Source: Clostridia bacterium (GTDB lineage: Bacteria; Bacillota; Clostridia; Oscillospirales; Acutalibacteraceae). Taken from it: DNA of 64,000 nt. This document shows positions 1 to 64,000 of this stretch, piece after piece; positions within the stretch are counted from its first letter, which is position 1; each line of letters opens with the position of its first letter. The stretch lies in NCBI GenBank assembly GCA_017437005.1, contig JAFSBZ010000042.1, forward strand, positions 3,397 through 67,396, read 5' to 3'. Position numbers and translations under genes: made by a program. The notes under the pieces were generated by a model. It was not told where the DNA came from, searched no databases, and was given only the letters and a program-made list of their open reading frames with translations.

Positions 1-359
1 AAGAACTGCCTTGTAAATATTGCCACGGGGAAGATTTATCTGAAATGCCAAAAGATTCCTGTTCCCACGACGGAAAACTTCACGATGACGGCTTATATTA
101 TTATAAACAAAAAAACACAAATAAGTTAGTTCCTTACGAATTGAATGGCAGCAATAGATTTACCAACGCATATGGAGATTCTGTAATAAGTGGTGCGAGT
201 TATGATATTTTCTTAGTTTATGATTTGCGCGATGATATCTATTCACCTACAATAACATCAGATGCAAATGTGATTGCATATATGATTTTTGATGGAATTA
301 CCTCAAGTAATATGTTACAATTTTCTATGATTTCTTGTGATGTAATTTACAATGATTAA
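1..359 (+). CDS. hypothetical protein, C-terminal fragment (5' end outside the window)
   Basis: The frame is open from nt 3 to the TAA at 357-359, with no stop in nt 3-44, so the ORF-track Met at 45 is probably internal. The start is Cys/His-rich (ELPCKYCHGED..SCSHDG) and the DNA is AT-rich. No family recognised. Confidence 0.4.
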   Translation, partial: ELPCKYCHGEDLSEMPKDSCSHDGKLHDDGLYYYKQKNTNKLVPYELNGSNRFTNAYGDSVISGASYDIFLVYDLRDDIYSPTITSDANVIAYMIFDGITSSNMLQFSMISCDVIYND

Positions 360-410
360 ACAAAAATCAGGAACACACAAAGCCTCGCTTTTCTGTGTTC
401 CGCAAGAGTA

Positions 411-445
411 CGCCCTGCCCTATTTTGGCAGGGCGTATTTCTATC
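411..445. terminator. rho-independent terminator between convergent genes
   Basis: Stem cgccctgcc (411-419) / ggcagggcg (427-435) followed by a T-rich tract. A second hairpin ggaacaca/tgtgttcc lies at 370-401. Confidence 0.6.
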
Positions 446-446
446 T

Positions 447-1019
447 TTATTTATCTTTGTCATTCTTTTTTTGAGATGTTTTCTCAATGTTTATATCGCT
501 TATTATGTCACTTGCCTTGAATGGCGACAAATGCCATATCCTGACGCTCGGCGAAAGTGGATGTTGGAACCTTGCACTACCATCTGCATTGCAAAGACAA
601 TTTAACTTATCTTGAAATGGTAGTAATTCTTTAAGTAGTGTTTCTTGTAATTGTTGGAAGATTTTATTCTTTGCTTTTCCAACACCTGCGGCATAGACAA
701 TCACGTCAGCACTTTTAGCAGAATTTATTATTATGTCTATATTGTCTTTATCTTCGTTCTTTGATTGTTTTAACGAGAAATCATTTAGGACAGCCGATAG
801 GTTCAGTATGTCTACACTACCAAAACCCAAACGAGCAACATTATTGACGACTAATTGTGTTGAGGTGTCAAGTTCTATCCCTGCTGACGAACTGGGTGCC
901 AACATTATTATTGCAAGTTTACTCTTACTTTTGTCCCACTCTTTTCTTAAGAGATACCTTTTAGAGCCATCATCCGAAAACAATGCTTCGGTAGTTAGTA
1001 TTGTTTTTATTGTATTCAT
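447..1019 (-). CDS. DUF1643-like protein
   Basis: 190 aa. The pattern RYLLRKEWD ... IIMLAPSSS ... DILNLSA matches my memory of the DUF1643 signature (RY.L.R.W / mlNPS.A / NLf). Recognition by eye only. Confidence 0.5.
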   Translation of the reverse strand: MNTIKTILTTEALFSDDGSKRYLLRKEWDKSKSKLAIIMLAPSSSAGIELDTSTQLVVNNVARLGFGSVDILNLSAVLNDFSLKQSKNEDKDNIDIIINSAKSADVIVYAAGVGKAKNKIFQQLQETLLKELLPFQDKLNCLCNADGSARFQHPLSPSVRIWHLSPFKASDIISDINIEKTSQKKNDKDK

Positions 1020-1023
1020 TTTA

Positions 1024-1338
1024 TTATTCTCCTTTTATGTTTTTAGGGTAGCAAAAAATGACGGCGAAATCATCACCCAAAAGATGTAGTTCTATGCGAT
1101 AGCCGTTTATATGCTTATCCCACTCGTAGACATTACTCACAACATTTTCTTTAATGTTTTGTATGCCGTAGTTATCATCGGCATAGATTGCATATCCGCC
1201 ATCCCTGTAAGGATTGCGATTGTGACCGTAAGCATTATCCAAAATGTCTATGTTGTCTTTCAAAAAGTCAACAACATCTATAGGAATTTTGCTTGGCAGT
1301 AATTCGCAATCGCTTGTTTTACCAAATTTAATTATCAT
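1024..1338 (-). CDS. hypothetical small protein (104 aa), likely co-transcribed with the DUF1643-like gene
   Basis: Start moved to ATG 1338 (MIIKFGK...), which follows AGGAGG on the minus strand (taggaggttttcgATG). The stop lies 4 nt before the DUF1643-like start. No family recognised. Confidence 0.55.
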   Translation of the reverse strand: MIIKFGKTSDCELLPSKIPIDVVDFLKDNIDILDNAYGHNRNPYRDGGYAIYADDNYGIQNIKENVVSNVYEWDKHINGYRIELHLLGDDFAVIFCYPKNIKGE

Positions 1339-1603
1339 CGAAAACCTCCTAAATAGTAATCTCGGTTGGTGCATACGCGTCAACCGAGTATTTTTATGAT
1401 ATATATTTGAGTTCCTGAAAAATTCATTTGTGCAAAATGACGAAAGGGTAGCCTTGCCAAAAGACCTACCACACCCTACACAGCAAGTACCGCCAAAATT
1501 TACCTCAAAAAACTTCGTTTGTTTTGTCAATGGTAATTTGTTTTTCTATGTGGTAAAGTATGTTCGCACGAACAAGCGCTATCTTAATTTAGGAGGAAAA
1601 TTT

Positions 1604-3448
1604 ATGGCAATTTTCACAAATGCCGACATTTATGACGGCGACTATGGAGAATGGCGATTTCAAAAAAACGGTAACAAAATTTTTTATCCGTGCGGAAAAG
1701 CCATTTATCTTGAAGAAATTTGCGACGACCTCGAAAGTGGCGATATTTATCTTAAGTTACGTTGTGATTATCAAGGCAAACCAAAAAGAGCCTTTATCAG
1801 CCGCGGCGAACTAACAGATATCTCTACTATGCGAGAATTGTCAAAAAAAGGTTTTACGATTAATCGAAAATCTTACGACATTTTTGTAGATGTCATCCTT
1901 TTACAAGAAGAGATTTTTGAAAATGACGGTGTTCCAAACACCAATGTTTTTTCAAATCTTGGTTGGATTGAAGTGCCCGATGGTAACGGCGGTTATAAGT
2001 TATGTTACCGCCTCGACAAACTTATTGGTAATCGTAATGGTTCGTATTACGGACAGTATGATGTAGCACCTTTAGGTAGTTATAAGATTTGGCGCACAAT
2101 GGTCGAAGAAGATGTAGTTGGTCATCCTGTGCTTGAACTCGTTCTAATTGCCGCTTTATCGGCTGTAGTTAACGGTCTTATCTCACCCGTTACCAACGGA
2201 GAAAATCCAATTATACACCTCAATTATGGTTCGAGTTCAGGAAAATCGACGGCAGCTATTTTAGCAGCGAGTACTGCAGGTAGACCCTTTGATGGTACTA
2301 CTACTCGAAATGACGCGGACGGAAATGCCAAAATATTTCATAGTGTCTATCAGTCTTGGGGTGCAACCGACAATGCTATGGTCGCCACCCAAGCAGGCAA
2401 TCGAGGTGTTGTTACCATACTTAACGAACTTGGTAAGAGCCAAACAAAAAATATGACGCGTCTTATCTTCGATATAAGTGAGGGAAGCGACAAGAAGCGA
2501 TTGACCCCTTCTTTGAAGACTCGTATTTCAGAAAGTTTTACGACAACCTTTATTAGTACGGGTGAGTCGTCACTTATCGACAAATGCGAAACCAAACTCG
2601 AAGGTTTGAATGTAAGAGTTATGGAGATTTGCGAACCCATCACTGATAGTGCAGAGCATTCCAACAGAATCAAGGAAGTCTGTCGCAAAAACAATGGTAT
2701 TGCGGCACGAAAACTTGCCAAACACATTATCAATAACGGTGGCGTTAACTATGTTCTCCCCATCTATCGAAAATGGCAACAGTCACTTTCTCAAACGATG
2801 GATGCTACCACAAACAAAGAACGCTTTATCGAAAAATTTGCCGCTTTATTTATGGCAACTGCAGAAATTTCAACCAAAGCATTAGGTATTGCTTTTGATG
2901 TGCGGGGTTTGCAGAACTTTTTGCTCAATTATGATAAGGCAAACGGCAACGACCGAAATGTTGCATTGCAGGCATACACTAAAGTATTAGAGGAAATTAG
3001 AATTAATCTCAACTCCTTCCACACCCCAGAAAATGCCGACAACCCACCACGAGGACGAGTCTATGGTAAGGTTTGCCGTTGCAAGAACAAAAGTTTCAAT
3101 GGCAAATATGTTGACGAGGAGTTCCTTATACGTAGCAGTTTTCTTGAGAAAATTCTCAAGAAATATGGATTCCCGAACAAAGAAACTTGTTTGCGCGCGT
3201 GGGACGAAGCCAAACTTTTAAGCCGCGACAAAGATAGATTTACACGTTCTCGACAAATCGATGCCAACAGTCCTAAAGAGGATGTTTACGTGCTCTTAAC
3301 CTTTAAGGACGAAAATCAGGATTTCAAAAAGAAGACACCTCTTGCTTTTTTGTCCTCAGAAGACGATTACAAGCACATAGACAGTCTTTTGTCGGACGGT
3401 GCGAGCAAAGGGGGTGCAGATGATGTCGACAGCATGGCTAACCCCTAA
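1604..3448 (+). CDS. DUF927-type P-loop NTPase (putative replication/helicase protein of the element)
   Basis: ATG 1604 lies behind AGGAGG (1591-1596). The block LGWIEVPDG..YKLCYRLDKLIG is followed by Walker A GSSSGKST. This layout is typical of DUF927 proteins encoded next to integrases. Confidence 0.6.
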   Translation: MAIFTNADIYDGDYGEWRFQKNGNKIFYPCGKAIYLEEICDDLESGDIYLKLRCDYQGKPKRAFISRGELTDISTMRELSKKGFTINRKSYDIFVDVILLQEEIFENDGVPNTNVFSNLGWIEVPDGNGGYKLCYRLDKLIGNRNGSYYGQYDVAPLGSYKIWRTMVEEDVVGHPVLELVLIAALSAVVNGLISPVTNGENPIIHLNYGSSSGKSTAAILAASTAGRPFDGTTTRNDADGNAKIFHSVYQSWGATDNAMVATQAGNRGVVTILNELGKSQTKNMTRLIFDISEGSDKKRLTPSLKTRISESFTTTFISTGESSLIDKCETKLEGLNVRVMEICEPITDSAEHSNRIKEVCRKNNGIAARKLAKHIINNGGVNYVLPIYRKWQQSLSQTMDATTNKERFIEKFAALFMATAEISTKALGIAFDVRGLQNFLLNYDKANGNDRNVALQAYTKVLEEIRINLNSFHTPENADNPPRGRVYGKVCRCKNKSFNGKYVDEEFLIRSSFLEKILKKYGFPNKETCLRAWDEAKLLSRDKDRFTRSRQIDANSPKEDVYVLLTFKDENQDFKKKTPLAFLSSEDDYKHIDSLLSDGASKGGADDVDSMANP

Positions 3449-3608
3449 TGATATTGCAGAAATGTTACAGATTTCTTATGAGAAGGCGCTTGATTTCATC
3501 AAGTATTCGGGTGTCAAGTTCACAAAAATTGGTAGACAATACCGAGTTTTTGAATCATCACTAAATGCATTTTTAGCCAAAAACACCTATATTGACCTTA
3601 ACCACTAA
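3420..3608 (+). CDS. xis: excisionase-type helix-turn-helix DNA-binding protein
   Basis: 62 aa. ATG 3420 follows aaaggggg. LTPNDIAEMLQISYEKALDFIK...IGRQYRV is the MerR/excisionase-like HTH_17 pattern. It overlaps the upstream stop and sits directly before the integrase. Confidence 0.6.
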   Translation: MMSTAWLTPNDIAEMLQISYEKALDFIKYSGVKFTKIGRQYRVFESSLNAFLAKNTYIDLNH

Positions 3609-3670
3609 CTTATCGTACCTGATTGCTTTTGATTTATATATTCTATCATTAGAAGAAGGAGGATGTTATT

Positions 3671-4798
3671 ATGGCAACAGGACATATCAGAAAACGAACC
3701 TCGAAATCAGGTTCGAGTTGGCAATTAGTGGTAGAGAGTGACCGTGACCCAATTACGGGAAAGCGTGAGCGTATTTACCGAACATCAAAGGGCACAAAGA
3801 AACAGGCAGAGGCTGAGTTACGAAATCTAATCTTTGAGGTCGAAAACGGCAGCACACTCAACATATCCGCTATCAAAGTTAAGGATTGGCTCCAAGAGTA
3901 TCTGCAACTTTATCTTCCTCATATCTCTGACCTGACTCGCGAAAGTTATGAGGAACGAATTACCAACAAAATAGACCCGTATTTAGGCAATGTTCAGTTA
4001 AAGACTTTGTCTACGGCTCACGTGCAGAGTTGGGTAAATGAACTCAACAAAACACTTTCCCCGAAATCAGTTGTTAATCTTTTCAACATCTTACGACCAG
4101 CACTCGAAAAGGCTGTTGTTTTGCAGATGATACCTCGTAATCCCTGTGTAGGCGTCGTTAAGCCAAAACTGACAAAGCAGCACGGCGATGTGTACGACAC
4201 AAGCGAAATTAAGTCCGCACTTGATGTTGCGAGGGGTACTACTATGTACCCAACCCTACTACTTGAATTATCTACAGGTATGCGCAGAGGCGAAACATTA
4301 GCGCTTACTTGGGATGATGTTGATTTCCAAACAGGCGAAGTAACTATTAGCAAAAGCGCTTATGTTTATAAAGGTAAGCGAAAAATTAAGAAACCCAAAA
4401 CCGCCGCAGGTATTCGTACTGTAACGGTTGGCAAAAACATACTTGACGAACTTTTGATTATACGCAATAACTACTTAATCAACAAAGAAAAAATGGGTGT
4501 TTTGTTTACCGATTCTAATCTTGTTATTTGTCAAGAAAACGGCAAACCTTATCATCCCGACTCTATGACTACTAAATGGCGTAGATTTGTTAAGGACAAC
4601 AATCTAAAGCAAATCAGATTTCACGATTTGCGCCATACTAACGCTACTACTATGATTGAATCGGGTGTTGATGTCAAGACCGTACAGACACGTTTAGGTC
4701 ACTCGGATATTAGCACTACATTGAACATTTATACACATAGAACAAAGGCAATGGACACAAATGCCGCACAAAAAATTGATGATATTATTTACTCCTAA
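3671..4798 (+). CDS. int: tyrosine-type site-specific integrase
   Basis: 375 aa with RBS gaaggagg. It has an N-terminal SAM-like/arm domain. The C-terminus has RRGETLALTWDDVD ... FHDLRHTNATTMIESG ... LGHSDISTTLNIYTH (R..HxxR..Y catalytic pattern). Confidence 0.92.
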   Translation: MATGHIRKRTSKSGSSWQLVVESDRDPITGKRERIYRTSKGTKKQAEAELRNLIFEVENGSTLNISAIKVKDWLQEYLQLYLPHISDLTRESYEERITNKIDPYLGNVQLKTLSTAHVQSWVNELNKTLSPKSVVNLFNILRPALEKAVVLQMIPRNPCVGVVKPKLTKQHGDVYDTSEIKSALDVARGTTMYPTLLLELSTGMRRGETLALTWDDVDFQTGEVTISKSAYVYKGKRKIKKPKTAAGIRTVTVGKNILDELLIIRNNYLINKEKMGVLFTDSNLVICQENGKPYHPDSMTTKWRRFVKDNNLKQIRFHDLRHTNATTMIESGVDVKTVQTRLGHSDISTTLNIYTHRTKAMDTNAAQKIDDIIYS

Positions 4799-4861
4799 CT
4801 TATTTGATTTTCTTTTATATGACTTTACTTAACTACGAAAACTATTGAATTTAAAATATAT

Positions 4862-4899
4862 GCGCTGTGCAATCTTTGTTGCACAGCGCTACTTTATTT
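4862..4899 (+). terminator. rho-independent terminator after int
   Basis: Stem gcgctgtgcaa/ttgcacagcgc (4862-4889) followed by tactttattt. Confidence 0.7.
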
Positions 4900-4982
4900 G
4901 ATGAGATTTATTTGAATTTCTTAACGTAGATTTGTCATTGCCGTCGACAAGTCGACCTGTCTTTTAGCATTATTTTTGCATT

Positions 4983-5003
4983 TGTCGCCCAAATGTCGCC
5001 CAA
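4983..5003. repeat. tandem direct repeat TGTCGCCCAA x2 (11-bp period), candidate integrase arm-type sites
   Basis: tgtcgcccaa occurs at 4983-4992 and 4994-5003. It is followed by three AAATAG(A)-like motifs at 5022-5048. Confidence 0.4.
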
Positions 5004-5059
5004 CTTATGACGACTAAACACAAATAGAACCGAATAGAAACAAATAGCAGAAAACACCA

Positions 5060-5101
5060 AAAGCAAAAGAAAACGCCTTGCCAACAGTAAGTTAGCAAGG
5101 C
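5060..5101 (-). terminator. rho-independent terminator downstream of tRNA-fMet
   Basis: Stem gccttgc (5075-5081) / gcaaggc (5095-5101). On the minus strand it is followed by gttttcttttgctttt. Confidence 0.6.
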
Positions 5102-5109
5102 TATCCTTA

Positions 5110-5185
<76 letters not shown>

Positions 5186-5216
5186 ATATATAATTGTTTT
5201 TCCCTTGTGCTAAAGT

Positions 5217-5245
5217 ATTATACAACATTAATATTCATATTGCAA
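5217..5245 (-). promoter_or_regulatory. sigma-70-type promoter of tRNA-fMet
   Basis: On the minus strand: TTGCAA (5240-5245), a 17-nt spacer, then TATAAT (5217-5222). The -10 is about 30 nt upstream of the tRNA 5' end. Confidence 0.65.
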
Positions 5246-5292
5246 GTGTTTTTTGATAGAAATTTTAAAAATGTTTCGACAAAAATATCAAA

Positions 5293-5329
5293 CGTAAAAA
5301 AAATAGTGCGCAGCGAAATATCGCTGCGC
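5293..5329 (-). terminator. rho-independent terminator after the zinc-ribbon membrane gene
   Basis: Stem gcgcagcga/tcgctgcgc (5308-5329) with an A8 run on the plus strand, which is a T8 run on the minus strand. Confidence 0.7.
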
Positions 5330-5337
5330 GCGGTTTT

Positions 5338-6168
5338 TTACACATACTGTGGCTTTTCTGTAAGATATTTATCTATTAATACCGACGCTATTATTGCCGC
5401 CGCTGCTTCACAACCTGATGCAAGCGCTACTACGGGTTGTGATGCAATAGAAGCTACTGCGCCTATTGCTGCGCATACGCCAAAAAATATAAGCCAATTT
5501 TTTGCTGAACGCACCTCTTTAAATTCGGGATTTTGGAACATTATGCCCGTATATACCGATTTTGCCAAGGTATGTATTTTTTTGTATCCCAGAATATTGA
5601 TAACCAGCATAATTACTGCGCCAATTACAAACACTACTGCTATCATAATGCCTGCAAATTCCACAATTGCCTGAGGAATGTCGTCATAGCTGAAAGAATA
5701 TTCGCCAAAATCATACAAGCTGAGTGCTTCGTTAAATCCTGTTGCAAATTCCTCTGTACCGGCAAGCATTCCCATTCCCAAACCAACTAAAACACCACAC
5801 ACTATCAGCATTATGCTAACTACGTTCGTTATAACGTAGCTCGCATATACCGTACCGCTTATACTTTGCAAATGCTTTTCATTTGCGAAGCCTTTTTGCG
5901 CGTCTGCGTATGTTAGCCATAAGAAAATGGTAAACAAAATATTTAACAACGGCATACCACCACTTAACGAAAGCACACAAGAAATAGTCATAAGAACACA
6001 AAGAACCAAAAATAATTTATCCTTAATTGCAGGCAGCGCTTTATCTGCGGCGGGGCTTAAACTAACCGGTTCTACTTCACACATATCGTTACATTTCATT
6101 GATTCGCCACAATTGGTGCAAAACTCTGCGTTGTATTCATTTTCAAAGCCACAATTTTTACATTTCAT
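5338..6168 (-). CDS. zinc-ribbon domain membrane protein
   Basis: The N-terminus is MKCKNCGFENEYNAEFCTNCG (CxxC..CxxC zinc ribbon), followed by about 6 hydrophobic helices. RBS ggagga. Confidence 0.7.
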   Translation of the reverse strand: MKCKNCGFENEYNAEFCTNCGESMKCNDMCEVEPVSLSPAADKALPAIKDKLFLVLCVLMTISCVLSLSGGMPLLNILFTIFLWLTYADAQKGFANEKHLQSISGTVYASYVITNVVSIMLIVCGVLVGLGMGMLAGTEEFATGFNEALSLYDFGEYSFSYDDIPQAIVEFAGIMIAVVFVIGAVIMLVINILGYKKIHTLAKSVYTGIMFQNPEFKEVRSAKNWLIFFGVCAAIGAVASIASQPVVALASGCEAAAAIIASVLIDKYLTEKPQYV

Positions 6169-6188
6169 AATCTATCCTCCATTAAATC

Positions 6189-8021
6189 TTATTTAAAATA
6201 TTCACAATACCACACAAGGAATGTATATACAGTCCATATTTTGCGGCTCAAATCCTTTTTACCCGTTTTATGAATATCAAGCATTTTTACAAGCTTTGTA
6301 GTATTAAAATATTTTTGTGCAGCATCACTTTCAAACTGTTCTTTTACTATGTTGTAATACTGTTCCTCGCGTAACCACTCACGTATTGGCACCGGAAAAC
6401 CAAGCTTATCCTTTTGCGCAGTAATGGGTGGAAGTGTTTTTTCTGCCGCGCGGCGCAAGGCTAACTTGGTTGTAGTGGTATTTACACGACAGTCAAGCGG
6501 TAGTGTGAGAGCCAAATCCAACACATTTTTATCTAAAAACGGTACACGTAGCTCAAGCGAATTTGCCATACTGGTCTTATCGGCTTTAAGCAATATATCA
6601 CCCATAAGCCACATATTTATATCAAGATACTGCATCTTTGTAACGTCATCTTTGTTTGCAACCTCGTCATAAAATCTATCGCACAAGCTTTTTGGTTGTG
6701 GCACCGATTTTGCAATTTCGCTTTTTAAAATAGCATCGCGCTCTTTTTTGGAAAAGATATTCGCGTTACCTATGTATCGTTCTTCGATTGTTTTGCCGCG
6801 GCGCACAAGGTAGTTTATACCGCGCACCTGTGGTAAATATTTGCACAGCTTTGATATTATACGGCGAAGAGCAAAGGGTAATCGGTCATATAAAGTAAGT
6901 GTAAGCGGCTCTTGATAGATGCGGTAGCCGCCAAAAAGCTCGTCCGCACCCTCGCCCGACATAACCACTTTGACGTGTTCAGCCGCTAATTTACTTACAA
7001 AGTAAAGCGCTATTGCCGCAGGGTCGGCAAGCGGCTCGTCCATATGGTACTGAATTTTTGGAAACTCCGTCCAATACTCGTCGGCGCTTATTATTTTTGA
7101 TATGTTTTTTACACCTATTGTATCAGCAAATTGTTTGGCGTAGCCTATTTCATTGTATCGGTCACCATCATTACTTTCAAAACCTACAGTAAAGGTTTTG
7201 TCCACATTTGCGGCTTCGGCTATATAGCTTGAATCTATACCGCTTGATAAGAACGACCCTACCTCGACATCGGCAATTTTATGCGCCTCGACCGATTCTC
7301 TTACCGCCTTATCCACCTCGTCGGCATAAAAATCAAGCACACCGGGTACGGTTTTAAACTCGGGTTTAAAGTAACATTCTTTTGTAATTTCTCCGTTTTT
7401 AAACACAAAATAATGCGCCGGCAACAGTTTATAAACACCTTTAAAAAAGGTATCCTCAAGCGGTGAATATTGAAACGACAAATAATGTGCCAACTGTTGC
7501 TCGTTAAGCTTTTTTTCAAACTCAGGATGACCAACAAATGCCTTTATTTCGGAGCCAAATAAAAAACTACTTTCTGTTTTTGTATAATAAAACGGTTTTA
7601 TTCCAAATACATCTCGCGCGCCAAAAATTGTACCATTGGCTTTATTGTATATTACAAATGCAAACATACCACGCAGTTGATTTGCTACCTTTTCTCCCCA
7701 CTGCTCATATCCGTGAAGCACAACCTCACTATCTGCATTGGTGCTAAAGGTGTGTCCCAGTTCTTCAAGGTCGTCTCGCAATTGCTTAAAATTATAAATC
7801 TCACCGTTAAAAAGCAACACAAGCGACTTGTCTTCATTAAACATTGGTTGATTGCCGCCCTCGATATCAATGATGCTTAGCCTGCGAAACCCAAGCGCTA
7901 TATCCTTGTCAACATACATACCTGCCGAATCGGGTCCTCGGTGAGTAATGCTATTCATCATACGTTCAAGTATTGCGCCGTCATCTCGTATATAATTTGT
8001 AAATCCCACAAAACCGCACAT
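6189..8021 (-). CDS. asnB: asparagine synthase (glutamine-hydrolysing)
   Basis: Has the MCGFVGF Ntn-amidotransferase start and the SGGIDSS PP-loop. 610 aa. Confidence 0.92.
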   Translation of the reverse strand: MCGFVGFTNYIRDDGAILERMMNSITHRGPDSAGMYVDKDIALGFRRLSIIDIEGGNQPMFNEDKSLVLLFNGEIYNFKQLRDDLEELGHTFSTNADSEVVLHGYEQWGEKVANQLRGMFAFVIYNKANGTIFGARDVFGIKPFYYTKTESSFLFGSEIKAFVGHPEFEKKLNEQQLAHYLSFQYSPLEDTFFKGVYKLLPAHYFVFKNGEITKECYFKPEFKTVPGVLDFYADEVDKAVRESVEAHKIADVEVGSFLSSGIDSSYIAEAANVDKTFTVGFESNDGDRYNEIGYAKQFADTIGVKNISKIISADEYWTEFPKIQYHMDEPLADPAAIALYFVSKLAAEHVKVVMSGEGADELFGGYRIYQEPLTLTLYDRLPFALRRIISKLCKYLPQVRGINYLVRRGKTIEERYIGNANIFSKKERDAILKSEIAKSVPQPKSLCDRFYDEVANKDDVTKMQYLDINMWLMGDILLKADKTSMANSLELRVPFLDKNVLDLALTLPLDCRVNTTTTKLALRRAAEKTLPPITAQKDKLGFPVPIREWLREEQYYNIVKEQFESDAAQKYFNTTKLVKMLDIHKTGKKDLSRKIWTVYTFLVWYCEYFK

Positions 8022-8042
8022 ATTAACGCTTCCTTTCAGAAA

Positions 8043-8573
8043 CTATACTTTAAAATTCTTACTATGTTTTAAAACCAATTGTGCCAAAATTCCACAAAAA
8101 GCGCCGCAAACAGCACCCAAAAGAATTAAAACAGGTAAATAATACAAAACGCCAAAGCCCACTATAAAAACTGCCGCTACAAGCTGAAAAACATTATGCG
8201 TGACTGCGCTTGCTATACTAATTCCTATTGCGCTAACGCTTTTACTGCGGCTTAAAATATGAGCGATAAAGGTTGCCGTTATACCACCCGACAGCGACAA
8301 CACAAAGGATATCGGCGAACCAAACAGCAGCGCCGAAAGGCATATACGTATAACATTTACCAAGTACGCGCCCTTTGTATCATTGGTACAAATCAATGTA
8401 AGCACCACCGCATTTGAAAGACCTAATTTTACCCCAGGCGCAACAGCAATAAGCGTAATCGACAAAAGGCTTTCAAGATAGCCTATTATCAGACATACTG
8501 CCGTAAGTAACGCGTAAAGCGTAAGACGTTTAATGTTTACTTTATTTCCACTATTACCTTGTTTGGCAAACAT
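8043..8573 (-). CDS. Gx transporter family protein (Hpre_diP_synt_I-like membrane protein)
   Basis: Polytopic, with the motif GYLESL...APGVKLGLSNAVVL. Lies next to the NusG-II and ApbE genes. The start overlaps the upstream gene by 37 nt, so it is uncertain. Confidence 0.7.
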   Translation of the reverse strand: MFAKQGNSGNKVNIKRLTLYALLTAVCLIIGYLESLLSITLIAVAPGVKLGLSNAVVLTLICTNDTKGAYLVNVIRICLSALLFGSPISFVLSLSGGITATFIAHILSRSKSVSAIGISIASAVTHNVFQLVAAVFIVGFGVLYYLPVLILLGAVCGAFCGILAQLVLKHSKNFKV

Positions 8574-8863
8574 ACTATACTTTCACCTTTTTTGGATATT
8601 TCTCCTGTTTTTACACAAATTTGATTTTTACAGGTTGCGTTTTTCATAAAAACCACACCGTTTTTTATTACAATAACATTTGTTCCTGTATCAAATTCAT
8701 TATTTTTGTTAATGCTTTGATTATAAACTATCTTATTATTTTGCTTAATTACAACGCGGCTACCTTGTTTTGAAAAGGAAAACAGTAAAGCTATTGATAA
8801 AACAAAGGCTACTGCTACTGTGACTATTACTAAAAAATCTCCTTTTTTCAAAACTTTCACCAC
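8537..8863 (-). CDS. NusG domain II-containing membrane-anchored protein
   Basis: N-terminal TM segment, then ...ATCKNQICVKTGEISKKGESIVCLPNKVIVEI, the C..C...G.I....ivClPn pattern of NusG_II/DUF1312. Confidence 0.7.
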   Translation of the reverse strand: MVKVLKKGDFLVIVTVAVAFVLSIALLFSFSKQGSRVVIKQNNKIVYNQSINKNNEFDTGTNVIVIKNGVVFMKNATCKNQICVKTGEISKKGESIVCLPNKVIVEIK

Positions 8864-8933
8864 GCATCTTGTATACTTATTATTATTTTAACATATCTTT
8901 ACAAAAAAGTGAAGATATTGTATAATATTTGTT

Positions 8934-9887
8934 ATGAAAAAGATTTTATCGTTTAATTTAAGCTTGGTCTTGTTGTTTTTATGCGGATGCGTGCAACAAG
9001 AAAATAAGGATACTCGCTTTTTACTTAACACCGTGGTAACGCTGACTGCCAAATGCAGCAGTAAAACGCTTGACGGTGCGTTTTTGTTATGCAAAGACTA
9101 TGAAGAACTGTTAAGCCGAACCAAGCCCGAAAGCGACGTTTATAAGCTTAATAACTCAAGCGACTATATCGAAGTTGACCGCCACACAAAAAACATTATT
9201 GAAAAAGCAATTTATTATGGGGATTTATCAGGTGGACGCTTTGATATTACCATATACCCTGTAAGCTCACTCTGGGATTTTAACAATCAGATTATTCCCT
9301 CACGGGACGAGATTTCCGAGGCGCTTAAAAACGTTGATTACCAGAGCATTAAAATACAAGATAATTCGGTAAATCTTGGCGGCAAGCAAATAGATCTTGG
9401 TGGCATTGCCAAGGGCTATATTGCCGACCGATTGCTTGAATATTTTAACACCAATAATGTCACAGAAGGTATTATTGATTTAGGTGGAAATATTGTTGTT
9501 TTTGGTGACCGCGACTACACCGTAGGTATAAAACAGCCTTTTTCTAACGGTGAAATAGCAGCAACAATAAAGTTGCGAAACAAAACAATTGTAACATCGG
9601 GTGTATACGAAAGGTACATTCAGTCAGATTCTATGCTTTACCATCATATTTTGGACACAAAAACAGGTTATGCCTGTAACAGTGATTTATTTTCGGCTAC
9701 CATAGTATCTGATTCTTCTATTGACGCTGACGCGCTATCTACCGTATGCATACTTTTAGGGCTTGAAAAAGCAAAAGAACTTATTGAAAACACACCCAAT
9801 ACAGAAGCGGTTTTTATTGACTCAAACCAAAATATGCATTATACGTCCGGTCTTACTCTTGAAAACAATGAATTCACTTTTAAATAA
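8934..9887 (+). CDS. apbE: FAD:protein FMN transferase (ApbE), lipoprotein
   Basis: Has the lipobox LFLCGC and the motifs FDITIYPVSSLWDF and IDLGGIAKGYIAD. Confidence 0.85.
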   Translation: MKKILSFNLSLVLLFLCGCVQQENKDTRFLLNTVVTLTAKCSSKTLDGAFLLCKDYEELLSRTKPESDVYKLNNSSDYIEVDRHTKNIIEKAIYYGDLSGGRFDITIYPVSSLWDFNNQIIPSRDEISEALKNVDYQSIKIQDNSVNLGGKQIDLGGIAKGYIADRLLEYFNTNNVTEGIIDLGGNIVVFGDRDYTVGIKQPFSNGEIAATIKLRNKTIVTSGVYERYIQSDSMLYHHILDTKTGYACNSDLFSATIVSDSSIDADALSTVCILLGLEKAKELIENTPNTEAVFIDSNQNMHYTSGLTLENNEFTFK

Positions 9888-9948
9888 TACTTTATTTATT
9901 AACAATTATAATATATAATATATTTATTACATTTTTTAGAGGTTTATT

Positions 9949-12672
9949 ATGGGATTACTTACAGCCATTTTTGGCAATTACAGTGAAAAAGAAATAAAAA
10001 GAATTCATCCATTGCTTGATAAGGTATTGTCTTATGAATCAGAATACCGTAATTTAAGCGATGACGAGCTTCGCGCAAAAACCGATGAATTTAAAAATCG
10101 TCTTACCATAGGCGAAACGCTTGATGATATTTTACCCGAGGCTTTTGCCGTATGCCGTGAAGCCGGTGACCGAGTACTTGGTATGCGCCACTTCCCTGTT
10201 CAAATTTTGGGCGGTATCATATTGCACCAAGGTCGAATCAGCGAAATGAAAACAGGTGAAGGTAAAACTCTTGTTGCAACGCTACCCGCATACCTTAATG
10301 CGCTTACAGGAAAAGGTGTTCACATAGTTACAGTTAACGACTACCTTGCAAAGCGTGACTCAGAGTGGATGGGTAAGCTTTACCGATTTTTAGGTTTGTC
10401 GGTAGGTCTTATAATTCACGGAATGAATAAAGACGAAAAACGCGCATCTTACGATGCTGATATTACCTATTGTACCAACAACGAATTAGGCTTTGATTAT
10501 CTGCGTGATAATATGGTCATCTACAAGGAACAAAAGGTACAACGCGAGCATAACTTTGCCATCGTTGACGAGGTTGACTCCATTCTCATAGATGAAGCGC
10601 GCACACCTCTTATAATTTCGGGTCAGGGCGATAAATCCACCGACCTATACGTCAAGGCTAACGCCTTTGCAAAATCGCTTAGAATGGTAAAGGTTAAGGA
10701 AATGAATGACAAAGCCAGCGACGAGGAAGCCGCTTATGACGGCGATTATGTTGTTGACGAAAAAGCCAACACCGCAATTCTTACCCCTGACGGTGTTAAA
10801 AAGGCGGAGCAATATTTTCAAATTGATAATCTTAATGATAGTGCAAACATTGAAATCGCGCATCACATTAATCAAGCGATCCGTGCGCACGGTATTATGA
10901 AGCGTGACGTAGACTATGTTATAAAAGACGGCGAGGTTATAATTGTTGACGAATTTACCGGCCGACTTATGTACGGCAGACGTTATAACGAGGGCTTACA
11001 TCAAGCAATTGAAGCCAAAGAGGGTGTAAAAGTAGAGCACGAGTCAAAAACACTCGCTACTATTACCTTCCAAAACTTCTTCCGCCTTTACAATAAGCTT
11101 TCGGGTATGACCGGTACAGCTATGACCGAGGAAGCAGAATTTCAAGAAATTTATAAGCTTGATGTTATTGAAATTCCTACCAACAAGCCAATTGCCCGTG
11201 TTGATGAAAACGACGTTATTTTTAAAAATGAAAAAGCAAAATTTAATGCCGTTATAGAGCATATTGTTAAATGTAATGAAAAAAATCAACCTGTTCTTGT
11301 TGGTACTGTTACCATCGAAAAATCAGAGCTTTTATCAAGCCTACTCAAAAAACGCGGCATAAAGCACAACGTTCTTAATGCAAAGCACCACGAAAAAGAA
11401 GCAGAAATTATTGCGCAAGCAGGTGTTCCCGGTGCTGTTACCATAGCTACTAATATGGCAGGTCGTGGTACCGACATTATGCTTGGCGGTAATGCAGAAT
11501 ATATGGCTAAATCCGCGCTTCGCCACGATGGTCTTAGTGAAGAAATGATTCTTGAGGCTACCGGCTTTGGCGAAACAGACGATCAAGACATAATTGCTGC
11601 TCGAGCCAAATACAAGGAATATTACGATAATTTCAAACTTGAAATTGCGCCTTTTGCCGAAGCTGTACGTCAAAGCGGTGGTCTTTGCATTATAGGTACC
11701 GAACGTCACGATTCCCGTAGAATTGACAATCAGCTACGTGGCCGCGCAGGCCGTCAGGGAGATCCGGGTAGCACTAAATTTTATATTTCGCTCGAAGACG
11801 ATCTTATGCGACTTTATGGCGGTGAACGTATTTCAGCGCTGATGGGCACAATGAATGTTGATGAAAATATGCCTATTGAAAGCGGAATGCTTTCAAAAAC
11901 TATTGAAACCGCGCAAAAACGTAAAGAAGGCATAAACTTTGCCTCACGTAAAAACGTGCTTGAATATGACGACGTTATGAACAAACAACGTGAGCTTATC
12001 TACAAGCAACGTAATCAAGTGCTCGACGGCGAAAGCCTTAAAGAAACCATTCTCAAGATGATTGACGACACGGTTGATATTTATGTTGGTATTTATCTAA
12101 ACGGTGAAGAACGAGAAGAGTGGGATATTAACGGCCTACGCAAGTACTTTAACGGTTGGATAACCGATGCTTCCGATTTGCAATTTACTACCGAGAAATT
12201 ATGGCAGACCGAACCAAGCGAAATTGCTGATATGTTAAAAAACAAAGCTCGTCAAAAATATCAAGAGCGCGAAGCCGAATTTGGTGAAAACGTTATGCGC
12301 GAGATTGAACGAGTTGTGTTGCTTCGCTGTGTTGACACAAACTGGATGGATCACATAGACGCTATGGATCAATTACGTCAAGGAATAGGACTGCGAGGAT
12401 ATGGTCAACACAATCCTGTTGTTGAATACCGTAATGAAAGCTACGATATGTTCTCGGCAATGACCGATTCAATTCGCGAACAAACCGCAAAGCTTGCTTT
12501 ATCGGCTTATTTCAAAAAAGATGCAGAAGTAAAGCGTGAAAAGGTAGCCGAAGAATCAAACAGCGACAAGCCTCTTACCGTTAGAGGCAAAGGCGTTGTA
12601 AGTAAAAATGCGCTTTGCCCTTGCGGTAGCGGAAAAAAATACAAACGTTGCTGTGGTAAAGACGAGGAATAA
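9949..12672 (+). CDS. secA: preprotein translocase ATPase SecA
   Basis: 907 aa. Has [39 protein letters not shown] and the C-terminal zinc motif [14 protein letters not shown]. Confidence 0.97.
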
Positions 12673-12675
12673 AAA

Positions 12676-13233
12676 ATGACTAAATTTAAAAAAGCATTAA
12701 AGCTTTTTATAACTTTTTTTAAGATTGGCGCATTTACTTTTGGCGGCGGTTATGCAATGATACCACTAATTCAACACGAGGTTACCGAAAAAAACAAATG
12801 GATAACCGATGACGATATTTTAGAGATTGTTGCCATTGCCGAATCAACGCCCGGGCCTATCGCAATAAACTCCGCCACTTTTGTAGGATACAGGGTATGT
12901 GGTGTGTTGGGCTCAGCGCTTGCTACGTTGGGCGTTGTACTTCCTTCTTTTATAATTATTCTTGCAATATCATTTGCGCTTGCCGCTTTTCAAGAATTAC
13001 GCGCGGTAAAATATGCATTTATGGGTATTAGAGCGGGTGTGTTGGCGCTGGTAAGTAAAGCGCTTATAACTATGTTTAAAAAATGTCCTAAGGGTTGGGT
13101 ATCATACGCTGTAATTTTGTTTGCAGCAATTGTTGGTGTTTTTACAGACATAAATGCGTTTATAATAATTATTATATCGGCATTATTTGGACTTGTGACC
13201 TATTCTATAATTAACAGGGGGTCGCAAAAATGA
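12676..13233 (+). CDS. chromate transporter family protein (first half-size subunit)
   Basis: Has FFKIGAFTFGGGYAMIPLIQHEV and ESTPGPIAIN. Confidence 0.85.
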   Translation: MTKFKKALKLFITFFKIGAFTFGGGYAMIPLIQHEVTEKNKWITDDDILEIVAIAESTPGPIAINSATFVGYRVCGVLGSALATLGVVLPSFIIILAISFALAAFQELRAVKYAFMGIRAGVLALVSKALITMFKKCPKGWVSYAVILFAAIVGVFTDINAFIIIIISALFGLVTYSIINRGSQK

Positions 13234-13835
13234 TATTTTTAGAGCTTTTTTGGACATTTTTTAAAATAGGCGCATTTACTTTTGGTGGCGGCTATGCTAT
13301 GCTCCCCCTCATTCAAGAGCAGGTTATAGTTCACAACTGGCTCAGCGAAGAAGCAATTGTCAACTTTATCGCAGTAAGCGAATCAACCCCCGGACCGTTT
13401 GCCATAAATATAGCAACATATGTTGGCTCTCAGGTTGGTATCGCGTCTTACAACCAAAATTTATGGTTTTCTGTTTTAGGTTCCTTTAGCGCAACATTGG
13501 GAGTTGTACTTCCATCGTTTATAATAATTTTACTTGTGGCGAAATTTTATCAACAGTTTCAAAACAGCCATACTGTAAAAGGACTTATGACAGGCTTAAA
13601 ACCAGCCGCTATAGGACTTATCGCTTCGGCAGTTGTTTCTATGGCAACAACGGTTTTTGCTCCTGTGGGATTCGGATTTGATATATTTAAAAACCTACAA
13701 TTTTATATCAGCGCCGCAATATTTATACTTTGCGCCTTCTTGGCGTTTTTAAAGCGAAAGAAAATCCCGCCTGTAGTAGTAATTTGTATATCTGCTGTTT
13801 TGGGCATAGCTACCGGATATATATTTAATTTATAA
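13230..13835 (+). CDS. chromate transporter family protein (second half-size subunit)
   Basis: Has FFKIGAFTFGGGYAMLPLIQEQV and ESTPGPFAIN. Overlaps the previous gene by 4 nt (ATGA). Confidence 0.85.
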   Translation: MIFLELFWTFFKIGAFTFGGGYAMLPLIQEQVIVHNWLSEEAIVNFIAVSESTPGPFAINIATYVGSQVGIASYNQNLWFSVLGSFSATLGVVLPSFIIILLVAKFYQQFQNSHTVKGLMTGLKPAAIGLIASAVVSMATTVFAPVGFGFDIFKNLQFYISAAIFILCAFLAFLKRKKIPPVVVICISAVLGIATGYIFNL

Positions 13836-13850
13836 TATATAAATAGAATT

Positions 13851-13888
13851 AAAGCACTCACCGATATTGGTGAGTGCTTTTTGATTTT
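13851..13888. terminator. bidirectional rho-independent terminator
   Basis: Stem aaagcactcacc/ggtgagtgcttt (13851-13880) followed by ttgatttt. Lies between convergent genes. Confidence 0.75.
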
Positions 13889-13901
13889 GTATAGATGTGA
13901 A

Positions 13902-16157
13902 TTATCTTTTTACTTTACGTGTCATCACAAGTGCTGCGCCTGCTAAAGCAAGTACTGACAATACAGATGCAAGACTATCGTTTGTTGAAGGACTTGTATA
14001 GCCCAAGTCTGCGCCTATTTGCTTAAGATATTCTTCAGACAATACCTTTGGAATAACCAATGATGCCCTTTCGGCTTTTGTTTTGCCCTCTGCATCTAAA
14101 TAAAGCTGCTTACAAACATCGCATTTATAATGCTCTTTTGTACCTTCCGTTTGATCGTTAGGAAGAACCTTTTCAACCTTAAGAATCGTATGTGATGCCG
14201 CTTTAGTTACAACTGAAGATTTCTTGCCGCAACGTGTACACTTAATTTCAGATTCTTCATCAGCGGTGCAAGAGTGGGCAACTGTGGTATTACCGGTTAA
14301 TTGATAATTATGATCCTTACAAACATAACCGCAATCGATACACTTGGAATCCTTAAATTTGTGCTTTATATAGCCATCTTCACCAAGATCGTTACTATCA
14401 TAGTCAAGACGACCGCCATTTACTGAGCACTTATACCAGTGACCGTTATCATCATAAAGAATAATTTCGTCACCCTGATCGTTACATTCTTTTTTATGTG
14501 GGCCAAAGCCTGTGCTAATCCATTCATCGCTTACTGCAGTATTCATAGGTGCCATAGTATCATCGGTTGCAAACTTGTTTTCACAAACAGAGCATTCCCA
14601 ATACTCTTTATTACCTAATGTTTCACAGTCGCCAATATTCTTTTCAACATGGGTAAGCTTGTGTCCTGGAATACCGCCAACATCGGTAACAATATACCAA
14701 TCACAGAATTTACATCTTGTGTAAACACCTGATGCTGTTACGCAATCGCCTGGATCAAAAGACTGTGCCGTCTGCTCATTGTGAGCACAAATATATTCAC
14801 ATTCTGAGCACATATAAACATCAGAACCGTCGCCCTTAATTTGATCACCAACAAGCACAAAGCTATGCTCTGTTACACCGCCTGCCGACTCAAGGCCGCA
14901 ACAATCACATTTCCATAAATGTGTAGTGTATGTGGTAATAAGCTCAAGATTGTTGTGGAACACGCGAAGCTCAGGACCATTCGCACCCATAAACCAAGTG
15001 TTTTTCCAATCGAGCATATTTGCTGCTGCTTTAAATGCAACACCTGTTTCGGTTACTGAGAAAATGTGATCTGTGTAATCCATCGAAACTGTTTCGTTTT
15101 GCCAAGTTGGTGTAGCCAAATCTACTACACCGGATGGGAGATCGGTTACAACGTTTGTGTAAGAGTATGGCTGATGCACCTTGTCATTATAACAATCTAC
15201 ACCGTAAGGTGCAGTACCAAGGAATATAGAATCAGTTACAGTAGCTTGATACTTACCGCTTTTCTTAACATCACTACTGCCACCTACTATATTGATGTTG
15301 GCGCTTCTTTCGGTGTTATAAGCATAAACGTCTTTTACCAAAATGTTTTCAAGTATAATAACATCCTTTGCACCGCCGCAAGCAATAACGCCCTGCTCAC
15401 CAAAGTACGGCCAGCCGCCAACAGCTTCCATATAGCAGTTTACAACAGCACATGAATCAATCGTAACCTTACCGTCAAACTTAGCACCGTAACCGGTAAG
15501 ATAAGATGCACCGACAATACCGCCTAAACGTCGTCTTGAATTGTAATATGAATTTTTAACTGCAATATTTTTACAGGTGTTTGTATATCTTCTGTTACCT
15601 ATTTGAACACCGCCGTCATACTGTGGGAAAAGACCAATGTCTTCAACAGTTACACCGGCAGAATTCTCAGTTCCAACGTATGTAGCATAAAGACCGTAAA
15701 CTGTAGCGCCGTTACCATCAAAGTTACCGTTAAAGCTTTGGCGGTTAAATTTGCTAATCCAGTTTATCTTGCCCTCAAGACCATCAAAATAGTCTTTAAC
15801 TGCATCCGGGCTTTCAAGATTTAAAAGAACATCAAGATCAACAATGCTCTCAGGCTGCATAACAAAAGTTTTAACATTGTCGTCAACCTTAAAATAATAG
15901 TTGCTTGACCTAGCCACACCAAGACCCAAACAGCACAATGCCAATTCTTCGGCTGTTGAAATTATGTATGGGTTATCTTCGGTACCCTTACCAACAGCAA
16001 ATTTTGTTGCCAATGTACCATCCCAATAATCAACCTTACTAACATCACAAGCCTCTGCTTTAATGCTGATGTTACCTGTAAACAATGACATAGCAAGAAT
16101 TACAAAAGCAAAAACAAATGCCAATATCTGTTTACTGTTTTTAAATAATCTCTGCAT
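13902..16157 (-). CDS. secreted cell-surface protein with a GLUG-like beta-helix N-part, Cys-rich repeat modules and a C-terminal membrane/sorting anchor
   Basis: Start set at MQRLFKNSKQ (16157, RBS aaagga). Signal peptide ...SIKAEA. FNGNFDGNGATVYGL and LGGIVGASY are GLUG-type. Multiple C-x9/10-C-x2-C and CxxCxxxC modules. C-terminus is SPSTNDSLASVLSVLALAGAALVMTRKVKR. Confidence 0.7.
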   Translation of the reverse strand: MQRLFKNSKQILAFVFAFVILAMSLFTGNISIKAEACDVSKVDYWDGTLATKFAVGKGTEDNPYIISTAEELALCCLGLGVARSSNYYFKVDDNVKTFVMQPESIVDLDVLLNLESPDAVKDYFDGLEGKINWISKFNRQSFNGNFDGNGATVYGLYATYVGTENSAGVTVEDIGLFPQYDGGVQIGNRRYTNTCKNIAVKNSYYNSRRRLGGIVGASYLTGYGAKFDGKVTIDSCAVVNCYMEAVGGWPYFGEQGVIACGGAKDVIILENILVKDVYAYNTERSANINIVGGSSDVKKSGKYQATVTDSIFLGTAPYGVDCYNDKVHQPYSYTNVVTDLPSGVVDLATPTWQNETVSMDYTDHIFSVTETGVAFKAAANMLDWKNTWFMGANGPELRVFHNNLELITTYTTHLWKCDCCGLESAGGVTEHSFVLVGDQIKGDGSDVYMCSECEYICAHNEQTAQSFDPGDCVTASGVYTRCKFCDWYIVTDVGGIPGHKLTHVEKNIGDCETLGNKEYWECSVCENKFATDDTMAPMNTAVSDEWISTGFGPHKKECNDQGDEIILYDDNGHWYKCSVNGGRLDYDSNDLGEDGYIKHKFKDSKCIDCGYVCKDHNYQLTGNTTVAHSCTADEESEIKCTRCGKKSSVVTKAASHTILKVEKVLPNDQTEGTKEHYKCDVCKQLYLDAEGKTKAERASLVIPKVLSEEYLKQIGADLGYTSPSTNDSLASVLSVLALAGAALVMTRKVKR

Positions 16158-16364
16158 AAAACAATCCTTTCTATGTGCACAATGCACATTTGACACTATT
16201 ACATATACATTCTAATATAAATCGTCCAAAATTTCAACTGTTTTTTAAATTTTTCTATACTTTTTTTACATATTACAATATATTGTGACTCACGCCTGAC
16301 GATAACAATACTTGTTGTAATTATATTCTTGTTGCTTGCAGCATATTTATGTTATGTAGGAGGA

Positions 16365-17579
16365 ATGAGTGTGAAATTTTTAAAGATATTTTTATCATGC
16401 TTGCTAAGTTTTATTTTTTTGTTTCCTGTCAATATATCGGCAGTAAATGTTGCAAGCGAATGTGATATTTCGGATATTGAAATACCAATTGATGCCACCG
16501 TTACAGACGTTGCAATAGGTACTCGATTAGAAATTAAAGCAAAATCCGCTATTTTAATGGAGGTAAATACCGGTAAAATACTATACGAGCACAACGTTGA
16601 CGAGCAACTACCTCCAGCATCTATTACCAAAATTATGTCACTGCTACTTATAATGGAAGCAATTGATGAAAAAAAGATATCAACTGAAGACGTAATAACC
16701 GCAAGCGAACACGCTTGTAGTATGGGCGGCTCGCAAATCTGGCTTGAACCGGGTGAGGCTATGACGGTAGATGATTTGCTTAAAGCGGCGGTTATAGCTT
16801 CGGCAAATGATGCAACTGTTGCTTTAGGCGAACATATTGCGGGTAGCGAAGAAGGATTTGTGGCTATGATGAACGCGCGTGCTAACGAATTAGGAATGTC
16901 AAGCACTAATTTTGTAAACGCAACCGGACTTGACGCCGAAGGCCACGTATCAACCGCGCATGACATTGCCATTATGTCTGCCGTGCTTATAAAACACGAC
17001 TTAATTAAAAATTATTCTACAGTCTGGATGGACAGTTTGCGCGAAGGAAAAAGCGAGCTTGTAAATACAAATAAATTGGTGCGTTTTTACGAGGGCACAA
17101 CAGGTCTTAAAACAGGTACTACCTCGAATGCGGGATACTGCCTATCGGCTACCGCCGAACGCAACGGTTTAGAATTGGTCGCCGTTGTTATGGCAGGCGA
17201 CACCTCCGGCGAACGCTTTAACAGTGCAAAAAAACTTCTTGACTACGGCTTTTCAAATTACGAATATGTAAGCATTAAGCCTAAAGTGGATAAAACCAAT
17301 ATTAATATATCAAACGGAGTTCAAAAAAACCTTAAAATCGCAACTACCGACAGCTTTGGCTCTTTACTTAAAAAGGGCACATCCTCGGCCGTGACACAGC
17401 AAATCAATTTAAAGGAAAACATTACAGCTCCAATAAAAAAGAATGACGTTGTGGGCACAATAGACTTCTTTTTAGACGAGCAACAAATAGGGCAGGTTGA
17501 TATAATTGCCGATGAATCTGTTAATAAGATAAGCTTTCTAACCGCTTTTTTGTGGATTTTAGATGGTTTGCTGGCATAA
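16365..17579 (+). CDS. D-alanyl-D-alanine carboxypeptidase (S11, PBP5-like)
   Basis: Has SITK (SxxK), SAND (SxN) and KTGTT (KTG). Signal peptide present. The start is either ATG 16365 or GTG 16371, downstream of AGGAGG. Confidence 0.88.
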   Translation: MSVKFLKIFLSCLLSFIFLFPVNISAVNVASECDISDIEIPIDATVTDVAIGTRLEIKAKSAILMEVNTGKILYEHNVDEQLPPASITKIMSLLLIMEAIDEKKISTEDVITASEHACSMGGSQIWLEPGEAMTVDDLLKAAVIASANDATVALGEHIAGSEEGFVAMMNARANELGMSSTNFVNATGLDAEGHVSTAHDIAIMSAVLIKHDLIKNYSTVWMDSLREGKSELVNTNKLVRFYEGTTGLKTGTTSNAGYCLSATAERNGLELVAVVMAGDTSGERFNSAKKLLDYGFSNYEYVSIKPKVDKTNINISNGVQKNLKIATTDSFGSLLKKGTSSAVTQQINLKENITAPIKKNDVVGTIDFFLDEQQIGQVDIIADESVNKISFLTAFLWILDGLLA

Positions 17580-17700
17580 AATTAAAATTTTTTGTGAAAA
17601 TTTGTGTAATTTGCTTGCAAATCGGTAAAAAATAATGTAAAATAAATTCAAGCAAGATGGATATTTATATCCTATGTAAAAAGAAAAAAGGATTGATTTA

Positions 17701-19041
17701 ATGTCGATTAAATTTAGTAGCGCGTACGCAAAAGACTTTATACGCGAAAACGACATAAAAGGTCTTGTCGGTCAGGTAGCCGATGCGCACAAAACCGTAA
17801 ACAAAAAAAGCGGTTTGGGCAACGACTTTTTAGGTTGGGTTGATTTGCCATTTAATTACGACAAGGAAGAATTTGCTCGTATTAAAGCAGCAGCCCAAAA
17901 AATTCAGTCCGATACTGACGTACTTATAGTAATAGGTATTGGCGGCTCATATCTCGGCGCACGCGCCGCGATAGAGTTTTTAAAAGGACCGTATTACAAC
18001 ACATTACGCGGCAATGCTCCTGAAATTTATTTTTCGGGAAATAGCATAAGCGGCTCAAACCTTGCAGATTTGTTAAAAATTTGCGAAGGCAAGCGTGTGT
18101 CTGTAAATATTATTTCAAAATCAGGTACCACTACCGAGCCTGCCGTTGCTTTCCGTGTGTTCCGTAAGTTGCTGGAGGAACGTTACGGCGAAGAGGAAGC
18201 CGCAAAACGTATTTACTGCACAACCGATAAGGCTCGTGGCACACTTAAAGCTCTTGCCGATGAAAAGGGATATGAGTGCTTTGTAGTGCCCGATGACGTA
18301 GGCGGCAGATTTTCGGTGCTTACAGCGGTTGGCCTTTTACCAATTGCTGCAGCAGGTTGCGATATTGATGCCCTTATGGCAGGCGCTCAAGCCGCCGCTA
18401 AAGATTATAACGTAGAGGATATTAACAATAATCCTTGTTATCAATACGCGGCCTTGCGTAACGCTTTTTACCGCAAAGGTAAATCGGTTGAATTGCTTGT
18501 ATCATACGAACCGCGATTTACAATGATGGCAGAATGGTTTAAGCAGTTGTTTGGCGAAAGCGAAGGCAAAGACAACAAGGGTTTGTTCCCTGCTTCTGTT
18601 ACCTTCTCTACCGATTTACACTCTATGGGTCAGTTTGTACAAGACGGCGCACGCATAATGTTTGAAACGGTTGTAACAATCGGCGATAACGGCAGCGACG
18701 TTGTAATAGAAAAAGAAGACAACGACGGCGACGGTCTTAACTTTCTTGCAGGTAAGACGATGTCCTTTGTTAACGAAAAAGCGTTTGAGGGTACTGTACT
18801 TGCCCACACCGACGGCGGTGTACCAAATCTTGTAATATCGGTAGATAAAGCTGACGAGGATAATCTGGGCCGACTAATCTACTTCTTTGAAAAGGCTTGT
18901 GCTATATCAGGTTATATGTTGGGTGTAAATCCATTTGACCAACCAGGTGTAGAAAGCTATAAAAAGAATATGTTCGCACTTTTGGGCAAACCGGGTTACG
19001 AGGATATGAAGGCAGAGCTTGAAGCAAGACTTTCAAAATAA
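17701..19041 (+). CDS. pgi: glucose-6-phosphate isomerase
   Basis: 446 aa, short Firmicute type. Has [20 protein letters not shown] and GESEGKD. Confidence 0.93.
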
Positions 19042-19098
19042 ATTTTAAAAAGGTAAAATAACCGTGTTCACACGGTAAATATAAAGGAGTTGTTTATT

Positions 19099-19506
19099 AT
19101 GATTAAACTAATTATCGGAAAAAAAGGTGCAGGCAAAACCAAGCGTTTAGTAGAGCTTGTAAACAGCGCTGCAGAAACCAGTCTTGGCAACGTTGTATGT
19201 ATAGAAAAGGGCGGCACACTTACATTTTCCGTTAGCCATAAAGCCCGTCTTATTTATGCTGACGATTTTTCTATTTGTGGTTATGATGAATACTATGGTC
19301 TTCTTGCCGGCGTAAAAGCAGGCAACAACGACATTACTCACATTTTTGGCGATGCTACTCTCCGCATTGGCTCACGTGACTACGGTGAGCTTGCTGCATT
19401 TTTAAAACGCCTTGCTAAAATCGATGACGTTGAATTTGTATTCACCATCTCTTGCGACGAATCAGAGCTTCCTGCAGAAGTTTTTGAAGTTGCTGAAAAA
19501 ATCTAA
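19099..19506 (+). CDS. small P-loop protein (135 aa), function unknown
   Basis: ATG 19099 follows aaaggag. Walker A is GKKGAGKT. No further family recognised. Confidence 0.55.
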   Translation: MIKLIIGKKGAGKTKRLVELVNSAAETSLGNVVCIEKGGTLTFSVSHKARLIYADDFSICGYDEYYGLLAGVKAGNNDITHIFGDATLRIGSRDYGELAAFLKRLAKIDDVEFVFTISCDESELPAEVFEVAEKI

Positions 19507-19530
19507 TTTTAAAATTACTACTTAATACAA

Positions 19531-19566
19531 AAACCACTTTGTCACTCGACAAAGTGGTTTTTGCTT
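19531..19566 (+). terminator. rho-independent terminator
   Basis: Stem aaaccactttgtc/gacaaagtggttt with loop actc, then ttgctt. Confidence 0.75.
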
Positions 19567-19693
19567 GTGTATTGCCGTATCGCAACATATGACACAATAA
19601 TTTTTCGTTTGGCGACCAATATTATTTTAGCCGAAGTTCGTCTAAAAGTCAATAGCCGTTTTTCGTCTTGCTAAAATAAGATTGGTGATTAAT

Positions 19694-19918
19694 ATGACAA
19701 TACCCGAAAGACTTAAAGCGTTAAGAGAAGAGCATACCGAAAAGTTAAATCAGACAGAACTAGGTAAGCGGCTCAATAAAAGTCAAAGAGCAATTTCAAG
19801 ACTTGAAACTGGCGAAGCGCATTTGCAAGATGATGATTTAGTTTCTTATTGTAAATTTTTCAATGTTTCTGCGGATTATATTTTAGGCTTACCCGATTTA
19901 CCGTATCCGAAAAGATAG
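19694..19918 (+). CDS. XRE-family helix-turn-helix regulator (paralog 1)
   Basis: 74 aa. Has LKALREEHTEKLNQTELGKRLNKSQRAISRLE (HTH_3) and the tail VSADYILGLPDLPYPKR. Confidence 0.8.
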   Translation: MTIPERLKALREEHTEKLNQTELGKRLNKSQRAISRLETGEAHLQDDDLVSYCKFFNVSADYILGLPDLPYPKR

Positions 19919-19936
19919 TATTTTCAGTTTATAATA

Positions 19937-20047
19937 TCCCTCCACCACTCACGGTGATCCCCCTCCTAACAGGAGCGGTCTCCCTCTGTCCTTCGGACAT
20001 CTCCCTCACACTGTGAGGGAGGCTGCCCTTTAGGCAAGGGAGGCTTT
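19937..20047. repeat. GC-rich multi-hairpin intergenic element (copy A)
   Basis: Chain of perfect hairpins: ctcct-aac-aggag, tgtcc-ttcg-ggaca, ctccctcac-act-gtgagggag and ccctt-taggc-aaggg. The 5' part, tccaccactcacggtgatccccctcc, aligns with copy B. Confidence 0.55.
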
Positions 20048-20100
20048 TTGTTATAAATCACACATCTTAAATAATTGGGTTAGGCGACCAATATCGTTAT

Positions 20101-20167
20101 AACACATTTTTGTGTTATTGTCAACACATTTTTGTGTTTTGAGTTATAGTAACACTTGAGGTGTTAC
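20101..20167 (+). promoter_or_regulatory. three AACAC-N5/6-GTGTT palindromic operator-like sites upstream of XRE paralog 2
   Basis: aacacatttttgtgtt occurs at 20101-20116 and again at 20123-20138 (22-bp period). gtaacacttgaggtgttac at 20149-20167 encloses the RBS gagg. Confidence 0.5.
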
Positions 20168-20168
20168 T

Positions 20169-20390
20169 ATGGAATATATTTATCAAAGAGTTAGAGATTT
20201 AAGAGAAGATAAAGACTTGACACAAGCGCAAATTGCGAAGATATTAAATGTTTATACGACAACCTATCAACGATGGGAACGTGGCGAAACCGAAATTCCC
20301 AGCCATATAGTAAAGCAGTTAAGCATTTATTATAATGTTTCTGCAGATTATATTTTAGGCTTATCCGACTTACCGTATCCGAAAAGATAA
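20169..20390 (+). CDS. XRE-family helix-turn-helix regulator (paralog 2)
   Basis: 73 aa. Has VRDLREDKDLTQAQIAKILNVYTTTYQRWE and the tail VSADYILGLSDLPYPKR. Confidence 0.85.
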   Translation: MEYIYQRVRDLREDKDLTQAQIAKILNVYTTTYQRWERGETEIPSHIVKQLSIYYNVSADYILGLSDLPYPKR

Positions 20391-20393
20391 CAA

Positions 20394-20425
20394 AACTCCC
20401 GACTTAAAAATTCAAGTCGGGAGTT
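20394..20425. terminator. bidirectional rho-independent terminator
   Basis: Stem aactcccgactt/aagtcgggagtt between convergent XRE and trxB genes. Confidence 0.75.
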
Positions 20426-20429
20426 AATT

Positions 20430-21329
20430 TTATTTATCAATGTAGTCGCACGCAGCAAGGGCGGCAACGGCGCCGTCGGCGGCGGCTGTTGCTACCTGAC
20501 GGATTTTTTTTGTGCGGCAGTCACCTGCAACAAAAATGCCGTCGGCATTGGTAAGGCAGTTTTCGTCCGATGCTACGTAACCGCGTTCGTCAAGATTTAT
20601 AATGCCCTCAAAGGCCTCGTTTTGAGGAATAAGGCCAATGGCAACAAACATACCGTCTATATCGAGCTGCTTTTCGTTATCGTTACTGTCGGCAATGGTG
20701 ATACCTGTAAGTGTGGTGTCACCAATAATGCCTTTTACGGTATGGCCTAAAATAATCTCGACGTTTTCTTTTGCAGTTAGTTTTTCTTGTAGCTTTTGTT
20801 CGCCCGTTAAAAAGTCAAGGTTTTGCACAACATAAACCTTTTTGGCGAGGTCAGAGAGCAAAATTGCCTCTTGCAAAGCGGAATTACCACCGCCAATAAC
20901 CGCAACGTCGCGTCCCGCGTAAAACGCACCGTCACACACTGCGCAAAAGGATATACCCTCGCCTATAAATTCTTCTTCACGAGGTAGTCCTAACATACGG
21001 TGCTTGGCACCTGTGGCAATTATAACGGTTTTTGCTTCAAAGTTGCCGCCGTCGGTAACTACGGTTTTAATATCTCCTTGTTTGATTTCTAAAACCTCGG
21101 CACATTCAACCTCTGCGTCAAGACCAAGTGCTTGTTCCACTAACTTTTCGGCAAACTCGTTGCCTGTAACTTCACTAAAGCCCGGTATATTTTCAACCTT
21201 TGGTGAAAAGGTGATTTGACCACCAAAAGAGCCTTTTTCTATTACGAGCACGCTTTTATTTGCGCGGCGAGCATAAACCGCCGCGGTAAGACCCGCAGGT
21301 CCGCCGCCTATAACTATAATGTCATACAT
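20430..21329 (-). CDS. trxB: thioredoxin-disulfide reductase-like flavoprotein lacking the HRRxxxR NADPH motif
   Basis: Start set at MYDIIVIGGGPAG (ATG 21329 after ggaga). Has the redox site CAVCDG, GGGNSA and GDC. The region aligned to E. coli HLIHRRDGFRAEK reads VYVVQNLDFLTGEQ. Confidence 0.85.
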   Translation of the reverse strand: MYDIIVIGGGPAGLTAAVYARRANKSVLVIEKGSFGGQITFSPKVENIPGFSEVTGNEFAEKLVEQALGLDAEVECAEVLEIKQGDIKTVVTDGGNFEAKTVIIATGAKHRMLGLPREEEFIGEGISFCAVCDGAFYAGRDVAVIGGGNSALQEAILLSDLAKKVYVVQNLDFLTGEQKLQEKLTAKENVEIILGHTVKGIIGDTTLTGITIADSNDNEKQLDIDGMFVAIGLIPQNEAFEGIINLDERGYVASDENCLTNADGIFVAGDCRTKKIRQVATAAADGAVAALAACDYIDK

Positions 21330-21380
21330 AATTTTCTCCATAAAATAAAACGACCATCACTCAAAACTTGTGTCAAACAT

Positions 21381-21495
21381 AGGCTTCTCCTTGAGGAGAA
21401 GCTGTCACCGTTAGGTGACTGATGAGGTGTAACCAATCACAGCTACACCTCATCCACCGCTTTTGCGGTCCCCCTTCCCCTCAAGGGGAAGGCTT
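21381..21495. repeat. GC-rich multi-hairpin intergenic element (copy B) with hairpin-forming terminal inverted repeats
   Basis: Five perfect hairpins: gcttctcc/ggagaagc, gtcacc/ggtgac, gatgaggtgta/tacacctcatc, accgc/gcggt and ccttcccc/ggggaagg. The left end ggcttctccttgaggagaag matches the reverse complement of the right end, gccttccccttgaggggaag, at 17 of 20 positions. Confidence 0.6.
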
Positions 21496-21531
21496 TGATC
21501 CACAAATTTTTGGGACAGCCATTTTTAAATT

Positions 21532-23898
21532 TTAAGCGTTTAAGTATTTCTTTATATCAGATACGCCTGTATATTTTGTAGCGTTTCCGTTTTCTACAAC
21601 AACGAGTGTAGGTGCTTGCTTAATGCCAAGAGCATTTACAGCCTCTACATTTTCATTAGCAAGAAGCTTGTTAAAGATAACGCCGGCCTTATCAAGCAAA
21701 GATACCGCTATTTTGCAGTTAGGACAGGTTGCTGTTGTAAAAAGATAGTTGCCGTCAGCAAGTACTGCATCGTTCTTTTCTTCACAATTGCACGTGTCCT
21801 TTACACCTTCGTGTGTAAGCTTAGAATTTTCAATATCATAAACCTTACGGTCTTTAAATTCCTGAGACTTACCGTCATTCCAGTTTTGAACAGGACGGTA
21901 GTAACCTGTAATACGGCTGTAAACCTCGGTGCGCTCACCGCAGTCGGGACAGGTATATTCTTCGCCCGCAATGTAACCGTGATTTTTACATACAGAGTAT
22001 GTTGGAGACATTGTGTAGTAAGGCAAACGATAGTTTTCGGCAATCTTTCTTACAAGATTTGCAGCAGCCTTCCAATCGGGAAGCTTTTCACCCAAGAATG
22101 CGTGGAATACTGTACCTGAAGTATAAAGTGTCTGCAACTCATCTTGAACGTCAAGTGCCGAGAAGATATCCTCGGTATAACCAACAGGCAAATGTGAAGA
22201 GTTGGTGTAGTAAGGTGTCTCGCCAGGTCCTCTGCCCGCAGTAATTATGTTTGGATAGTGCTTAAGGTCATGTTTAGCAAGACGGAAAGCAGTTGACTCT
22301 GCAGGGGTAGCCTCAAGGTTATAGAGGTCGCCGTACTGCTCTTGATAGTCAGAAAGACGCTCACGCATATGATTAAGAACATCTTTTGTAAAGTTTTGGG
22401 TCTTTTCGTGGGTAAGGTCAACACCCAACCACTTAGCATTAAGGCCAACCTCGTTCATACCAACAAGACCAAGGGTTGAGAAATGATTATTAAATGTACC
22501 CAAATATCTCTTGGTGTATGGATAAAGGCCAGCTTCAAGAAGCTTTGTAATAACTGTACGCTTAACGTGAAGCGAACGAGCCGAAATGTCCATTATCTTA
22601 TCAAGACGAGCGTAGAAATCAGCCTCATCCTTTGCAAGATAAGCAATACGTGGCATATTAATGGTAACAACGCCTACAGAACCGGTTGATTCGCCGCTAC
22701 CAAAGAAGCCGCCTGACTTTTTACGAAGCTCACGGAGGTCAAGACGAAGTCTGCAGCACATTGAACGAACGTCCGAAGGTTCCATATCGCTGTTGATGTA
22801 GTTTGAGAAATATGGTGTGCCGTATTTTGCGGTCATTTCAAAGAGAAGCTTGTTGTTCTCGGTTTCAGACCAGTCGAAATCACGTGTGATTGAATAGGTA
22901 GGAATTGGATACTGGAAGCCACGACCGTTAGCATCGCCTTCGATCATAATTTCAATAAACGCTTTGTTTATCATATCCATTTCTTTTTTACAATCCTTGT
23001 ACTTAAAGTCCATTTCCTTGCCGCCAACAATACAGTTAAGCTCGGCGAGGTCATTTGGAACTGTCCAGTCAAGTGTAATATTGGTAAACGGTGACTGTGT
23101 ACCCCAACGAGATGGAGTGTTTACACCGTAGATAAAGCTTTGAATACACTGTTTAACCTCTTTGTAGCTGAGGTTATCAACCTTTGCAAAAGGAGCGAGG
23201 TATGTATCAAATGATGAAAACGCCTGTGCACCTGCCCATTCGTTTTGCATAATACCAAGGAAGTTAACCATCTGGTTACAAAGGGTTGACAAATGGCTTG
23301 CGGGAGCGGATGTAATTTTACCCGGTACGCCGCCAAGACCCTCTTGAATAAGCTGCTTAAGTGACCAACCTGCACAGTAGCCGGTAAGCATAGAAAGGTC
23401 GTGAATGTGAATGTCGGCATTGCGGTGAGCGTTACCAATCTCATCATCATAGATTTCAGAAAGCCAATAGTTAGCCGTAACTGCTCCTGAGTTTGAAAGA
23501 ATAAGACCGCCTACAGAATAGGTAACTGTAGAATTTTCCTTAACGCGCCAGTCATTTATATTAAGATAGTTGTCTATAATTGCTTTATAGTCAACCATTG
23601 TAGCATTAATGTTACGAACCTTTTCGCGCTGACGACGATATATAATGTATGCCTTGGCAACATCGTCATAACCTGCTTTAATAAGCACAGATTCTACACT
23701 ATCCTGAATATTTTCGACAGTAACCTTACCATCCTCAATTTTATCGGTAAAATCAGCAGTAACCTTAAGTGCTAAAAAATCAATTACGTCTTGATTATAT
23801 GCTTTTTGGCAAGCATCAAATGCCTGTTTGATGGCTTCGCTAATTTTTTGCAGGTCAAAATTTACAAGTTTTCCATCACGTTTTACTACGTTATACAT
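21532..23898 (-). CDS. nrdD: anaerobic ribonucleoside-triphosphate reductase with a C-terminal CPxC glutaredoxin/thioredoxin-like domain
   Basis: 788 aa. Has an ATP-cone start (VVKRDGKLVNFDLQKI), SMCCRLRL, the zinc site CPDCG and the glycyl-radical motif SRITGYYRPV. 118 further residues end in YLFTTATCPNCKIAVSLLDKAGV...APTLVVVENG... Confidence 0.92.
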   Translation of the reverse strand: MYNVVKRDGKLVNFDLQKISEAIKQAFDACQKAYNQDVIDFLALKVTADFTDKIEDGKVTVENIQDSVESVLIKAGYDDVAKAYIIYRRQREKVRNINATMVDYKAIIDNYLNINDWRVKENSTVTYSVGGLILSNSGAVTANYWLSEIYDDEIGNAHRNADIHIHDLSMLTGYCAGWSLKQLIQEGLGGVPGKITSAPASHLSTLCNQMVNFLGIMQNEWAGAQAFSSFDTYLAPFAKVDNLSYKEVKQCIQSFIYGVNTPSRWGTQSPFTNITLDWTVPNDLAELNCIVGGKEMDFKYKDCKKEMDMINKAFIEIMIEGDANGRGFQYPIPTYSITRDFDWSETENNKLLFEMTAKYGTPYFSNYINSDMEPSDVRSMCCRLRLDLRELRKKSGGFFGSGESTGSVGVVTINMPRIAYLAKDEADFYARLDKIMDISARSLHVKRTVITKLLEAGLYPYTKRYLGTFNNHFSTLGLVGMNEVGLNAKWLGVDLTHEKTQNFTKDVLNHMRERLSDYQEQYGDLYNLEATPAESTAFRLAKHDLKHYPNIITAGRGPGETPYYTNSSHLPVGYTEDIFSALDVQDELQTLYTSGTVFHAFLGEKLPDWKAAANLVRKIAENYRLPYYTMSPTYSVCKNHGYIAGEEYTCPDCGERTEVYSRITGYYRPVQNWNDGKSQEFKDRKVYDIENSKLTHEGVKDTCNCEEKNDAVLADGNYLFTTATCPNCKIAVSLLDKAGVIFNKLLANENVEAVNALGIKQAPTLVVVENGNATKYTGVSDIKKYLNA

Positions 23899-23947
23899 AT
23901 CTTAATCCCCTTCTTTTAATATATTCCCTCATTTGAGGGTGAGCAAG

Positions 23948-24004
23948 ATACATTATATATGATAGCAAACGCTTTGTCAATAGTAAAAACACAATATATT
24001 GTGT
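23948..24004 (-). promoter_or_regulatory. nrdD promoter with two NrdR boxes
   Basis: On the minus strand: TTGACA (23975-23980), a 17-nt spacer, TATAAT (23952-23957). The perfect palindrome acacaatatattgtgt at 23989-24004 lies upstream of the -35. atacattatatatgat at 23948-23963 overlaps the -10. The box centres are 41 bp apart. Confidence 0.7.
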
Positions 24005-24697
24005 TTATATTCCGCGAATTTCCACTTTCGGTATTATATCTTGTGCCGTAAGCCGCATTAAATCAAGGGTTTCACGATTTAATGCTGATAAATTATTTTT
24101 TATAAGATCACCCGAATCAATAAAATTTTGCAAAAAGTACTTGTCGGCACCTTTTATCCACTCGGCAATTTTTTTGATATCTTCTACCGTGTGATACTCC
24201 TTTACAACGGTTGTGCGAAACTCAAAGTCGATTTTATGTTGTTTTAAAATCTCGATGCTTTTCTCTACATTTTGTAAATCTTCCTTACTACATTCGGCAG
24301 TAAGGATATATTTTTCCTGCGCATTTTTAATATCCATTGCAACGTAATCTATAAGCTTGCTGTCTATTAATGCGGCAAGACGGTCGGGATAAGAACCGTT
24401 TGTATCCAATTTCACAAGATAGTCTAAGTCTTTTACCTTTTTAATAAACTCCGGCAATTCCTTATGCATAAGTGGTTCACCACCTGTAATACAAACACCG
24501 TCAAGCAGGCCCTTGCGTTTTTTAAGGTAGGTTAAAATTTCTTCTTCGCTGTAAAAATTGGTATTATCGATATGTGTTACCAAAGAAGCATTGTGACAAA
24601 AAGGACAGCGAAAATTGCACCCTGCGGTAAACAGGGTGCATGCAGTTTTTTCAGGATAATCGAGTAATGTTAATTTTTGAAATCCACTAAATTGCAT
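24005..24697 (-). CDS. nrdG: anaerobic ribonucleoside-triphosphate reductase activating protein (radical SAM)
   Basis: Start set at MQFSGFQK (24697, RBS aaagga). Has CNFRCPFCHN and GVCITGGEP. Confidence 0.9.
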   Translation of the reverse strand: MQFSGFQKLTLLDYPEKTACTLFTAGCNFRCPFCHNASLVTHIDNTNFYSEEEILTYLKKRKGLLDGVCITGGEPLMHKELPEFIKKVKDLDYLVKLDTNGSYPDRLAALIDSKLIDYVAMDIKNAQEKYILTAECSKEDLQNVEKSIEILKQHKIDFEFRTTVVKEYHTVEDIKKIAEWIKGADKYFLQNFIDSGDLIKNNLSALNRETLDLMRLTAQDIIPKVEIRGI

Positions 24698-24713
24698 TTT
24701 AATTTTCCTTTGA

Positions 24714-26033
24714 TTAATTATCGGCTGCAAACTGTTCGGCTATTGCCTTTTTGCTATCAGGTCTTGAATCGCCGTGGCGAACAAAACACATAGTAACAAA
24801 TGATGCCACCGAAAAGATTACTGCGTATGGGAATAATACTTCGTATCCCCACCATTTAATAAGCATACCCGAAAGCAAGGGTGTAACTATTTGAGCCGCC
24901 ATAGAGAATGTATAGTAATAGCCTGTGTATTTGCCCACATCCGAGCCGGTGCACATTTCTACAACCATTGGGAACGAGTTTACGTTTATTGAAGCCCAGC
25001 CAATACCTATGATACCAAACATTACATACATAATCCAAGGATTTTGAGTGGCCGTTTTTGCATCTACAAAAATTGCAACGGTATAACAAATTGTCATTAA
25101 AACTATGCCAAAAAGAACCGCTTTTTTTCTACCGATCTTGCTTGACAAGAAGCCAAGTGGCACAAATGCCGCTATTGCCGCAACGGTTGCCACGGTTAAG
25201 AACATTGAGGATGCACCAAGATCAATGTTCCATATCTTAATACAATATCGTGAAAATGTTGTTGTTACACCGTTGTATGCGGTATACCACAAAAATACAG
25301 AAAGCAATATAAGCACAAGACTCACTACAACAGGTTTAGAAAGCTTTGCACCCTTGCCTGATGTTTCCTCTTCCTCGTCTTTGATATTTGTTTCAGCCAG
25401 CACCTTGTTTTCTTTTACAGTAAGCACCATAATAAGAACGGATACAAGCATAAATCCTGCTATTATTAAAAACACGGGGGTAAAAGATTGATTAGATGCA
25501 TAAATCTTTTTTTCTTCACCGTTTACAATAACCGTTTCGCTCTTTAGCATAAACATCATTAAAATGGTTGCAAAAATACCGCCAACGTAACCAACCAAAT
25601 TTATAATAGCGTTACCTTTACTACGAAGCGGTTTTTCGGTAACATCGGGCATATATGCCACAGCGGGTGAACGATAGGTCGCCATTACAACAAGCAATGC
25701 CATAAGGGTAATAATAAATCCCCAAAAATCAACCTTACTTTCAAAGTATGCTAAAACGCAAAGCAAAATAACCGATCCTATTGTTCCATATAATATATAT
25801 GGTGTACGCTTACCAAGTTTTGTGTGTGTTTTGTCAGAAAGCTTACCAAAAAGGGGTAGCATAAAAACTGCCAACACATTGTCTGCTGCCATAAATGCGT
25901 TTGCAACAGGTGTATCAAGTTTAAATTTTTCTTCTAAAACATATGGTATTACCTGATCATAAAACTGCCAGAAAGCAAGTATTGCCATAAATGCAAAGCC
26001 AATAAGTATGGTGCGCTTATAATTTAACTTCAT
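24714..26033 (-). CDS. MFS transporter
   Basis: 439 aa with about 12 TM segments. Has the GKLSDKTHTKLGKRTPY loop typical of GPH/SLC45-like MFS transporters. Substrate unknown. Confidence 0.75.
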   Translation of the reverse strand: MKLNYKRTILIGFAFMAILAFWQFYDQVIPYVLEEKFKLDTPVANAFMAADNVLAVFMLPLFGKLSDKTHTKLGKRTPYILYGTIGSVILLCVLAYFESKVDFWGFIITLMALLVVMATYRSPAVAYMPDVTEKPLRSKGNAIINLVGYVGGIFATILMMFMLKSETVIVNGEEKKIYASNQSFTPVFLIIAGFMLVSVLIMVLTVKENKVLAETNIKDEEEETSGKGAKLSKPVVVSLVLILLSVFLWYTAYNGVTTTFSRYCIKIWNIDLGASSMFLTVATVAAIAAFVPLGFLSSKIGRKKAVLFGIVLMTICYTVAIFVDAKTATQNPWIMYVMFGIIGIGWASINVNSFPMVVEMCTGSDVGKYTGYYYTFSMAAQIVTPLLSGMLIKWWGYEVLFPYAVIFSVASFVTMCFVRHGDSRPDSKKAIAEQFAADN

Positions 26034-26054
26034 AATTTCATCCCCTTATGCTTT

Positions 26055-26876
26055 TTAAATAAGTTCTATTATTGCGGCGAGGTTTCCACGTTTGCCACCG
26101 GTCGCCCTGTGAGAATGTAACTTGTCAGAATTACAACAAGTACAAATATCACTTACATCTATATTTTCTTCTTTTATTCCTGCCGATATTAAAATATTTT
26201 TGTTGGCATTAACAAGGTTTAACATAAAATGATTTTCATCCTTGCCTTCACGAAAAACGTTGGTAATATCTATACCGCTTTCTACAAAAGCATCAAAAAC
26301 AGGTGTGTCAACCTCATAACAATTTTGGCAAATACACGGACCTATTGCCGCTATTATATCAGACGGATTACATCCAAATTCGTTTATCATTTTTTCAACA
26401 GTTACTTTGCCGATTTGACTAACTGTGCCTCGCCAACCTGCGTGGCTTGTTGCGCAAACACGCTTTACAGGATCACAAAACAACAACGGCGTGCAATCGG
26501 CATATTGTGTTACAAGCGCAACACCAGACTCATTAGTTATAAGTCCGTCAACATCGTTGAACGATGGCTTTGTATATCCCGTGCCACAATCACTTTTTGT
26601 AACTATACGTACATTGTTTGTATGTGTTTGGCGGCTTAATACCAAATGGGAAATTTCAATCCCCACCGCGCCGCACAACCTGCGATAATTTTCTTCTACC
26701 GCACAAAAATCGTCGCCGCCCAAAAAACTTGTATTCATTGTAGCAAACTGTCCGCTACTGACACCTCCCAACCGCGTTGAAAATGTGTGTCGTACTGCTT
26801 TACACGCCTCAAGTCGAGGAAAGGTAATATAACACAAGTCACCCATTCTATTAATTTTTAAATTATTACTGTTCAT
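26055..26876 (-). CDS. pgeF: peptidoglycan editing factor PgeF (YfiH/DUF152 laccase-domain protein)
   Basis: Has QTHTNNV, DGLIT, ADCTPLLF and SHAGWRGT. Confidence 0.85.
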   Translation of the reverse strand: MNSNNLKINRMGDLCYITFPRLEACKAVRHTFSTRLGGVSSGQFATMNTSFLGGDDFCAVEENYRRLCGAVGIEISHLVLSRQTHTNNVRIVTKSDCGTGYTKPSFNDVDGLITNESGVALVTQYADCTPLLFCDPVKRVCATSHAGWRGTVSQIGKVTVEKMINEFGCNPSDIIAAIGPCICQNCYEVDTPVFDAFVESGIDITNVFREGKDENHFMLNLVNANKNILISAGIKEENIDVSDICTCCNSDKLHSHRATGGKRGNLAAIIELI

Positions 26877-27594
26877 TCGCAGCCTCTATCTCTTGTAAAA
26901 GTCGATTTGATTTAACAATAAGTCGATTATACTCTAATTCCCCAAGCCGCGCAGCGATTGTTTGCAACGCTTTATCAATTTGCGGTGGCCTAAAATCAGG
27001 AGAATGTGTATCGCTTGCAATATATGTTACATATCTTCCTTTAATCAATTTTTCACAAAGTCGCGCTGTTTCCTTCGATACCACGGCACTTGCGTTTATA
27101 TGCGCTACGGCATATCCGTCGGCTATAAGCTTTAGCAATTTTTTATATCCTGAAACTTTGTTATACCGTTCAATATGTGCAAGAATAGGTATTAATCCCT
27201 GACGTTCATTAATATCAATTATATCTTGCAAAACAATTTTCGTAATAGGCGCGCCGTAAGGCAACTCTAACAGCAAATAATTTGTTCCGCTTATTACAAA
27301 CTGCTTTATTGCGCTGCTTTTTCCCACACCGCTAAAATATCTAAGCTCGCATCCCAAGAAAACACGCGGCAGGTCCTGTTGCGAAATTGCAGATTGCAAT
27401 TCAACGTATGATTTTTGAGTCAAATTAATAAAATCTTCTGCATTATCGCTATCAGGATAAAAATGCGGTGTTGCTATAACGGCGGTTACCCCCTGTGATT
27501 TAAGCATCCCGAGTAGCTCGACAGACATTTGTATATCGCTTGCGCCGTCATCGACAGCGGGTAATATGTGTGAATGTATATCAAGAAAAGTCAT
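26866..27594 (-). CDS. protein-tyrosine phosphatase, CpsB/YwqE PHP family
   Basis: Has LDIHSHILPAVDDGA and ATPHF, with further PHP His/Asp motifs. Confidence 0.85.
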   Translation of the reverse strand: MTFLDIHSHILPAVDDGASDIQMSVELLGMLKSQGVTAVIATPHFYPDSDNAEDFINLTQKSYVELQSAISQQDLPRVFLGCELRYFSGVGKSSAIKQFVISGTNYLLLELPYGAPITKIVLQDIIDINERQGLIPILAHIERYNKVSGYKKLLKLIADGYAVAHINASAVVSKETARLCEKLIKGRYVTYIASDTHSPDFRPPQIDKALQTIAARLGELEYNRLIVKSNRLLQEIEAANEQ

Positions 27595-27607
27595 ACTTTA
27601 CCTTCTT

Positions 27608-27645
27608 TGCAAAAAATCGGGAAAACGCCTAAGGTTCTCCCGATT
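27608..27645 (-). terminator. hairpin terminator/attenuator between the BY-kinase and phosphatase genes
   Basis: Stem aatcgggaaaac/gttctcccgatt with one mismatch, flanked by A/T runs on both sides. Confidence 0.45.
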
Positions 27646-27654
27646 TTTAAAAAT

Positions 27655-28485
27655 TTACTGCTGTGTATCTGTTGTACTATCAGGGGTTTTTAACGTTGGC
27701 GCTTTACCATAACCGTAACCGTAACCATAGCCGTAACCGTAGCCGTATTTTGAATATCCATATTTACGATAGTATGCATATTTACGGTAGCCGTACTTAC
27801 GATAGCTATAACCTCTTGATTTTGGATTTGCCGCATTCATAATGGCGCCAAGCAAATTAATATTTGCAAACTTGGCAGATTCAATAGCGCGGCTGATAGA
27901 ATCAGTAGGTGTTACCTGATCTTTTACTACCAACACAAGTCCCGCTGTTTGCGGAGCAATAACCAATGCATCGGTTACTACGTCAACAGGTGGAGTATCA
28001 ATAATAACATAACTGTATTCCTTACCTACGGTGTCAATCAATTCCTTAAATCTTACCGAACCCAAAAGCTCCGATGGGTTAGGTGGAACCTGACCTGCGG
28101 TAATAACATCAAGCGTGTTACTGATATGGTTAATAACCTCTGTATACTTGTTAAAGCCTGCAAGAATATTTGAAAGTCCTGCATTGTTTTCTATTTTCAT
28201 TTTTTTATGAATAGAGCTTTTACGCATATCGGCATCAATAAGCAACACCTTATCACCAAGCTGAGAAAAAGCAATAGCCATATTAACCGACGTTGTTGAT
28301 TTACCTTCACCGGCCTCAGGACTTGTAATACCAAACACCTTAGACTCGCTTGCAGATAACAAAAACGTAAGATTTGTACGAATCGTTTTGTACGCCTCTA
28401 CTACAGCAAATGGGACATGGCGTGACTCGCTTATATTCATAACAGACTGTTTATTATCGGCCTTTTTCTTAATACGCACTGCCAT
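27655..28485 (-). CDS. CpsD/CapB-family tyrosine autokinase (BY-kinase) with a (YG)7 tail
   Basis: Walker A is SPEAGEGKSTT, Walker A' is LLIDADMRKSS and Walker B is VIIDTPPV. The C-terminal cluster YSYRKYGYRKYAYYRKYGYSKYGYGYGYGYGYGYG has 16 Tyr. Confidence 0.9.
   Translation of the reverse strand: MAVRIKKKADNKQSVMNISESRHVPFAVVEAYKTIRTNLTFLLSASESKVFGITSPEAGEGKSTTSVNMAIAFSQLGDKVLLIDADMRKSSIHKKMKIENNAGLSNILAGFNKYTEVINHISNTLDVITAGQVPPNPSELLGSVRFKELIDTVGKEYSYVIIDTPPVDVVTDALVIAPQTAGLVLVVKDQVTPTDSISRAIESAKFANINLLGAIMNAANPKSRGYSYRKYGYRKYAYYRKYGYSKYGYGYGYGYGYGYGKAPTLKTPDSTTDTQQ
27706..27747 (-). repeat. in-frame hexanucleotide tandem repeat (TAY GGY)x7 encoding (YG)7
   Basis: The plus strand reads acc ata acc gta acc gta acc ata gcc gta acc gta gcc gta. 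Confidence 0.9.
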
Positions 28486-29212
28486 AGCCCCCCTTACTCT
28501 TAGATTTTTTGTAGCTGCTTGATTCTACATTTTCAAAATCAGGAACAGCGCCCAAAAGCGGAACGTCAAAGCTGTTTGTAAAATCTTCTTCGCCCTTAAT
28601 AGCGCGGTTAGTAGATTCTATAATAAATAGAATGGCATACGCAACAACTGCGCCAATAACGCCCGCAATCAAGGTTGATTTTACGGTTTGTGGATATGTT
28701 TTTACCGATTTTATTGCAGTAGATGCAACCTTAGCTATAGAATGTGGAATATATTCAGGTATGTATTCGCAAGAAACTTCCACAAACTTGTTGGCAACGC
28801 GCATAGCCTCTTTCGGATCTGTACTTGAGAAGGTTACGTCAATAAAGAGCGTATTATCACCTCTTCTGGCAACGCTCGTTCTACCCATAAGATTTTGATA
28901 ATTGTATTCTTTACCCAACTGGTCAGCAACATCCTTATAAATATCAGGAGTTTTTAAAATATCAATTACCGTTTCTGCCAAATATAAAGAGGCCGAAAGG
29001 TCACTTGCCGAAACTGTACTTTTGTCACTGTAAACTGTTACCGCGCCGTTTGTGGCAATAATAGATGCCGTTGCGCTATACGATGGTGTAATAAAGAATT
29101 TGCAGTAGCTAAACACTGCCGCAGCACAAACCATTGCAGCCAAAAGAAGTATCCACAATCTATGCCATGCTAACATGACAAGGTCCATAATATTTATAGT
29201 TTTTTCTTCCAT
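28469..29212 (-). CDS. Wzz/CpsC-type polysaccharide co-polymerase (BY-kinase transmembrane modulator)
   Basis: Two TM segments flank a periplasm-like domain. Overlaps the kinase gene by 17 nt. The promoter is TTGAAA-17-TATTAT in 29213-29286. Confidence 0.8.
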   Translation of the reverse strand: MEEKTINIMDLVMLAWHRLWILLLAAMVCAAAVFSYCKFFITPSYSATASIIATNGAVTVYSDKSTVSASDLSASLYLAETVIDILKTPDIYKDVADQLGKEYNYQNLMGRTSVARRGDNTLFIDVTFSSTDPKEAMRVANKFVEVSCEYIPEYIPHSIAKVASTAIKSVKTYPQTVKSTLIAGVIGAVVAYAILFIIESTNRAIKGEEDFTNSFDVPLLGAVPDFENVESSSYKKSKSKGGYGSAY

Positions 29213-29286
29213 TATATTCCTCTTCTCATAAAATATCTATTCATACACAAAGTATAATACCATCTTTATGTTGTTTTTTCAAGGGT

Positions 29287-30390
29287 TTATTTTGCATATT
29301 TAGTATACAAATTTATTTGGTCAAAAACGGTAGGACGCAATCCCTGACCCTTAAGTGTTACGCACACATATTCCGTACCAGCATCACTCTGACCAAAAGA
29401 AGCAATACAGTATCCTGATTCATTTACAAAACCGGTCTTTCCGCCCAAAATATCCGAACCTTCAGGTTCGGTGCCGTACATATAACTAAAAAGCGTACTG
29501 GTTAGCGGAATTCCATCGGGGTTTTGAGGTGTTGCGGCGGTTGTATACTGATAGGTCGAAAGAATCTTTTTACACAACTCATTTTGCATTGCCGCGCGTA
29601 TTATAACCGCCATATCCTCAGCCGTGGTATAATGTTCTTTGTTGAAAAGACCGCTCGCATTGGTGAAATGAGTATCCTTAAGGTTAAGTTCTTCTGCCTT
29701 TTTGTTCATAAGTTTTACAAACGCTTCTTCGCTTCCTGCAATTTTAATTGCAAGTCCCGCCGTAGCATCGGCGCCCGAGGGTAAAATAGCACCATAAAGC
29801 ATATCGGTCATATTAACCGACTCTTGATCCTTAAAGCCCGCAATGGTGGCGCCTTGTTCAAAAAAAGGATCGGTTACTTCATAACTAAATGTAAATGTAT
29901 CGTTATAGTCTATTATATAATCGACCGCCGTTAGCATTGTCATTATTTTTGTTGTCGATGCAGGATAGCATCTTTCTGTTGCATTCCGCGAAGCCACAAC
30001 CTGATTGCTTTTGCAGTTTATGACAATTATACTTTGACTTACAATATCACTTGATATTTCTTCAGTATCGGAAGTATACTCCGCAAAGTAGTTTACCTTT
30101 GTCTCTGTGGGCTTTTCTACATCGCTTACAACTTTGTTGGTATTATTAATATTCGATGTTGCGCCTTCTTTGCTTGATTTTTTTGGTATAGCAATCACTA
30201 CAGCAACTAATGCAACTAACAAAATAGCAACAACATAAACCTGCGGTCTGATTTTTAAAGAAAAATTCTTCTTTTTTTCGTTTGGTTTTTCGTCCGATGC
30301 TTTAGTTGTGGGCATCGATTGATTTTTAATTTGTTTTTCAATGGCGGAAAAATATTCGCCGTAATCTTTGTTATTAAATTGTTCGGACAT
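29287..30390 (-). CDS. membrane-anchored D-alanyl-D-alanine carboxypeptidase (S11)
   Basis: N-terminal cytoplasmic segment and one TM. Has STTK (SxxK) and GGKTGF (KTG). Confidence 0.8.
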   Translation of the reverse strand: MSEQFNNKDYGEYFSAIEKQIKNQSMPTTKASDEKPNEKKKNFSLKIRPQVYVVAILLVALVAVVIAIPKKSSKEGATSNINNTNKVVSDVEKPTETKVNYFAEYTSDTEEISSDIVSQSIIVINCKSNQVVASRNATERCYPASTTKIMTMLTAVDYIIDYNDTFTFSYEVTDPFFEQGATIAGFKDQESVNMTDMLYGAILPSGADATAGLAIKIAGSEEAFVKLMNKKAEELNLKDTHFTNASGLFNKEHYTTAEDMAVIIRAAMQNELCKKILSTYQYTTAATPQNPDGIPLTSTLFSYMYGTEPEGSDILGGKTGFVNESGYCIASFGQSDAGTEYVCVTLKGQGLRPTVFDQINLYTKYAK

Positions 30391-30420
30391 ATTTTTCCAC
30401 CTTTAGATTTTTAATTTATG

Positions 30421-31218
30421 CTAAAATTTGCGTCCGGCTCCGCCGCCGCCAAACGAACCTCCGCCGCCGCGAAAACTACCGAATGACCCCGATGAACCAC
30501 CAAACCCGCCGCCGTGAAAATGATTGCCGCCAAAAAATCTTGGCGCTCCAAATAAAAACAATCCACCCCGTCGGCCAAAAGCTGTTACATAAATCACAAC
30601 AATAATTATAAGAACTAACCAAGAAATTGCTACCTTCTCGGCGCTTACCTGTTCTTCGCTTTGTGATATAACATTCATTGGGACATAGTTTTCTGACGGT
30701 TGCATACCGTATTCGATATATACTTCGTTTACAATGGCATTGTAAATTCCCAACAAACCCGCCGAGAAATTATTGTTTGAAAAATACGAGATACCATAGG
30801 TGTCAATTATTCTACCCGTTTTGCTATCCGGCAAGGCACCTTCAAGACCATAACCTACGGAAATGTATATTTCACGATCGGATTCCGACAATAAAATTAC
30901 AACACCGTTATCCTTATCTTCGGCACCAACTCCCCATTCGCGACCTATTTCCAAAGCGTAATCGGCCGCTTGTTTGCCGTCAAGACTTTCAACCGTTACA
31001 ACAACCGCCTGCGCAGTAGTGGCTTCGTGCAGCGCCGCGCCGCTTGTGTATATGGTGTTGGCATCTGCCTCGGTTAAAACCTGTGCAAAATCGTTGACAA
31101 AAAACTTTTCGGTAGGTGTTGGAAGCTGCGCTTTTGCACTTTTTCCACAAGAACAAAGCGAGCATAAAATAATAAGTGTTAAAGTAATCGCCGCTAATCT
31201 TAAAATTATATTTTTCAT
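30421..31218 (-). CDS. TPM domain-containing protein (YgcG-like)
   Basis: Lipoprotein-like signal (LCSLCSCG). Has FVNDFAQVLTEADANTI, a TM segment and a C-terminal Gly-rich tail. Confidence 0.8.
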   Translation of the reverse strand: MKNIILRLAAITLTLIILCSLCSCGKSAKAQLPTPTEKFFVNDFAQVLTEADANTIYTSGAALHEATTAQAVVVTVESLDGKQAADYALEIGREWGVGAEDKDNGVVILLSESDREIYISVGYGLEGALPDSKTGRIIDTYGISYFSNNNFSAGLLGIYNAIVNEVYIEYGMQPSENYVPMNVISQSEEQVSAEKVAISWLVLIIIVVIYVTAFGRRGGLFLFGAPRFFGGNHFHGGGFGGSSGSFGSFRGGGGSFGGGGAGRKF

Positions 31219-31219
31219 A

Positions 31220-31789
31220 TTAACTAAAGTCTACGGTAGGCACCTGATTTGCTGATTCGTCCGCTTCAAAATACTCTACCTGCTCAAAACCAAAAATTCC
31301 TGCAACTATGCTGCCAGGAAAGCGACGTACAGATTTGTTGTAAACCTGCGCAGCGTCGTTATAGTCTTTTCGAGCTACTGCGATGCGGTTTTCAGTTCCT
31401 GCAAGCTCGTCTTGTAGTGCCTTGTATTGTTCGTTTGCTTTAAGCTCGGGATATGCTTCGGTTACTGCGTTCACCCATATATCAATAGCACTATCAAGCT
31501 GAGCGCTTGCCTGTGCTTGCTCTGCGGCTCCCTGAGCAGCAGCCACCTTAGAACGCGCCTCGGTAACAGCAGTAAGCGTTGATTGCTCATAATCCGAATA
31601 TCCTTTTACCGATGCCACAAAGTTTGGTATTAAGTCTGCTCTGCGCTGAAGTTGAACAGATATTGTTGATTGAGCAGTTTTTACCGCCTCTTCTTTGTCG
31701 ACAAAACCGTTATATGAGCCTGTGAGCGAAATTGCAATAATTGCAACTAAGGCAACAACCGCTATTATAGCTATTAAACCTTTTTTCAT
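31220..31789 (-). CDS. lemA: LemA family protein
   Basis: N-terminal TM. Has YNGFV, QLQRRADLIPN and YNDAAQVYN. Confidence 0.88.
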   Translation of the reverse strand: MKKGLIAIIAVVALVAIIAISLTGSYNGFVDKEEAVKTAQSTISVQLQRRADLIPNFVASVKGYSDYEQSTLTAVTEARSKVAAAQGAAEQAQASAQLDSAIDIWVNAVTEAYPELKANEQYKALQDELAGTENRIAVARKDYNDAAQVYNKSVRRFPGSIVAGIFGFEQVEYFEADESANQVPTVDFS

Positions 31790-32961
31790 TTTTTAATCTC
31801 CTTTACAAATTCTTCTATTCTGCGAAGCGCTTCGATTATGTGCTCTGTACTATAACAATACGATGCTCGCACAAATCCCTCGCCGCCTTTACCAAACGCC
31901 GTACCTGGTACAACGGCTACATGCTTTGCTTCGAGCAATCGCTCACAGAACTCTTCACTTGTAAGCCCTGTACTCGCGATACACGGAAAAGCGTAAAACG
32001 CACCCTTTGGCTCTCGGCAAATAAGTCCTGCTTTGTTAAATCCGTCTACAATAAGTCGGCGACGACGATTGTACTCTGCCTTCATATCAGCAACCGCCTC
32101 GTCACAGTTTTTGAGTGCCTCTATGGCAGCATACTGTGCCGTGGTGGGCGCGCACATTATTGCAAATTGATGAATTTTTGTAATCTGCGAAATTATTTCC
32201 GCAGGTCCGCAGGCAAAGCCCAATCGCCAGCCTGTCATAGAAAACGTTTTTGAAAAACCGTTTATCAGTATTGTGCGTTCGCACATACCTTCAATAGATG
32301 CGATAGAAACGTGCGGTTTTTCGGAAAAAGTAAGCTCTGAATAAATTTCATCTGATATTACTAAAATGTTAGTATCTCGCAAAACCTCTGCCAAGGCCTC
32401 TAAATCCTTTCTTTCCATAATTGCGCCTGTAGGATTACAAGGGTATGGCAATATAAGGGCCTTGGTTTTTTTGGTTATTGCATTTTTAAGCTGTCTGGGA
32501 GTTACCTTAAAATCGTTTTCGGCAAGTGTTTCGATTATTACCGGCACACCGCCGCAAAGCGTGGTTATCGGCTCATAACACACATATGAGGGTTGAGGGA
32601 TAATAACCTCGTCACCCGGTGTTATAATCGCACGAAGCGTAGCATCAATTGCCTCACTGCCGCCTACCGAAATAAGTATTTCGTGTGATGGGTCATACTC
32701 CACATTGCATTTACGGTTAATATAATTTGAAATTTCACGTCTAAGCTGTTCCAAACCTGAGTTAGAGGTATATTTAGTTTTTCCCTTTTCAAGCGAGGTT
32801 ATACCTGCTTTTCTTACCAACCAAGGTGTTTGAAAATCAGGCTCGCCCACACCCAAGGATATAACATCGTCCATTGTGGCGGCTATATCAAAAAACTTTC
32901 TTATACCAGAGGGTTTTATGCTTTGTACGGTATTAGACAGTATTTTTGAATAGTCTATCAT
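31786..32961 (-). CDS. class I/II pyridoxal-phosphate-dependent aminotransferase
   Basis: Has GVGEPDF, NPTG and the PLP-lysine motif SKTFSMTGWRLG. Confidence 0.88.
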   Translation of the reverse strand: MIDYSKILSNTVQSIKPSGIRKFFDIAATMDDVISLGVGEPDFQTPWLVRKAGITSLEKGKTKYTSNSGLEQLRREISNYINRKCNVEYDPSHEILISVGGSEAIDATLRAIITPGDEVIIPQPSYVCYEPITTLCGGVPVIIETLAENDFKVTPRQLKNAITKKTKALILPYPCNPTGAIMERKDLEALAEVLRDTNILVISDEIYSELTFSEKPHVSIASIEGMCERTILINGFSKTFSMTGWRLGFACGPAEIISQITKIHQFAIMCAPTTAQYAAIEALKNCDEAVADMKAEYNRRRRLIVDGFNKAGLICREPKGAFYAFPCIASTGLTSEEFCERLLEAKHVAVVPGTAFGKGGEGFVRASYCYSTEHIIEALRRIEEFVKEIKK

Positions 32962-33440
32962 AGCAAAAACGTCCCCCTATCGTCTTTTTCGGTTTCGATA
33001 AGTTTAACATCCATCTCTTTATAGCGTCGCATAACAAAATGTGTTGCGGTTGATGTAACCGAATCGATAGTTGCAAGCTCACGTGCAACAAAACGTGAAA
33101 CCTCCTGTAAATTTTTACCCTTTACAACAACGTTAAGATCATATCCACCCGACATAAGATATACTGCTTCTACCTCGGGATATGAAGCTACCTTTTCAGC
33201 AACCTCCTCAAAACCTAAATCAGCCTTTGGCACAACGTTTAACTCAATTATCGCAGAAACTCTTGTTGCATCTATCTTTTCCCAGTCAATAACGGTTTTA
33301 TATCCACAGATTACACCCTCCTTTTGGAGCGTGTCAATCTCTGCCGCTACCGCCTCGGGAGTCGAAGCAGTCATCGTGGCAATTTGCTCTACCGTATATC
33401 GTGCATTAGCACCAAGCAATTTTAAAATTTCATTTCTCAT
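32958..33440 (-). CDS. Lrp/AsnC family transcriptional regulator
   Basis: 160 aa with an N-terminal HTH and a C-terminal RAM-like domain. Translationally coupled to the aminotransferase gene. Confidence 0.8.
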   Translation of the reverse strand: MRNEILKLLGANARYTVEQIATMTASTPEAVAAEIDTLQKEGVICGYKTVIDWEKIDATRVSAIIELNVVPKADLGFEEVAEKVASYPEVEAVYLMSGGYDLNVVVKGKNLQEVSRFVARELATIDSVTSTATHFVMRRYKEMDVKLIETEKDDRGTFLL

Positions 33441-33586
33441 AACTAATGACCTCCTAATGAGTTTATCACCTATAATCTATATTATTATAATAAAAATATA
33501 GCAATTCGTCAATATAAAATAAAGTGTATTGAAAACACAAAAGATATATGTTAAAATAAAATGATTAAACTTTTGGCGGTGATTTT

Positions 33587-34951
33587 ATGAGTGAACGCAC
33601 AATTGCGGCTATAGCCACACCTTTAGGTGAAGGCGGTATAAGCGTTATACGAATTTCGGGCGATAATGCAATAGATGTTGCCGAAAAATGCTTTTGCACC
33701 TTTTCAGGCGAAAAGTTATCAAATCTTGGTGGCTATCAAGCGGCATACGGCAAGGTTGTTGATAACGAAAAAGAAGCTCTTGACGATGCTGTAGCACTTG
33801 TTTTTCGCGCGCCAAAAAGTTATACGGGTGAAAATGTTGTAGAAATATCGTGTCACGGCGGTACAGTGGTTGCAAGACAGGTTTTACGACGTGTTTTAGA
33901 ATGTGGTGCTACGCTTGCCACGGGCGGTGAATTTACAAAACGCGCATTTTTAAACGGTAAGCTTGACCTTACTAAAGCCGAGAGCGTTATGGGGTTAATT
34001 TCTGCGCGCAGTGATGCGGCAGCCAAAATATCTCGTGGCGCACGTGAAGGGCGAATAAGCCGCGATACCGAGGATATTTTAAATAAATTACTTGAAACGG
34101 CTGCATCGCTTGCGGCGTTTGCCGATTACCCCGACGAAGATATCCCCAACCTAAACGAAGAAAACTTTGCAAAATTGCTTGACGAATGTTACGCAAAATG
34201 TGAAAAATTGATTTCTACCTACGATGCAGGTCGTATAATTCGCGAAGGCATAAACTGTGCAATCGTTGGTAAACCAAATGTTGGTAAATCAACACTTATG
34301 AATATGCTGTGCGGAAGTGATCGTTCTATTGTTACCAATATTGCAGGCACTACGCGTGACGTAGTTGAAACGACCGTCAACGTTGGGGATATTACACTCA
34401 ATCTTGCCGATACTGCAGGTATTCACGAAACGGATGATACCGTAGAGCAATTTGGTGTAGACCGTGCAAAACAAAAAATAGATAACGCCGAATTGTTGCT
34501 TGCGGTTTTTGACTCGTCTTTACCGCTTGACGATGATGACAAAAAACTGCTTTGCAGTATTCGTGATAAAAAGTGCATTGTTGTACTTAACAAAACCGAC
34601 CTTACACCCGTTTTAAATAAAAACGAACTAAATGAATTTGAAATTATAGAAATTTCCGCAAAATCAGGAAGCGGTTATAATACGCTTTGCTCCGCTATAA
34701 ACCACATTTGCAAAACCGCGATGCTCTCGCCCGATGATACTATCCTTATAAACGAGCGTCAAAGAGATTGTGTAAATCGTGCTTTAAATGCCGTAAGTGC
34801 GGCGCGTGATGCACTTAATATGGGTATGACGCTTGATGCTGTGGGCGTTTGTGTTGACGACGCCATTGCAGCTTTATTAGAACTTACAGGTAAGCGTGTT
34901 ACAAACGAGGTTTGTGATGAAATATTTAAAAGATTTTGTGTAGGCAAATAA
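33587..34951 (+). CDS. mnmE: tRNA modification GTPase MnmE
   Basis: Has TIAAIATP, GKPNVGKSTLMN, DTAG and the C-terminal FCVGK. Confidence 0.95.
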   Translation: MSERTIAAIATPLGEGGISVIRISGDNAIDVAEKCFCTFSGEKLSNLGGYQAAYGKVVDNEKEALDDAVALVFRAPKSYTGENVVEISCHGGTVVARQVLRRVLECGATLATGGEFTKRAFLNGKLDLTKAESVMGLISARSDAAAKISRGAREGRISRDTEDILNKLLETAASLAAFADYPDEDIPNLNEENFAKLLDECYAKCEKLISTYDAGRIIREGINCAIVGKPNVGKSTLMNMLCGSDRSIVTNIAGTTRDVVETTVNVGDITLNLADTAGIHETDDTVEQFGVDRAKQKIDNAELLLAVFDSSLPLDDDDKKLLCSIRDKKCIVVLNKTDLTPVLNKNELNEFEIIEISAKSGSGYNTLCSAINHICKTAMLSPDDTILINERQRDCVNRALNAVSAARDALNMGMTLDAVGVCVDDAIAALLELTGKRVTNEVCDEIFKRFCVGK

Positions 34952-34968
34952 AATCAAAGAGGATTTTT

Positions 34969-36837
34969 ATGATAAAAGAGTATTTAGCAGAACAATATGA
35001 TATAGCCGTAATTGGTGGCGGACACGCAGGTATTGAGGCAGCACTTGCCCCTGCGCGTCTTGGACTTAAAACGGTTATGTTTACAATAAATCTTGACTGG
35101 GTAGGCAATATGCCATGTAACCCGTCCATTGGCGGCACAGCAAAAGGTCATCTTGTTCGTGAGCTTGATGCCTTGGGCGGCGAAATGGGTAAAGCAGCCG
35201 ATGCCACAACACTACAAAGCCGTATGCTTAACCGCGGCAAAGGCCCTGCGGTTTATTCACTACGCGCGCAGATTGACCGCCGCGAATACTGTAGTTATAT
35301 GAAACACGCGGTAGAAAAGCAAAAAAACCTTGATGTTAAACAGGCCGAGATTGTACATATTGAAAAACGCGATGACGGACTTTGGCACTGCATTACCCGT
35401 CTTGGCGCCGACTACGCGTGCAAATGCGTAATTCTTGCAACCGGCACCTTTTTAGGTGGCAGAATTTATATAGGCGAAGTCAATTACGAAAGCGGTCCCG
35501 ACGGCAACTTCCCCGCAACCGAGCTTGCCGCTTCACTCAAAAAGCTTAACATTCCGCTTCGCCGTTTTAAAACGGGTACTCCCGCGCGTGTAGACCGCGC
35601 AAGCATTGATTTTTCAAAGCTTGAAATTCAGGATGGCGATGAAGATACCGTTCCCTTTAGTTTTTCAACCACCGAAAAGCCACAGAACAAGGTTGTTTGT
35701 CACATTGGATATACAAATGATGATACCAAAAAGGTAATACTTGAAAATTTACACCGTTCACCGCTTTATGCCGGTGATATTGAGGGTGTGGGACCACGAT
35801 ATTGCCCAAGCATTGAAGATAAAATAGTTCGTTTTGCTGATAAACAACGTCACCAAATGTTTGTTGAGCCTTGCGGAGAAAACACCGAGGAAATGTACCT
35901 ACAGGGTATGTCCTCCTCGCTACCCGAAGAAGTACAGCTTAAATTTTACCGTACTATACCCGGTCTTGAAAACGTAAAGGTTATGCGCACGGCATACGCT
36001 ATAGAATATGATTGCATCGACCCGTTAGCACTTTATGCTACGCTCGAAATAAAAGAACAACCGGGTCTATACGGTGCAGGTCAGTTTAACGGTTCGTCGG
36101 GCTATGAAGAAGCCGCCGCCCAGGGATTTGTAGCGGGTGTAAATGCCGCTCACAAAATACTTGGATTAGAGCCGCTTGTACTTTCGCGTTCCTCTTCATA
36201 TATTGGTACGCTTATAGATGACCTTGTAACAAAAGGTTGCTCTGATCCATACCGTATGATGACCTCGCGTAGTGAATACCGCCTATTGTTACGTCAGGAT
36301 AATGCCGATGAACGACTAATGCCTACAGGTTACGGCCTTGGTCTTGTAAGCGAATACGAATACAATCGCTTTTTAGAACGCAAAAAGCTTAAAGAGCAAG
36401 AAATTGAGCGTGTTAACAACACATTTTTTGCTCCAAGCAAGGCTCTTAATGAATTGCTCGAAAGCCGAGGCACCGCGCCGCTTACTACAGGCTGTCGCCT
36501 TGCCGACCTTATAAAGCGCCCCCAGCTCGACTACAAGTGTTTGGCTCCTTTTGATAAAGAACGTCCCGAACTTCCCGACGATGTTTGTGAAAAGGTAGAG
36601 GTGGAAATTAAATACGAGGGATATATCAGTCGTCAGCAAGCACAGGTTGACGAAATGCTCCGCCTTGAAAACAAAGCGTTGCCTAAGGATTTTGACTACA
36701 CCACAATCAAAGGTCTTCGTCTTGAAGCTGCAGAAAAGCTTAATAAAATCAAACCCGAAAACATTGGTCAGGCATCACGCATATCGGGCGTTAGCCCTGC
36801 CGACGTATCGGTGCTTTTAATTTATCTTTCAAAGTAG
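34969..36837 (+). CDS. mnmG: tRNA uridine 5-carboxymethylaminomethyl modification enzyme MnmG
   Basis: Start at MIKEY (34969, RBS agagga). Has DIAVIGGGHAGIEAA and GPRYCPSIEDK. Confidence 0.95.
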   Translation: MIKEYLAEQYDIAVIGGGHAGIEAALAPARLGLKTVMFTINLDWVGNMPCNPSIGGTAKGHLVRELDALGGEMGKAADATTLQSRMLNRGKGPAVYSLRAQIDRREYCSYMKHAVEKQKNLDVKQAEIVHIEKRDDGLWHCITRLGADYACKCVILATGTFLGGRIYIGEVNYESGPDGNFPATELAASLKKLNIPLRRFKTGTPARVDRASIDFSKLEIQDGDEDTVPFSFSTTEKPQNKVVCHIGYTNDDTKKVILENLHRSPLYAGDIEGVGPRYCPSIEDKIVRFADKQRHQMFVEPCGENTEEMYLQGMSSSLPEEVQLKFYRTIPGLENVKVMRTAYAIEYDCIDPLALYATLEIKEQPGLYGAGQFNGSSGYEEAAAQGFVAGVNAAHKILGLEPLVLSRSSSYIGTLIDDLVTKGCSDPYRMMTSRSEYRLLLRQDNADERLMPTGYGLGLVSEYEYNRFLERKKLKEQEIERVNNTFFAPSKALNELLESRGTAPLTTGCRLADLIKRPQLDYKCLAPFDKERPELPDDVCEKVEVEIKYEGYISRQQAQVDEMLRLENKALPKDFDYTTIKGLRLEAAEKLNKIKPENIGQASRISGVSPADVSVLLIYLSK

Positions 36838-36845
36838 AGGTTTGT

Positions 36846-37562
36846 ATGATTAACTTTAACATCGAAAAAATCGTTCCCTTATGCGAAAAGTTTGGTTTAA
36901 CTCTTGATAAAATGGCTATCGAACGTCTTAACACATACGGTAATATGCTGGTTGAATGGAACGAAAAAATGAACCTTACAGCCATAACCGAGCCGCAAGA
37001 GGTTCTTTACAAGCATTTTTTAGATTGCCTTTTATTCTTTAAAAACGTTGATGTGAAAAAAGGCGCCAAAATTATTGATGTTGGCACGGGCGCCGGTTTT
37101 CCAGGAATGGTACTTAAAATTGCACGTCCCGATATAGAACTAACACTTATGGACGGACTTAACAAGCGTCTTACCTTTTTAAATGCTGTGCTTTCCGAAT
37201 TAAAGCTTGATGCCAAAACTGTTCATATGCGCGCCGAGGACGGCGGCAAATCACCCGTCTACCGCGAAAAGTATGACATTGCTTGCGCGCGTGCGGTTGC
37301 CAACCTGCCTGTACTGTGTGAATATTGCATTCCGTTTGTAAAGGTTGGGGGACAGTTTGTTGCTATGAAGGGTTCCGCCGCAGGCGAAGAATTGGATACC
37401 GCAGGCAATGCATATAAAACGCTCGGCTGTCAAAAAGCCACTATTATATGTGAAAATTTGCGAGAAAATGAGGCTCGAGCCTTTATAATTGCAAAAAAAA
37501 CATCGCAAACTCCGCCAAAATATCCTCGTATGGGAGGAAAAATAGCAAAAAGCGCCTTATAA
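36846..37562 (+). CDS. rsmG: 16S rRNA (guanine527-N7)-methyltransferase RsmG
   Basis: Has WNEKMNLTAI and DVGTGAGFPG. Confidence 0.92.
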   Translation: MINFNIEKIVPLCEKFGLTLDKMAIERLNTYGNMLVEWNEKMNLTAITEPQEVLYKHFLDCLLFFKNVDVKKGAKIIDVGTGAGFPGMVLKIARPDIELTLMDGLNKRLTFLNAVLSELKLDAKTVHMRAEDGGKSPVYREKYDIACARAVANLPVLCEYCIPFVKVGGQFVAMKGSAAGEELDTAGNAYKTLGCQKATIICENLRENEARAFIIAKKTSQTPPKYPRMGGKIAKSAL

Positions 37563-37661
37563 AAAGGTGCTTTTTTGTTTTTAATGTCGTTTTTTAACGA
37601 GCGATTATGCTTTACAAAAGCATTTTTTTAAATTAAACTTTTAATCGTAGGAGGTGCTGTG

Positions 37662-38498
37662 ATGCATACTTTCGCCGATAAAAAATTATTAATGCTAAAA
37701 CCCGACGACATAGTAACAAATCCCAACCAGCCGCGACGTCACTTCGATACATACGAGCTGCAATCCCTTGCCGATTCAATATCGGCAAACGGAATAATAC
37801 AACCGCTTACCGTCAGAAAAGGTGAAAACGGCAAATTTTTGCTTATAGCGGGCGAAAGAAGATTACGCGCCGCAAAAATCGCAGGACTAAGACGTATCCC
37901 CTGTGTGCTACACCGCACAAACGATTTAACCGCATCGCTTTATGCCATTACCGAAAATCTTCAGCGGTGTGACCTTAATTGCTTTGAAGAAGCGCTTGCC
38001 ATCCAATCTCTTATTAATGACTTTCGTCTTACGCAAGCAGAGGTTGCAATACGTCTTGGAATGGCAAATTCTACCATTAGCAACAAACTGCGGCTTTTAA
38101 AATTATCTCCACAAATTCAAGAGCGAATATTGTCGGCAAATTTGACCGAAAGGCACGCAAGGGCGCTTTTGCGACTGCCGCCCGAGCAGCGTGAAAATGC
38201 GCTTGATAAAATAATCGCCGACGGATTAAATCTTACTCAAAGCGAATCGTTGATAGAAGAAATTATTAACCCGACCGCTCTTGAAGACAAAAATCTTGAG
38301 ATATTACAAAAACCAATCAGAAAATCAGCCATTGGTGATATCAAGTTGTTTTCAAACAGCTTGTCAAAACTGCTTTCCACCATGCAAAATGCAGGAATTG
38401 CGGCAAACTCTAAAAAAAGAGAAACCGAAAATTACGTGGAATATAAAGTACGAATATTTAAAAACTCACCTCAGGCTACACAGCTTAAAATTTGTTAA
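37662..38498 (+). CDS. ParB/Noc-family protein (no ParA partner in the window)
   Basis: Has NPNQPRR, GIIQPLTV and LIAGERRLRAAKIAGL, with an HTH at LTQAEVAIRLGMANSTISN. RBS aggagg. Confidence 0.85.
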   Translation: MHTFADKKLLMLKPDDIVTNPNQPRRHFDTYELQSLADSISANGIIQPLTVRKGENGKFLLIAGERRLRAAKIAGLRRIPCVLHRTNDLTASLYAITENLQRCDLNCFEEALAIQSLINDFRLTQAEVAIRLGMANSTISNKLRLLKLSPQIQERILSANLTERHARALLRLPPEQRENALDKIIADGLNLTQSESLIEEIINPTALEDKNLEILQKPIRKSAIGDIKLFSNSLSKLLSTMQNAGIAANSKKRETENYVEYKVRIFKNSPQATQLKIC

Positions 38499-38508
38499 AA
38501 TTCGCTTT

Positions 38509-38581
38509 GATGCCTTCGTCCCCTTGGCATCCGAGCGGTTTTATAAAAGCCTTTGGCGGTTTCTGCACTGCCGTCAAAGGC
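38509..38581. repeat. GC-rich hairpin intergenic element (copy C)
   Basis: Hairpins gatgcc...ggcatc (38509-38531) and gcctttggcgg...ccgtcaaaggc (38549-38581, 11 bp including one G.T pair). Both lie in an otherwise AT-rich spacer. Confidence 0.45.
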
Positions 38582-38600
38582 GCCCACCATATTCATCCCC

Positions 38601-38640
38601 ATACACAAACAACCTCTCTTACGAGAGGTTGTTTGTGTAT
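38601..38640. terminator. bidirectional terminator with a perfect 18-bp stem
   Basis: atacacaaacaacctctc - ttac - gagaggttgtttgtgtat, followed by a T-rich tract. Lies between convergent parB-like and DUF2304 genes. Confidence 0.8.
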
Positions 38641-38644
38641 TGTT

Positions 38645-38998
38645 TTATTTATTGTTTTTTAATTCATCTACTTGTTTTTGCAATAGAGCAACATTTTGTA
38701 TAAGTGTTTTTATTTCGCGATGTTGTTTTGATGCAATTGAAGTGAGGGTTACAACCAAAAGCAGTATAAAGAATATAAATGCCATAAAAATTGCATTTAT
38801 ATATGATGCTACACCTATAACTTCAGCCAAAAACTCTACCAGCTTGGGAAATGCGACCATTATAAGCAAAACAACCGCCATAAACATCCACAAAAGTGAA
38901 TATTTTAAAGTAAAACTCTTTTTTCTAAGTAAAACAAATATCAATACTACATATATCATTATAGCTATCAATAACGATATTCTAAGTCCTAATCCCAT
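38645..38998 (-). CDS. DUF2304 small membrane protein (GacJ-like partner of the GT2)
   Basis: 117 aa. Has LRKKSFTLKYSLLWMF, 3-4 TM segments and a C-terminal coiled tail (LLQKQVDELK). Its start shares a base with the GT2 stop. Confidence 0.75.
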   Translation of the reverse strand: MGLGLRISLLIAIMIYVVLIFVLLRKKSFTLKYSLLWMFMAVVLLIMVAFPKLVEFLAEVIGVASYINAIFMAFIFFILLLVVTLTSIASKQHREIKTLIQNVALLQKQVDELKNNK

Positions 38999-39702
38999 TA
39001 CTTTTTACCACCTTTATATGTTATTCTGTAAAGCAAAATTGCCAATGAAACCTTTATCATATAATAGATCGATTTAAAGGGACTGATCGAGGACACCCCG
39101 CCCTCCCGCTCACGCATAACAACCGGGGCCTCAACAACCTTACCGCCATGCAATGTTACAGCGACGATTGCCTCTGGTTCGGGATAATCGTCGGCATATT
39201 CTTTTGAAAAGAATTCTATATATTTACGATTTGCAACTCTAAAGCCGCTTGTAACGTCCTTTACATTCGCTCCGCAAACCATACGGATAAGTGTGCTTAA
39301 AAAGTTTATTCCAAATCGACGCATACCGCTTGATTGAAACCCCTCTTTAGTGATAAACCGAGAGCCAACCGCCATATCGGCATTCTCTTTTTCTAAAATC
39401 TCTATCATCTGAGAAATATACTGTGGGTCGTGCTGACCATCGCCGTCTATTTGCACCGCATAATCATAGTTGTTACGATGCGCATAGATGTAACCACTTT
39501 GCACACCGCCGCCTATTCCGAGATTGCAACATAAATCTAAATAATTATAATTGTTTTCTTCACAGATTTGTGCTGTGTTATCGGTTGAACAGTCGTTAAT
39601 AACAATATAATCGTATTGTGGGCAATTTTGCTCTATGTCGGCTATAACACGCTCGATATTTTCGCTTTCATTATATGCCGGAATAATAATAAGCACCTTC
39701 AT
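38998..39702 (-). CDS. family 2 glycosyltransferase, polyprenyl-phosphate sugar synthase type (GacI/GtrB-like)
   Basis: Start at MKVLIIIPAYNESENI (39702, RBS agggga). Has DGDGQHDP (DxD). Confidence 0.85.
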   Translation of the reverse strand: MKVLIIIPAYNESENIERVIADIEQNCPQYDYIVINDCSTDNTAQICEENNYNYLDLCCNLGIGGGVQSGYIYAHRNNYDYAVQIDGDGQHDPQYISQMIEILEKENADMAVGSRFITKEGFQSSGMRRFGINFLSTLIRMVCGANVKDVTSGFRVANRKYIEFFSKEYADDYPEPEAIVAVTLHGGKVVEAPVVMREREGGVSSISPFKSIYYMIKVSLAILLYRITYKGGKK

Positions 39703-39716
39703 TTTACTTCCCCTTT

Positions 39717-40847
39717 TTATTTTACTAAACTTTCTAATTTTTCTGCAGTTTTCTGCCAAGTAAAGCCATCTAAAAGCTTTTGATATGCATTATCACAAGC
39801 CGTGCTGCGATATTCTTTATTAAGCGCCTTTTCTATAGCAAGCTTTGTTTCTTGCGCCGAATTACCCATCGTTATTATACCATATTCGTCGCTTGTTATA
39901 AGTTCGCGCGCACCGCCGTTATAGGTGGTTATAACAAATGTATTGGTAGCTACTGCCTCTAATACAGACGTAGACATTCCCTCCGACACCGAGGGTAAGC
40001 AATATATATCCGACTGCCTTAAAAGTGAAATAATATGCTCAAAATCAACCTGACCTAAAAATATGATGTTGTTGGTTGAGTGTTTTTTAAGCTCGTCCAT
40101 TTCGGGACCGTCGCCTGCGTAGATTAAATATACATCGTCGCGGTTAAGCGCATTATACGCATCAAGCAGTTCGTAAACGCCCTTTATTTTAAGCAATCTT
40201 CCAGTAAAGGCTATCACAGTTGCATCATCAGGAATATTCAATTCATTTTTATAATCGCAAACGGGCTTGGCCTCTAATTGTTTTATGTTTTCTATATCAA
40301 CAGCATTGTAAAGCGTTCCCTTGGATTTTATACCAAAATGCTCCGACCACTTGCCTGCCGCATTTGACACAGCGTAATAATCTTTACATTTTTTCTTTAG
40401 CAGCATAGTTACAAAATGCTCAACGTGCGCAACAGCAAAATCTAAAATTTTATTGTCTACCGAAAGATGTGTAGAGCCGTGTTCAATCGTTATACATTTA
40501 ATTCTTTTTTTGTTTGCAAAATTTGCCGCATAAAGACTATGAATATAGAATCTTGCATTTATAACAACTAAATCAAAATGCTTATGTGACAGTTTTTCAT
40601 CCAACTCTTTAAATTTTGCATTTTTGTTTAAAATCGGATATCTGCCCTTCATAAAATTATAACACGGCATACGGAATATTTCTATTCCGTTTTCATCAAC
40701 TTCATAATAAGGCAAATCAAAAACATTTGATGTTACAACCGTAACCGAATGACCGAGTTTTAAAAGTTGCTTTGAAAGATTATAAACGTATCGCTCAACG
40801 CCACCAAGATTGGGTAGATAGTTAGCACAAAAAAGACAAAAATTCAT
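39717..40847 (-). CDS. family 4 (GT-B) glycosyltransferase
   Basis: Has YLPNLGGVERYV and SEGMSTSVLEAVA (EX7E). Confidence 0.85.
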   Translation of the reverse strand: MNFCLFCANYLPNLGGVERYVYNLSKQLLKLGHSVTVVTSNVFDLPYYEVDENGIEIFRMPCYNFMKGRYPILNKNAKFKELDEKLSHKHFDLVVINARFYIHSLYAANFANKKRIKCITIEHGSTHLSVDNKILDFAVAHVEHFVTMLLKKKCKDYYAVSNAAGKWSEHFGIKSKGTLYNAVDIENIKQLEAKPVCDYKNELNIPDDATVIAFTGRLLKIKGVYELLDAYNALNRDDVYLIYAGDGPEMDELKKHSTNNIIFLGQVDFEHIISLLRQSDIYCLPSVSEGMSTSVLEAVATNTFVITTYNGGARELITSDEYGIITMGNSAQETKLAIEKALNKEYRSTACDNAYQKLLDGFTWQKTAEKLESLVK

Positions 40848-40861
40848 AAAACATCACTCTA

Positions 40862-42817
40862 TTATTGTATTATTAAAGATAAGCAATATATCATTACAAC
40901 CATATTCATAGCGCTTGCGGCAAATATAAGCCTTGATCCGATATTCTTTTTGGTAACAATTGTATTATTTCTTGCAGCAACAATGAGTAATGGCAGCGCC
41001 GGTATAAAATATCTACCCTGAACACCTAATATCTGTGTGCTTCCCATAGGCGTCCAATCTATCAGCAAAAGCATTTCTACCAACAGGAATACTATACCGA
41101 ACAATACAACCGAATAAATTCTTTCCAAAAATCTAAACGGAGTCGGTTCGTCCTCACTACGCATAAACGACAACGCCACCAATACAAAAAACGGAATCGC
41201 CATAAACCACGGGGTTTGCATCTCGAAAAATCCAAAATATGAGATTATAGATTTAGCATAAAAATCTCCCAATTCGACAATTGTATTAAACAGCATATTT
41301 ATGACCTGAGGTATATGCGCAAAAATATATGATAGATTAAATCCGGTTGTTTCAGAATTGGTAACTGTATCCGCCGTTAATTTAGATGCGTTTTGCATTT
41401 GTAATATCAATATTGATGCAACCGCTATTACACCGATTATACATTTAAACGCAAAATGCCATTTTGGTTTTGCAAAACGGTCTTTAGGTATTATTAGTAA
41501 CAGTGCAGCAACACCTATGTAAACAACCTTTTGCGGAATAACCAAAACTATCATAAGAGTCAGCAATAACAATTGTTTCCATCCGATTGTTTTTTTATCA
41601 TATATAAGCTTAATAATATACGCAAAAACAAGCAATACACCACCATAAGTAAACGCATCATACGACATTGATGACATAATGTGGAGGTTAATAGGCAATA
41701 AAGAAATTGCCGCTAATCCTGTTTTTCCAAACGGTATAATTTTGATTGCAAAATAAATCATCACTATGCATTGAATAATATTAAACAATCTTCCTATTTG
41801 AAATGTCCAATATGGACCTATACCTAAAATTCTAGACAATGAAATACCAATAGAAGGCACCAGATAAACAACTGTCTTATTCGTCATATATCCATAATTT
41901 GTAGTTATTATTTCATTGTCATTACAAGATAAACGATTATAATCACCATCGATTATATAGTCTTGTGTATATAATGAATTGTTTCCGTGACTGCAATAAT
42001 CATAATCATCCGCTCTCATACGAAGTGCCCATTGTTCATCTTTAAAATCAAGCATTAGCTGATTTGAAACATGGTATGCTGCCCTATAATGAGAAAACTC
42101 ATCGGGCACCGTAAAAGGTGGAAAAATGAATAAACACGCCACACAGAAAAAAGCCAACATCATAGCGCAGAGTCCGGATATACTTATCTTTTTATATTTA
42201 ACAAGCAAAACAAAAGCAGAAAGAAACAATATTCCGACAATAACAAATACCCAATATAAAGTGTACTTTAGCTGGTTTCTCATTGTGCGTACGTCTACTA
42301 CTATATTGGTAGACATTTGTTTTCCGTCAAGTGTACATTTGCTGTTTTCTATCACTGTTGAACTGTTTGTTGAAACAGTGAAATCCCCGTCCTGAGCAGT
42401 AAGCTTTATTTTTAGTTCTGATTCTTTATCAAGCATAATCTCTTTTGGCAAATCTATGTAAGTGTATCCACTTAAATTTATATCTGCTGCCGAGAGAGTT
42501 GTTTCTGTTTTTTGATCGACATATTCAAGATTTATCTTGATATTACATTTGGGTGACACTCCACTTATAAACATTCCCAGTTGTTTGTAAGATAGTGTCT
42601 TAATTTTATATTGTTGTGTTACAGTTTGCCCTTCGGATACCGTTATTCTATCATCAAAACCGGTTACCTCCCCTACTGTATAGGAATGTTTGGGAAGATT
42701 TTTGTTATTGTTTATTCTATAGCAATAAAAAGCAACCGCTACCGCAAGAACAGCCAAAATAATTGTTATTGCACATATCAAACTTTTTTTCTTCTCCAAA
42801 AACTCAAACACCTTCAT
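40862..42817 (-). CDS. polytopic GT-C-like membrane glycosyltransferase candidate (DUF2142-like, GacL-like position)
   Basis: 651 aa. One TM, then an extracytoplasmic domain of about 170 aa, then more than 10 TM segments. The PDEFSHY motif follows the second TM segment (the first helix of the polytopic block). Very AT-rich. Confidence 0.6.
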   Translation of the reverse strand: MKVFEFLEKKKSLICAITIILAVLAVAVAFYCYRINNNKNLPKHSYTVGEVTGFDDRITVSEGQTVTQQYKIKTLSYKQLGMFISGVSPKCNIKINLEYVDQKTETTLSAADINLSGYTYIDLPKEIMLDKESELKIKLTAQDGDFTVSTNSSTVIENSKCTLDGKQMSTNIVVDVRTMRNQLKYTLYWVFVIVGILFLSAFVLLVKYKKISISGLCAMMLAFFCVACLFIFPPFTVPDEFSHYRAAYHVSNQLMLDFKDEQWALRMRADDYDYCSHGNNSLYTQDYIIDGDYNRLSCNDNEIITTNYGYMTNKTVVYLVPSIGISLSRILGIGPYWTFQIGRLFNIIQCIVMIYFAIKIIPFGKTGLAAISLLPINLHIMSSMSYDAFTYGGVLLVFAYIIKLIYDKKTIGWKQLLLLTLMIVLVIPQKVVYIGVAALLLIIPKDRFAKPKWHFAFKCIIGVIAVASILILQMQNASKLTADTVTNSETTGFNLSYIFAHIPQVINMLFNTIVELGDFYAKSIISYFGFFEMQTPWFMAIPFFVLVALSFMRSEDEPTPFRFLERIYSVVLFGIVFLLVEMLLLIDWTPMGSTQILGVQGRYFIPALPLLIVAARNNTIVTKKNIGSRLIFAASAMNMVVMIYCLSLIIQ

Positions 42818-44063
42818 TTTTAACGCCCCTATTAATATTAATTACAAACAATACAAACATCACAGCAAAAAGCAATACCATCTCGCAAAGATACGAAAGT
42901 GCTGCCCCCATAAGTCCCCATTTTTTTGTCATTATATCGGGCGCCACAAGTGCAAAAGCTGTTGTAACCCCGTAAGCTACAAGACACAGCACTTGTTTTC
43001 TCATAGTTGTAAACAGCGTCAACGTTAATGTGCTTGCAGCACTGAATCCACCCGAAAGCAATAACACCATAAATATGGATCTTTTATCAGAAAGGTTAGT
43101 GTTATAAAGCAATTCTAACACGGGTATTCCCAACAAATATCCACCAAGCAGTGCCGCAACAGTAACCAGCACTACCCACAAATAAAGCTTAACCACCATT
43201 TTTTTAAAACTTTTTATATTTCCGCTTACCCAATCAGACGAAAGAGTAATAAGCTGCGGTCTAAAAACAAACAAGCTTAAAAGATTTATTACAAAAACAG
43301 GCATAACTAAATAACCGTAATGTGCCTGCTCGATTTTGTTTAAGGTTAGTTCAATTGCATACTTAGGAGAATTAAAAATATATTGGTGCAGAAACGATGC
43401 TAAAAATAGCGGTAGCGCACATAAAAACATATTTTTTTGTGTTTTTAAATCAAATCGTGGCCTAAACGCAGCAAAATTATTATTATACGGCACATCATAC
43501 ACAAAAATCCATATGATCACTGCTATAGGCATAACGGCTACAGCGTAAAGTAAATTCTTTGTAATAATAAGGGTTGAAGAAAATGCAACTGCCATCAAAA
43601 GCACCTGACAGGCAAGTGATTTCCCTGCTATGCTAAGATATCCGTTTCGATGTAAATTTCCTTGAAAAAGATCCGACAAAGCGCTAAAGGTCATATAGAT
43701 TGTAATCGCTATCATTATGAGAATTGTGTCTCTTTCAAAACGGCGAACAACGACAAACACTGCAAAAAAAATCCACGTAATTGCTATGGTTATAAGTCTA
43801 AACATTGCAATGTGTTCAAACGAAAACTCGCGTTTTGCATCAGTAACCTGAATATTGCGCATTTCAAAAACACAAATAGTATACATCATTTGAGCAGTCG
43901 AATATGCAATCGAAAACACACCTGCTACCGCATCACCAGTAACATAACTAACAACAATCATCAACACGAGTGACACCAGCGCATTTGTAAGACTACCTAT
44001 CATATTAAATATAAAATTATTTTTTTGAGATTCCTGAGGCAATTTATAAACAAAACTTTTCAT
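42804..44063 (-). CDS. oligosaccharide/polysaccharide flippase (MOP/Wzx family)
   Basis: 419 aa with about 12 TM segments. RBS ggagga. First gene of the operon. Confidence 0.75.
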   Translation of the reverse strand: MKSFVYKLPQESQKNNFIFNMIGSLTNALVSLVLMIVVSYVTGDAVAGVFSIAYSTAQMMYTICVFEMRNIQVTDAKREFSFEHIAMFRLITIAITWIFFAVFVVVRRFERDTILIMIAITIYMTFSALSDLFQGNLHRNGYLSIAGKSLACQVLLMAVAFSSTLIITKNLLYAVAVMPIAVIIWIFVYDVPYNNNFAAFRPRFDLKTQKNMFLCALPLFLASFLHQYIFNSPKYAIELTLNKIEQAHYGYLVMPVFVINLLSLFVFRPQLITLSSDWVSGNIKSFKKMVVKLYLWVVLVTVAALLGGYLLGIPVLELLYNTNLSDKRSIFMVLLLSGGFSAASTLTLTLFTTMRKQVLCLVAYGVTTAFALVAPDIMTKKWGLMGAALSYLCEMVLLFAVMFVLFVININRGVKNEGV

Positions 44064-44092
44064 ATATCCTCCAAGACTATATAGTCAATCGT

Positions 44093-44121
44093 ATTATATC
44101 ACAGCATTGCTTTTTTTTCAA
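44093..44121 (-). promoter_or_regulatory. promoter of the flippase/GT operon
   Basis: On the minus strand: TTGAAA (44116-44121), 17 nt, then TGaTATAAT, an extended -10 (TATAAT at 44093-44098). Confidence 0.6.
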
Positions 44122-44126
44122 TATTC

Positions 44127-44170
44127 TTCTGTTGTGTTTTTGTTGTGCTTCTGTTGTGTTTTTGTTGTGC
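44127..44170. repeat. perfect 22-bp tandem direct repeat x2 between divergent promoters
   Basis: ttctgttgtgtttttgttgtgc occurs at 44127-44148 and 44149-44170. This gives four GTTGTG motifs at an 11-bp period. Confidence 0.9.
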
Positions 44171-44181
44171 GGGTTGTTTGG

Positions 44182-44210
44182 TTGACAAAACAGCTGTGTT
44201 TTGATATACT
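44182..44210 (+). promoter_or_regulatory. promoter of licD
   Basis: TTGACA (44182-44187), 17 nt, TATACT (44205-44210). The spacer contains the hairpin caaaaca-gctg-tgttttg. Confidence 0.6.
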
Positions 44211-44253
44211 TTGATCGTACAATAAACATTATCTTTTGTAGGGGTTGATAATT

Positions 44254-45126
44254 TTGGCAGGGCAGTACGATCCGGAAATTTTAAGAAAACTTCAATTGTG
44301 CGAGCTTGAAATTTTAAATGATTTTATTAAGGTTTGTGAAGAAAATAATCTCACATATTTTGGCTTTGGCGGAACCGGTATCGGCGCACTAAGGCACGGT
44401 GGATTCATCCCGTGGGATGATGATATCGACCTTTGTATACCACGTGCCGATTATGTAAAGGCGATGGAAATTTTTGAACGCGACTTTGCCGATAAATACA
44501 CGGTTGTAAGCGCAGAAAAATTCAATGATTTTCCCGTTATGAATACCCATATTATAATAAACGATTCTAAATTCATAACCGCAGAAGATAAACGTGGTAA
44601 TTATCCTAAAGGAATTTTTTTGGATATTTTTCCTGTTGACAATGCACCTGCTGATGAAACACTTAGAAAAAAATATATGCGCAAGGCTTGGTTTTTAAGT
44701 AAGCTATTAATTTTAAAGCATCTCCCTTTTCCAAATCTACCTCTTACAGGAATTAAAGCAAAAATTGCTCACTGCGTTACAGCAACTGCCTGGTTGTTTC
44801 TTAATGTTTTTTTTATTTCGCATAAATTTCTTTACAATCTTTGCCTTAAAGAGTGCACAAAATACAACCATCAGGAAACAGGTGTATGGGCATATAGCTG
44901 CGACACCGTTGCCGATGCTTCTGTTTTTGTAAAGAGTAAATCCTTACCTCTTAGAAAAGAAAAATTTGAAAATATAGAAATTTGTTTTCCAAATAACCTT
45001 GAGGAAAATCTTACCGCGCTTTATGGCGACTATATGCAAATTCCTCCTCCTGAAAAACGACACAATCACCGTCCTGATGTGTTAGAATTTCCAACCGAAA
45101 AGCCACAAAAGAATATAAACAATTGA
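44254..45126 (+). CDS. licD: LicD-family phosphotransferase
   Basis: Has LRHGGFIPWDDDIDLCIPR. There is no in-frame ATG near the 5' end. TTG 44254 lies 9 nt after agggg, and TTG 44245 is the alternative. Confidence 0.8.
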   Translation: MAGQYDPEILRKLQLCELEILNDFIKVCEENNLTYFGFGGTGIGALRHGGFIPWDDDIDLCIPRADYVKAMEIFERDFADKYTVVSAEKFNDFPVMNTHIIINDSKFITAEDKRGNYPKGIFLDIFPVDNAPADETLRKKYMRKAWFLSKLLILKHLPFPNLPLTGIKAKIAHCVTATAWLFLNVFFISHKFLYNLCLKECTKYNHQETGVWAYSCDTVADASVFVKSKSLPLRKEKFENIEICFPNNLEENLTALYGDYMQIPPPEKRHNHRPDVLEFPTEKPQKNINN

Positions 45127-45136
45127 TTGCACGCCA

Positions 45137-45172
45137 AAGGGCATCCGAAAAAAACGGATGCCCTTTTGTTTT
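45137..45172. terminator. bidirectional rho-independent terminator
   Basis: Stem aagggcatccg/cggatgccctt followed by ttgttttttt. Confidence 0.75.
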
Positions 45173-45173
45173 T

Positions 45174-45986
45174 TTATTTACGTATAGAAATGGATTTTTG
45201 CATTAATTCGTGAATTTTATCGCCTATTTCTACGGTGTGCGTGTTGTCGGCGGTATCAATTACCTCTAACACATCAAAATATATATCTGTTTTTCGTTTT
45301 AGTAAATTCTTTGGTATATCCTTTGTTCCCCAAAGAGTGCAAACCACAATCTTAGCCTGTGATTTTGTGGCTATTTTTAAAGCTCCGTTACGTATGGGTA
45401 GCAACTCGCCGCTAAGGCTTACATAACCTTCGGGGAAAACGGCAACCGAATTAGTTTTTTCTTTAATAAGTCGCGCTGCGCTTATTATAGTTTTGGCTGC
45501 TTCGCGGTTGTTTTCACGGTCGATAGGTAGTCCGCTTAATTTATGTAACGCTTTATAAATAAACGGAAATAAATCGCGCACTTCTTTTTTCCCTATAAAA
45601 GCGAGACGTGCGTTGGGAACTGCATAATAAATTATTGCAGGATCAAGATCATGTATATGATTACTTACAAGCAAAAACGGTTCGTCCTGAGGAATTTTTT
45701 CAAGCCCTGTCATATGCACCTTAACTCTAAGTAGTGGCAAAGCCATCTGTAAAAAGCCATTAACCATTAAACGAAAGAAATCGGTGTCTTGCGGGGGTTT
45801 GTTGAGATTAACGGTTAGTATACTTATGGCAAATACTGAAATATGCAAAATTACAAGTACAACAAAGCTTGATATTAACAAAACAGGTACGAGCCACCAA
45901 GAATGTGGCTGACCGAAAATTTCAAAAGGGATGTCCAACAACAGTGTTATAACCGCTGCTAAAAATGCGTAAATTTTAAAAATCAT
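45174..45986 (-). CDS. plsC: 1-acyl-sn-glycerol-3-phosphate acyltransferase
   Basis: Start at ATG 45986 (MIFKIY) after gagagg. The longer ORF would begin at a TTG. Has NHIHDLD (HX4D) and FPEG. Confidence 0.85.
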   Translation of the reverse strand: MIFKIYAFLAAVITLLLDIPFEIFGQPHSWWLVPVLLISSFVVLVILHISVFAISILTVNLNKPPQDTDFFRLMVNGFLQMALPLLRVKVHMTGLEKIPQDEPFLLVSNHIHDLDPAIIYYAVPNARLAFIGKKEVRDLFPFIYKALHKLSGLPIDRENNREAAKTIISAARLIKEKTNSVAVFPEGYVSLSGELLPIRNGALKIATKSQAKIVVCTLWGTKDIPKNLLKRKTDIYFDVLEVIDTADNTHTVEIGDKIHELMQKSISIRK

Positions 45987-45996
45987 TTTTTGCCTC

Positions 45997-46182
45997 TCAA
46001 TTCTGTTTTTGAACAATTTTATATTCGTCGTAAAAATTATAATACGGGCAATTAAAGGTTTGCGAGGTTAAAAACTTTGCCATTTCATCCTCATCAAGAC
46101 GACAATCACAAAAATATTCATCATATTCTGCGTCGTATATATAATTGGCGCAGGTTTCGCAATTTGTACTTTTGCTTTTCAC
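45997..46182 (-). CDS. small Cys-rich protein (61 aa; DUF6472-like by memory)
   Basis: GTG 46182 lies 8 nt after aaaggag. The sequence is CETCANYIYDAEYDEYFCDCRLDEDEMAKFL...CPYYNFYDEY. Confidence 0.55.
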   Translation of the reverse strand: MKSKSTNCETCANYIYDAEYDEYFCDCRLDEDEMAKFLTSQTFNCPYYNFYDEYKIVQKQN

Positions 46183-46195
46183 GAGCGCATCTCCT

Positions 46196-47782
46196 TTAAG
46201 GCGTAGTGTTATCGGTTGGATCCTCGGTTTCAGGCGGTGCAACGGGTGTGTCGGCGTCCGTACCCTCGCTTGAACTACTGTCATCCGTTATATCGGTATC
46301 CGAACCATCGGTGCTTTCACTGGATGAATTACTTGAGGTGTCGTCTTCGCTTGAAGTATCGTCTTCGCTTGAAGCATCCTCACTCGAGGTGTTTTCGTTG
46401 CTCGAGGTATCTTCTTCGCTGGATACATCATCCTCACTGCTTGTGATATCCGGTTCACTTGAAGTAACGGGTTCTTCGCTTGAGGTTGTAGTTTGTGGTG
46501 TAGATGTTGTAGACGGTGGTCTTTTGTTATTTCCGACCGTTTTACTATACCAGTCATTTTTTTCTACGGGATTTTCATTTATATATTCTTCCATCGTAAC
46601 ATCATCGTAAATAATGGAATTTATCATTTCTGCCGCATAATCAAGGTCATAATAAATTATAGAACCATAACCTGACGGACCCGTCATTAAAAACTCTTTT
46701 TGGTATTCAGAGGGTGGTAATCGATACTGCTCAAATGTGGGGGAGCTTAGCAATATGCTTGTTGCAAGCTCTATTATATCGCCATACGATAAAGACGTTT
46801 CACTACAGGGAATAAGTGCCTTTGCAAGCGATACATACTGTGTCTTTTTCATTGTGATTGCCTTGTTAAACAGTTCTTGCATAACATGACGTTGGCGGTC
46901 GGTTCTGCCAAAGTCATCACGCGTACCCCAAACAGTCGTACAATGACGAATACGCGCATAAGCGGTTGCTTGAACGCCGTTAAGCGTTTGCTCACCCGCA
47001 GTATGAATATAGTAATCCTTGGCATTGAGGCCCATTTCTTTACAAATTTCATCCATACAGTTGTTAAGATTTGGGTTTCCGTGTCCTTTCCAGGTAAGCT
47101 CGTCCTGAGTAATTGTTGCTGTGATACCGCCTACGGCATCAATAATATCGGTCATACCGTAAAAATTAACGGTGGCATATTCAGAAATATCAAGGTCAAA
47201 CGCCTGATTTATAGTTTTTATCGCATGCTCGGGACCTTTGGAATAGGCAGAATTTATTTTACCATAATACCTTTTACCGTTATACTCCATAGGTACAAAG
47301 GTGTCACGCATTATAGAGAATATTTTTACCTTTTTGGTGTTGGCGTTGAGGCTAAGAATCATAATACTGTCGGTATTGCCTTGGAAAACCGTTTCATCGC
47401 GAGAATCAACACCAAAAAGAGCAACGTTGATAACACCGTTTTCTTTTATGTCCGAAAATCCTAAATCATCAGGATTTGTAGTAATAGAATTATAATTGTA
47501 TTTAAAATAACTGAAAAACCATCCAAGCACTATAGCAATTACTAACAACAGGCTTGTAACGGTTAGCAGAGCCGCCTTTTTGCCTTTTGTTAGTTGCTTC
47601 CACCAAGCTTTAAAGCCTTTTTTGCTTGAGCTTGAACTTATATCTACAAAGGAGTGCTTGCCTCGTTTTAGGCTTGAATCGGATACAATGTCCTCGTATT
47701 CGTCCTTTTTTTTCTTCATCGAAGCAATTATTTCCTCATATTTGTCATCAAAATTAAAACCAATATTATCCTTGTTATCCAT
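46196..47782 (-). CDS. LytR-CpsA-Psr (LCP) family glycopolymer transferase with an acidic Ser-rich C-terminal tail
   Basis: Has a TM anchor, INVALFGVDSRD and DSIMILSLN. The tail is TSSEEPVTSSEPDITSSEDDVSSEEDTSSNENTSSEDASSEDDTSSEDDTSS... Confidence 0.88.
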   Translation of the reverse strand: MDNKDNIGFNFDDKYEEIIASMKKKKDEYEDIVSDSSLKRGKHSFVDISSSSSKKGFKAWWKQLTKGKKAALLTVTSLLLVIAIVLGWFFSYFKYNYNSITTNPDDLGFSDIKENGVINVALFGVDSRDETVFQGNTDSIMILSLNANTKKVKIFSIMRDTFVPMEYNGKRYYGKINSAYSKGPEHAIKTINQAFDLDISEYATVNFYGMTDIIDAVGGITATITQDELTWKGHGNPNLNNCMDEICKEMGLNAKDYYIHTAGEQTLNGVQATAYARIRHCTTVWGTRDDFGRTDRQRHVMQELFNKAITMKKTQYVSLAKALIPCSETSLSYGDIIELATSILLSSPTFEQYRLPPSEYQKEFLMTGPSGYGSIIYYDLDYAAEMINSIIYDDVTMEEYINENPVEKNDWYSKTVGNNKRPPSTTSTPQTTTSSEEPVTSSEPDITSSEDDVSSEEDTSSNENTSSEDASSEDDTSSEDDTSSNSSSESTDGSDTDITDDSSSSEGTDADTPVAPPETEDPTDNTTP

Positions 47783-47799
47783 AACTGCACCACCATAAA

Positions 47800-48621
47800 T
47801 CAGTTTAGCATTTGTTTGTAAATATCACTCTTTTTTATGCCTGTAACCTGCGCCGCTTCCTTTGCAGCAGCCGAAGCTGAAAGGCCGTTGTCCATAAGAT
47901 TTTTCGCAAGCTGTACCGCAGAGTCTAAAGAATATGACTCGGCTTCCTCTTTTGCACCCTCAATTATTAAAACATATTCGCCGCGAGGTTCGTGTGTTTT
48001 ATAATATTCTATTGCTTCGCTAAGACTTGTACGCATTACTGTTTCATGAATTTTGGTAATCTCGCGAACAATCGCAATTTTACGCTCGCCAAATACCTCA
48101 TACATATCATCAAGCGTTCTTATAAGCTTGTGCGGAGCCTCGTAAAAAATTAACGTGCGACGCTCGTTTTTTACTTCTTGGAGATGCTGTTTTCTTGACG
48201 GTTTATTAATCGATAAAAAACCCTCAAAACAAAATCTTCCGCTGGGCATTCCCGATAAAGCCAAAGCCGTCGCAAACGCAGTAGGTCCTGGAACCGATTC
48301 TACCAAAATACCCTGCCCGTGACATTCGCGAATAAGATCCTCGCCCGGATCAGATATTGCAGGCATTCCTGCGTCGGTTACAAGGGCGCAGGTTTCTCCT
48401 TGTAAAATTCGGTCTATTACGACATTTCCGCGTTCTTTTTTATTGTGTTCAAAGTAGGCCACCATAGGCTTTGAAAATCCCAAATGGTTAAGTAATTTTA
48501 CCGTCACGCGCGTATCCTCGGCGGCAATGAAATCCACTTCGCTTAGTATTCGCTGCGCGCGTGGTGAAAAATCCTCAAGATTGCCTATTGGCGTTCCTAC
48601 AACATATAGTTTTCCACTCAT
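47800..48621 (-). CDS. rsmI: 16S rRNA (cytidine1402-2'-O)-methyltransferase RsmI
   Basis: Has LYVVGTPIGNLEDFSPRA and AGMPAISDPG. Confidence 0.92.
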   Translation of the reverse strand: MSGKLYVVGTPIGNLEDFSPRAQRILSEVDFIAAEDTRVTVKLLNHLGFSKPMVAYFEHNKKERGNVVIDRILQGETCALVTDAGMPAISDPGEDLIRECHGQGILVESVPGPTAFATALALSGMPSGRFCFEGFLSINKPSRKQHLQEVKNERRTLIFYEAPHKLIRTLDDMYEVFGERKIAIVREITKIHETVMRTSLSEAIEYYKTHEPRGEYVLIIEGAKEEAESYSLDSAVQLAKNLMDNGLSASAAAKEAAQVTGIKKSDIYKQMLN

Positions 48622-49355
48622 TATAGGTATGCTTCCTTATAACTTCCGTAAATTTTAATCATTTCGTCAGAAAAATTACCGTTACCGTCCTCAACATAAA
48701 GCGTGGGCTCTATTGTAAGCGCCGTATTTGCGCAACGCTTTCCTTCTATAAGAAAGAGCCACGGTGACTTCCCCACGCACTTGCAAACGAGTCGCAGTCT
48801 TTTGGGCTCGACCTTGTATTTACGCATAAGCGCCATCACATCCGCAAGTCGTTCAGGGCGCTGACACATACAAAGTCTACCGCCTGTTTGTAAAAGTTTT
48901 GACGAAACGGCAATGATATCCTCTAACGAACATTCTACCTCGTGGCGCGCAACACTTTTTACGTTGTCCGGATTTTTAATTCCGGTGCCCGACGCTTTGT
49001 ACGGCGGATTACAGGTAATCAACGTATTACTGCCAAACGGAACTTTTCCTTTTAGATCTTTTAAATCAGACAAAACGGGAACAAACCTTTCAAAACCAAA
49101 TTCTTGTTTTGTAAGGTTAGCAAGGTCTATCGCCTCTTTTGAAATGTCAACACCATAAGCTGTTTGGCATTTATCATCTCGTAGCATTAAAAACGCAATA
49201 ATGCCGCAACCCGTGCCTAAATCTACCGCCCTGTCGTTTTTTTTAGGGTTTGCAAAATTGGCAAGCAGTACTGCATCTGTACCAAATGTGTGATGTGGTG
49301 ATACAAAAATATACCTGCCTTCTCCTATAGGCTCTTGCTTTATGCTCTGGTCCAT
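48621..49355 (-). CDS. SAM-dependent N6-adenine methyltransferase, tRNA1(Val) m6A37 type
   Basis: Has DLGTGCGIIA and CNPPY. Confidence 0.7.
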   Translation of the reverse strand: MDQSIKQEPIGEGRYIFVSPHHTFGTDAVLLANFANPKKNDRAVDLGTGCGIIAFLMLRDDKCQTAYGVDISKEAIDLANLTKQEFGFERFVPVLSDLKDLKGKVPFGSNTLITCNPPYKASGTGIKNPDNVKSVARHEVECSLEDIIAVSSKLLQTGGRLCMCQRPERLADVMALMRKYKVEPKRLRLVCKCVGKSPWLFLIEGKRCANTALTIEPTLYVEDGNGNFSDEMIKIYGSYKEAYL

Positions 49356-50719
49356 TTTACACCTTGGGGGGTATCTTCCAAAATAATACCCATCTCTTTT
49401 AACCTGTCGCGAATTTCATCCGCAGTTTTAAAGTCGCGTGCCTTGCGCGCTTCGGTACGTTTTGCAATAAGCTCTTCTACCTCGCTATCAAGCGCTTCTG
49501 TTTTTCTGTTGTAAACAAGACCTAAAACTCCCGTAAGCTCATCAAAGATAGCGGCGCACGCGTTGAGCGTATCTTTTCCCGCTCCGCTTGCAATAGCGGT
49601 GTTAATATCGCGAACAAGTGTAAATACCGCTGCTAAAGCATCGGCTGTGTTAAGATCATCGTCCATAGCGGTGATAAATTCTTGCTTTCTTTCTTCAATA
49701 AACGCAGGAATTTCGCCGCCTTCCGCCGCGTTTTGCAAAGCAAAATCAATATTATTGCGGCAGGTGTAAAGACGTTCAAGCGCATTTTGACCCTGCTCGA
49801 TAATATCAACAGAATAGTTAATAGGGCCGCGATACTGTGAAGATATCATCAAATATCGGATAGGCTCATATCCGTATTTTTCGGCAACATCGCGCACGGT
49901 AAAGAAGTTACCGAGTGACTTTGACATTTTGTGATTGTCAACATTTATAAAGCCATTGTGCATCCAGTAATGAGCAAAATCGCAACCGTTTGCGCACTCG
50001 CTTTGAGCAATTTCGTTTTCGTGATGCGGGAATATAAGGTCAAGACCGCCACAGTGAATATCGATAGTCTTGCCAAGATATTTTTCAGCCATGGCTGAGC
50101 ACTCAATGTGCCAACCCGGTCTTCCCTGTCCCCAGGGTGATTCCCAATATGGCTCGCCCGGTTTTGCACCTTTCCAAAGGCAAAAGTCCATTGGGTCTTC
50201 CTTTATGTCGTCGGTAGCAATGCGTGCGCCTGCTTCGAGATCCTCGAGAGGCTGATGCGAAAGCTTGCCGTATTCGTCAAACTTTTTAGAACGGAAATAT
50301 ACGTCACCGCCTGCAGTATAGGCATAACCCTTTTCTACAAGCTCACCGATAATTCTCTGAATTTCATCAATATTTTCGGTAGCGCGCGGATGTGTGGTAG
50401 CCTCGCGAACATTAAGTCCTTTTGCATCTACCCAAAATTCTTTTATAAATCTTTCTGCAACCTCGGGTACAGTAATGCCCTCTTCATTTGCTTTTTTGAT
50501 GAGTTTGTCATCAATATCAGTAAAATTTTGAACAAAATTTACTTTATATCCGCGCCATTCAAGATAACGGCGCAACACGTCAAATACACAAAGAGGACGT
50601 GCATTACCAATGTGGATATAATTATAAACAGTAGGTCCGCAAGCGTATATTTTAACCTCACCCGGTGTAATGGGTATAAGCTCGTCTTTGTTTCGGGTCA
50701 ATGTGTTAAAAATTTTCAT
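49340..50719 (-). CDS. cysS: cysteine--tRNA ligase
   Basis: Has YACGPTVYNYIHIGNARP (HIGH) and KMSKS. Confidence 0.96.
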   Translation of the reverse strand: MKIFNTLTRNKDELIPITPGEVKIYACGPTVYNYIHIGNARPLCVFDVLRRYLEWRGYKVNFVQNFTDIDDKLIKKANEEGITVPEVAERFIKEFWVDAKGLNVREATTHPRATENIDEIQRIIGELVEKGYAYTAGGDVYFRSKKFDEYGKLSHQPLEDLEAGARIATDDIKEDPMDFCLWKGAKPGEPYWESPWGQGRPGWHIECSAMAEKYLGKTIDIHCGGLDLIFPHHENEIAQSECANGCDFAHYWMHNGFINVDNHKMSKSLGNFFTVRDVAEKYGYEPIRYLMISSQYRGPINYSVDIIEQGQNALERLYTCRNNIDFALQNAAEGGEIPAFIEERKQEFITAMDDDLNTADALAAVFTLVRDINTAIASGAGKDTLNACAAIFDELTGVLGLVYNRKTEALDSEVEELIAKRTEARKARDFKTADEIRDRLKEMGIILEDTPQGVKWTRA

Positions 50720-50724
50720 ATAAG

Positions 50725-51354
50725 TTACTCCTTTATCTGCGCTTCAAGCTCTTTTAATTTTTGGTTTATACTGTCAAGTTCAAGTTGAACGGGGTCTGGT
50801 ATATGAATCTGGTCAAGCGGTTGCAAGTCAACCTTTTTGCCATTTTGACGAACAACTCGCGCCGGAACACCAACTACGGTAGAATTTGGCGGAACATCCT
50901 TAAGCACAACAGCACCTGCCGCCACACGTGAATCGTCGCCTATATTTATAGGTCCTAAAACCTTGGAGCCCGCGCTTATCATAACACGGTTGCCGATAGT
51001 TGGGTGACGTTTACCAACATCCTTACCTGTACCGCCCAGAGTTACACCCTGATAAATAAGTACATCATCACCTATTTCGGTAGTCTCACCTATAACAATG
51101 CCTGTACCGTGGTCGATAACAAGTCGGCGGCCTATGGTGGCGCCGGGGTGAATCTCTATACCCGTTTTGCGCGCCGCTTTTTGTGAAATGTATCGCGCTC
51201 TGAAAGAATGACCTTTCAAATAATGCTTGTGTGCGCGTCGGTGCATTCTAACGGCTTTAAGACCGGGATACAACAGCAAAATCTCTAAGGTTGATTTTGC
51301 CGCAGGGTCTCGGTCTTTTATAGCTTGTATATCTTCTTTTAATAGCTCAAACAA
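50725..51354 (-). CDS. cysE: serine O-acetyltransferase
   Basis: Has DRDPAA and hexapeptide repeats (GATIG...IGETTEIGDDV). Confidence 0.9.
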   Translation of the reverse strand: MFELLKEDIQAIKDRDPAAKSTLEILLLYPGLKAVRMHRRAHKHYLKGHSFRARYISQKAARKTGIEIHPGATIGRRLVIDHGTGIVIGETTEIGDDVLIYQGVTLGGTGKDVGKRHPTIGNRVMISAGSKVLGPINIGDDSRVAAGAVVLKDVPPNSTVVGVPARVVRQNGKKVDLQPLDQIHIPDPVQLELDSINQKLKELEAQIKE

Positions 51355-51373
51355 TTATACCAACTCCGTGGGG

Positions 51374-51964
51374 TTATTTAGATGTGTTTATATAATCCTT
51401 ACATTCGTTCAGATATATAAGTCCCGAAATTACGCAAAGTACTGCCGAAATCCAGAACAACACCATTATTATTATATCACAGATGGGTTGTATTTGTGAG
51501 AGGCCGAAATCAACTATCAATGTGTAGAAGAACAGCGCCGCTACAAGACCTACCATCTGACTTACAGTTTTTAGTTTTCCCCATATGTTTGCCGCAACTA
51601 CAAGTCCGCTTTTAGCTGTAACAAGACGAAGTGATGACACCATAAACTCACGGAACAAAACTATAAATACTATTGTTGTTATTTGCCAACCGTACGCGCC
51701 GCCCTGAGCGGAATACAAGAACATAAATCCTAAGTAAGCAGATGTTGTAAGCATTTTATCAGCCAAGGGATCTAAAAATTTACCAAAATCGGTAACAAGA
51801 TTATACTTTCTTGCCATTTTTCCGTCAATCATATCGGTAAGTGAAGCTAATGCAAAAAGCACAAGCGACACAGCATAATGGTATGGAAAATTTATAAGCA
51901 TAGTAGCCATAAATATTGGGGTTGCAATCATACGCGCAAGAGTTAATTTGTTTGGTGTATTCAT
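51374..51964 (-). CDS. pgsA: CDP-diacylglycerol--glycerol-3-phosphate 3-phosphatidyltransferase
   Basis: Has PNKLTLARM and DMIDGKMAR...G..LDPLADK. Confidence 0.92.
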   Translation of the reverse strand: MNTPNKLTLARMIATPIFMATMLINFPYHYAVSLVLFALASLTDMIDGKMARKYNLVTDFGKFLDPLADKMLTTSAYLGFMFLYSAQGGAYGWQITTIVFIVLFREFMVSSLRLVTAKSGLVVAANIWGKLKTVSQMVGLVAALFFYTLIVDFGLSQIQPICDIIIMVLFWISAVLCVISGLIYLNECKDYINTSK

Positions 51965-53283
51965 ATTTGTTCTCCTAACAAGTCGTATTCAAGTATATCA
52001 TTTATCTGAACATCAACAAAATCGCCGATAATCAGTTGCTCCTTTGCCATAAAGAAAACCTTGCCGTCAATTTCGGGGGCATCGGCTTCGCTTCTGCCGT
52101 AATAACATTTAATGTAGTCATCCCAACCCTCAATAATCACACGTTTCACAGTACCGATTTTTGCCTCGTTTTTAGAGGTGGCAATGTCAAGCTGTGTTTC
52201 CATTATATGCTCGGCGCGATCCTGCTTTACTTGTTCGTCAATCTGGTCGGAATATCCTGCGGCGATGGTGTCCTCCTCGGCAGAATACGTAAAACAACCG
52301 AGCCTGTCAAACTGAGCCTTTTTGACAAATTCGTGAAGCTCTTCGTACTGGGATTCGGTTTCGCCGGGGAAACCGGTAATAAGCGTAGTGCGAAGTGTAA
52401 TATCAGGTACGGTAGCTCTAATTTTATTTACAAGCGCCAAAAGCGACTGACTGTCGCCGCGGCGGTTCATTCGTTTTAATATTTCGCTATTTGCGTGCTG
52501 AATAGGAATATCTAAATATTTTACAAGCTTTGGCTCGGTAGCGATTAACTGTAAAAGCTCGTCGCTTATACGCTCGGGATAGGTGTAAAGAGTACGCACC
52601 CACTCGATGCCATCAATTTTACAAAGTTCGCGCAAAAGCTCACAAAGCCTGCTTTCACCGTAGATGTCGGTACCGTACGCTGTCGTATCCTGAGCTACGA
52701 CTATAAGCTCGCGTACGCCCTGCGCGGCTAATTCCTTTGCTTCAGCCACACAATCTTCTATAGTGCGGCTTCTCATTCTGCCACGGATTTTAGGAATTGC
52801 GCAGTAGGTGCAGCAATTGTCGCAACCGTCAGCAACCTTAAGATACGCGGTAAACGGCCAACCGCCCAAAATACGCTTGCCGTTTAAATTTAAATCCTCT
52901 TTAGGACCATAGCTGTTTTTAGCATTGCCTTCAATAGCATTTTTTACAATCTCGGCGATATTGCTATTAGAACCTATACCAACGCACACGTCTGCCTCGG
53001 GTATTTCGGTTGTAACGTCATCTTTATAGCGTTCGGCGAGACAACCTGTAACAATAACTGCCTTGCAGTTACCGTCGGTTTTATATTGCGCAGCTTCAAT
53101 TATATTTTCTATTGCTTCACTTTTTGCATCTTCAATAAAACCGCAGGTATTTATAATAATTGCGTCGGCTTCCGCTTCGGGAACGCCTATTTCAAAGCCT
53201 GCTTGCTTAAGTGAGTAAAGCATTTGTTCGGCATCGACCTGATTTTTAGGACAACCAAGCGATACCATACTGATTTTATACAT
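51961..53283 (-). CDS. rimO: ribosomal protein S12 methylthiotransferase RimO
   Basis: Has SLGCPKNQVDAE, the radical-SAM site CDNCCTYC and a C-terminal TRAM domain. Confidence 0.88.
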   Translation of the reverse strand: MYKISMVSLGCPKNQVDAEQMLYSLKQAGFEIGVPEAEADAIIINTCGFIEDAKSEAIENIIEAAQYKTDGNCKAVIVTGCLAERYKDDVTTEIPEADVCVGIGSNSNIAEIVKNAIEGNAKNSYGPKEDLNLNGKRILGGWPFTAYLKVADGCDNCCTYCAIPKIRGRMRSRTIEDCVAEAKELAAQGVRELIVVAQDTTAYGTDIYGESRLCELLRELCKIDGIEWVRTLYTYPERISDELLQLIATEPKLVKYLDIPIQHANSEILKRMNRRGDSQSLLALVNKIRATVPDITLRTTLITGFPGETESQYEELHEFVKKAQFDRLGCFTYSAEEDTIAAGYSDQIDEQVKQDRAEHIMETQLDIATSKNEAKIGTVKRVIIEGWDDYIKCYYGRSEADAPEIDGKVFFMAKEQLIIGDFVDVQINDILEYDLLGEQI

Positions 53284-53909
53284 TAGTCTTCCTCGTAAAA
53301 TTCAATTTCTTGTGTGTATTTTTTTATTGCATCGCGCACTGACGCATAGGAAAAGCCCTTTCGTATGAGCGCGGCATAAACCTTTTGTATATCTTGTTTC
53401 TCTGACATTTTGTTGCGATACTTTTTTTCAATTACTGCCAACACCTGTGACAATTCATCAAAATTTGTATCTTCTAATACCGATTTTATGATTGCAGAGG
53501 GTATCCCCTTGTTATACAGCTTTGCATAAGACTCTCGCTTTGATATATTAGCGTCGGACATTTGCTCGGCCAAGCGCCGCGCTAACTTTTCATCATCGAC
53601 AAGACCTAATTCTTTAAGTCTTGCTACGGCTCTTGCCGCGGCGGTACCGCTAATACCGCCTGCGACAATTTTTTGATAAAGTGTTTTCTCGCTGTAATCG
53701 GAACGATCTAAAAACCAAATACCACGAGCCTTTGCGCGAATATAATCCGATTCTTTCAAATGGTGATTTAAAGTGACATCATCAATTTCGTCATTTTCGC
53801 GAATACAAATATTGTTCCAATAATCTATATCAAAATTATAAGCCCTGCCGTCATCAAAACTAACCTTTACGGTATGTTTTTTATCGCGTTTTATCTCGAC
53901 AATTTTCAT
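53283..53909 (-). CDS. recX: recombination regulator RecX
   Basis: 208 aa with three-helix repeat units. Lies immediately after recA. Confidence 0.85.
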   Translation of the reverse strand: MKIVEIKRDKKHTVKVSFDDGRAYNFDIDYWNNICIRENDEIDDVTLNHHLKESDYIRAKARGIWFLDRSDYSEKTLYQKIVAGGISGTAAARAVARLKELGLVDDEKLARRLAEQMSDANISKRESYAKLYNKGIPSAIIKSVLEDTNFDELSQVLAVIEKKYRNKMSEKQDIQKVYAALIRKGFSYASVRDAIKKYTQEIEFYEED

Positions 53910-55063
53910 TAATCGTCAACCGCAATATCAATGTTTACTTTTTTGTGCTTGATTTCGGCTACAGGCTCAGCCTCTACAGGCATAATAACGGCATCGTCGC
54001 TATTACCTGCATCTTTTTTACCCTTGTTTGCCATAGTTTCTGCGTAACGAGCGCGAACCTTCTCTTCGATTTCAGCCGCAAGCTCAGGATTATCCTCAAA
54101 AAGCTGCTTAACATTATCTCTGCCCTGACCAATACGGGTTTCACCATAATAGAACCACGCGCCCGAGCGCTTTAACACCTCTAACGCAAGTCCCATATCA
54201 ACGATTTCGCCCGTTTTGGAAATACCCTTGCCGTAAATAACATCAAATTCGGCCTCACGGAAAGGAGGCGCTACCTTATTTTTAACAACCTTTGCGCGTG
54301 TGCGCGAACCAATAATTTCACTACCGTTTTTAAGGGTTTCTACCTTACGGACATCGATACGAACGCTTGAATAAAACTTAAGTGCGCGACCGCCTGTTGT
54401 TGTTTCGGGATTGCCGTACATAACACCGATTTTTTCACGCAACTGGTTAATAAAGATTGCGCTACAGTTTGATTTTGATAGCGCGCCTGTGAGCTTACGC
54501 ATTGCCTGTGACATAAGTCTTGCCAACTGACCTACGTGGTTATCGCCCATCTCGCCTTCAATTTCGGCGCGGGTTGTAAGTGCAGCCACCGAGTCAACTA
54601 CAATAATATCAATAGCGCCCGAACGAACAAGCGCCTCGGCAATCTCAAGTGCTTGCTCACCACTGTCAGGTTGTGAAACCAAAAGACTGTCGATATCTAC
54701 ACCAAGCGCCGCAGCATAAGTTGGGTCAAGCGCGTGCTCAACGTCGATAAAAGCTGCTGTTCCGCCTTGCTTTTGAGCTTCGGCTACGCAGTGAAGCGCA
54801 AGTGTAGTTTTACCCGAAGATTCGGGACCATAAATTTCGATAATTCTGCCGCGCGGAATACCGCCGATTCCAAGCGCCATATCAAGAGCCATAGAGCCTG
54901 TTTTGATATGCTCAACATTCATTGCGGCATTTTCGCCAAGCAGCATTATAGCGCCCTTGCCATATTGTTTTTCAATTTGCGCCATTGCGGTTTGCAATGC
55001 CTTTTCTTTGCCCTCGGCGGACTTATCTGTTCCAACTGTTTTTGTTACCTTTTCTTTTGCCAT
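53909..55063 (-). CDS. recA: recombinase RecA
   Basis: Start at MAKEK (55063) after ggagg. Has [12 protein letters not shown] and VVDSVAAL. Carries a long C-terminal extension. Confidence 0.97.
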
Positions 55064-55101
55064 TATTATTACCTCCAAATCTTGATTTGGTTATATTATA
55101 A

Positions 55102-55956
55102 CTAATCTACTGTCCCAAAAACCACCCTGTCAATTTCGCAGTAATCTTTACGTGTTTGTACATTTAAAAAGCCGTTTTCTTTCATAATCTCGGCTACAGC
55201 ATCTGCCTGATTTATTCCCACTTCAAAAGCAAGTGTACCGTACTTTGAAAGATACTGCTTATATTCTTTGGTTATGTGACGGTAAAAATCAAGTCCATCA
55301 CTGCCACCCGCAAGCGCAGTTGTTGGTTCAAAAGTAACCTCGGGTTGAAGCGTGCTCATATCCGAATCATTTATATATGGCGGATTGCTTACAATCAAAT
55401 CATAAGGCCCGTCTGCACCCTCTGTTTTAAGAACATCGCCTTTAACTATGTTAACGTCAACGTTGTTATGTGCTACATTTTTGTTTGTGTACGTCAATGC
55501 TTCATCAAATTTTTCTACCAACGTAACCCGAGCATCGTTGCGCTCACCTTTTATGGTAATTCCTATACAGCCTGTCCCTGCGCACAAGTCAAGCACGCGA
55601 GGATTTTCTGTTTTTTTAATAGATTCAAGACAAACATCTATAAGTGTTTCTGTATCGCTACGCGGTATTAATACACCAGGACCAACAAAAAATTCGCGTC
55701 CAAAGAAATTCCATTTTCCAATTATGTACTGTAACGGGTAACGAATGAGGCGCTGCTTTATTATTGCAGTAAGATTGTCCCGCTGAAAGTTACTTAGTGA
55801 TTGAGTATATTTTGTAAGTATCTGAGCATTGGTATAGCCTGTGATGTGCCTTATTATCTGCTTTGATTCAAAAACATATTCCTCTATTCCCGCAGCCTGT
55901 AACTGTCTTTTACAATCATTATACGCTTCAAATATTGTCATCTTCTTGTATGTCAT
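55102..55956 (-). CDS. prmC: peptide chain release factor N5-glutamine methyltransferase
   Basis: Has DLCAGTGCIG and SNPPY. Confidence 0.9.
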   Translation of the reverse strand: MTYKKMTIFEAYNDCKRQLQAAGIEEYVFESKQIIRHITGYTNAQILTKYTQSLSNFQRDNLTAIIKQRLIRYPLQYIIGKWNFFGREFFVGPGVLIPRSDTETLIDVCLESIKKTENPRVLDLCAGTGCIGITIKGERNDARVTLVEKFDEALTYTNKNVAHNNVDVNIVKGDVLKTEGADGPYDLIVSNPPYINDSDMSTLQPEVTFEPTTALAGGSDGLDFYRHITKEYKQYLSKYGTLAFEVGINQADAVAEIMKENGFLNVQTRKDYCEIDRVVFGTVD

Positions 55957-56935
55957 CCTCTAATGCTTCGTCTTCTATTTCATCGCACGCTTTTAAAGCT
56001 GCGATAGCAATTTCAATCATATCATCATCGGGTTCTTTTGTAGTAATGTGTTGTAACCACATACCAGGAGCGGAAATTATTTTGGTAATAAGATTATCGT
56101 ATTTTCCGCATATTTTAAGCACCTCGTATCCGAGGCCGCAAATTATAGGCAGCATTAAAACCTTTGCTACAATCCACAACCACGCTATATCATAAACATT
56201 TGGGAAAATCATTTGAACCACAGTAGATACTATCATACTTACAAGTATCATTAAAATCAAAAACGAAGTGCCGCAACGCGGATGAAAACGTTTTTGTTTT
56301 TTTACGTTTTCAACAGTAAGCGGCAAGCCCGCTTCATAGCAAAAAATAGTTTTGTGCTCGGCACCGTGATATGCAAATACGTGATAAATATCCTTCATAA
56401 AAGATATTCCCCACATATAAAGCACTAATACGGCAAGCTTTATAAGCTGTTCGATGCCCGAACGAACAATTTTTGAAAAATCAGTACCTGCCAGCCACTC
56501 AAGTCCTGCAACCGCATAGCGTGGAATACCTAAAAACAGCACCAAAGCCAGTGCTATTCCAAGCACCGAGCCTACAGTCATAACAACGGCTATAAGTGCC
56601 GATTCTTTTTTGGGGTCCTTTTCGCTTTCCTCTTCAAGATCGGTAAATCCCGAAATTTCAGCCGACTTCATCATAGCCTTATAGCCCTGAATCATCGTTT
56701 CAATATAGGTTACCATACCGCGAAGTATGGGTAAACGAAGAAATGTAAACTTATCCTTAATGCTTTTTTCATCAATAAAACTTATGTCAATTGTTTTATC
56801 GGGTTTGCGAACGGCCATTGCTGTCTTTTTTTGAGGGTTTTTCATCATAATACCCTCAATAAGCGCCTGTCCGCCAATGGATGTATATTTTGCCAATTTA
56901 GTTTTCTCCTTGTTGTGATTTTTCCGCATCTTCAT
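55928..56935 (-). CDS. DUF1385 domain-containing membrane protein
   Basis: Has IGGQALIEGIMM and YHGAEHK. This is the usual upstream partner of prmC in Firmicutes. The start is uncertain because it overlaps the HK gene. Confidence 0.8.
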   Translation of the reverse strand: MKMRKNHNKEKTKLAKYTSIGGQALIEGIMMKNPQKKTAMAVRKPDKTIDISFIDEKSIKDKFTFLRLPILRGMVTYIETMIQGYKAMMKSAEISGFTDLEEESEKDPKKESALIAVVMTVGSVLGIALALVLFLGIPRYAVAGLEWLAGTDFSKIVRSGIEQLIKLAVLVLYMWGISFMKDIYHVFAYHGAEHKTIFCYEAGLPLTVENVKKQKRFHPRCGTSFLILMILVSMIVSTVVQMIFPNVYDIAWLWIVAKVLMLPIICGLGYEVLKICGKYDNLITKIISAPGMWLQHITTKEPDDDMIEIAIAALKACDEIEDEALEDDIQEDDNI

Positions 56936-58418
56936 CTAAAGGTAATGCGGTTTGTTCGTTGTTGAGCGGTTCTATAATCTCCTCCGCGAGATTCTCCTCT
57001 ATGGCAGGCTCTTCGTAAAGCGGCAACACTATTGTAACCGTGGTGCCGACTCCTTCGGTGGATTCAATAAACAAAAGTCCGTGATGTTGCTTTATAATTT
57101 CGTCTGCGACAGCAAGACCTATGCCGCTGCCACGTATAGTTTTGTTTGATTTAAAAAACTTTTCTTTTACGTGATCAAGGTCTTCTGCAGGAATACCAAC
57201 ACCTGTATCCTTTACAACTATGCGGACACAGCCTTCCTCTTCCTGTACCTGCGCCACAAGCACAAGACCGCCCTTTTCGGTATATTTTACTGCATTATCT
57301 ATAACGTTAATAAATACCTGCTTTAATCGGTCAGAATCTGCCATAACTATCGAGCTTTTTGCTGGTGGGGTATAAGATAATTCTATACCCTGCTTTATTG
57401 CAAGCTCGGTATACATATCCGACACCGATACCAAAAGATGTGAAACGTCAATCGGTTGAACGTTGTTTACAATCATTCTACCCGATTGCATACGCGAAAA
57501 GTCGAGCAAGTCCTCTACAAGACCTGAAAGGCGGTCGGCTTCGCTTAACACAACATCAAGACCGCGAGCAACCAAATCCTCATCTGTTCCGAGCGACATT
57601 TTTGCCGTCTCACCCCAACCGCGAATAGCGGTAAGAGGTGTGCGAAGCTCGTGAGAAACCGATGATATAAAGTCGTTTTTCATAGTTTCTGCTGTTTGAA
57701 GCTCGCTCGCCATATAGTTGATGGTTTCGCCCAGCTCGCCCAACTCGTCATTACTTGAAATCTCAATGCGAGCTTTAAAATCACCGCCTGCGATTTTGCG
57801 CGTGGTGTTACCCATATCACGTAGCTTTGCAACAATTGCGTTCAAGAAAAACAATCCCGACAAAGCGCACAGCACCAAAACAATCAACGAAATAACAATT
57901 ATTATGGCTATGGTCAAATTTATGCTTTTATAGGCAGCTTTAAGCGATGTTACCCATCTATATGCGCCCACAATTTCACCGTTTACACTATGTATTATGT
58001 GTGTTCCTGCCATAATGCTTTCGCCGCTTGAATTTTTACCTTTGTAAATTGATACTCCCGACAAGGAATTACTTGCGCGGTCATATTCGGATTTTATATC
58101 GTCAGAGGGCTGAAATCCCGTGGTAGAAACAATCACTCTGCCGGCATCGTTTATAACCTGAACCTCAATTTTGGTTTTGTATTCAAAATCGTCAGAAAGA
58201 ATAATGGCTGTATCGTAAAAATTGTTTTTATCTACCGATGAAAGATTTTTAAAACTCTGGGCATAGTCGGTCGCCTGAGATTGTACCGTGTTAAAGATAA
58301 GCGTTGTAAATAGCATCGAAAGTATTATCGCAATTGCTACTACCGCCAAGGCTATAATTAAATAAACCCTAAAAAGCCATCTCGTCGCTATGCTTTTAAA
58401 GTGTAAATTCAATTTCAC
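56898..58418 (-). CDS. sensor histidine kinase (2 TM, extracytoplasmic domain, HAMP, HisKA, HATPase; no cytoplasmic PAS)
   Basis: GTG start 58418 after aggtgg. The H-box is SHELRTPLTAI. N, G1 and G2 boxes are present. Confidence 0.9.
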   Translation of the reverse strand: MKLNLHFKSIATRWLFRVYLIIALAVVAIAIILSMLFTTLIFNTVQSQATDYAQSFKNLSSVDKNNFYDTAIILSDDFEYKTKIEVQVINDAGRVIVSTTGFQPSDDIKSEYDRASNSLSGVSIYKGKNSSGESIMAGTHIIHSVNGEIVGAYRWVTSLKAAYKSINLTIAIIIVISLIVLVLCALSGLFFLNAIVAKLRDMGNTTRKIAGGDFKARIEISSNDELGELGETINYMASELQTAETMKNDFISSVSHELRTPLTAIRGWGETAKMSLGTDEDLVARGLDVVLSEADRLSGLVEDLLDFSRMQSGRMIVNNVQPIDVSHLLVSVSDMYTELAIKQGIELSYTPPAKSSIVMADSDRLKQVFINVIDNAVKYTEKGGLVLVAQVQEEEGCVRIVVKDTGVGIPAEDLDHVKEKFFKSNKTIRGSGIGLAVADEIIKQHHGLLFIESTEGVGTTVTIVLPLYEEPAIEENLAEEIIEPLNNEQTALPLDEDAEKSQQGEN

Positions 58419-58455
58419 TGTACAATCCCACCTTTCCTATAAATTATTTAAAAGC

Positions 58456-59175
58456 TTAGTTGGCATTTGTGTCCCACTTATATCCCATGCCCCATACCGT
58501 CACAATAAACTTAGGCTCAGAAGAGTCCTCCTCTATCTTCATACGCAAACGTCTGATATTAACATCGACGATTTTTTCCTCGCCAAAATAGGCGTCACCC
58601 CATATTTTATGCAGCATTGTTGATCTGCTGATGGGTTCATCAGGATTTGCAAAGAAATACTCCATAATTTGAAATTCTATCTGAGTAAGTTCAATGTTTT
58701 TACCATCCTTTGACAAAGTACGACTGCGCAAATCGAGCACAAATCTTCCTGATTCAAGTTGAGTAGATGGCTTTTGAACAGCGCCCGGCTTACTTTTACT
58801 CACCCTGCGATAAAGTGAATCCACACGCGCAAGTAATTCGGTGGGACTAAAGGGCTTTGTAACGTAGTCGTCAGCGCCAATCATAAGTCCGCTTATTTTA
58901 TCCATCTCCTGCGATTTTGCAGTAAGCATTATAATTCCTATAGAATCGGAGCGGCTACGCAGTTCTTTACAAAGCGTAAAGCCATCCATACCGGGCATCA
59001 TAACATCCAAAAGCGCTATATCAAAGCCTTCGGGATCATTGTCAAATATTTGAAGCGCCTCTTCGCCGCTTCCTGCTTCTATTGTATCATAACCTACTCT
59101 TTTAAGATTTATGGCTTCAAATTCGCGGATTGCAACCTCGTCTTCTACGATAAGTATTCTTTTCAATCCTCGCAC
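58456..59175 (-). CDS. OmpR/PhoB-family response regulator
   Basis: Receiver domain (ILIVEDE...LLDVMMPGMDG) plus a winged helix (VWGMGYKW). Confidence 0.92.
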   Translation of the reverse strand: MRGLKRILIVEDEVAIREFEAINLKRVGYDTIEAGSGEEALQIFDNDPEGFDIALLDVMMPGMDGFTLCKELRSRSDSIGIIMLTAKSQEMDKISGLMIGADDYVTKPFSPTELLARVDSLYRRVSKSKPGAVQKPSTQLESGRFVLDLRSRTLSKDGKNIELTQIEFQIMEYFFANPDEPISRSTMLHKIWGDAYFGEEKIVDVNIRRLRMKIEEDSSEPKFIVTVWGMGYKWDTNAN

Positions 59176-59180
59176 CTCCG

Positions 59181-60491
59181 TTATTTTACTAAATAAAACG
59201 TCTCTTTTATAAATTCAATATTTATTGCAAATGCATTTGCGCCTTCTCCAAGCTCTACTACAAATACCATATTATCGTTTCTTGCAATTTCTACCTTGTT
59301 ATCGTGATTATAATCTGTGCTTGCCCAATCATCTACATCTATTGCTTTAATTGTAAACAGTAATTTACCCAAAATATTATTTTGCGAATCGTAATGATAA
59401 AACTTTCTTTCGTGATTTTCTATGTCCTTAAGAACCGCAAGGTAGCCAACCATAGAATTTGGAACCGTAAGATAATATCCGTCGACGGTATTTACAACCG
59501 TTACAAGCTTTACCGAAAGCTTTTCACCGTTAAACGAGCACCAATTTGTATAATACAGCTTTTCATCGCTATCGGTAGCGTTTGGTAGATCGGATGCCAC
59601 AGGAATTTCAAGTATTCCGTCTGAGTTTATATCCTGTGTTTTAAGCGATGCCGCGCGCAAGGTAAGTATGTTCTCGAAAGAATTAACCGTATCAAGCAAC
59701 GGATTTATCAATTCGCCCTTTGAAAAATACAACACCTCTGTAATTGCGCCAACACCCTTTGTTTCGTTAATGTATATTGCGTTTTGCCCATTTGACAAAG
59801 TTGAAAGTATCGGAAACTCTGCCGATTTTATACTACTATCCATCAAACACCCTGCCGTTTGCGACATTGTGCCATCAACATAGTTATAAATCATTGCCTT
59901 GTTGGTTTTTTCGGTTGTGTTAAGTAAATGAACAAATATCTCATTTGTGCCGTTGTTATCAAGATCGCAGCACATAAATGAAGTATATGCCTGAAGCAAT
60001 TGCTGCTTTAATTTATTTTCACTAAAATCATATATACTTAACTGCTTTTCGTTGTTACCGTTAACTTCCCAGCCTATAAGTATTTCTTCAAGCCCGTCGT
60101 TGTTAAGGTCACAAAAATCAAGCATTTCAACGCCAATTGCCACCACCGTTTGATCCGAAACAGAGGTCCATTTACCTCCAAGCTGACAAATAACATTTAC
60201 GTGCATCGTGGTCATCTCGTCATCGCTTGTGCTATAGAAGGCAAAAGCCTCAAATATACTGTCGCCGTTTAGATCTTCTAAAACAATCGCAGAACGTCTG
60301 TCTCCCGATGATGGGTATTTCAAATCACAGTCGGAGCCTACGCTTTTATAAAGCGCGTCGGCTATCAACGACATCTCGCCCGTAAGCTCCGGAGGGGCAA
60401 CCATATCTTTAGTGCCGTCTATAATATCGCAGCCTGTAAACAGAAAACACATAAGTAGCGCAATTGCTATTGTCAACACTTTTTTTAGCAT
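59181..60491 (-). CDS. lipoprotein with FG-GAP-like DxNxDGxxE repeats
   Basis: Has the lipobox LFTGC and four repeats: DLNGDSIFE, DLNNDGLEE, DLDNNGTNE and DINSDGILE. First gene of the RR-HK operon. Confidence 0.7.
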   Translation of the reverse strand: MLKKVLTIAIALLMCFLFTGCDIIDGTKDMVAPPELTGEMSLIADALYKSVGSDCDLKYPSSGDRRSAIVLEDLNGDSIFEAFAFYSTSDDEMTTMHVNVICQLGGKWTSVSDQTVVAIGVEMLDFCDLNNDGLEEILIGWEVNGNNEKQLSIYDFSENKLKQQLLQAYTSFMCCDLDNNGTNEIFVHLLNTTEKTNKAMIYNYVDGTMSQTAGCLMDSSIKSAEFPILSTLSNGQNAIYINETKGVGAITEVLYFSKGELINPLLDTVNSFENILTLRAASLKTQDINSDGILEIPVASDLPNATDSDEKLYYTNWCSFNGEKLSVKLVTVVNTVDGYYLTVPNSMVGYLAVLKDIENHERKFYHYDSQNNILGKLLFTIKAIDVDDWASTDYNHDNKVEIARNDNMVFVVELGEGANAFAINIEFIKETFYLVK

Positions 60492-60650
60492 TATGGCATA
60501 CGCCTCCTTTTAACTGATAATTATACATAATGCATTATAGCACAACTGTTACTAAAATAAAAGAATTTTTTATGAATTTTTAAAACAAAATGATTGAAAG
60601 TTACTTTCTTTTATTGTATCATTTAATAAAAAACTGCGATTGGTGAAAAT

Positions 60651-62495
60651 ATGGATACAAAAAGACTTGAACAACTACTGCTTACAGTACAAAAACCGGG
60701 TCGTTACTCGGGCGGTGAAGTTAACCAAATAGTAAAGGATAAATCAAAGGTTGATGTGCGCTTTGCCTTTTGTTTTCCCGACACGTACGAGATTGGTATG
60801 AGCCATCTTGGTATGAAAATACTGTACTCATTATTTAACGAACGTGACGACATTTGGTGTGAGCGTGTTTTTGCGCCATGGGTTGACGCGCAAAAGGTTA
60901 TGAGGGACAACAACATACCCCTATACGCGCTTGAAAGCCGTGATCAAATACGTGACTTTGATTTTGTAGGCTTTACTTTGCAATACGAATTATCATACAC
61001 CAACATTCTTGCTATGCTTGAGCTTGGCGGTATTCCGCTAAAGGCTTCTGACCGCGACGACAGTTACCCGATAATTGTTGCAGGCGGTCCTTGCGCTTGT
61101 AACCCCGAGCCACTTAGCCGTTTTATAGACATATTCTTTTTAGGCGAAGGCGAAAAGGTTGACTTGGAAGTAATTGACCTTTATAAGAAAATAAAGAAAA
61201 ACGGCGGCTCAAAACAAGACTTTTTATGCGCCGCTGCAAAAATACAGGGTGTATATGTACCTTCACTTTATGATTTTACATACAACGCCGACGGAACAAT
61301 CGCCGCTATTACACCAAAGGGCGATGCGCCACAGGTTATAGAAAAGCGAATTGAAGAAAACCTTGATGAAACGTACTATCCCGACCGATTTGTAGTGCCG
61401 TATATTGAGGCCGTACACGACCGCGCCGTACAAGAGGTTTTTCGCGGATGTATACGTGGTTGCCGTTTTTGCCAAGCGGGTTATATTTATCGACCCGTAC
61501 GAGAAAAAAGCGCCTCGGTAGTTAATGCTCAAGCAAGAGCGTTGTGCGAAAATACGGGATATGACGAAATGTCACTTTCAAGCCTTTCAACAAGCGATTA
61601 TACCCAGCTTGAGCCTATGCTTGACGAAATGCTTTCCTGGACAGAGAAGGGCAAAATAGCTCTTTCACTGCCGTCACTTCGCATTGATAATTTTAGCGAA
61701 GAATTAATGCAAAAAATAAACCGCCTTAAAAAAAGCAGTCTTACCTTTGCGCCCGAGGCAGGCACTCAAAGGCTACGTGATGTTATAAACAAAAACATTA
61801 CCGAGGATGATATTCTTACCACCTGCGCTACTGCTTTTCGCGGCGGTTACACAGCCGTTAAGCTTTACTTTATGATGGGATTGCCTACAGAAACCGACGA
61901 GGATATTGTAGGTATTGCCGATTTGGCGCAAAAAATAGTAGACCTTTATTACTCTCTGCCCGAAAAACCAAAGGGCAAGGCAGTAAACGTATCAATAAGC
62001 GTTGCAAACTTCGTACCAAAGCCGCATACACCATTCCAGTTTGAACCGCAAATTACACGCGAAGAAATGATGCGCCGCCAAATGCTGCTGAAAGACAGTA
62101 TCAAAAGCAAAAAAATTACCTTTAACTATCACGAAAATAAAACAAGTTTTCTTGAGGGTGTTTTTGCGCGCGGCGATCGTCGACTTGGTGCAGTAATCGA
62201 AGCGGCATATAAAAGAGGTTGCTGTTTTGACGGCTGGGACGAGTGCTTCCAGCTTGAAAAATGGCTTGAAGCCTTTGACGAATGTGGTGTTTCCCCCGAA
62301 TTTTACGCCAACCGTTTACGTAGTTTTGACGAAATCACACCTTGGGAGCATCTTGATTACCGCATTACAAAAGAATTTTTAATCAGAGAAAATATGGCGG
62401 CTCACGCCGAATGTACAACGCCAAATTGTCGCGAAAAATGCGCAAACTGCGGCGCAAATTCTTACAAAAGGGGTGTTTGCATTGAAAAACGTTAG
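60651..62495 (+). CDS. B12-binding-domain radical SAM protein, TIGR03960-like
   Basis: 614 aa. The CIRGCRFCQAG cluster follows an N-terminal Rossmann-like domain. Has a C-terminal Cys cluster. Confidence 0.75.
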   Translation: MDTKRLEQLLLTVQKPGRYSGGEVNQIVKDKSKVDVRFAFCFPDTYEIGMSHLGMKILYSLFNERDDIWCERVFAPWVDAQKVMRDNNIPLYALESRDQIRDFDFVGFTLQYELSYTNILAMLELGGIPLKASDRDDSYPIIVAGGPCACNPEPLSRFIDIFFLGEGEKVDLEVIDLYKKIKKNGGSKQDFLCAAAKIQGVYVPSLYDFTYNADGTIAAITPKGDAPQVIEKRIEENLDETYYPDRFVVPYIEAVHDRAVQEVFRGCIRGCRFCQAGYIYRPVREKSASVVNAQARALCENTGYDEMSLSSLSTSDYTQLEPMLDEMLSWTEKGKIALSLPSLRIDNFSEELMQKINRLKKSSLTFAPEAGTQRLRDVINKNITEDDILTTCATAFRGGYTAVKLYFMMGLPTETDEDIVGIADLAQKIVDLYYSLPEKPKGKAVNVSISVANFVPKPHTPFQFEPQITREEMMRRQMLLKDSIKSKKITFNYHENKTSFLEGVFARGDRRLGAVIEAAYKRGCCFDGWDECFQLEKWLEAFDECGVSPEFYANRLRSFDEITPWEHLDYRITKEFLIRENMAAHAECTTPNCREKCANCGANSYKRGVCIEKR

Positions 62496-63132
62496 ACTTT
62501 TTTATAAACAAGGCGGCAGAATGAGATTTATCTCGCACCTTGATATGACACGCTTTATGTCGCGACTTATCCGCAGAGCAAATATTCCCGTATGGTATAC
62601 CGAAGGATTTAATCCGCACCTTTATATGACGTTTGCCCTACCGTTATCCCTGGGTTTTGAAAGCGATTATAACGTTTTGGATATTCGCGTTCTTGACGAT
62701 GACTATGATATTTCTGTATTGCCTAAAAAGTTAAACGATGTATGCCCGCCGTATATAACATTTTTTGACGTTGCAGAACCCCAAAAAAAAGCAGGTGATG
62801 TTACAGCGGCAGAGTTTGATATCACTTTTGATGATAACGGCGTAATCGCAAAGGATATAAATGACTTTTTAGTCCGTGACAGCATAGTAGTTTTAAAGAA
62901 AACCAAAAAAGGCGGCGAAAAAGAAATTGAAGTAGCCGATAAAATCAAGGCATTTTCTCTTGAAAACAATGATGGTAATACAATACTTAAAATCACACTA
63001 CCCGCAGGAAGTGTTGAAAACCTTAACCCCGAATTATTTTTGAATAAATTTTTCGAGGAAAGCGGCAAATATTATTGTTACGTGGTAAACCGTACAGCTA
63101 TACTTGACTCAAATGGAAAACTTTTTAAATGA
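62482..63132 (+). CDS. radical SAM-associated protein, TIGR03936/DUF2344-like
   Basis: Has RMRFISHLDMTRFMSRLIRRANIPVWYTEGFNPH. TTG 62482 lies 8 nt after aaagggg and overlaps the upstream gene. Confidence 0.75.
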   Translation: MKNVRLFYKQGGRMRFISHLDMTRFMSRLIRRANIPVWYTEGFNPHLYMTFALPLSLGFESDYNVLDIRVLDDDYDISVLPKKLNDVCPPYITFFDVAEPQKKAGDVTAAEFDITFDDNGVIAKDINDFLVRDSIVVLKKTKKGGEKEIEVADKIKAFSLENNDGNTILKITLPAGSVENLNPELFLNKFFEESGKYYCYVVNRTAILDSNGKLFK

Positions 63133-63150
63133 TGCATAATTAATAAAAAG

Positions 63151-63190
63151 ATAAGACCCTACTTTGATTTTAAAGTAGGGTCTTATCTTT
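63151..63190 (+). terminator. rho-independent terminator
   Basis: Stem ataagaccctacttt/aaagtagggtcttat followed by ctttgggttt. Confidence 0.75.
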
Positions 63191-63236
63191 GGGTTTGGCA
63201 ACCGTGTCGCAATAGAGTCACGTGTTTGACTAATTA

Positions 63237-63278
63237 TATAACAATTTGTTTTATATGTCAATATAACAAATTGTTATA
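63237..63278 (+). promoter_or_regulatory. two TATAACAA-N-TTGTTATA palindromes upstream of XRE paralog 3
   Basis: A perfect 17-bp palindrome tataacaaattgttata lies at 63262-63278. An imperfect copy tataacaatttgtttta lies at 63237-63253. TATAAT is at 63282-63287. Confidence 0.5.
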
Positions 63279-63303
63279 CCGTATAATTTTATTTGGTGAT
63301 TAT

Positions 63304-63519
63304 ATGGTGAATAATAGATTACGTGATTTGCGAACTGATAAAGACCTGAAGCAAAAAGATGTTGCTGACTATTTAAATTGCAGTCAGGTTGCATACTCAC
63401 ATTACGAACTCGGCAGGCGAGATATTCCAACCGAGGTATTGGTTGCTCTTGCAAAATTTTATAACACAACTACGGATTATATTTTAGGTTTGACCGATGA
63501 TATTACCCCCCGTAAATAA
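63304..63519 (+). CDS. XRE-family helix-turn-helix regulator (paralog 3)
   Basis: Start at MVNNRLRDLR. Has LKQKDVADYLNCSQVAYSHYE and the tail TTTDYILGLTDDITPRK. Confidence 0.8.
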   Translation: MVNNRLRDLRTDKDLKQKDVADYLNCSQVAYSHYELGRRDIPTEVLVALAKFYNTTTDYILGLTDDITPRK

Positions 63520-63554
63520 TAGGTTATTCGTGAATGACCCATACAAAAAATTTT

Positions 63555-63596
63555 AGACACTGCTTTAAATTTCAAAGCAGTGTCTTATCTTTTTTA
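63555..63596. terminator. bidirectional rho-independent terminator
   Basis: Stem agacactgcttt/aaagcagtgtct followed by tatctttttt. Confidence 0.75.
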
Positions 63597-63607
63597 TTAA
63601 TTATTCA

Positions 63608-64000
63608 TTAGATTGAAAGGTCTTCTACAATAAGCTCGCGAACTGCGTTTTCGTCGGCAGGTTCTGTGTCACGTACTGCAAAGAACTTTTCGGCAACCTG
63701 TGGGAAGAGAGCATAGCTGAGTACGTCTTCGTAAGACTTACCAATGCCCTTTTCCTTCATCTCGGCTGCGTATTTTTCGAGCTCTGGCTCAAGTAAATCT
63801 GCAGGACGACAGGTAATAACCTCGTCATCACCGATAGCCTTTTTGCGAACCTCTTCATTAACAGGAGCAGGCAATTTACCGTACTCACCGCGAAGAAGAG
63901 CCTTTGATTCCTTTGGAACCATTTTATAGCGCTCGCCAGATATTACGTTCATAACAGCCTGAGTACCAACAATCTGGCTTGTTGGTGTTACGAGTGGTGG
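63608..64000 (-). CDS. oxaloacetate decarboxylase alpha / pyruvate carboxylase subunit B-type carboxyltransferase, C-terminal fragment (5' end outside the window)
   Basis: The frame is open to the window edge. It reads PPLVTPTSQIVGTQAVMNVISGERYK...LRGEYGKLPAPV. It ends without a biotinyl (AMKM) domain. Confidence 0.75.
   Translation of the reverse strand, partial: PPLVTPTSQIVGTQAVMNVISGERYKMVPKESKALLRGEYGKLPAPVNEEVRKKAIGDDEVITCRPADLLEPELEKYAAEMKEKGIGKSYEDVLSYALFPQVAEKFFAVRDTEPADENAVRELIVEDLSI

Follow-up and report, generated by a model that had tools for sequence, protein, structure and literature searches.

What supplies electrons to a class III ribonucleotide reductase (RNR) whose own polypeptide ends in a redoxin domain and whose gene is followed by that of a thioredoxin reductase (TrxR)-like flavoprotein? 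We analysed this question for a locus in a 64-kb stretch of DNA from a Clostridia bacterium (contig JAFSBZ010000042.1), which we refer to as the window; its coordinates are used throughout, and all genes, protein domains and protein motifs described here lie on its minus strand. The locus bears on the question of which reductant most double-cysteine class III RNRs use physiologically. We consider it probable that it encodes a self-contained reducing system for the enzyme, in which electrons would flow from NADH via FAD and the CAVC dithiol of the flavoprotein to the tethered CPNC site and finally to the active-site cysteine pair of the RNR. Redoxin and reductase of this compact three-protein system are specified by the genome itself, and since the operon thereby names both, the question of the reductant is directly testable in vitro.

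The nrdD gene (21532-23898) encodes a class III RNR of 788 aa with a C-terminal redoxin extension. The protein begins with an ATP-cone (residues 3-92, 23623-23892; PF03477, E 1.3e-22), which is followed by the NRDD catalytic barrel and glycyl-radical domain (residues 121-687, 21838-23538; PF13597, E 1e-189), aligned by the Pfam search over positions 1-562 of the 562 in the model. Against NF006126/PRK08270 of NCBIfam it scored 1141 bits at a cut-off of 548, PDB relatives of the core are 8p23, 4coi and 4u3e, and the nearest database proteins share 87-99% identity with it, every one of them 786-802 aa long. The Cys/His cluster C637, H640, C650 and C653 (21937-21990), part of CKNHG...CPDCG at residues 637-654 and aligned to the Zn-ribbon region of 4coi, forms a putative Zn site before the glycyl-radical loop with its motif RITGYY (Gly665; residues 662-667, 21898-21915). 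SRITGYYRPV/I is present in all 54 full-length NrdD sequences, and in the window NrdD runs on for 118 residues beyond it. The radical-SAM activase gene nrdG (24005-24697; 230 aa in public assemblies) lies upstream and reached 228 bits with TIGR02495 NrdG2, the cut-off being 131. The original prediction, made from the letters alone, had read here a nrdD gene with ATP-cone, CPDCG zinc site and SRITGYYRPV that continues for 118 more residues, with nrdG just upstream and the reductase gene next on the same strand, 190 nt downstream. All of this was borne out, by translation together with Pfam and NCBIfam for nrdD, by translation for its continuation, by TIGR02495 for nrdG and by the spacer at 21342-21531 for the reductase gene.

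What, then, is the continuation? It starts with a flexible linker of ~28 residues (688-714, 21757-21837; AF2 pLDDT ~47-60) carrying a semi-conserved CxC(EE), here C703 and C705 (21784-21792), and ends in a thioredoxin-fold redoxin domain of 73 residues (716-788, 21535-21753) found by AF2, Foldseek and Pfam. The original prediction had assigned a CPxC thioredoxin-type fold to the last ~75 residues and had proposed profile-HMM searches, structure prediction and a look at the conservation of the two cysteines, all of which we carried out and which came out in its favour. The AF2 model shows a b-a-b-a-b-b-a topology at a pLDDT of ~90, and both marks of a thioredoxin fold, a CxxC that opens helix 1 and the cis-Pro loop ahead of beta-3, are in place: in model numbering, strand 31-36 leads to C40-P-N-C43, which starts helix 41-53, and A-P78-T-L stands before strand 79-84. 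In NrdD numbering the active site is C725-P-N-C728 (21715-21726), with QAPTL as the cis-Pro loop. Foldseek returned 104 Trx/Grx structures at E<=1e-3, gave Trx/Grx hits at a probability of 1.00 and yielded Trx/Grx matches only, and a PDB profile search with the tail found Trx, PDO, Grx and NrdH chains. With Pfam Glutaredoxin (PF00462, cut-off 22.9) the isolated domain passed at 24.9 bits and the whole protein scored 20.7 bits, while Thioredoxin (PF00085) gave 20.9 bits at a cut-off of 23.5. The domain does not fit NrdH-redoxin, as the TIGR02194 model, with its cut-off of 85.75, scored 17.3 bits; the NrdH signatures CVQC and WSGFRP are absent from the tail, the active site being CPNC, and the glutathione-binding motifs TVP and GGxDD were not evident in it on inspection by eye.

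Both CPNC cysteines are invariant in orthologues: CPNC is found in 117 of 120 database relatives of the tail and TCPNCK in 54/54 full-length sequences, and C, P, N, C, K as well as A-P-T-L are invariant columns of the tail alignment. The linker sequence is variable; of 185 distinct linkers, 131 contain CxC and 168 have at least one Cys, and several viral versions of the fused NrdD have almost no linker. As ~30% of linkers are without CxC and these viral versions are nearly linkerless, the linker CxC cannot be essential. Five apparently free-standing homologues of the tail (P0052, P0081, P0096, P0101 and P0119) were considered as a sign of gene-fusion origin and rejected; the four with readable upstream sequence are fused genes with in-frame stop, frameshift or N-gaps, and P0101 lies at a contig end.

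The gene that follows nrdD encodes a TrxR-like FAD-dependent disulfide reductase (20430-21341; 303-aa ORF; Pyr_redox_2, E 4e-49), for which public gene calls start at 21329 and give 299 aa. Of the features of a low-Mr thioredoxin reductase, it has the FAD-binding GGGPAG (GxGxxG), the redox-active CAVC (20934-20945) and the pyrophosphate-binding loop GGGNSA (20877-20894), and it reached 330 bits with TIGR01292, under the cut-off of 343.45. The NADPH 2'-phosphate motif HRRxxxR is replaced: QNLDFLTGE (20799-20825) aligns with E. coli HRRDGFRAE, so that QNLDFLT stands for HRRDGFR, in agreement with the predicted CAVCDG/GGGNSA flavoprotein devoid of the His and Arg residues for the 2'-phosphate. 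The His175 position is occupied by Gln, and there is no acidic residue there or at the end of beta-2, although a classical NADH site might be expected to have one in place of His175. Orthologous reductases have CAVC in 76/76 and GGGNSA in 75/76 cases, with QNLxxxTGE replacing HRRxxxRAE, and the best PDB match, the TrxR of Thermosipho africanus (Thermotogales; 7jyp, 43% identity), also reads VQNL. A homologue search with the reductase as query yielded relatives that were all >=91% identical, and the AF2 model from this shallow alignment (91-100% identity) had a pLDDT of 51, too poor to lend structural support.

Which donor feeds this flavoprotein? TRs that use NADPH or NADH retain the pyrophosphate motif, which is degenerate in NAD(P)H-independent ones (PMC5627308), including FFTR, DvTRi and DFTR (PMC5627308, PMC10880999). 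For the TrxR of T. maritima, a preference for NADH has been reported (Yang and Ma 2010, as cited in PMC5627308). We favour NADH over ferredoxin because GGGNSA is intact; judged from these motifs, NADH is most likely the electron donor of the flavoprotein, and this is the weakest step of the mechanism. A feed by ferredoxin, flavodoxin or another carrier, as in the non-pyridine-nucleotide enzymes FFTR, DDOR and DvTRi, or, weakly, by NADPH, with the path from CAVC via the tethered CPNC to the active site left as it is, appears unlikely to us. It would be in keeping with the loss of all NADPH 2'-phosphate ligands and with the lack of an acidic residue ending beta-2. The class III RNR of M. barkeri reportedly sets a precedent, in that electrons run from ferredoxin to a disulfide reductase, a NrdH-like protein and then the RNR. 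Ferredoxin-dependent flavin TrxRs are, moreover, known in Clostridia (PMC10880999, PMC5627308). However, GGGNSALQEA is essentially invariant at our loci and degenerate in FFTR, DvTRi and DFTR, the TRi signature TQ/NGK is absent from the reductase sequence, and NAD(P)H-type TrxRs match the protein much better (E ~1e-72 to 1e-78) than do the ferredoxin-dependent FFTR 6gna (5e-39), Gloeobacter 5j60 (1e-42) or 5nii (1.5e-27). With its pyrophosphate loop intact and its closest similarity elsewhere, the protein thus does not group with the NAD(P)H-independent flavin TrxRs (FFTR, DDOR, DvTRi).

The second question is whether the RNR itself is built to accept electrons from a redoxin. An alignment of the NrdD core to the residues that separate thiol-type from formate-type enzymes, likewise proposed beforehand, matched C175, C381-C382 and E529 to T. 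maritima C125, C329/C330 and E495. Cys175 in GYCAGW (23374-23376), the beta-A cysteine of the reducing pair, aligns with Y124-C125, the finger loop M380-C381-C382-R383 (22750-22761) is of the double-cysteine type and aligns with S-C329-C330-R, and Glu529 in NLEATPAE (22312-22314), the putative proton donor, aligns with NIE495QV, a position held by Leu in the formate-type P. copri enzyme. Among the 54 full-length NrdD sequences, GYCAGW occurs in 53 and its Cys in all, SMCCRL in all, and YNLEATPAE in 53 with YNLEATSAE in one, the Glu being invariant. A third cysteine and an active-site glutamate define the redoxin-dependent NrdD2 subtype (PMC4493059, PMC9669993); our protein has both, the former as a double-Cys finger loop plus beta-A Cys and the latter as E529, equivalent to T. 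maritima E495. A finger loop without methionine is the signature of 'thioredoxin only' clades (PMC9669993), but here the Met is present, with MCCR in 54/54, and the sequence is therefore compatible with use of formate. MCCR-type enzymes hold components for formate, thioredoxin or both (Burnim et al. 2022, PMC9669993). Since this finger loop could serve either (PMC9669993), independence of the fused NrdD from formate is presumed here. The RNRdb subclass NrdDh4, first assigned from MCCR (PMC4493059), was dropped because MCCR prevails among the double-Cys motifs of class III as a whole (PMC9669993) and the protein shows modest similarity to TmNrdD (133 bits).

Could formate then be the turnover reductant, acting via a Met380-Cys175 thiosulfuranyl radical, with redoxin and reductase left for maintenance, that is to keep Zn-site and other cysteines reduced for activation by NrdG or to repair the enzyme after oxygen exposure? 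The formate mechanism employs the Met of MCCR (PMC4493059, PMC9669993), which is invariant here. The tail directly follows the Zn/glycyl-radical domain, and gut anaerobes meet transient oxygen. Maintenance would also have a precedent in E. coli NrdD: Padovani and colleagues reportedly found in 2001 that thioredoxin stimulates its activation through C-terminal cysteines. Yet we regard this explanation as improbable, as neither the second finger-loop Cys nor Glu529 varies, although the formate route has no need of them, a stoichiometric operon-encoded reductase at 75/76 loci would be a heavy investment for maintenance, and the tail is kept in phage versions, which better suits a catalytic need.

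Following the redoxin-driven scheme, we infer which way the electrons flow, their donor and formate independence, and picture turnover as it has been described for the Neisseria bacilliformis enzyme, which depends on thioredoxin. NrdG would generate the glycyl radical on NrdD, and C175 with one of C381/C382 would pass electrons to the nucleotide and end as a disulfide, with E529 as presumed proton donor during turnover. This active-site disulfide would be re-reduced by the CPNC domain on NrdD's own ~28-residue C-terminal linker, whose CxC pair (~70% of orthologues) may be an intermediate, and the oxidised CPNC would in turn be re-reduced by the CAVC dithiol of the next gene's flavoprotein. The electrons of the latter would most likely come from NADH, as GGGNSA is kept and every 2'-phosphate His/Arg is gone.

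How widespread is this arrangement? The tail is encoded in at least 595 species-level genomes, nearly all of uncultured gut or rumen Clostridia. A survey of co-occurrence, also part of the original plan of checks, found fused NrdD and HRR-less reductase together at 75 of the 76 evaluable loci, which are those with sequence downstream of nrdD, and these 75 all have nrdG, fused nrdD and the TrxR-like gene in this order. The TrxR-like gene is not adjacent at the remaining locus (L076) and at 7/7 viral loci, and nrdG lies upstream of nrdD at nearly all orthologous loci. Across the at least 75 syntenic genomes, identity to the window's proteins goes down to 78% for NrdD and 58% for the reductase. 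The motifs CPNC, CAVC, GGGNSA and QNL are essentially invariant in orthologues (76-80 other genomes), and this conservation is far beyond chance. C-terminal CPNC, CPKC or CPRC domains are found in independent NrdD lineages and on 7 viral contigs, and the fusion has hence been kept or gained repeatedly. That TrxR-like protein and CPNC serve general disulfide reduction or a peroxide defence like that of Cp34/Cp9, with the link to nrdD incidental, is highly improbable: although this closest functional analogue, according to work attributed to Reynolds and colleagues in 2002, is said to feed a peroxiredoxin in C. pasteurianum, and rubredoxin, ferritin and Fur genes lie just downstream at a relative's locus (L085), all intact genes examined encode the redoxin as a covalent part of NrdD, at least 75 genomes share the gene order down to the identities given above, and no peroxiredoxin gene is seen in the operon within the window. 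Within its 64 kb, the window has no second Trx and no second TrxR. The system is abundant yet invisible in annotation. NCBI names are 'ribonucleoside triphosphate reductase' for NrdD and 'FAD-dependent oxidoreductase' for the reductase, and in the precomputed Pfam matches of the nearest full-length NrdD relatives the tail domain is usually lacking.

There is precedent for class III RNRs that depend on a redoxin, for fusions of an RNR with a redoxin and for NADH-type pairs of a TrxR with a Grx-like protein. The thioredoxin-dependent enzymes of Neisseria bacilliformis and Thermotoga maritima (NrdD2 of Wei et al. 2014) have the glycyl-radical NrdD, the three cysteines and the glutamate in common with ours, and here, too, a CxxC redoxin would bring in the reducing power together with a flavoprotein disulfide reductase. 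In those enzymes the thioredoxin is reportedly separate and general and is recycled by an NADPH-TrxR, whereas our locus has a fused C-terminal redoxin and a dedicated operon-encoded reductase in which the NADPH 2'-phosphate site is absent. The finger loop differs as well, with SCCR in NrdD2 of the T. maritima type and MCCR here. NrdD3 of M. barkeri reportedly likewise relies on an operon-supplied small Trx-fold redoxin and a dedicated non-NADPH disulfide reductase, but its redoxin is said to be separate and its reductase an iron-sulfur FDR, in contrast to the fused redoxin and flavoprotein TrxR homologue found here. NrdD3 has QCCR and is without the glutamate (PMC9669993).

A redoxin fused to an RNR polypeptide is also found in the Grx::ATP-cone::NrdB protein of Facklamia ignava, in which the fused Grx was shown to be the enzyme's reductant (Rozman Grinberg et al. 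2018, PMC6187632). The Grx-RNR fusions of that study are N-terminal, mostly on class I NrdB, and involve true, glutathione-using glutaredoxins, unlike the C-terminal CPNC on NrdD. The RefSeq survey of that study has a single NrdD entry, an N-terminal 'Glutaredoxin:NrdD' from one Lachnospiraceae genome that belongs to subclass NrdDd, and does not list a C-terminal CPNC-NrdD fusion (PMC6187632). The NADH-linked pairs Cp34/Cp9, T. maritima TrxR with its Grx-like protein and D. vulgaris TR3/Trx3 are similar in that an HRR-less low-Mr TrxR homologue reduces a non-canonical small redoxin, a likeness that for Cp34 and TmTR is drawn from their descriptions; the clients of these pairs are a peroxiredoxin or general disulfides and their redoxins are free-standing, whereas ours is fused to an RNR. 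The TR3/dcTR1 signatures (His in VHY, CxQ; PMC5627308) are absent from the window's reductase, which has GEGISFCAVC. We found no description of a C-terminal NrdD-redoxin fusion with a dedicated reductase in the accessible literature, which agrees with the original remark that no characterised fused NrdD-redoxin was known, the one listed Grx:NrdD fusion being N-terminal, of another subclass and uncharacterised.

The locus provides a further example of a low-Mr TrxR homologue that serves one client alone, and it is of interest for the coupling of DNA synthesis to redox carriers in anaerobes. More tentatively, and with somewhat less than even confidence, we suggest that a large branch of uncultured gut Clostridia, along with some of their phages, possesses a class III RNR with a convergent C-terminal shuttle and a private non-NADPH (NADH-specific or other) flavoprotein. 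If so, dNTP supply would be independent of both formate and the NADPH/thioredoxin pool, and a class III RNR would have converged with the C-terminal electron shuttles of class I/II, here by means of an entire thioredoxin-fold domain whose tether often contains an additional CxC pair. The fusion would then be the first direct genomic pointer that NrdDs combining MCCR with the Glu, which make up most of the double-cysteine class III enzymes, are thiol-driven in vivo.

The sequence between the genes contributes further details. In the nrdG-nrdD spacer lies a perfect palindrome, ACACAATATATTGTGT (23989-24004, unstranded), with 0 mismatches to ACACWATATATWGTGT, which we take to be the NrdR box consensus; it is the sole intergenic match in the window and may act as an NrdR operator, whereas the matches at 42249 and 57985 are inside ORFs and at chance level. 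Upstream of nrdD, a minus-strand sigma-70-like promoter TTGACA-17-TATAAT (23952-23980) is proposed from its consensus match of 12/12 positions. The hairpin-rich spacer of 190 nt between nrdD and the reductase ORF (21342-21531, minus strand) folds as RNA at -94.3 kcal/mol (z -9.7), while orthologous nrdD-reductase spacers have a median of ~25 nt and the genes often overlap. A riboswitch or intrinsic terminator was considered for this spacer and rejected, as an Rfam search of it gave no family at threshold, none of its hairpins is followed by a T-run, and pieces of it recur in either orientation at other loci. It is probably an inserted palindromic repeat element. The only strong terminator-like site, a hairpin of 14 pairs with a T-rich tail (20394-20425, minus strand), recognised by its match to the consensus, follows the reductase gene.

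The three minus-strand ORFs of the original prediction were found where expected, namely nrdG (24005-24697), nrdD (21532-23898, 788 amino acids) and a gene for a TrxR-like flavoprotein (20430-21341), and public metagenome contigs of an uncultured Clostridia bacterium have gene calls identical to the window's. Pfam and NCBIfam assign NrdG to the NrdG2 type and place an ATP-cone (residues 3-92) and a full NRDD domain (residues 121-687, E = 1e-189; PRK08270, 1141 bits) in NrdD. Together with the translation, which revealed a Cys/His cluster (C637/H640/C650/C653), the glycyl-radical motif RITGYY (662-667) and 118 residues beyond SRITGYYRPV with CPNC at 725-728, they bear out the predicted motifs and C-terminal extension.

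This extension is a real thioredoxin-fold domain, a small dithiol redoxin outside the named subfamilies, as follows from the results of Pfam, AlphaFold2, Foldseek and a PDB profile search. The Pfam Glutaredoxin model scored 20.7 bits on whole NrdD, just below its cut-off of 22.9, and 24.9 on the isolated 74-residue tail, with Thioredoxin as a close second. AlphaFold2, run on an alignment of 64 tail relatives, modelled residues 716-788 as beta-alpha-beta-alpha-beta-beta-alpha with a pLDDT of about 90, in agreement with the proposed Trx fold, and the approximately 28 residues ahead of it as disordered. Foldseek against the PDB gave 104 matches at E <= 1e-3; the 50 listed consist entirely of thioredoxins, glutaredoxins and Trx-fold domains. 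The profile search ranked an atypical thioredoxin with CPHC (2l6c), Pyrococcus PDO, Grx, Trx, Mj0307 and NrdH no more than a few orders of magnitude apart; with 17 bits where the NrdH model requires 86, the tail is no NrdH. Both of its cysteines are conserved in orthologues: C-P-N-C-K is invariant in the 64-sequence alignment, as is A-P-T-L of the cis-Pro loop, and CPNC occurs in 117 of the 120 relatives listed, out of 158 found with the last 103 residues as query.

The disordered linker holds a further cysteine pair, C703-N-C705 (nt 21784-21792), which is fixed in position and usually followed by acidic residues. Such a CxC(EE) pair is present in 131 of 185 distinct linkers, the rest of the linker being variable, and may act as a shuttle dithiol or bind a metal. 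As about 30% of linkers lack it and some viral versions of the fusion are nearly linker-free, the pair is optional.

The reductase encoded directly downstream is a low-Mr TrxR homologue (Pyr_redox_2, E = 4e-49; TIGR01292, 330 bits, just below the cut-off of 343), which NCBI names only 'FAD-dependent oxidoreductase'. Its predicted CAVC and GGGNSA motifs are present and, among the window's protein and 75 orthologues, kept in 76/76 and 75/76 sequences, respectively. The proposed loss of all NADPH 2'-phosphate (HRR) residues was likewise confirmed: E. coli HRRDGFRAE aligns to QNLDFLTGE, and this segment is always QNLxxxTGE-like (one QDL) and never HRR in the 76 reductases. At the Trx-docking site, the GRG/GKG position mostly reads GEG and FF has become AF, which is consistent with a non-canonical partner. 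An AlphaFold2 model of the reductase was too poor for use (pLDDT 51).

Which donor, then, feeds the flavoprotein? According to Valette et al. (PMC5627308), TRs that use NADPH or NADH retain the pyrophosphate motif GGGxxAxE, whereas it has degenerated in those independent of NAD(P)H. An intact pyrophosphate loop combined with a lost 2'-phosphate site points to NADH as the probable donor, and the best PDB match, Thermosipho africanus TrxR (7jyp, 43% identity), has VQNL at the equivalent place; T. maritima TrxR is NADH-preferring, as cited in PMC5627308. The same relay might run on a donor other than NADH. Regarding ferredoxin, similarity to ferredoxin-dependent FFTR (6gna, 5e-39), the Gloeobacter enzyme (5j60, 1e-42) and 5nii (1.5e-27) is far weaker than to NAD(P)H-dependent TrxRs (E = 1e-72 to 1e-78).

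The NrdD core was compared with the residues that mark thiol-type enzymes. Aligned to T. maritima NrdD (4coi/4u3e), Y174-C175 corresponds to Y124-C125, the finger-loop motif M380-C381-C382-R383 (MCCR) to S-C329-C330-R and E529 to E495; the formate-type Prevotella NrdD has Leu in place of E529. Three Cys and the Glu define the redoxin-dependent NrdD2 subtype (Aurelius et al., PMC4493059; Burnim et al., PMC9669993), and C175, C381-C382 and E529 are all present and invariant among the 54 full-length NrdD sequences aligned. The alignment thus argues for a core of the thiol type, with formate use still compatible with the Met that starts the finger loop; according to Burnim et al. (PMC9669993), enzymes with such a loop are equipped for either formate or thioredoxin.

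The feature is also strongly conserved. When one genome per GTDB species was scanned, at least 595 species genomes proved to encode a tail relative (595 of the 600 stretches listed). The best 80 of these loci are nearly all from MAGs of human, ruminant and other guts, labelled Clostridia, Acutalibacteraceae, Oscillospiraceae, Eubacteriales, Candidatus Fimenecus or Ruminococcus sp., and conserve the order nrdG, fused nrdD, TrxR-like gene. Fused NrdD and HRR-less TrxR accordingly co-occur in this set, the reductase gene being absent only from four loci at a contig end and from one locus, L076, as a real exception. The 120 closest full-length NrdDs (87-99% identity) measure 786-802 amino acids, except one of 950, so that the tail is kept throughout; their precomputed Pfam annotation usually misses it. 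Among 1.84 billion cluster representatives searched, NrdDs of about 50% identity are typically unfused (688-711 amino acids), yet carry MCCR and NLEATPAE. C-terminal CPNC, CPKC or CPRC domains also occur in other lineages, some together with inteins. Seven IMG/VR viral or proviral contigs (L090-L096) encode NrdD with a redoxin domain fused to its C-terminus, whose active site is CPNC or CPKC; two of these fusions have next to no linker, and none of the contigs has a TrxR-like gene within 4 kb. Phages with such a tethered redoxin would depend on a host reductase.

We suggest a relay in which electrons would pass from NADH, the probable donor, via FAD to the CAVC of the flavoprotein, from there to the CPNC of the tethered tail, and on to the disulfide of C175 with C381 or C382 and thus to the ribonucleotide. 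E529 would act as proton donor and NrdG would install the glycyl radical on NrdD, while the optional linker CxC(EE) might relay electrons in between, much as the C-terminal Cys pairs of class I/II RNRs do. Tail and reductase could instead maintain or activate the enzyme while formate, via Met380, remains the turnover reductant; however, the invariance of the second finger-loop Cys and the Glu, the covalent fusion and the near-universal synteny speak against this. The same three observations argue against a general-purpose redox pair linked to nrdD by accident. The relay through the tethered tail, in line with the original interpretation, is supported as far as computation allows.

HRR-less, NADH-preferring TrxR homologues with Grx-like partners have precedents; the C. 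pasteurianum pair Cp34/Cp9 is reportedly of this kind. T. maritima TrxR and D. vulgaris TR3 are further cases (PMC5627308). Redoxin-dependent class III RNRs are equally known: NrdD2 is served by Trx/TrxR/NADPH, and NrdD3 by a ferredoxin:disulfide reductase together with an NrdH-like protein from its own operon (as listed in Table 1 of PMC9176816). RNR-redoxin fusions exist as well, one of which, F. ignava Grx::NrdB, is characterised (PMC6187632). The RefSeq survey in that paper holds a single 'Glutaredoxin:NrdD' (subclass NrdDd, Lachnospiraceae bacterium TWA4), whose redoxin is N-terminal, in contrast to the C-terminal one of the window; a C-terminal CPNC fusion is absent from it. In the literature searched, Wei et al. 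2014/2015 aside, we found no NrdD described that carries a C-terminal Trx-fold domain and shares a conserved operon with an HRR-less TrxR homologue of its own. While the components are of known kinds, their combination in hundreds of species appears to be new, and the locus lends itself, as a small and experimentally accessible system, to asking which reductant MCCR-type class III RNRs use.

Consensus matches between nrdG and nrdD comprise a sigma-70-like promoter (12/12, 23980-23952) and, beside it, a perfect 16-bp palindrome, ACACAATATATTGTGT (23989-24004), which we take to be a candidate NrdR box; a second box at the usual spacing is not evident. A terminator-like hairpin, also a consensus match and the only strong one on this strand, follows the reductase gene (20425-20394). 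The positions of these elements would agree with a common transcript of nrdD and the reductase gene that is subject to RNR-type control. The two ORFs are separated by 190 nt in the window, compared to a median of about 25 nt in orthologous loci, where spacers are mostly 2-30 nt and ORFs often overlap. This spacer (21342-21531, minus strand) is predicted to form a long stem that encloses five hairpins (-94.3 kcal/mol, z = -9.7); it reaches the threshold of no Rfam family and is single-copy within the 64-kb window. Parts of it turn up again in other genomes (L040, L044, L079, L031), at the equivalent place or ahead of nrdG and in one or the other orientation, and it resembles a mobile palindromic insertion of the REP/MITE kind.

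Several further observations were made on relatives and neighbours. All tail homologues that seemed to be free-standing and whose upstream sequence could be read turned out to be broken versions of fused genes. The cluster representative P0405 is NrdD-like (782 amino acids) and can be aligned with the fused enzyme over its full length, but has lost all catalytic elements, namely the beta-A Cys, MCCR, the glycyl-radical motif and the tail CxxC; its linker is asparagine-rich, and it appears to be a 'dead' fused NrdD. Many near NrdD representatives (P0362-P0510) span 1000-1900 amino acids with 2-4 separate matched stretches; both sequences inspected in full, P0423 and P0465, carry intein-like insertions, one right after the finger-loop Met-Cys. 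An MFS transporter gene (24714-26033, minus strand) with a weak Nucleoside:H+ symporter match (E = 0.0036) ends 17 nt before nrdG and may link nucleoside uptake to the RNR genes; it neighbours nrdG only in the closest relatives, L001 and L081. Beyond the terminator of the reductase gene lie two small paralogous XRE-type HTH ORFs (19682-19918 and 20169-20390, plus strand) with the common unusual C-terminal ending SADYILGL(P/S)DLPYPKR. Finally, a CpsD/Wzz-associated tyrosine-kinase-like protein (27655-28485, minus strand) has a long C-terminal Tyr-Gly repeat tail, YGYGYGYGYGYG.
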